DNA of 24,601 nucleotides from Chlamydiales bacterium (GTDB lineage: Bacteria; Chlamydiota; Chlamydiia; Chlamydiales; JBDQID01). The stretch spans positions 1-24,601 of the forward strand of contig JBLFWS010000034.1 of assembly GCA_047611865.1 (NCBI GenBank). The letters are read 5' to 3'. The notes under the pieces were generated by a model. It saw only the letters and a list, made by a program, of their open reading frames with translations, was not told the DNA's origin and ran no database searches. A program made the translations under genes and the position numbers. Below, piece by piece: positions 1 through 24,601 of the stretch. Position 1 is the stretch's first letter; every line of letters starts with the position of its first letter.

Positions 1-126
1 TTCGTTGGAATCCGGACAAACTGCAAGGTGGAGCTTTCTCCAAGTGCGCCGTTTACTATATCCATGCTGCCGAACCTTCCATTCACCTTCCCCATATACT
101 TTCAAACCAGTTGAGTCAATCACTAA
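1..126 (-). pseudogene. IS5-family (IS903 group) DDE transposase fragment; N-terminus deleted, continues off the left edge of the window
   Basis: Minus-strand translation of 126..1 gives LVIDSTGLKVYGEGEWKVRQHGYSKRRTWRKLHLAVCPDSNE, matching the IS903 transposase signature (IDSTGLKxxGEGEWK...RRxWRKLHLAV) around the first catalytic Asp. An in-frame stop at 133-135 and no start codon in between show the 5' part is missing. Not in the ORF track. Confidence 0.93.
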
Positions 127-127
127 A

Positions 128-454
128 GAAGTTCATCGTCACTTGGGACCGGGTTTACTTGAATCAACTTACGAAGCCTGCCTCAGTTATGAGCTAAGAC
201 TTAGAGGGCTAAAGGTGGAACAGCAAAAGTCTATGCCTATCATTTACAAAGATGTAATGCTTGAGTGTGGTTATCGTTTGGATTTGATCGTAGAGAACCA
301 AGTAATTGTGGAAATAAAGTCCGTGAATGAATTTGCTCCCGTTCATGAAGCTCAAATGCTTTCCTACCTTAAGCCACGCGGTGGAGGAAGAGGTCTTCTT
401 ATAAACTTCAATGTAAAGTTGTTGAAGAATGGTATTCGCCGGATGAAAATTTAG
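128..454 (+). pseudogene. GxxExxY family protein (PD-(D/E)XK nuclease-like), 5'-truncated
   Basis: EVHRHLGPGLLESTYEACL carries the GxxExxY motif, followed by YRLDLIVE, VEIKSV, HEAQMLSYLK and GLLINF. The first 41 codons of ORF 5..454 are the antisense of the transposase fragment, so the native N-terminus is lost. Confidence 0.88.
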
Positions 455-456
455 CC

Positions 457-505
457 TCTCTCTGTGTTCTCGGTGAACTCGGTGGTTGATTAATGCAACA
501 ACGCC
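457..505. mobile_element. Right end of the GxxExxY-carrying element: 3 x 9-mer repeat arm plus IS903-like terminal inverted repeat
   Basis: 457-487 TCTCTCTGTGTTCTCGGTGAACTCGGTGGTT matches the MITE right arm at 4962-4992 at 28/31. 491-505 TAATGCAACAACGCC matches the reverse complement of the MITE left TIR GGCGTTGTTGCATAA at 14/15. Confidence 0.88.
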
Positions 506-532
506 ATGCCAGACGGGGAAAATGCATGGCAG

Positions 533-562
533 AAATACAAGTTTGAGCCCGAGTGTGGTATA
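533..562. repeat. Degenerate right end of a TATACC...GGTATA palindromic element
   Basis: AAATACAAGTTTGAGCCCGAGTGTGGTATA resembles AAATCACAGGTTTGATACGAGATTGGTATA at 19449-19478. Confidence 0.5.
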
Positions 563-645
563 AAACGTATAATGTCATCTACTTGCCTTAGCATGCGGAG
601 ATTTATGCGCTTCAACAGTCAACAAAATCTTCGGCCCAAAAATTA

Positions 646-669
646 AATTCTTGAACTTGTTTCGGTATA
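646..669. repeat. End of a small dispersed repeat; inverted copy at 9369-9392
   Basis: AATTCTTGAACTTGTTTCGGTATA versus the reverse complement of 9369-9392, AATTCTTGAATTTGTTTCGATATA (22/24). Confidence 0.7.
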
Positions 670-751
670 AGCTCGACCGAATTTATTCTTTGTCCACGGC
701 TATCAATACTTTCGGTGGAAAATAAATTCATCGAGAGTGGAGTTTTTTTAT

Positions 752-779
752 TTGACTTTTCTTAAATATTTGCTACGTT
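752..779 (+). promoter_or_regulatory. Candidate sigma66/sigma70-type promoter for nqrB
   Basis: TTGACT (752-757), 16-nt spacer, TACGTT (774-779) preceded by TG; about 35 nt upstream of ATG 814. Confidence 0.35.
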
Positions 780-813
780 GGGTGCAAATTTAACTCGATT
801 TGGGTCCCCAATC

Positions 814-2340
814 ATGTTGCGAAAAATTCTGGATTACAAACTGTCCTTTTTTGAGAAAGGAAAGCCCTTACATCCCTTGCGCCCATTTATTTCTGCTGCA
901 GATGCATTTTTTTATGAAGTTCCTGAAAACACTCATAAGGGACCTCATATCCGCGATGCAGTAGACTTAAAGCGATGGATGATAATGGTCATATTCGCAT
1001 TGATTCCATGCATACTTATGGCTATATGGAATACCGGATTGCAAAAATTTGTCTATGCGGGCAATGACTTTTCCTTGATGAATGAATACCTAGCGGCTTC
1101 AACATCTTTTGATGGTTACCTCGGCTTTGCGGCCAAGGACAATCGATTTCTGGAGATTCTAAAGCTCGGATCTATGGCCTTCTTTCCAGTAATGATTATT
1201 TCCTACGCAGTAGGGGGATTTTGGGAAGGTGTATTTGCCTGTGTCAGAAAACATGAAATAGCAGAGGGCTTTTTGGTTACAGGGATGCTATATCCCTTGA
1301 TTTTGCCTTCAACAATACCCTACTGGATGGTTGCTGTTGGTGTTTCTGTAGGAGTCATTTTGTCCAAAGAGCTATTCGGTGGGACAGGAATGAATATTAT
1401 GAACCCAGCATTAGTGTGCAGGGCTTTTTTATTTTTCAGTTTTCCTAACAAGATGTCTGGAGATGTATGGGTTGGAACAAATCCAACTCTTGTGTCGCAG
1501 AGTGTTTCTAAAATGAATTTAGATGCTGCAGAGTCTGGATATGATGGTTTTGCGCAAGCTACTCACTTAGCGGTATTCAATATTTCTGAAGAAGTTAAGC
1601 GTGTTCATGTTGATGCCATAGCTTCAAACAATGTCGGTGCTGATGTAGGAACTTTTGGAATAGTGCAAAGGCATTTTGATAGGTGGAACTCTCTCGGAGG
1701 TCATGATGCAACACTTGGACAGCTTACTTCCGAGCAAACAAGGAATTTCGTGACTTCTCCTATAGCGGAGGGCGGACTTGCTTTAGCTCCTGAAAATTAC
1801 CAGGCCGCTTATGAATTTTCTTCGCTTAACTATGGAATAGGGCACAATAGCGATGCTACATTATTTTTTGGAGACATGCTGGGGTCCATGGGAGAAACTT
1901 CCGTGCTAGCCTGTCTTCTTGGAGCTTTTCTCTTGATATATTTTGGGGTAGGTTCCTGGAGAAGTATGCTGGCAGTAACGTTAGGAGCCCTTGGTACAGC
2001 ATTCTTATACCAGTTCGGAGCAGAAAATCTAGGATTTGATGGCGGAGCGTGGAATCCAGCTAAATACGCATTGCCTGCCTATAAGCACCTCCTGATGGGG
2101 GGGCTGGCTTTTGGACTGGTATTTATGGCGACCGATCCGGTTTCTTCTCCTTCGATGAACTCGGCAAAATGGATTTATGGGCTGATCGTAGGCGCTATTG
2201 TAATTGTCATTCGAACAATTAACCCGGCATATCCCGAAGGGACTATGTTGGCAATCTTGTTGGGGAATGTTTTTGCTCCCCTAATAGATCACTACTGTAT
2301 TCGAAATTACAGGAGAGTACGTCGTGTCAGAGCAACCTAA
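814..2340 (+). CDS. nqrB: Na+-translocating NADH:quinone reductase subunit B
   Basis: PHIRDAVDLKRWM, EGFLVTGML, KELFGGTGMNIMNPAL, GSMGETS, FMATDPVS and NPAYPEG motifs; contains a long chlamydial-type insert. ATG 814 preferred over TTG 778. Confidence 0.96.
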   Translation: MLRKILDYKLSFFEKGKPLHPLRPFISAADAFFYEVPENTHKGPHIRDAVDLKRWMIMVIFALIPCILMAIWNTGLQKFVYAGNDFSLMNEYLAASTSFDGYLGFAAKDNRFLEILKLGSMAFFPVMIISYAVGGFWEGVFACVRKHEIAEGFLVTGMLYPLILPSTIPYWMVAVGVSVGVILSKELFGGTGMNIMNPALVCRAFLFFSFPNKMSGDVWVGTNPTLVSQSVSKMNLDAAESGYDGFAQATHLAVFNISEEVKRVHVDAIASNNVGADVGTFGIVQRHFDRWNSLGGHDATLGQLTSEQTRNFVTSPIAEGGLALAPENYQAAYEFSSLNYGIGHNSDATLFFGDMLGSMGETSVLACLLGAFLLIYFGVGSWRSMLAVTLGALGTAFLYQFGAENLGFDGGAWNPAKYALPAYKHLLMGGLAFGLVFMATDPVSSPSMNSAKWIYGLIVGAIVIVIRTINPAYPEGTMLAILLGNVFAPLIDHYCIRNYRRVRRVRAT

Positions 2341-3244
2341 AACAGTTAGCAATACACAAACACTTACCTTTATGGTGGTTCTGTGTACTACTTGTGCCAT
2401 GATACTAGCTGTTCTGGCAACTTCTTTAAGAGAGAGGCAGGAAAAGGCTGAGGAGTTAAACCGCAGTCAGGAAATGCTTATTGCAGCTCACGTATTTAGT
2501 CCCGAAGGAGTTTTTTATGTTCTGGATGATAATGGGGAGTATGTTTCTGCAAAAGTACAAAGAGAAGGCGTTTTAGTCCCTTCACAGGAAAAGACTTACG
2601 CAAGTTCTGACGAAATTTTTGATATTTACCAGCTGCGTACCAATGCGTTTCTTGTTAATTCAAATGGTGAAAGACTAACATTCGACGAAGCAGGGATTGA
2701 TAAGGGTGACTACATCTCTCAAAACATGAAAAGTGGGTATGCAAATCTTCCGTTGAAACTTGTTTATGAAGTATCACCGAATGGTATTCCTGCAGGTAAG
2801 ATGCAAGAGGGTAAGATTGATGCAGAGGCTTATATTATCCCTGTAAAAGGTTTTGGGCTATGGGATGCTATATACGGTTATATCGCCTTTAAGTCCGATG
2901 GTGACACCGTTATTGGAACTGCATGGTATGATCATAAAGAAACCCCTGGCCTTGGGGCTAATATTGCCAATCCTGTGTGGCAAGGGCAATTTCCAGGCAA
3001 AGCATTGTTTCTAGATGGTGCTGGTTCCAAAGATGTGGCGCCTCTTGGAATTACTGTCGTACGAGGTAAGGCAAATGAAGTTTTTGCCGGATCTCTTAGC
3101 AAGGAAAAAAGTGCCGTGGATGGAATGGCAGGAGCCACACTGACTGGCAATGGGGTAACCAAAGCCTTCAAAGATTCTTTAGGGCCTTACAGGGAATTTC
3201 TGATGATCCTAAACGATTCTTATTTGACTAAGAAACAACCTTAA
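2324..3244 (+). CDS. nqrC: Na+-NQR subunit C
   Basis: N-terminal TM helix, GFGLWDAIYG, HKETPGLGA and the FMN-attachment motif DGMAGATLT; RBS AGGAG upstream of the GTG start. Confidence 0.95.
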   Translation: MSEQPKTVSNTQTLTFMVVLCTTCAMILAVLATSLRERQEKAEELNRSQEMLIAAHVFSPEGVFYVLDDNGEYVSAKVQREGVLVPSQEKTYASSDEIFDIYQLRTNAFLVNSNGERLTFDEAGIDKGDYISQNMKSGYANLPLKLVYEVSPNGIPAGKMQEGKIDAEAYIIPVKGFGLWDAIYGYIAFKSDGDTVIGTAWYDHKETPGLGANIANPVWQGQFPGKALFLDGAGSKDVAPLGITVVRGKANEVFAGSLSKEKSAVDGMAGATLTGNGVTKAFKDSLGPYREFLMILNDSYLTKKQP

Positions 3245-3262
3245 GTGGGAGCCAGGCTAGCA

Positions 3263-3907
3263 ATGGCAACGAAGGTAACTCTCAAGCAATATTTTACTGA
3301 ACCCTTGTGGAAGAATAATCAGGTCCTTGCGGCGATCTTGGGTATTTGCTCAGCCTTGGGTATTACGACGAGTCTTAAGGTAGCGATGACCATGGGAATA
3401 GCTGTAACACTTGTTACAGGACTGTCTTCATTCATTGTTTCATTGATTCGTAACGTAACGCCTGACAGCGTAAGAATGATTACTCAGCTGGCTGTTATAT
3501 CGACATTTGTAACCATCGTCGACCAGTTCTTGAAGGCTTATTTGTTTGGTCTCTGGAAGGAGTTGACGGTTTTTGTGGGTTTGATAATAACGAACTGCTT
3601 AGTGATGGGTCGTGCAGAGGCTATGGCAAAGTCTGTGCGTCCTATACCGGCTCTTTTAGATGGGCTCGGATCGGGGTTGGGATATTTTGTTGTGATCCTG
3701 ATTGTCGCTTTTTTCAGAGAGCTTTTTGGATTCGGTACATTATTTGATATGCAGGTAATACCTGAAGCATGGTATGCAACAGCAGAAAATCCCGACGGTT
3801 ATCAGAACATTGGTCTGATGGTTGTTCCACCAGCAGCCTTTTTTATTCTTGCCGGGTTGATCTGGGTGTATAATACAGTAAGTGGACAAGACGTAGAAGC
3901 CCAATAA
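3263..3907 (+). CDS. nqrD: Na+-NQR subunit D
   Basis: [25 protein letters not shown] and PPAAFF motifs; ATG 3263 likely start (ORF open from 3245). Confidence 0.95.
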
Positions 3908-3920
3908 GGAGAGCTTTAGC

Positions 3921-4658
3921 ATGTGGATGGGAGACTACCAAGCAATTAATCTTTTAGGTTTATTAATCCAGTCGGCACTGATAGAGAATTTTCTCCTCTC
4001 TTTGTTTTTAGGCATGTGTACCTACTTGGCTTGTTCCAAAAGGGTCGCTACTGCAAATGGCTTGGGAACAGCTGTGGTTTTTGTTTTGACCATGGCAGGG
4101 GTTTTGAATTGGTGTGTGCGACAGTTTATTACAGCACCTGGTGCTTTGGGATGGCTCAGCTTTACTGGCCTGGACCTTTCCGGTGTTGATCTAAGCTTTC
4201 TTCAATTTATACAGTTTATTTCCGTAATAGCTGCTTTTGTACAGGTTTTGGAAATCGTGATCGAAAAATTTTCTCCAGCCTTGTACAACTCTCTAGGGTC
4301 TTACCTACCTTTGATTACGGTTAACTGTGCCATACTTGGAGCTTGTCTTTGGGCTGCAACGAGAGACTATCCTTTCGTACCCAACTTGGTTTATGTATTT
4401 GGAGCAGGTCTAGGTTGGTGGATCGCAATTGCTTTCATCGCTGCGATTCGAGAAAAGCTGACCTATTCAAATGTGATACCAGGGTTACATGGTATGGGAA
4501 TCACTTTTGTTATGAGCGGCTTGATGTCAATGGCATTTTTGGGATTTACAGGAATTAAACTTTCCGAGCCTACGGGTGGAGAGGTAAATACGATAGAGAT
4601 TGAAGTCGTAAAAATGATTCAAGCTACAAAAGATGATGCGGCTACATTTAGTGGTTAA
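3921..4658 (+). CDS. nqrE: Na+-NQR subunit E
   Basis: FLGMCTYLACS, YLPLITVNCAILG and MSMAFLGF motifs; RBS AAGGAG upstream. Confidence 0.95.
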   Translation: MWMGDYQAINLLGLLIQSALIENFLLSLFLGMCTYLACSKRVATANGLGTAVVFVLTMAGVLNWCVRQFITAPGALGWLSFTGLDLSGVDLSFLQFIQFISVIAAFVQVLEIVIEKFSPALYNSLGSYLPLITVNCAILGACLWAATRDYPFVPNLVYVFGAGLGWWIAIAFIAAIREKLTYSNVIPGLHGMGITFVMSGLMSMAFLGFTGIKLSEPTGGEVNTIEIEVVKMIQATKDDAATFSG

Positions 4659-4690
4659 GCGTTGATTTCAGTAGCTTCTGAATAAGAAAT

Positions 4691-4740
4691 GCAAAAGCGC
4701 AAAGAAGCAAAAGTAATATTATGCTTCTTTGCGCTTTTGC
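4691..4740. repeat. Perfect 19-bp inverted repeat with an internal 8-nt GCAAA periodicity; possible bidirectional terminator between nqrE and hemD and/or core of a degenerate element
   Basis: GCAAAAGCGCAAAGAAGCA (4691-4709), 12-nt loop, TGCTTCTTTGCGCTTTTGC (4722-4740), followed by T-rich sequence. Confidence 0.8.
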
Positions 4741-4766
4741 GTTTTGCTTTCTTTGGTTTTGCGATA

Positions 4767-4782
4767 TTTATGCAACAACGCC
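4767..4782. repeat. Isolated IS903-like right terminal repeat
   Basis: TTTATGCAACAACGCC is the exact reverse complement of GGCGTTGTTGCATAAA at 4824-4839. Confidence 0.85.
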
Positions 4783-4823
4783 ATTTGGAAAAGACAATAC
4801 TTCATCCACATTGAGATTCATCT

Positions 4824-5033
4824 GGCGTTGTTGCATAAAACATGCGTCTACAAGAGGCTTATGATTAAAATTTAACCACCGAGATCACAGAGGGCACAGA
4901 GAAAATAAAAAATCACGGATCAGTTGATAGCATATTCTGAGAGACTTTATGCATTTTTCTATCTCTCTGTGTTCTCGGTGCTCTCAGTGGTTAAATAAAT
5001 GATTGTAAACGTATTAAATTATGCAAAAACGCC
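4824..5033. mobile_element. 210-bp MITE copy 1, IS903-like ends, 9-bp target duplication
   Basis: TIRs GGCGTTGTTGCATAA and TTATGCAAAAACGCC; flanks GATTCATCT (4815-4823) and GATTCACCT (5034-5042); internal inverted arms at 4870-4913 and 4953-4996; about 95% identical to 9576-9785. Confidence 0.93.
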
Positions 5034-5673
5034 GATTCACCTTAGAAAGATACTTTTCTGTGACAGGGCCAATGGGGGTTATCTTAATACCTTCGGGAAC
5101 TTTGGGGAATATTTGTAAAAAAGCATCAACTGTTGATGGGCTTGTGAAGATGATTTCTTTGAACTCTTTAAGGTCCGGAATTTTCTCTGCCTTAACGGGT
5201 AAGGTGTCATAAAGGGAGCATTCTTTAAATCTAATTTTTTCTTTAAGGAAAAAGTCTGAGATAAGGGGGCGAGAGAGGCTTGAGTGGGGCCAAAAACAAA
5301 ACGCACTGCTGAGGTCTATCTGGGACAATGCTTGAACGACTCCCTCGGCAGTTTCACTTATTGCAGTGATGTTTGGGGAAAATCCCAACTTGACAAGTAG
5401 GCTAGCTGTTGCTTTACCTACAGCAATAATAATACAATTTTTACTGATGTCTCCACAATTTAACTCTTTGTGAGTTTCGAAGAAGATGCGAGCAGCATTT
5501 CTACTGGTAAAAACCATATGCGTGTATAGGGGAACATCCTTAAAGCTATCGAGAACTTCAAGGGAGTTTCCTGAGCGTGCTACAATGTGGATCACGGGAA
5601 AGTGATGGATATCCCCCTGAGCTTTGTAACGACTAGGATCAAGACCGAGGTAAAGTATCTTTTTTTCGTGCAT
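5014..5673 (-). CDS. hemD: Uroporphyrinogen-III synthase
   Basis: VFTSRNAA, AVGKATA, ETAEGV, IFTSPSTV and IGPVT motifs; lies downstream of hemC. Likely start ATG 5673 (ORF open from 5712). The stop codon lies inside the MITE. Confidence 0.88.
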   Translation of the reverse strand: MHEKKILYLGLDPSRYKAQGDIHHFPVIHIVARSGNSLEVLDSFKDVPLYTHMVFTSRNAARIFFETHKELNCGDISKNCIIIAVGKATASLLVKLGFSPNITAISETAEGVVQALSQIDLSSAFCFWPHSSLSRPLISDFFLKEKIRFKECSLYDTLPVKAEKIPDLKEFKEIIFTSPSTVDAFLQIFPKVPEGIKITPIGPVTEKYLSKVNRRFCII

Positions 5674-6346
5674 CAAGACAAGAAAACATTTTTTCCATTT
5701 CGAGGTCATCATTTCGAATTACAATTGCCAGTTGGCCTTGTAATTCCGTTGTTTCTCCAGGGAGTTTTACTCTATTGAGGCCTGTTAGTCCCAAGCGTAT
5801 TAAAGCCGCCTCAGCAACAACAATACCATCTGCTTTACCCTCATTAAGAAGGGCCAGGCGCTGTATGATGTCCCCGCGTAAGTCTTTGAATTTAAGCTTA
5901 GGATATAAGGATTTAACGGCTTCTTCGCGTCGTAAGGAGGAGGTGGCAATTATAAAGTTTTCTGGCAGGTTGGAAAAGCTTTCTCCTTCACGAAGTACTA
6001 GGCTATCCGCGGGGTCCAAGCCCTTAGTGATAGCTGCGATGCTCAGCCCCCCGGCCAGCTCTTCTGGCAGGTCTTTGGCAGAATGAATGCTGATTCGACA
6101 TTTGCCATTGAGCTGTAATTGATCGATTTCCTGCGTGAAAAAATCGGTTTTAGCAAGGCCTCGAAGAGAAGTCTTTTGGTCCAGGTCACCCGTTGTTTGC
6201 AAGTAAGTTGAATTGAACTTTACCATAGGGTAGTGGACGTGAAGCTCGTTGAGGATTTCTTTAACTTGCGCGCGAGAAAGATTCGATGCTCGTGCTGCGA
6301 CAGGGATTTCGATGTCCATTTCTGCTTTATTCTTTAATAAGGCCAT
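5639..6346 (-). CDS. hemC: Porphobilinogen deaminase (hydroxymethylbilane synthase), short chlamydial form
   Basis: ARASNLSRAQ, TTGD, HSAKDLP, ATSSLRR, DLRGDI and AEAALIRLG motifs; alternative start at 6319. Confidence 0.92.
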   Translation of the reverse strand: MALLKNKAEMDIEIPVAARASNLSRAQVKEILNELHVHYPMVKFNSTYLQTTGDLDQKTSLRGLAKTDFFTQEIDQLQLNGKCRISIHSAKDLPEELAGGLSIAAITKGLDPADSLVLREGESFSNLPENFIIATSSLRREEAVKSLYPKLKFKDLRGDIIQRLALLNEGKADGIVVAEAALIRLGLTGLNRVKLPGETTELQGQLAIVIRNDDLEMEKMFSCLDARKKDTLPRS

Positions 6347-7706
6347 TTATTGCCATTGCCTCCTCTACAGAACCTACACCTTGTAGTTCAATATTTTTTG
6401 TAATTACTTCAGGTAAACCCTGAACGTTCCTTGTTGGAATAAGACAGCGCTTAAAGCCCATATTAATGGCTTCTTTAATTCGGGTTTCAATTCGTGAAAC
6501 ACTGCGGATTTCTCCACCAAGTCCCACTTCACCGACAACGACTGATTCAGGGTCAATAATTTTGTTACAGTAAGACGAAGCAACTGCGAGTAATATACCC
6601 AAGTCGATGGAAGGTTCAAGAATTTTTATGCCCCCAGCAAGTGAAACGAAAACATCGCAGCGAAACATTTGGAAGCCTACTCTTTTTTCCAAGACTGCCA
6701 GAAGTAAAGCAAGGCGGTTTTGGTCGAGTCCTGTAGACCTACGGGATGGAGTGCTGAAAGCAGTATCCGTAACAAGAGCCTGAACTTCTACTAAAATAGG
6801 GCGCGTTCCTTCAATTGTGGGAATAATAACGGAGCCGGTATTGTTTTTTAAACGCTCCTCCAGAAAGATTTCAGAGGGATTAGCCACCTCAGAAAGCCCA
6901 TTAGCATTCATTTGGAATACAGCAATTTCATCGGTAGGTCCGAAACGGTTTTTTACTACACGCATCATTCTAAAATTATGTTGTTTGTCGCCTTCGAAAT
7001 ATAAAACAGTGTCTACGAGATGTTCAAGGATTCTTGGGCCTGCAATTTCTCCGGATTTTGTTACGTGTCCGATAAGGAAAATCGTGATCCCTCCGCCTTT
7101 AGCGATGTGCATAAATTCGGTGGCTGTTTCTCTTACCTGGGAGACAGAGCCTGGAGCAGAGGAAATTTCGTTTTTGTAGACAATCTGGATGGAGTCGACA
7201 ATGACAACGTCAGGGTTAATCTTGTCGATATGTGACTTGATTAAGGAGAAGTTGGTCTCATTAAGAAGATAGAGATTGTCATGGCTAATATCCAAGCGCT
7301 TCGCTCGCATGGAAGTTTGGGCTACAGACTCCTCCCCACAGATGTAGAGAACTGTCAATCCTTGCTTCGAAAAAGCACTGGAAACTTGCAGTAGTAATGT
7401 AGATTTCCCAATTCCAGGGTCTCCACCTACAAGAGACAGTGAACCTGGTACGACTCCACCACCAACGAGTCTGTCAAATTCACCAATGTGGGTGTGAATG
7501 CGGGGTGTTTCACAAAGGTTTACTTCGTTAAGCCGTACAGGTTTGGAAGTTTGCCTTTCTTTAGTGGCTTCAAATCGAGTGTTTTGGGGAGCTTCCACTT
7601 CTTCAGCGAGAGTATTCCATTCATTACACTGAGGGCATTGGCCAGACCATTTGATCTGTTTGTGTCCACAATCATTGCAATACCAAACGGTCTTTGTTTT
7701 AGCCAT
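6327..7706 (-). CDS. radA: DNA repair protein RadA/Sms
   Basis: N-terminal CxxC...CxxC zinc finger, Walker A GGDPGIGKST, KNRFG motif and Lon-like C-terminal domain. Confidence 0.97.
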   Translation of the reverse strand: MAKTKTVWYCNDCGHKQIKWSGQCPQCNEWNTLAEEVEAPQNTRFEATKERQTSKPVRLNEVNLCETPRIHTHIGEFDRLVGGGVVPGSLSLVGGDPGIGKSTLLLQVSSAFSKQGLTVLYICGEESVAQTSMRAKRLDISHDNLYLLNETNFSLIKSHIDKINPDVVIVDSIQIVYKNEISSAPGSVSQVRETATEFMHIAKGGGITIFLIGHVTKSGEIAGPRILEHLVDTVLYFEGDKQHNFRMMRVVKNRFGPTDEIAVFQMNANGLSEVANPSEIFLEERLKNNTGSVIIPTIEGTRPILVEVQALVTDTAFSTPSRRSTGLDQNRLALLLAVLEKRVGFQMFRCDVFVSLAGGIKILEPSIDLGILLAVASSYCNKIIDPESVVVGEVGLGGEIRSVSRIETRIKEAINMGFKRCLIPTRNVQGLPEVITKNIELQGVGSVEEAMAINGLIKE

Positions 7707-7715
7707 GGTCTAGTC

Positions 7716-8441
7716 TTAACTTTTTTGTTGATTGACTTTAGAGAGGGCGTTGAAAGCAGCACTTTGCTGAGCCTCCTTTTTTGAGGCTCCTTCACCAACT
7801 CCAGCGATTTCGTCGTTGATAGAAACGGAAATTTCGAAAACTTTACTGTGGTCGGGTCCTGTTTCTGTAAGAACTTTATAGCAGGGAGTTTCCTGGAAGC
7901 GTTTTTGAGCATAGTCTTGTAGCTCGGCTTTCCAGTTTCTGAGAGGTTCTTCGATGATTTTACTTATTTCTTCAGAAAAATTTTCAAAAAGAAAGCTTTT
8001 GGCAGCGTAGATCCCGCCATCTATATAGATGGCTCCGATGATAGCTTCGAAGAGGTCAGCAAGAATGGACTCTCTACCGCGGCCGTCATTCATTTTCTCG
8101 CCTTTACTTAAAAGCAGATGCTCTTCTACATCAAGTTTATTTATGTAGGAAACACATGAAATGGCTTCTACGAGGCGTGAACGAAGGTGAGATAAATCGC
8201 CTTCAGGTTTTTCTGGATAATCTTGAAAAAGGTAGGCTGCTGTGAGCATGCCCAGTACTGAATCTCCGAGGAATTCCAGCCGCTCATTATGAGTTTGAAT
8301 AACATTCCTGTTTTCATTGACAAAGGAGCGATGTACGAAAGCAAGAGCAAGTAAAGACTTATCTTTAAATTCATAGCCAATGCGAGACTCTATTTCTGAG
8401 GCATTATTGATGAGATTTTCTAAGGCGTTCATGGGAGTCAT
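7716..8441 (-). CDS. rnc: Ribonuclease III
   Basis: NERLEFLGDSVL signature, ADLFEAIIGAIYID and a C-terminal dsRBD (GPDHSKVF...SKKEAQQ). Confidence 0.97.
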   Translation of the reverse strand: MTPMNALENLINNASEIESRIGYEFKDKSLLALAFVHRSFVNENRNVIQTHNERLEFLGDSVLGMLTAAYLFQDYPEKPEGDLSHLRSRLVEAISCVSYINKLDVEEHLLLSKGEKMNDGRGRESILADLFEAIIGAIYIDGGIYAAKSFLFENFSEEISKIIEEPLRNWKAELQDYAQKRFQETPCYKVLTETGPDHSKVFEISVSINDEIAGVGEGASKKEAQQSAAFNALSKVNQQKS

Positions 8442-8620
8442 AGTAACAGAAAAAAGGCATTAATCGCCAATGAGCTTTTTTGAAAGTAGACAAATAATGA
8501 ATGTGGGAGTGCATTTTAAGACCTACTCTTCGACTGCTTTTAAAGGTTTCTTGAAATTTAGTCTGGGTTCCATTAAAATGTTTGAGCCGGTATAAATAAA
8601 ATACAAAAAAGTTGTTAAAT

Positions 8621-9349
8621 ATGCGATTCGCCCTACACAAAGACCATAGAAATTTTTTCCAAAGTAATGGTTGTATTGAATTTGAGGGGCTACTTTCTGA
8701 AAAAGAACTCTCAGAACTTAATCCAGCCATAGATTCCGTATTGGTCAAGCGATTGGGGACTACTGTTGAAAAATTGGAAAGATTTCCTTTTGAACAGACA
8801 TATTTATCCGGTAGAGATGTATCGCGAGAAAACGAGTTGATTAAACAAAGCGTATGTAAAAGTCGTTTGGCTGAAATTGCTTCACAGCTTTCAGGGATAA
8901 AGCCCCTTAGGCTAGCATATGATCAAACTCTTTTCTCCGGGTATAGAGATTCTTTGAAGGATCCGTCGAAAGACACTCCCTTCGGCCGCATGGTAGGGGA
9001 AGATTCATTTATCTTAAGTGATGTTAGTGGATTCCAGGGAGAGTTATGTGGCTTGATGCTTTGCCTTTCCGACCCGATAGTTGAATCTAAAGAAGAAAAT
9101 ACTGAGCTGGAGAAGAGTATTTTTTCTAATTCAGCAGGTAGTGGTGTTTTTTTCAATCAGGAAGCTTTAGTTTCTTATGCTCCTATATTACAAATACCCT
9201 ACCAACGTTATTTGTTGATTGTGTATGCGGAAAAACGATTATTTTATGCTCTTAGGGAAGGGGATCCAAATACTCATGAGCTTAAAAAATCCGGTTATGG
9301 ATTTGGAGATAAGCTTCACGGCAGTGATCACCCTATTGTCTATCCATAG
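8621..9349 (+). CDS. Chlamydial conserved protein, CT296/DcrA-like (2OG-Fe(II) dioxygenase-like fold)
   Basis: HRNFFQSNGCIEFEGLL N-terminus, GRD, PLRLAYDQ and the C-terminal LKKSGYGFGDKL...HP resemble chlamydial CT296 homologues; divergent from rnc as recalled for Chlamydia. Assignment from memory, not a search. Confidence 0.6.
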   Translation: MRFALHKDHRNFFQSNGCIEFEGLLSEKELSELNPAIDSVLVKRLGTTVEKLERFPFEQTYLSGRDVSRENELIKQSVCKSRLAEIASQLSGIKPLRLAYDQTLFSGYRDSLKDPSKDTPFGRMVGEDSFILSDVSGFQGELCGLMLCLSDPIVESKEENTELEKSIFSNSAGSGVFFNQEALVSYAPILQIPYQRYLLIVYAEKRLFYALREGDPNTHELKKSGYGFGDKLHGSDHPIVYP

Positions 9350-9368
9350 TATTTTATAACGGCCCTTT

Positions 9369-9392
9369 TATATCGAAACAAATTCAAGAATT
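9369..9392. repeat. End of a small dispersed repeat; inverted copy at 646-669
   Basis: TATATCGAAACAAATTCAAGAATT; 22/24 match to the reverse complement of 646-669. Confidence 0.7.
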
Positions 9393-9410
9393 GGTTCCGG
9401 CATACTTCGC

Positions 9411-9450
9411 TAGACTAATTCTCAAGTCTATTTTTTGTTTTTTTTGTTTT
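9411..9450 (+). terminator. Candidate intrinsic terminator after the CT296-like gene
   Basis: TAGACT-N8-AGTCTA stem followed by a long T-rich tract; the stem is weak. Confidence 0.4.
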
Positions 9451-9575
9451 CTATCTTATTTTCATGATATTCATCAATGAGTTTGTCGTTACATAAATAA
9501 CCACTGACCTCACTTCCGCTGTGGTGAATTGTGGAGTAAGGCCGATAAATGTCGTGAAAAGAATGGCATATTGGA

Positions 9576-9785
9576 GGCGTTGTTGCATAAAACATGCGTC
9601 TACAAGAGGCTTATGATTAACATTTTACCACCGATATCACAGAGGGCACAGAGAAAATAAAAAATCACAGATCAGTTGATAGCATATTCTGAGAGACTTT
9701 ATGCAATTTTCTATCTCTCTGTGCTCTCGGTGCTCTCTGTGTTTAAATAAATGATTGTAAACGTATTAAGTTATGCAACAACGGC
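9576..9785. mobile_element. 210-bp MITE copy 2, IS903-like ends, perfect 9-bp target duplication
   Basis: TIRs GGCGTTGTTGCATAA and TTATGCAACAACGGC; CATATTGGA at both 9567-9575 and 9786-9794; 11 substitutions relative to copy 1 by manual count; same orientation as copy 1. Confidence 0.95.
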
Positions 9786-9902
9786 CATATTGGATCTTAA
9801 TCTGGGGCTGAAGCTATTGTGTCGTAATCACAGGTTGAATTTAACCCATATTACCGATTATCTTTTGGTTTATATAGCATAAATATTTCTCCCGGATGTT
9901 CT

Positions 9903-10733
9903 ATGGCCTTTCTAAGAATTTTCTTATTAACCTTGTCCTTTGTTTTTTTTATCGAAGTTTCTGCATATGAAATTCCAGCACTGACTCTACGATATCCTTC
10001 AGGAAAAGCTTCGTTGCAAACTTTTACGACTTTAGTAGAAATGGAAACGGATTTACCGGGTTTCCTTTTGAGTGAAACAATTAAGCAAAAGGTTGTAGCT
10101 GAAGTGAGACTACTTGCAGATGGAGATAAAGAGGAGGGGGCTCTACCGAATCAGGTGGAAGTAGTTTTGAAAAGTTTGTCTGCTGAGATCCAAGGAAATG
10201 GAGTGAAAACTATTTTAGATACTGAGGGGAATAGTACTTCTTTGGAATTTGCGCAGTTAAAAGAGATACTTGATCGGCCTATTTTTTTTCGTTTAAGCCC
10301 GAATTTTTCTCTTGAGGAGAGTCCAGATCTAGCTTTGGTTCAAAAGGATTTCCCCCTTGCAGGAGAGTTTATTAATCACGAGATGTTTTCTGATATGTTT
10401 CAATACCTGTTTATTTTGGGTGGGCAGGAGCTTCGCCCGGGGATTAAATTGCCTCGGAAAAACGATATCGAAATTGACATTAACAGAGCGGATAGACGAG
10501 AAGTTCAAGCTACCTTCTTAGGGAATATAAGGAAAAAGGAAGGGGGGGGCTTGGATGAAAATGTGGGGTTATTTCAAGGAATTTTATCTGGAACGGGTTC
10601 TTGGCAAAGCGATAATGCATTGCTGTATCGGGTAAAGGTCCATCAGTCTTTGTCTGGTCTTTTAAAGAATGAGGGTGAATCTGTTCCAGTAAAAATGAAA
10701 ATCACTCATTGGATAGACTCAAAACCCTTGTAG
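9903..10733 (+). CDS. Hypothetical exported protein
   Basis: 276-aa ORF with a signal-peptide-like N-terminus (MAFLRIFLLTLSFVFFIEVSA) and a beta-rich-looking pattern; no family confidently recognised. Confidence 0.75.
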   Translation: MAFLRIFLLTLSFVFFIEVSAYEIPALTLRYPSGKASLQTFTTLVEMETDLPGFLLSETIKQKVVAEVRLLADGDKEEGALPNQVEVVLKSLSAEIQGNGVKTILDTEGNSTSLEFAQLKEILDRPIFFRLSPNFSLEESPDLALVQKDFPLAGEFINHEMFSDMFQYLFILGGQELRPGIKLPRKNDIEIDINRADRREVQATFLGNIRKKEGGGLDENVGLFQGILSGTGSWQSDNALLYRVKVHQSLSGLLKNEGESVPVKMKITHWIDSKPL

Positions 10734-10746
10734 TAAGGCGCTTGAA

Positions 10747-11121
10747 TTAGTTTGTGTCGTCAATTCGGCTGATGCGATTTACGATATCTCCCGAGAATTC
10801 TATATGGATGGAGAGGTAGGGGTAATTTAAAGACTCTAAAGGATAGAGGTCTTTTGGCTTTGGTGACTCTACCCAGTAATCCCAGATAGCTTTTTCTCCT
10901 ACTGTGGACATTTTGCTCGGTGAACCAATGGCTATGTATACCATGTTTTTCGTATATCCTTTCTCAACTTGGCCCTTTTTGATTTTTTCCTGGATATCTT
11001 TGGGGAATGCCAAGAAAAGCTCTTGATATTGCTCAATTCTTGCCTCTTGCTTATGACCAGAAGAGACTTGAGAATTAATAGAGAATAAAATAACGAGGAA
11101 CAATAAAAGGGTCTTTTTCAT
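10747..11121 (-). CDS. Small exported protein, SmpA/OmlA(BamE)-like domain
   Basis: Signal peptide MKKTLLLFLVILFS; GYTKNMVYIAIGSP...WDYW...IEFSGDIV pattern; RBS GGAG upstream. Confidence 0.6.
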   Translation of the reverse strand: MKKTLLLFLVILFSINSQVSSGHKQEARIEQYQELFLAFPKDIQEKIKKGQVEKGYTKNMVYIAIGSPSKMSTVGEKAIWDYWVESPKPKDLYPLESLNYPYLSIHIEFSGDIVNRISRIDDTN

Positions 11122-11319
11122 GCCATTCTCCTTTCAATTAATGTTATTATAGCATTATTAATAAAATGATGTAAGTAGTAAAAAACAAAACGTAAAGCTT
11201 TCTTTAAGATCATATGAAATACTTCTATGAGTGCATGTATATCTGTTCTCGAAGAATTTCCTCTGTAAAATTTAGTGGATTTGATATCCTTTTCTATTTT
11301 TAGAGGAGATCATTTTTTT

Positions 11320-12039
11320 ATGTGGGAAATTCTAGATACCGGAATGGCTAGTGCGGAAGTCAATATGAGATTGGATGGCGAGCTGTTAAGTAAAGTATCT
11401 ACTCGTAAAAATCCTGTTCTAAGGCTCTATTCTTGGCACGGGGATAGTGCTACGCATGGCTACTTTATTGAACCAGAAAAATTTTTAAATTCCGAGGCCA
11501 TAAAAGAAAGGGGTCTTAACCTTGCAAGAAGGCCAACAGGAGGAGGGATTATCTTTCACCTCTGTGACCTGGCATTTTCTGTGATTGTTCCTTCTACGGA
11601 TTCACGGTTTTCGCAAAACACTTTGGCTAATTATGCATTTATTAATAGTTTTGTAGCGACTGTGGTGAAAAAGTTTTTAGGAAAAGAGACCAAGATGGAT
11701 ATTTTGCCATTCGATTCCAAGGAATTAGATAAATCTTCTACACATTTTTGCATGGCAAGACCTACAAAGTACGATGTTATGGTTGATGGTAAAAAAGTTG
11801 GTGGCGCAGCCCAAAGAAAAACACGAGATGGTTTTTTGCATCAAGGTACGATTTCAATTGGTATGATGCCACAAGATTTCCTGGATGACATATTGTTGCC
11901 AGGAAGTAGAGTTAGTGAATCGATAGAACAAAATAGTTTTTCCCTTATAGGTAGTGACTGGACTCCAATGCAGCTATTTAAGGTACGAAAAGAAGTACGT
12001 AGGCTCTTGGTGCAAAGTTTTCTTGACGAGGAGATCTAA
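11320..12039 (+). CDS. Lipoate-protein ligase / octanoyltransferase family protein (LplA/LipM-like)
   Basis: NMRLD, LRLYSW, RRPTGGG, KKVGGAAQR and HQGTI motifs; ATG 11320 with AGGAG upstream. Confidence 0.9.
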   Translation: MWEILDTGMASAEVNMRLDGELLSKVSTRKNPVLRLYSWHGDSATHGYFIEPEKFLNSEAIKERGLNLARRPTGGGIIFHLCDLAFSVIVPSTDSRFSQNTLANYAFINSFVATVVKKFLGKETKMDILPFDSKELDKSSTHFCMARPTKYDVMVDGKKVGGAAQRKTRDGFLHQGTISIGMMPQDFLDDILLPGSRVSESIEQNSFSLIGSDWTPMQLFKVRKEVRRLLVQSFLDEEI

Positions 12040-12173
12040 GGAACACTTAAGAAATAACGTGTTTTTTTTGAGCGTTTCAGCACTTAATCTGCGGCGTTGC
12101 AAATTCTTGCTGTGATGTAAACCTAAGCTGCTGAAACACCCCAAAGCGTCTAAGTTATTTTTTAACGGTTCCC
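12039..12173. repeat. About 135-bp imperfect palindromic element (MITE-like)
   Basis: Ends AGGAACACTTAAGAAATAAC and GTTATTTTTTAACGGTTCCC (16/20 inverted match); inner arms GTTTCAGCACTTA and TAAGCTGCTGAAAC. Confidence 0.65.
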
Positions 12174-12301
12174 AACAGTCCCTAAATCCATTCATTTGTA
12201 TTATTTATGAAGGGCTTGCTTCCAAACATTTGAGTTAAATCCCGAAAATTTGCTAGCATCCCCTTTTCTAGTTTCTGGATTTTATTGAGGATTAACGATT
12301 A

Positions 12302-14731
12302 ATGTTAGGCTTTTTTAGGAAGTATCAGAAGATATTTTTCTTTTTTGTAACAGGAATAATTTTTGTTACGTTCATTTTTTTCGGCACCTTCCAAACCACT
12401 CCGCGTGATATAAGAAGTGACAAAACGGTCTTTAAGGCTGTAGACGGTAGCAATATAAGCCGTGGAGAAGTACAGGCTATGACAGTTTTTCTGTCTACTG
12501 ATGCAAGCGACCAAGAGTCTTGGGGAGTTATTTGGGGTCCAAATTTCCTTAATGATGGGGTAATTGCAAAGGATATGCTCCAGTCCGGTTTGGCACAAAT
12601 GCTTGCTAAAACATATATGGGAAATCTAAAAGAAGGTTTAGAGGTTCGTCAGAAGAAGGAAAAGGGCTATGTGCCCTATGAGCATCCTCAAGCGAATTTT
12701 CTTAGTAGTAGAAGCGTGTGGGCTTATTTTGCCCCTTCCTTAAATGATACCTATGATGAGCTACTACAGTCTTCTTCCAGATCGGATACAGAAAAGTTTG
12801 ATCTTCGGGTCAGATTATTTCTCGAAGAAAAGAAATTTCCCTCAGGTTTGTTAAGGCACGTATTGCGTTTGCAAGAGCAGCAGTATGGTTGGGTGAATCC
12901 TGATCCTTATCTTGGGAGTCAGGACCTTTCACTTTTTGGATACAAAACAGTTGAGGATTGGTTTGGCAGACGTTTTATGGAACTCGTTAGCCAGTTTATC
13001 ATCAATGCTTCAGCAATCGCTGAACAACGAGGATACGAAGTAAGTAAGGAAGAAGCTCTTGCTGACTTGATAGGCAACGGAGCTATCAGCTTTGAAAAAA
13101 ATAGGGACCGGGCCGGTATAGGAGTTACTAATAACTCGGATTACTTTAATGAGCAATTGCGTCGCCTCGGAATCGACAAGGCAGGAGCTGTAGCTGTATG
13201 GCGTAAGGTGATGCTATTTCGTCGCCTTTTTAACGATATCGGTAATGCAGTCTTTGTAGATGCTTTTTCTTATGAGAAATTTCAAGGTTATGCAAAAGAA
13301 AAAGTATTGGTCGACCTATACCAACTTCCCTCACCTTTGCGTATATCTGAATACCGAGACCTTCAGAAATTGGAAACGTACCTGGATATCGTATCTTCAA
13401 AGAAACGGACAGGGAAAATGGCTCTTGGACTCCCTGGGGATTTTCTTAGACCTGATGAGGTAGAGAGAGACTATCCAGAGCTTATCGCGAGGAGGTTTCT
13501 CCTTAGGGTAGCGCATGTAAATAAGTCTTCTTTGGAAATCCGAGTTGGACTAAAGGAAACCTGGAATTGGCAAATGCAAGATGAGAACTGGGGATTATTG
13601 GGAAAGTATTTCCCGGAATTGACAGTTTCTAAAGCCAAACTTCGTGAAGAGCGGTTTGCTGTGTTGGAAAATCTTGATGCCAACACCCGAATTAAGGTTG
13701 ATGCGTTTGCTAGAGAGACAATTGTCAATACACACCCTGAGTGGCTGAATGAAAGTCTTGAATTGGCAAAAGATAGAAATATTGAAGTCAATATCAGTTC
13801 GAGAGGTGGACTCCTTCCTTTCGAAGGCTTGCAGGAAAGAAAAAGCTTTATTGAATTATTGGACGTTGCTTCAAGAGTTGAAGGAGAGAAAAATATTCCC
13901 CAAGCTTTGGAAGCCGCAGAAGAGCTTTTACATTTTACAGCTAACAACAAGGATTACTATCGTATCGTCGTATTGGATCGTGATTCAGCCAAGAGAGTGT
14001 TGACCTTTGCTGAGGCAAAAGAAAACTTTGTCTTAGATGGTATTTTGGATGTAAGGCTCGAAGAACATTATAAGAAGATGCAGCGTAGAAGTTTGCCCAA
14101 AGTGTTTTTGACTGAAAAGTCTGCCGCTAGACCTTTTAATGAAGTAAAAGGCTTGGTTGCCGACGATATGTTTGGAGAGACTTTGCAAGCTATCTATAAT
14201 GATTACCTTTCAGTGGTGACAGACGAGGCGCAGACATCACAGGCATCAGGGAATTTCTGCGCTCCAAAAAGGCTTTTTTACTTTGTTCGCTTATTGAGAG
14301 ACTTAATGGAGGATGACCCAAAAAATGAAGATAAATTCCTTCAGGCAGCTGCTGTAAAGGTCGAGGAAGGCAGATTGCCGCCATTGCCAAGCCTTTCCAA
14401 CCAATGGAAGCTCGAAAGAGTTGAACAGGAAGTAGCAAGAAAGTCTCAAGAAGGTGTGGCTAGTGAAATGGCTTTTTCTCTGGAAAAGGATGTTTGGTCA
14501 AGGGTCTTCGCTCCAGCACATGGTGATATTCACTATTTCCAGGTTCGAGATCGCATTTTTGATGAAGGATCTGTTTTGGACAAAGTTGATGTTGGTCAAA
14601 AAGTACTTTCTAATGAGGCTCGCAGGTTTTTGATGGAGGATGTCTTGGAAACGATAACAAGCCTAGGGGCGATTTCTTTGGATGTACCTGCAGTAAGAGA
14701 CTCCGATGATCTTGAAGCAGAAGTAGAGTAA
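12302..14731 (+). CDS. Chlamydial conserved large membrane-anchored protein (CT283-like; N-terminus reminiscent of SurA_N/PpiD)
   Basis: 809 aa; MLGFFRKYQK followed by a TM helix, NFLNDGVI and LFGYKTVEDWFG; lies between the lipoate ligase and the gcv genes, as recalled for CT283. Confidence 0.7.
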   Translation: MLGFFRKYQKIFFFFVTGIIFVTFIFFGTFQTTPRDIRSDKTVFKAVDGSNISRGEVQAMTVFLSTDASDQESWGVIWGPNFLNDGVIAKDMLQSGLAQMLAKTYMGNLKEGLEVRQKKEKGYVPYEHPQANFLSSRSVWAYFAPSLNDTYDELLQSSSRSDTEKFDLRVRLFLEEKKFPSGLLRHVLRLQEQQYGWVNPDPYLGSQDLSLFGYKTVEDWFGRRFMELVSQFIINASAIAEQRGYEVSKEEALADLIGNGAISFEKNRDRAGIGVTNNSDYFNEQLRRLGIDKAGAVAVWRKVMLFRRLFNDIGNAVFVDAFSYEKFQGYAKEKVLVDLYQLPSPLRISEYRDLQKLETYLDIVSSKKRTGKMALGLPGDFLRPDEVERDYPELIARRFLLRVAHVNKSSLEIRVGLKETWNWQMQDENWGLLGKYFPELTVSKAKLREERFAVLENLDANTRIKVDAFARETIVNTHPEWLNESLELAKDRNIEVNISSRGGLLPFEGLQERKSFIELLDVASRVEGEKNIPQALEAAEELLHFTANNKDYYRIVVLDRDSAKRVLTFAEAKENFVLDGILDVRLEEHYKKMQRRSLPKVFLTEKSAARPFNEVKGLVADDMFGETLQAIYNDYLSVVTDEAQTSQASGNFCAPKRLFYFVRLLRDLMEDDPKNEDKFLQAAAVKVEEGRLPPLPSLSNQWKLERVEQEVARKSQEGVASEMAFSLEKDVWSRVFAPAHGDIHYFQVRDRIFDEGSVLDKVDVGQKVLSNEARRFLMEDVLETITSLGAISLDVPAVRDSDDLEAEVE

Positions 14732-14772
14732 ACGTAAAAACTTATCTGCTTAAATGGAAAGTCCAAGGGTTG

Positions 14773-14804
14773 TCAACCCGGGGTTCGAGTTAATCCCGGG
14801 TTGA
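14773..14804. repeat. GC-rich hairpin in the CT283-like/gcvT intergenic region
   Basis: TCAACCCGGG and CCCGGGTTGA form a perfect 10-bp stem, extendable inward by 3 pairs; no downstream U-tract on either strand. Confidence 0.6.
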
Positions 14805-14984
14805 ATAAAACAAACAATCCCTTTAAAACTTTCTATCGGATGTCGAAGAATTAAACGACTTCAAAATTTTAAATACCACAAAGGGGGCGGCGTTCTATTT
14901 TACCTGTTAGTATTGCGAGCCTCCTGTTTTAATAGGGAATATGCTTGCAACTTTGAGTGGTAAAGTCTCCACGCCGATAAGAAA

Positions 14985-16079
14985 ATGAAAACGGGACTTC
15001 ATGAAAATCATGTTGCGCTGGGAGCAAAAATTGTAGATTTTTCCGGTTGGAAAATGCCGCTGCAATATAGCAAAGGAATTAAGCAGGAACATATGGCTGT
15101 TCGAAAAGGTGTGGGCATCTTTGATGTTTCACATATGGGCCGTGTTCTCGTTCATGGAAAAGGAGCAGAAGCCCTCCTTGACTATGTATCTACCAACAAG
15201 ATCTTAGGCAAAAAGGATCGTGTAGCTACATATACTGTCTGGGCTTCAGAACATGGTGGCGTTGTTGATGATGTAATTATCTACCGTCGAAATGCAGGGG
15301 ATTTTTTTATAATCGTCAATGCAGGAAACCGCACAAAAGATTTAGATCACCTCATCAATGAAGCAAAATCGTTTGATGTCGAAATTACCGATCGCTATGA
15401 AGAAGATGGAATTCTTGCGATTCAAGGACCCAACTCCAGAGATCTTTTAATAGAACTTTTTCCGGAAGCAAAAGACCTTAAATATATGCGTTTCCTGGAC
15501 ATAGAGTATAAGGGAGAGAACATCGTACTTTCTCGTACAGGCTACACAGGGAATCTGGGATACGAATTTTATGCCTCGAATGCTTTGATTCGAAGCCTTT
15601 GGGAAGAACTTATGGTCAAGGGTGAAAAGTATGGAATTGAGCCTATAGGATTAGCTGCACGGGATACTTTACGACTTGAAATGGGTTATGCACTATATAG
15701 CCATGAACTAAGTGACCGCATTGCACCTACCGAGAGCGTTTCAGCTTGGACTGTAAAACTGGATAAAGAAAACTTTCTTGGGAAAGGGGCTCTCGAGCGT
15801 TTGGAGAAGAGCCCTGCTAAACGATCACAGTATGGCATCGTTATGCAAGAGAAAGGGATTGCTAGAGAGAGTTATGATGTTCTTAAAGCTGACAAAGTTA
15901 TTGGTACAGTGACTTCAGGAACGTTTTCCCCATGCCTAGATCAGGGAATTGGGATCATTCTGGTAGAGGGCAGGCTTGAAGAAGGCGATGAAGTGGACAT
16001 AAAAATTAGAAGACACCTGGTAAAGGCAAAAGTAACAGGGCTGCCTTTTATAGACCCTAAAGCTTATCAAAATAAATAG
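14985..16079 (+). CDS. gcvT: Glycine cleavage system aminomethyltransferase T
   Basis: FSGWKMPLQY, FDVSHMG, SRTGYTG, ARDTLRLEMG and VTSGTFSP motifs. Confidence 0.96.
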   Translation: MKTGLHENHVALGAKIVDFSGWKMPLQYSKGIKQEHMAVRKGVGIFDVSHMGRVLVHGKGAEALLDYVSTNKILGKKDRVATYTVWASEHGGVVDDVIIYRRNAGDFFIIVNAGNRTKDLDHLINEAKSFDVEITDRYEEDGILAIQGPNSRDLLIELFPEAKDLKYMRFLDIEYKGENIVLSRTGYTGNLGYEFYASNALIRSLWEELMVKGEKYGIEPIGLAARDTLRLEMGYALYSHELSDRIAPTESVSAWTVKLDKENFLGKGALERLEKSPAKRSQYGIVMQEKGIARESYDVLKADKVIGTVTSGTFSPCLDQGIGIILVEGRLEEGDEVDIKIRRHLVKAKVTGLPFIDPKAYQNK

Positions 16080-16094
16080 TTCATGAGGTGTAAA

Positions 16095-16454
16095 ATGAAG
16101 TTTACAGAATCCCACGAGTGGGTGGAAGTTAAGGATGAGATTGGTACTATTGGCATAACGGACCATGCTCAAGGTGAGTTGGGGGAAATCGTGTATGTGG
16201 AATTACCTGAGGTTGGACGAACCATTCTTTTGGGTGAAGAAGTGGTTGTGCTTGAATCGACGAAAGCAGCAGCAGATGTCTACATGCCTATTTCAGGTGA
16301 AATCGTTGAAGTAAACACCGCATTGGCAGACGCTTCTGAAATGATTAACAACTCTCCTGAAAAGGATGGTTGGATTTTTAAAGTCAAATTATCTCATCCT
16401 GAAGAATTTGATAGGTTGATGGATAGAGAGACCTACAAAAACTTCGTTTCTTAA
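16095..16454 (+). CDS. gcvH: Glycine cleavage system H protein
   Basis: SHEWV, GITDHAQGELG, lipoyl-Lys motif ESTKAA and GWIFK; RBS GAGGTG before ATG 16095. Confidence 0.96.
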   Translation: MKFTESHEWVEVKDEIGTIGITDHAQGELGEIVYVELPEVGRTILLGEEVVVLESTKAAADVYMPISGEIVEVNTALADASEMINNSPEKDGWIFKVKLSHPEEFDRLMDRETYKNFVS

Positions 16455-16464
16455 GGGACTTAAA

Positions 16465-17811
16465 ATGGATTTTATTTCCAATAGTGAGACACAGGTCTCT
16501 GAGATGCTCGATACTTTGGGTATAAAAGATGTCATGGAATTATTTCAGGGCATTCCGAATTCTTTACTTTGCCTTGCCCCTGATCAGGATGACGGAATGT
16601 CTGAGTATGAAGGCCTGAAGCTAATGGAAGGAATTGGGAAGCAAAATACTTTTCTCGATTATTCCAGTTATATTGGAGGAGGAGCTTACGAGCACCATGT
16701 TCCAGCTATAGTTCCTATGGTGTGTGCTAAGTCAGAGTTTCTTACAGCCTATACTCCTTATCAGGCAGAAGCATCTCAAGGGATGCTTCAAGCTATTTTT
16801 GAGTTTCAATCGGCCGTTTGTGCTCTTACCGGAATGGAGGTTGCTAATGCATCAGTTTACGATGGGGCCTCGGCTTGTAGTGAAGCTGCATTGATGGCTC
16901 TTCGCCATTTTAGAAAGAAACGTACTAAAATTTTTCTCGCAGGTTCTCTACATCCTCATTATTACCAAGTGGTGCAGCAGTATCTCGCTCACCAAGATGT
17001 AGAAATTGTCAGAATCCCTTTTTCAAAAGATGGCTCATTAGATAAGAAATGGTGTGAAGCTAATGTCGATACCAGTACCGCTGCAATAATTGTACAATCA
17101 CCAAATTTTTTCGGTGTTATGGAGGATGTAAAGCCTATTGCTGAATTGGCTAAAGCCAATGGAGCACTTACCGTTTTGTGTGCAAACCCGATGTCTTATG
17201 GTTTGTTTGCTTCTGCGGGAGAGTTAGGAGTTGATATTGCTGTGGGCGACATGCAATCTTTTGGGGTGCCCTTACAGTTTGGTGGCCCTTACGCCGGATA
17301 CATGGCTTGCAGTAACAGCTTAGTTCGGCAGCTTCCAGCTCGTATCGTAGGTCAGACTACTGATACGGATAAGAAAATAGGATACGTGCTAACTCTTCAG
17401 GCCAGAGAGCAACACATTAGAAGGGAAAAGGCAACATCGAATATATGTACGAGCCAAACTCTCGTGTCTTTGGCGAGTCTAATTGCTATTCTTTGGTATG
17501 GGAAAAAGGGTGTTCAGGATTTAGCACTGACCAACTACCAACGAGCATCATTCCTAAAAGAAAGATTAGAGGCTATTCCAGGAATTTCAAGCTTGGGCTC
17601 TGCTCCTTTCTTTAACGAATTTACTGTGAAAGTCAATAAACCTATGAATGAGGTTTTAGCAGCTTTTAAAGAACAGGGTATTGTGGCAGGTCTTCCGCTT
17701 GGAAAGTATTACCCTGAAATGCAAGATCATTTGCTGATTGCTGTTACTGAAACTAAAAGTAAAGAACAACTCGAAAAATACCTATCTTTGGCTGGTGAGA
17801 TTTTGTCATGA
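16465..17811 (+). CDS. gcvPA: Glycine dehydrogenase (decarboxylating) subunit 1
   Basis: EFLTAYTPYQAEASQG, NASVYDGA, FGGPYAG and REQHIRREKATSNICT motifs. Confidence 0.96.
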   Translation: MDFISNSETQVSEMLDTLGIKDVMELFQGIPNSLLCLAPDQDDGMSEYEGLKLMEGIGKQNTFLDYSSYIGGGAYEHHVPAIVPMVCAKSEFLTAYTPYQAEASQGMLQAIFEFQSAVCALTGMEVANASVYDGASACSEAALMALRHFRKKRTKIFLAGSLHPHYYQVVQQYLAHQDVEIVRIPFSKDGSLDKKWCEANVDTSTAAIIVQSPNFFGVMEDVKPIAELAKANGALTVLCANPMSYGLFASAGELGVDIAVGDMQSFGVPLQFGGPYAGYMACSNSLVRQLPARIVGQTTDTDKKIGYVLTLQAREQHIRREKATSNICTSQTLVSLASLIAILWYGKKGVQDLALTNYQRASFLKERLEAIPGISSLGSAPFFNEFTVKVNKPMNEVLAAFKEQGIVAGLPLGKYYPEMQDHLLIAVTETKSKEQLEKYLSLAGEILS

Positions 17812-19247
17812 CAATATTTGAGCAATCACAAAAAGGGCAGAAGGCTTACAGCCTTCCCAAAAGCGACCCGGAGTTTGAGAAATATACTCCGCCTGAATCC
17901 TTTCTAAGGAAGGGGAAAATCGCATTGCCAGAGATCTCTGAAATTGACCTTACGCGTCATTTTAGTAACCTGGCCCGTAAAAATATGGGGATTGATACTC
18001 ACTTTTATCCTTTGGGCAGCTGTACAATGAAGCTGAATCCGCGAGTGAATGAAGTTTGTGCCAATATGCCAGATTTTATCCGCACACATCCAATGGCTGA
18101 TGATTCTCTAGTGCAAGGGAACTTGCGCGTGGCTTATGAGTTAATCGAGGACTTATGTAAAGTTTCGGGTATGAGTGGTGGGTCTGTACTACCTAATGCT
18201 GGGGCTCAGGGTGAGTTTATGGGTATCCTTATGATTAAGGCATACCATAAAAAGAATGGTGATACTCAGCGTACACAAATGTTGATACCAGATAGTGCTC
18301 ATGGAACGAATCCGGCCACTGCAGCAATGGCTGGTTTCGAAACAGTTTCGGTACCTACTGATGACCGCGGTGATATTGATCTTGATGCTTTGAAAAAATT
18401 GGTCAGTGAGAAAACGGCTGGCTTGATGCTGACAAACCCAAATACTTTGGGACTATTCAGTCCGAATATTCAGGAAATAGCAAAAACTGTTCATGACTGT
18501 GGGGCCCTGCTTTTTTACGATGGCGCTAACTTGAATGCTATTTTGAATGTCATACGACCCGGCGAAATGGGCTTTGATGTAATGCACATCAATTTGCATA
18601 AAACTTTTTCTACTCCCCATGGAGGAGGAGGGCCAGGCTCTGGTCCAGTTCTTTGTAATGACAGACTGAAACCATTTTTGCCTCTTCCGCGGGTTGATTT
18701 AGAGGGAGAAAAATATAAGATACAATGGGAAAGTCCAGATTCTGTAGGAGCCGTAGCTTCTTTTCATGGGAATTTTGGAATTTATCTAAGGGCTTATCTC
18801 TATATTAAGCTGCATGGTCACTTTGGCTTGAGAAGGATTGCTGAAAATGCAGTTCTTAACGCGAATTATCTTAAGAAAAAGTTAGAGCCACTTTTTACTG
18901 TTCCTTATAAACAGAATTGTATGCATGAGTTTGTTATTCAAGCTGATGGGTATCTTTCAGTAGGAGTGAGAGCTTTGGACGTTGCCAAGCGCTTACTAGA
19001 TTATGGTGTCCATGCCCCAACGATTTATTTTCCTTTGATTGTTAAAGAGTGCATGCTTATTGAGCCCACAGAAAGCGAATCTAAAAAGACCTTGGATCAG
19101 TTTATTGTTATAATTGAGGAAATAGTCAAAGAGATTCAAATAGACCCTGAAATACTTAGAAAAGCGCCCCATTCAATGTCAGTGAAAAGACTTGATGAAG
19201 TTCAGGCTGTGAAGAAGCCTGTTTTGAAAGTTGAGTGTTGCATGTAA
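17808..19247 (+). CDS. gcvPB: Glycine dehydrogenase (decarboxylating) subunit 2
   Basis: YPLGSCTMKLNP, SAHGTNPA, PLP-Lys motif NLHKTFSTPHGGGGPG and IEPTESE; ATGA overlap with gcvPA. Confidence 0.96.
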   Translation: MTIFEQSQKGQKAYSLPKSDPEFEKYTPPESFLRKGKIALPEISEIDLTRHFSNLARKNMGIDTHFYPLGSCTMKLNPRVNEVCANMPDFIRTHPMADDSLVQGNLRVAYELIEDLCKVSGMSGGSVLPNAGAQGEFMGILMIKAYHKKNGDTQRTQMLIPDSAHGTNPATAAMAGFETVSVPTDDRGDIDLDALKKLVSEKTAGLMLTNPNTLGLFSPNIQEIAKTVHDCGALLFYDGANLNAILNVIRPGEMGFDVMHINLHKTFSTPHGGGGPGSGPVLCNDRLKPFLPLPRVDLEGEKYKIQWESPDSVGAVASFHGNFGIYLRAYLYIKLHGHFGLRRIAENAVLNANYLKKKLEPLFTVPYKQNCMHEFVIQADGYLSVGVRALDVAKRLLDYGVHAPTIYFPLIVKECMLIEPTESESKKTLDQFIVIIEEIVKEIQIDPEILRKAPHSMSVKRLDEVQAVKKPVLKVECCM

Positions 19248-19315
19248 AGCAATGAGTGTGAAAAATAAATTATGAATAAGGCCTTTTAAAACACCAGGGC
19301 GAGGTTTTGAAAGTT

Positions 19316-19478
19316 TATACCAAGAATCGATTCAAATTTATGATTTGTAGCTTAAGAGTTTTTGGCCTGTTGAAGTGTGGAGATCCCATAACCATAGGAT
19401 GTTATTGAGATTTTGAACACGAACTCGGCTAAGAAAAAATCAGCTCACAAATCACAGGTTTGATACGAGATTGGTATA
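19316..19478. repeat. About 163-bp long imperfect palindromic element with TATACCAA...TTGGTATA ends
   Basis: Nested complementarity: TATACCAA/TTGGTATA, TCAAATTTATGATTTGT/ACAAATCACAGGTTTGA, TTGGCC/GGCTAA, GTGT/ACAC and ATAAC/GTTAT. Confidence 0.72.
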
Positions 19479-19578
19479 TGTCGTACTTGGCTACAAAATT
19501 TGAATTTGCGAGTAGTGATTTTATACTCAAATTAATTCGTATTGAAAATATGCGCTTTAAAAGACAGTAAAAGCTCTT

Positions 19579-19607
19579 TCGTAAAGTTAAACGTTGTGGT
19601 CGAGTCC
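19579..19607. repeat. 29-bp direct repeat, copy A (upstream of the CX5R gene)
   Basis: TCGTAAAGTTAAACGTTGTGGTCGAGTCC; 24/29 identical to 21193-21221. Confidence 0.65.
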
Positions 19608-19679
19608 GGTACTACACGAAGCATTTGAATGTGAGTGCTGTGAATTTTATTACCCTCTCGCTTTTTACTGTGAGGTTCT

Positions 19680-21155
19680 GTGGTTAAGAATTATGCTTTT
19701 GCCAAGAAAGAGCAGCATTATCGCTATACCTTGACTAGTTTCGTCAATTCTCTGGAAAGCTCTAAGTCAGATCTTTCTGTTAAAGAAGGAGAGCGACAAA
19801 GAAGCGCTGACGACCTTGAAACGATTCTAAAAAAAGTGATGACATCTCTTCTCAACCCAGAAGGAGGTCTTCCTTCTGAGCAGTATAAAAAGTTTCATTC
19901 ATATTTGCGTCAAGCTCTTAATTGTGAGGAGTATCGGCAGGCCTTAGCTTTGAAACATATTGATGCGAGCTTGTCTGCAAATATTGATTTGCTTCATCAC
20001 CTATGTCTGTACTTTTTTACTGGGATAAATATTCACGAATTCTGCGCACAGTTGGTAAAAGATATGCAAGAAGGGAATTTGCTGGAGAATGCAGTTCCTT
20101 TGCAGAACCCTGCAGATTTGGAGAGAGATCTTAAGCAAAGTTTTACCGATGTAAAAAGAATTGTCGATAGTCAAAAAACCTATGACCCTTCGTACTGGTG
20201 GTATTATGTGAAGGATCAAATAAACCTGGGTTTTGATCCATTTGCACAAGGTAATCTTCCTAACGTTTTATTTAAAACTCGCTACAGGCTTGAAAATGGA
20301 AAAGAAAAGGATGTGCTTAATATAAGGTGTGGAACGCCCACTTATGAAGATCTTTTTTCTATCGTATGTGGCGAGGCAGAAGTCAACCCAGAGTTTAGAG
20401 GGTATCTTGAAGCTTGTAGAAGGTTTGGGAAAAAACACCTGTATGTGAATTTACAAAATAGAAACCCTAGGTTTCTTTGGAAGAACGAGGCTCCTAGATG
20501 TAAGGCTATTGAGAATTTACAAGGGGATTTTCAGGATGTTTTGACAGTGATAGGCCTGTCAAAAGATTCTCCTTTTTATATGCAAAATGATGGGTATATA
20601 GAACAAAATGAAGTGGATAAATTTAAGTCTGAATTTTTTAAACAAATGTTTGAGGTGAAAGTTTCTTGGTTTTACTTCCCTGATTCATTATTGAATGATG
20701 GGGAAATAGATTTTAGGGAGGAGGTCGCAAATCTAATAGAAGATGTTCATAGTACCCTTTTTGAAGGGAATGAGATGCTGGATCGTCAGGAGCGGCTTGA
20801 TTTTATTGAAATTGTCTATGTCTTGATCATCGAATTAATTATTTTTAAATCGGGTTCTGATTTTTATAATACCTCTTGCAAAGATTGTATCGATAGGGCC
20901 GGGGGGATGAACAGCCTTTTAGCTTTGTCTCAAAATTTACGCCAAATGGAAGGTGATGGAGGGATTGATTATAAAGATTTGGCGGCGATAACTTTTGCTC
21001 CAGCGGTACTTGTGCGGCAAAGAGAAATTAAATTTGATAGATTGGAACGTTTGATTTCTTCAGCAAAGAAGATGATTGAGACAAAAGAGTCTTCTTTATT
21101 TCGAGAGAGTAAATGGACTAATGGTTGGAAAGTAAAGAATGTTTTCGTCTACTGA
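19680..21155 (+). CDS. Hypothetical protein with CX5R phosphatase-like motif (candidate phosphoinositide phosphatase)
   Basis: 491-aa ORF containing SCKDCIDRAG at 20874-20903; start codon uncertain (GTG). Confidence 0.7.
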   Translation: MVKNYAFAKKEQHYRYTLTSFVNSLESSKSDLSVKEGERQRSADDLETILKKVMTSLLNPEGGLPSEQYKKFHSYLRQALNCEEYRQALALKHIDASLSANIDLLHHLCLYFFTGINIHEFCAQLVKDMQEGNLLENAVPLQNPADLERDLKQSFTDVKRIVDSQKTYDPSYWWYYVKDQINLGFDPFAQGNLPNVLFKTRYRLENGKEKDVLNIRCGTPTYEDLFSIVCGEAEVNPEFRGYLEACRRFGKKHLYVNLQNRNPRFLWKNEAPRCKAIENLQGDFQDVLTVIGLSKDSPFYMQNDGYIEQNEVDKFKSEFFKQMFEVKVSWFYFPDSLLNDGEIDFREEVANLIEDVHSTLFEGNEMLDRQERLDFIEIVYVLIIELIIFKSGSDFYNTSCKDCIDRAGGMNSLLALSQNLRQMEGDGGIDYKDLAAITFAPAVLVRQREIKFDRLERLISSAKKMIETKESSLFRESKWTNGWKVKNVFVY

Positions 21156-21192
21156 TTTTCGTTTCCATATGTTAACCTTTGAAAAAGATCGC

Positions 21193-21221
21193 TCGCAAAG
21201 TTAAAGTTTGTGACCGAGTCC
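21193..21221. repeat. 29-bp direct repeat, copy B (downstream of the CX5R gene)
   Basis: TCGCAAAGTTAAAGTTTGTGACCGAGTCC; 24/29 identical to 19579-19607. Confidence 0.65.
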
Positions 21222-21400
21222 AATATATTTACATTTGTGCAGGTTTTTGTCGAAAGTTCGTGTGAACAGGTATAGATGTACTACAACTGTGCACAGATTT
21301 GGAATTTCTGGCGTGAAATGATCATGTAAGAAAATAAAGTTTGTAGCTGATACTAGTTCACAAGATCGCAAAGTGTGCAATTTTAATAGGAGAATCTTAA

Positions 21401-22039
21401 ATGGTTAGTCAGCATGACTCCAAAGAACAAATTGTAGTGTTTAATCTAGCAGAACTTCCTTATGATTATGATGCTCTTGAGCCTTATATTAGTGCCGAAA
21501 TTATGCGTTTACACCATTCAAAACACCATCAAACATACGTAAATAACCTAAATTTAGCATTCGAAAAATTCCAGGAAGCTGCAGTATCCAATGATGTTTC
21601 AGGAATGATAGAGGTTCAGGGGGCCATTAAATTTAATGGTGGGGGTCATATTAATCATGAAATATTTTGGTCAAATTTAGCAGCAAAAAACCAGGGCGGG
21701 GGTAATCCTCCAGAAGGAGAATTTCTTCAGGAGATCGAAAAAGAGTGGGGATCTTTTGATATATTTAAAGATATTTTTTCAAAAGTGACTGTAGGTGTCC
21801 AGGGGGCAGGTTGGGGATGGCTTGGTTTTAATAAAACATCTGGAAGACTTGAAATTACGACTTGTCCAAATCAAGATCCTTTGATAACGAAGGGACTGAT
21901 TCCTCTTTTGGGAATTGATGTTTGGGAGCATGCCTATTATTTACAGTACAAAAATGCACGACTCGAATATATCAAGGCCATATGGGAAGTTGTAAACTGG
22001 AAAAATGTCGAAGATCGCTTCAAAAAAGCTAGAGTTTGA
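21401..22039 (+). CDS. sodA: Superoxide dismutase, Mn-type
   Basis: [37 protein letters not shown] and [16 protein letters not shown]. Confidence 0.95.
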
Positions 22040-22044
22040 ATTTT

Positions 22045-22106
22045 AAGGGGTGGATATAGAGTTTTTGTTAAAAAACAGTCTTGATTAAGCTCTGTTCATC
22101 CCCCTT
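22045..22106. repeat. Imperfect hairpin downstream of sodA (possible terminator)
   Basis: AAGGGGTGGATATAGAGTTT can pair with AAGCTCTGTTCATCCCCCTT. Confidence 0.45.
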
Positions 22107-22285
22107 TCTAGTTTACAAGAGCGATGGATGCTTGGATCGTCAGTATAGGGGCGCCTAGCATCCTTACCTATACATAAGTATTCATCCTTTGCCATCTCTT
22201 GCCGTCTGAGAGAATTCCTCTTGTTTTTTTTACCATTTTAAATTAATATAGTTCTCTTATTGACTTTTTGCGAGCTGTGTCAAAT

Positions 22286-23233
22286 ATGGGTCTATTTTCC
22301 CGAGATAAGCCTAAAATTAAGGTACAAACAACCAAAAAAGACGGGTTTAGTGGATGGCTTAAGTGTACCCACTGCGGAGAACTTACCCATCTTAATGAGT
22401 TGGAGAAAAGCCTTAATTGTTGCCCTCAGTGTGACTACCATTACAGATTATCGGCGAAAAAGCGTATAGAAACCCTGGCAGACCCCGATACATTCAAAGA
22501 ATTATTTACCAACTTTAAGTCTACCAACCCCTTAAATTTTGTTGATTCAGAAGCCTATACAGATCGATTAGAGAGAGCTAAAGAGAAATCAGGCATTGAC
22601 GAAGGTGTTATTGTTGGGACCTGTATGTTGAAATCAAAACGTATAGCCTTGGGTGTACTTGATTTTAACTTCATGGGTGGGTCGATGGGGATTGTAGTTG
22701 GAGAAAGGCTGGCATCAATTATCGAGTATGCCATTGACCACTCTCTACCAGTTATTATCATTTCCGCTTCCGGAGGGGCTCGTATGCAAGAGTCTACTTT
22801 GTCTCTTATGCAAATGGCTAAGGTCTCTGCAGCACTGGCTCGCTTACACGAAGCTGGGCTTCCATACATCTCTGTCCTGACTAATCCAACTACCGGTGGT
22901 GTGACAGCTTCCTTTGCTTCTCTCGGCGATGTGATCATAGCAGAGCCTAATGCTCTTATAGGGTTTACTGGGCCGCGTGTGATTGAGCAAACCATTGGTC
23001 AGAAGCTTCCACCAGGAGCCCAAAAGCCAGATTTTCTTGTGGAACATGGGATGCTAGATGGCATTGTTAACCGACGAGAACTCAAAAATCAGCTTGCCGA
23101 ATTCATCGATTTTTTTACATGTCCTGAGTATCGTATGGGTGCACTATATGTTTCAGCTCAAGCGAGAGAGGGAATCAATGGATTGCCTGACAAGCTTCGC
23201 GAACTGATGAGCATGTCCCTTTCTGAAGAATAA
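22286..23233 (+). CDS. accD: Acetyl-CoA carboxylase carboxyltransferase beta subunit
   Basis: WLKCTHC...CPQC zinc finger, FMGGSMG, SGGARMQE, PTTGGVTASF and IGFTGPRVI; ATG 22286. Confidence 0.96.
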   Translation: MGLFSRDKPKIKVQTTKKDGFSGWLKCTHCGELTHLNELEKSLNCCPQCDYHYRLSAKKRIETLADPDTFKELFTNFKSTNPLNFVDSEAYTDRLERAKEKSGIDEGVIVGTCMLKSKRIALGVLDFNFMGGSMGIVVGERLASIIEYAIDHSLPVIIISASGGARMQESTLSLMQMAKVSAALARLHEAGLPYISVLTNPTTGGVTASFASLGDVIIAEPNALIGFTGPRVIEQTIGQKLPPGAQKPDFLVEHGMLDGIVNRRELKNQLAEFIDFFTCPEYRMGALYVSAQAREGINGLPDKLRELMSMSLSEE

Positions 23234-23255
23234 ACCCCTATAATGGCAGCAAATA

Positions 23256-23702
23256 ATGAAAAATGAAGTAGAAATCCTCACTTTAACTGAAGATGAAAAG
23301 AACCGTCCAAATTATGCTTCACCAGGTGCTGCAGGAGCTGACGTACGAGCCTCTATTGAAAAAGAGATCGTCATAGAAGCAGGCTCCTCTGTTCTAGTGC
23401 CTACTGGACTTCGCTTTGCAATTCCTGAGGGTTTTGAAATACAAGTTCGTCCTCGTAGTGGCTTAGCCTTTAAACATCAAATTACCGTGTTGAATACCCC
23501 CGGGACAATTGATTCCGATTATAGGGGAGAACTGAAGGTTATTTTGATTAATCATGGTTCTAAGCCTTTTTCTATAGAACCAGGTATGCGCATAGCTCAG
23601 ATCATTGTAGCTGCAGTTGTACAGGCTCGTTTTGTGGTATGTGAAGATCTTGCAGAAACATCGCGGGGAAGTGGCGGATTTGGCCACACCGGCTTGAAAT
23701 AA
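23256..23702 (+). CDS. dut: dUTP diphosphatase
   Basis: [26 protein letters not shown] and [10 protein letters not shown] motifs. Confidence 0.97.
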
Positions 23703-23726
23703 TATTTGCCAATCCACGGTGAAATA

Positions 23727-24176
23727 ATGGTAATGATAGCAAAATATCTTAGTAAAGATGCGGTTAAGTTTCTTGAAGTAGAAGGACGTGACGAGACTAT
23801 TCAGGCTTTAGTAAGTTCTCTCGGAAATGTTGGGAAAATTCAAGACGAAGAAGAGTTTTTTCACGCGATTTTAGATCGGGAGAAAATTGTTTCGACAGGC
23901 ATCGGTATGGGAGTTGCCATTCCACATGCCAAGTTGTCTTCTTACGAAGATTTCTTTATCGCAATAGGAATTTTACGGAATGGAGTGGACTGGAATGCGC
24001 TTGATGGAGCACCAGTTCGAATAGTTTTTCTGGTTGGGGGACCGGATGATAAGCAGACGCAGTATTTGCAAATACTGTCTAGCTTAACAATTGCCGTGAA
24101 GGATGAAAAGCGTCGTAAAAAGATGCTTATGCTGAATTCACCAGAGGACGTGGTTCAACTTTTTGAAGAACTATAG
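23727..24176 (+). CDS. ptsN: PTS EIIA (Ntr/fructose-type) protein
   Basis: DREKIVSTGIGMGVAIPHA phospho-His motif and DWNALDGAPV; start uncertain (23706, 23727 or 23733). Confidence 0.9.
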   Translation: MVMIAKYLSKDAVKFLEVEGRDETIQALVSSLGNVGKIQDEEEFFHAILDREKIVSTGIGMGVAIPHAKLSSYEDFFIAIGILRNGVDWNALDGAPVRIVFLVGGPDDKQTQYLQILSSLTIAVKDEKRRKKMLMLNSPEDVVQLFEEL

Positions 24177-24216
24177 ATTTTCCTATTGCAGGAGATTCGC
24201 GTAAAGGAGGATGGTA

Positions 24217-24601
24217 ATGGACCTGAAAATTAAAGATGTAGCTGATTTGCTAAATGTCTCAGAAACAACAATTCGTCGATGGGTTGTTGATGGAAAAATG
24301 CCTGCATATCGCTTGAATCACCAGTATCGCTTTAGCCGGACTGAGATTGAAAGTTGGGTGATGAGCCGTAAACTTGGAAAAGAAGATGATCAGGCCCCTT
24401 TTGGGGAAGAGGTTGCTTTTGAAGATTTGACGGTACAGGATAGGTCTAGTAAGGGGGGCACTAAGCAATTTAGCCTCTACAGAGCGATTCATAAGGGTGG
24501 AATTTACCATCAAGTTCAAGGGACTACGAAAGAAGAAGTCATTCGTAACACGATGCTACAAGTAGCTACGCGTTTGGATTTAGATGCTGATGTCTTGACG
24601 G
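24217..24601 (+). CDS. ptsN: Excisionase-like HTH plus PTS EIIA fusion protein (CT290-like), 3'-partial
   Basis: MDLKIKDVADLLNVSETTIRRWVVDGKMPAYRLNHQYRF HTH, then QFSLYRAIHKGG; RBS AAGGAGG. Runs off the window end, so it is absent from the ORF track; the EIIA part is inferred from homologues. Confidence 0.85.
   Translation, partial: MDLKIKDVADLLNVSETTIRRWVVDGKMPAYRLNHQYRFSRTEIESWVMSRKLGKEDDQAPFGEEVAFEDLTVQDRSSKGGTKQFSLYRAIHKGGIYHQVQGTTKEEVIRNTMLQVATRLDLDADVLT

Follow-up and report, generated by a model that had tools for sequence, protein, structure and literature searches.

A probable internally deleted IS903-group insertion sequence upstream of nqrB in a Chlamydiales bacterium, and its two-gene parent element with a GxxExxY gene

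IS903 and IS903B are insertion sequences with a DDE transposase, inverted terminal repeats and a 9-bp target duplication. The IS903B reference element used here (L081) is 1,057 bp long, contains one gene and has a perfect 18-bp repeat and a 9-bp duplication. Insertion sequences that carry passenger genes are known as 'transporter IS' (tIS). A PD-(D/E)XK nuclease that works with a DDE transposase is known from Tn7, in which TnsA is the nuclease and TnsB the transposase. MITEs and other internal-deletion derivatives keep the ends and the target duplication of an element, and their transposase is destroyed. For the GxxExxY proteins, which belong to PDDEXK_3, an excerpt of Pfam's source paper gives the function as 'Unknown' (PMC3424549), and in an excerpt of a second paper GxxExxY appears as an incidental annotation (PMC8934634). 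In the literature on the family, on IS903 passengers and on IS5 elements and MITEs of Chlamydiae, no paper linking GxxExxY or PDDEXK_3 to insertion sequences was found. GxxExxY and CACNGAG arrays as parts of an IS903-type element appear to be new.

The stretch of DNA analyzed here, called the window, is 24,601 nt long and represents contig C34 from its base 1, in an assembly of 272 contigs (3.59 Mb) from a Chlamydiales bacterium. Bases 1-505 of the window are very probably the right-hand part of an internally deleted, non-autonomous IS903-group insertion sequence, 1,030 bp in length, that sits in the spacer upstream of nqrB; this gene starts at 778 on the window side (NQR2_RnfD_RnfE, 314 bits). 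Like IS903 and IS903B, the parent of this copy has a DDE transposase of the same subfamily, the same kind of terminal repeats and a 9-bp target duplication. Unlike the one-gene, 1,057-bp IS903B, it is ∼1,556 bp long and has a divergent GxxExxY gene and three CACNGAG heptamers at each end. With the tIS it shares the presence, between its inverted ends, of a non-transposase gene that is carried along when the element moves. It differs from them in that this gene encodes a nuclease-fold protein, has diverged in step with the transposase and is accompanied by matching repeats at both ends. On sequence comparison, GxxExxY therefore looks more like an integral part of the element than like a random passenger.

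Transposase and GxxExxY remnants at the contig end

A sequence-only reading of the window had described a minus-strand transposase fragment joined to a GxxExxY frame from base 128 onward within one chimeric ORF at 5..454, and this was borne out by translation and by profile matches that go far beyond what chance would give. Translation of the minus strand from 126 to 1 yielded ...TSLVIDSTGLKVYGEGEWKVRQHGYSKRRTWRKLHLAVCPDSNE (the full 42-aa piece is LVIDSTGLKVYGEGEWKVRQHGYSKRRTWRKLHLAVCPDSNE). This piece matched DDE_Tnp_1 in Pfam with an E-value of 3.7e-6 and 27.3 bits (cut-off 23). In NCBIfam it matched NF033579, 'IS5 family transposase', with an E-value of 9.2e-15, which is below the whole-protein cut-off, as expected of a fragment. 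The internal fragment of the IS5-family, IS903-group DDE transposase occupies 1..127 on the minus strand and consists of codons 122-163 (126..1), preceded by the third base of codon 121 (base 127). With E1 set at C57:17221, in the left inverted repeat, the fragment corresponds to element coordinates E526-E652. It holds the first catalytic Asp, D125 in VIDSTG, a residue that is invariant in an alignment of 27 sequences.

Translation of the plus strand from base 128 yielded EVHRHLGPGLLESTYEACL..., with a stop codon at 452-454. Bases 128-451 matched PDDEXK_3 with 131 bits and TIGR04256 GxxExxY with 137.9 bits (cut-off 35; positions 12-115 of 116). The 5'-truncated GxxExxY gene (PDDEXK_3, PD-(D/E)XK fold) thus spans 128..454 on the plus strand and comprises codons 33-140 and the stop. 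It is 98.2% identical to the copy on C100 and 97.7% identical to that on C37. Codons 1-32 are missing, together with a start codon and a promoter of its own, and every family-invariant residue from V34 on is kept. In the chimeric open frame (5..454, plus strand, 149 codons) the first 41 residues are read antisense from the transposase sequence at 5-127 and continue in frame into the GxxExxY remnant.

Three CACNGAG heptamers with a 9-nt period (CACCGAG, CACCGAG and CACAGAG, inward from the end) lie at 460..484 on the minus strand, and a mirror array is present at the left end on C57 and C180. The right terminal inverted repeat follows at 486..505 on the minus strand. It is of the IS903 type and reads GGCGTTGTTGCATTAATCAA from the end inward. 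Directly outside it, at 506..514, lies the right copy of a 9-bp target-site duplication, ATGCCAGAC.

A second copy of this 9-mer at a left end, proposed beforehand as a check, was found on C180. There it occupies bases 311-319 on the opposite strand and lies directly outside the left inverted repeat GGCCTTGTTGCAC. Six contigs bearing a left end were examined (C57, C124, C29, C180, C219 and C13), and C180 was the only one with the matching 9-mer in this position. The 9-mer ATGCCAGAC occurs 25 times in the assembly, counting both strands, which is about what is expected for its length, and one of these occurrences adjoins a left end. From the matching duplication, C180 is the left neighbour of the window contig C34. 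The flank on C180 contains a large ORF pointing away from the element; a Pfam search with its first 400 residues gave no match. For annotation this means that C180 and C34 can be treated as neighbours, and that the chimeric ORF 5..454 is most likely no gene and should not be annotated as one.

The length of the transposase fragment was set by the assembler, as a k=127 overlap at the contig end, and not by biology. Exactly 127 nt in common with another place in the assembly were found at 215 of 544 contig ends, which indicates a k=127 assembly graph, and 239 of 544 showed no sharing of at least 40 nt. Window 1..127 is 100% identical to C57:17746..17872, which lies inside an intact transposase ORF of 319 codons, and the transposase remnant almost certainly runs on leftward past the contig end. 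For the part of the window copy that lies between E311 and E525 there is no assembled sequence. By itself, the fragment is a case of ordinary IS decay at a contig end.

The two-gene parent element and its relatives

The parent element of ∼1,556 bp contains two divergent genes, for the transposase (319 codons) and for GxxExxY (140 codons), inside IS903-like inverted ends. A complete 1,556-bp copy on one contig was not present in the assembly of this genome, and the length was pieced together from C57 (E1-1087) and C100 (E769-1556). These are different copies, because their 319-bp overlap is only 97.8% identical. The intact transposase ORF at C57:17278..18234 (minus strand) is the only complete transposase ORF assembled, and it matched NF033579 with 287.5 bits (cut-off 140), PF13737 with 116.2 bits and PF01609 with 73.5 bits.

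The undeleted gene order could be read from C100 and C37, where a 68-bp spacer separates the N-terminus of the transposase, on the minus strand, from a GxxExxY gene with all 140 codons on the plus strand, after which comes the end TTAATGCAACAACGCC. Both candidate ATG starts of the transposase are altered in the C100 copy (to AGG and ATA), and in the C37 copy the start region is swapped for 384 nt of other sequence. The element ends are long imperfect inverted repeats, GGCCTTGTTGCACTATTCCACCGCCGAGATCACAGAGGACACAGAG... on the left and GGCGTTGTTGCATTAATCAACCACCGAGTTCACCGAGAACACAGAG... on the right, and each consists of a ∼20-bp IS903-like terminal repeat and, inward of it, the three CACNGAG heptamers. 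Window 128..507 is a dispersed repeat, found at C37:663..1048 (97.7% identity) and C100:12114..11735 (98.2%) and in part on C124, C141 and C29. Across C37, C100, C124 and C141, the identity to window 128-505 ranges from 94 to 98%. GxxExxY is a gene of the insertion sequence itself and not an adjoining host gene.

The transposase had been assigned to the IS903 group from the window alone, and this assignment was upheld by the transposase, the ends and the 9-bp duplications. Over 96% of its length, the protein shows 44% identity to products of plasmid genes annotated 'IS5-like element IS903B family transposase'. The right end agrees with the repeat of IS903B (L081) in 15 of 18 letters, and the left end, read from C57 and C180, belongs to this type too. 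The element has neither the single gene nor the length of ∼1.05 kb of the group, and the parent is a structural variant within the IS903 group.

For the search of relatives one genome per species was scanned, and the best 80 of 580 transposase relatives were kept. The closest among these best 80 were found in Waddliaceae and other Chlamydiales MAGs, with 69-78% identity. A GxxExxY gene was present at 13 of the 80 loci, and these make up 13 of the 14 loci with a transposase identity of at least 67%. The 14th locus, L012, has no GxxExxY gene, and its transposase is 5'-truncated. At the loci with a transposase identity of 58% or less, GxxExxY was found at 0 of 66 (again among the best 80 of 580).

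At L001-L010 and L016, GxxExxY lies divergently upstream of the transposase, and perfect 9-bp duplications flank 8 of these 11 copies, the exceptions being L001, L008 and L016. Copies compared within and between two Waddliaceae MAGs are similar only from GGCGTTGTTGCATAAATC... to ...GATTACGCAACAAAGCC, which delimits a unit of 1,563 bp with IS903-like ends. From the boundaries of this unit and the 9-bp duplications it follows that the two genes move as one element. The ends at L002 were set by comparing copies; the inverted-repeat finder failed there or gave matches at chance level. Three lineages (this genome, L002 and L011) were compared with respect to divergence. Synonymous sites are saturated between IS lineages, so that dN is given and no dN/dS; it amounts to 0.24-0.30 for GxxExxY and 0.20-0.27 for the transposase. 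Judged from these values, both genes appear to have been kept by selection and to have diverged in step.

Eight relatives without GxxExxY (L013, L014, L017, L018, L051, L053, L056 and L076) are 1,055-1,128 bp long. Their ends are of the GGCCTTGTTGCGTAA type and measure 15-18 bp (37 bp in L017), with perfect 9-bp duplications in 6 of 8. None of the eight had a CACNGAG heptamer within 90 nt of either terminus. L024, L025, L026, L036, L052, L062 and L068, where the finder failed or gave chance matches, were left out of this comparison of ends.

The deletion junction and its origin

Compared with the arrangement on C100 and C37, the window copy is short by 526 bp (E653-1178), in line with the earlier proposal that a deletion had removed the divergent 5' regions. 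On the transposase side the missing part reaches through codons 1-120 and into codon 121, most of which is gone; it also includes the spacer and the first 32 GxxExxY codons. Bases 127 and 128 immediately flank the junction, at which E652 is joined to E1179. There is no microhomology, as zero letters are common to both partners. Window 128..505 corresponds to E1179-1556, and the whole window copy measures 1,030 bp. The spacer that served as promoter region for both genes was very probably lost, together with the 5' end of each, in a single internal deletion of 526 bp, which may have been caused by illegitimate recombination or a replication error. Since the spacer and both 5' ends are deleted, neither gene of the window copy can work. 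Both ends are intact, so that a transposase supplied from another locus could still mobilize this copy in trans.

Reads across position 127 had been suggested as a check on the junction, and the junction was looked for in public runs. Of the words sampled from window 1-700, 85-88% were present in three runs labelled as ice metagenome. In the Logan k=31 contigs of all three runs (X1-X3), one of which may be the assembly's own source and all of which may belong to one campaign, a 60-nt record matched window 98..157 with 0 differences; it extends 30 letters to each side of the junction, one under the 31 required to count as bridging. The depths of this record were 77.3, 7.7 and 9.6, compared with 67.1, 7.93 and 12.3 for a single-copy flank contig (478..1000), whereby contig depth is not the same as copy number and all depth comparisons are to be read so. 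The transposase piece 1..127 had depths of 264.7, 30.8 and 41.7, i.e., 3.4-3.9 times the flank, in agreement with the presence of this gene segment in four copies (C57, the window, C37 and C100). Loose ends in the Logan contigs at 127 and 128 were the undeleted continuations predicted from the other copies. At positions 332, 356 and 375 the Logan contigs carry the letters of other copies and not those of the window; contigs drop minor variants, so that these positions are not decisive. In a further run with a small share of the window words (X4), 3 contigs aligned to the window, none of them at the junction.

Where the deletion took place is a separate matter. It is a serious possibility, short of a probable one, that it arose elsewhere and that a ready-deleted 1,030-bp derivative was moved to the present site in trans, which is a variant of the main explanation and does not contradict it. 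The presence of both ends and of a perfect 9-bp duplication is consistent with such a move. A 659-bp derivative on C124 likewise has a perfect duplication, and 59 MITEs in this genome demonstrate that derivatives without genes move. However, the junction contig has about single-copy depth, the junction is present once in the assembly, and no sister copy with the same breakpoint was seen.

Far less likely is an assembly artefact, in which a spurious k=127 link would have joined a transposase k-mer to the GxxExxY contig and the locus would really contain an intact element. Such a link would fit the fragment length of exactly 127 nt, equal to the assembler overlap, and its position at the contig end. 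It would also fit the 130-nt exact repeat inside the element that is common to C37 (window 376-505), as well as the poly-G tail, resembling sequencing noise, in which C57, the contig with the matching sequence, ends. However, the k=31 assemblies of three runs hold the junction-specific 60-nt contig without differences and at about single-copy depth, which makes a chimera unlikely. Among the 127-mers of window 1-700, only those with their first letter at base 1 or at bases 376-379 were found in other contigs, so within window 1-375 only the one at base 1 recurs, and the contig has no alternative left extension from 128. In addition, back-to-back fusions with different breakpoints are present at four other loci. 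The identity of window 376-505 to C37 does mean that the assignment of the junction to the nqrB locus rests on the assembler having resolved this 130-nt repeat; the assembled interior with the junction would then belong to the nqrB locus.

That GxxExxY is a resident host gene, truncated by an IS903-type element or its rearrangement and next to the transposase by accident, is hardly credible: GxxExxY does occur without a transposase in other genomes of the phylum (a transposase within 1.5 kb was found at 0 of the 29 non-own loci listed), but an insertion would have left an IS end at the junction, which instead lies in the internal transposase codon 121, and GxxExxY sits inside the inverted ends in the C100, C37 and Waddliaceae copies, the 9-bp duplications bracket the whole two-gene unit, and window 128-505 is itself a dispersed repeat.

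GxxExxY, heptamer arrays and gene-less derivatives

The residues V34, H35, L38, G39, G41, E44, Y47, E54, Y72, D84, E94, K96, Q108, G121 and F126 are invariant in an alignment of 26 GxxExxY sequences, and D84 and E94-x-K96 fit a predicted PD-(D/E)XK active site. The predicted model of the protein had a pLDDT of 88.3. A comparison of the sequence with solved structures gave 0 matches at E ≤ 1, and a Foldseek search with the model gave no match at E ≤ 0.001. In VIA-align, the best Z-scores (7.9-7.0) were obtained with restriction-endonuclease-like, Cas4 and Hjc-type folds. These neighbours of a predicted model confirm the general fold only, and not the function. The Pfam families found for GxxExxY at E ≤ 0.01 were PDDEXK_3 and, sub-threshold, Cas4; TnsA was absent. 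TnsA was also not among the 50 fold neighbours listed, an absence that excludes nothing. Prediction of a complex between the transposase and GxxExxY (score 0.00, mark 0.32) spoke neither for nor against binding.

As with TnsB and TnsA in Tn7, one mobile element carries neighbouring genes for a DDE transposase and for a protein of the PD-(D/E)XK fold. Unlike in Tn7, no sequence or fold match of GxxExxY to TnsA was found in Pfam or in the fold search. By analogy, GxxExxY might be a working part of the insertion sequence, a nuclease or DNA-binding protein that recognizes the CACNGAG arrays and possibly cuts the second strand or controls transposition, although we consider this rather doubtful. 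If it were true, it would be the first physical tie of GxxExxY/heptamer cassettes to a known transposition machinery, and the GxxExxY family would gain a candidate substrate and a testable role.

At both ends of the present element and of L002, the ∼20-bp terminal repeat is directly followed on its inner side by two to three CACNGAG heptamers with a period of 9 nt; across the genome, CACNGAG has a density of 0.18 per kb per strand. The stretch between the two genes was searched for a third arm of heptamers, and only one loose CATAGAG was found there. The idea of a nested arm-gene-arm cassette within the element was therefore dropped. In the phylum, TIGR04256 was detected in 46 of 150 genomes. 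CACNGAG arrays were present on both sides at 11 of the 29 non-own GxxExxY loci listed, on one side at 2, and on neither side at 16.

The arm-gene-arm GxxExxY cassette thus exists alone in the phylum, and here an IS903-type element has both gene and arrays as parts of its own structure. In both arrangements, a gene of this family occurs with inverted arrays of an identical heptamer word. The cassettes differ in that they have no transposase within 1.5 kb and no IS903-type terminus, with the sole exception, among the array-bearing non-own loci, of L092, where such a terminus lies beside the array. In the present element, by contrast, each array directly adjoins an IS903-type end on its inner side, and the transposase gene also lies between the arrays. 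The parent is therefore an insertion sequence of the IS903 group that includes a GxxExxY gene of its own and arrays at both ends; it moves as a unit and is conserved, at ∼70% protein identity, across three or more lineages. In this way the large GxxExxY/PDDEXK_3 family is now linked to a known transposition system.

The genome contains 59 full-length MITEs of ∼200-210 bp, identified with the 210-bp MITE at window positions 4824..5033 as query. Their 9-bp duplications have at most one mismatch in 48 of 59 cases, 33 of which are perfect, and two or more mismatches in 11, some being offset by one base. The motif GGCGTTGTTGCAT was observed 6 times in the window, with 0.46 expected. The MITEs had been claimed to carry the ends of the group from which this transposase comes, and a comparison with the ends of intact transposase copies had been proposed. 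The end of the C57 copy is GGCCTTGTTGCAC and the ends of sibling copies are GGCGTTGTTGCAT, which is the MITE terminus, and these shared termini support the claim. The MITEs and the insertion sequence have 13-15 terminal letters and the heptamer array in common, and in the MITEs ∼26-37 extra bases lie in between. Because of these extra bases, the MITEs belong to the family but are no simple deletions of the window copy. They were probably moved in trans.

Like MITEs and internal-deletion derivatives, the window copy has kept both ends and the matching duplication and has no working transposase. Unlike MITEs, it still has two recognizable gene remnants and, at 1,030 bp, is too long to be called miniature in the usual sense of size, so that it is better described as a deletion derivative. 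It very probably represents one step in a series of internal deletions (1,030, 659 and ∼579 bp) leading towards the ∼200-bp MITEs. Such a graded series within one genome, from a two-gene insertion sequence to a gene-less MITE, offers a simple system for asking what role GxxExxY plays at the heptamers.

Further derivatives were found on other contigs. The 659-bp copy at C124:8474..9132 consists of E1-431 and E1329-1556, joined at a 1-nt microhomology and flanked by a perfect duplication, CTGTTGAAC. On C29, E484 is joined to E1452 via the 10-nt direct repeat ATAAACTTCA, and the right end is broken. C135 and C83 contain older back-to-back fusions from a diverged subfamily, and C82, C43, C49 and C8 carry GxxExxY remnants with the same type of terminus and the heptamers.

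The intact transposase copy and the host genes

The sole intact transposase copy in the G000 assembly of this Chlamydiales bacterium is located on contig C57. Past ...TTTATGAA, this copy continues at C57:18300-18373 as CGCC followed by 62 nt with long G runs, and the GxxExxY gene and the right end of the IS903-group element (IS) are absent at the expected place. No match to this contig end was found elsewhere in the assembly. The tail of C57 represents either an IS copy whose right part is missing or sequencing noise at the tip of the contig.

In the window, the IS copy is located in a divergent spacer about 270 nt upstream of nqrB (window 778-2340; NQR2_RnfD_RnfE, 314 bits), and could affect the promoter of this gene. 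Within window 778-3244, the end of nqrB is overlapped by a second gene, which is presumably nqrC.

Small elements and an isolated paralogue

Two complete 210-bp MITEs, gene-less elements with termini like those of the IS, are located at window 4824-5033 and 9576-9785, with the 9-bp duplications GATTCATCT/GATTCACCT and CATATTGGA/CATATTGGA, respectively. A solitary end (window 4770-4782) precedes the first of these by 41 nt.

On contig C13, an element of ~190 bp (C13:18002-18189) is bounded by a right-type and a left-type end of this very IS, one at each side. No derivative of precisely this IS is smaller, and no 9-bp duplication is present in the sequence flanking the element. The only GxxExxY paralogue in G000 lacking both IS-type termini and CACNGAG heptamer arrays is truncated (C96:700-873; 44% identity) and adjoins a long GGAGAG-type simple repeat.

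Interrupted IS copies and an interrupted GxxExxY remnant

In the IS copy on contig C37, the region of the transposase start has lost 151 bp (E877-1027, numbered from the left inverted repeat of the IS), and 384 nt (C37:128-511) stand in their place. This replacement has its own inverted repeats, with the motifs GAGCTAAAGCACGGGGCTAT... and CCACGGTAGTGGC, and may be a small mobile element of another kind. On contig C141, the right arm of a GxxExxY remnant (C141:1610-2139) is interrupted by an insert of ~265 nt that contains a long GC-rich hairpin, GCGGCAGTCCTCTGCCGC ... GCGGCAGAGGACTGCCGC. In a related two-gene IS copy from a Waddliaceae MAG (L022, CAVYRW010000004.1:1700778-1706711), the two parts of a broken GxxExxY gene are separated by ~1.4 kb, so that the gene probably contains a further insertion.
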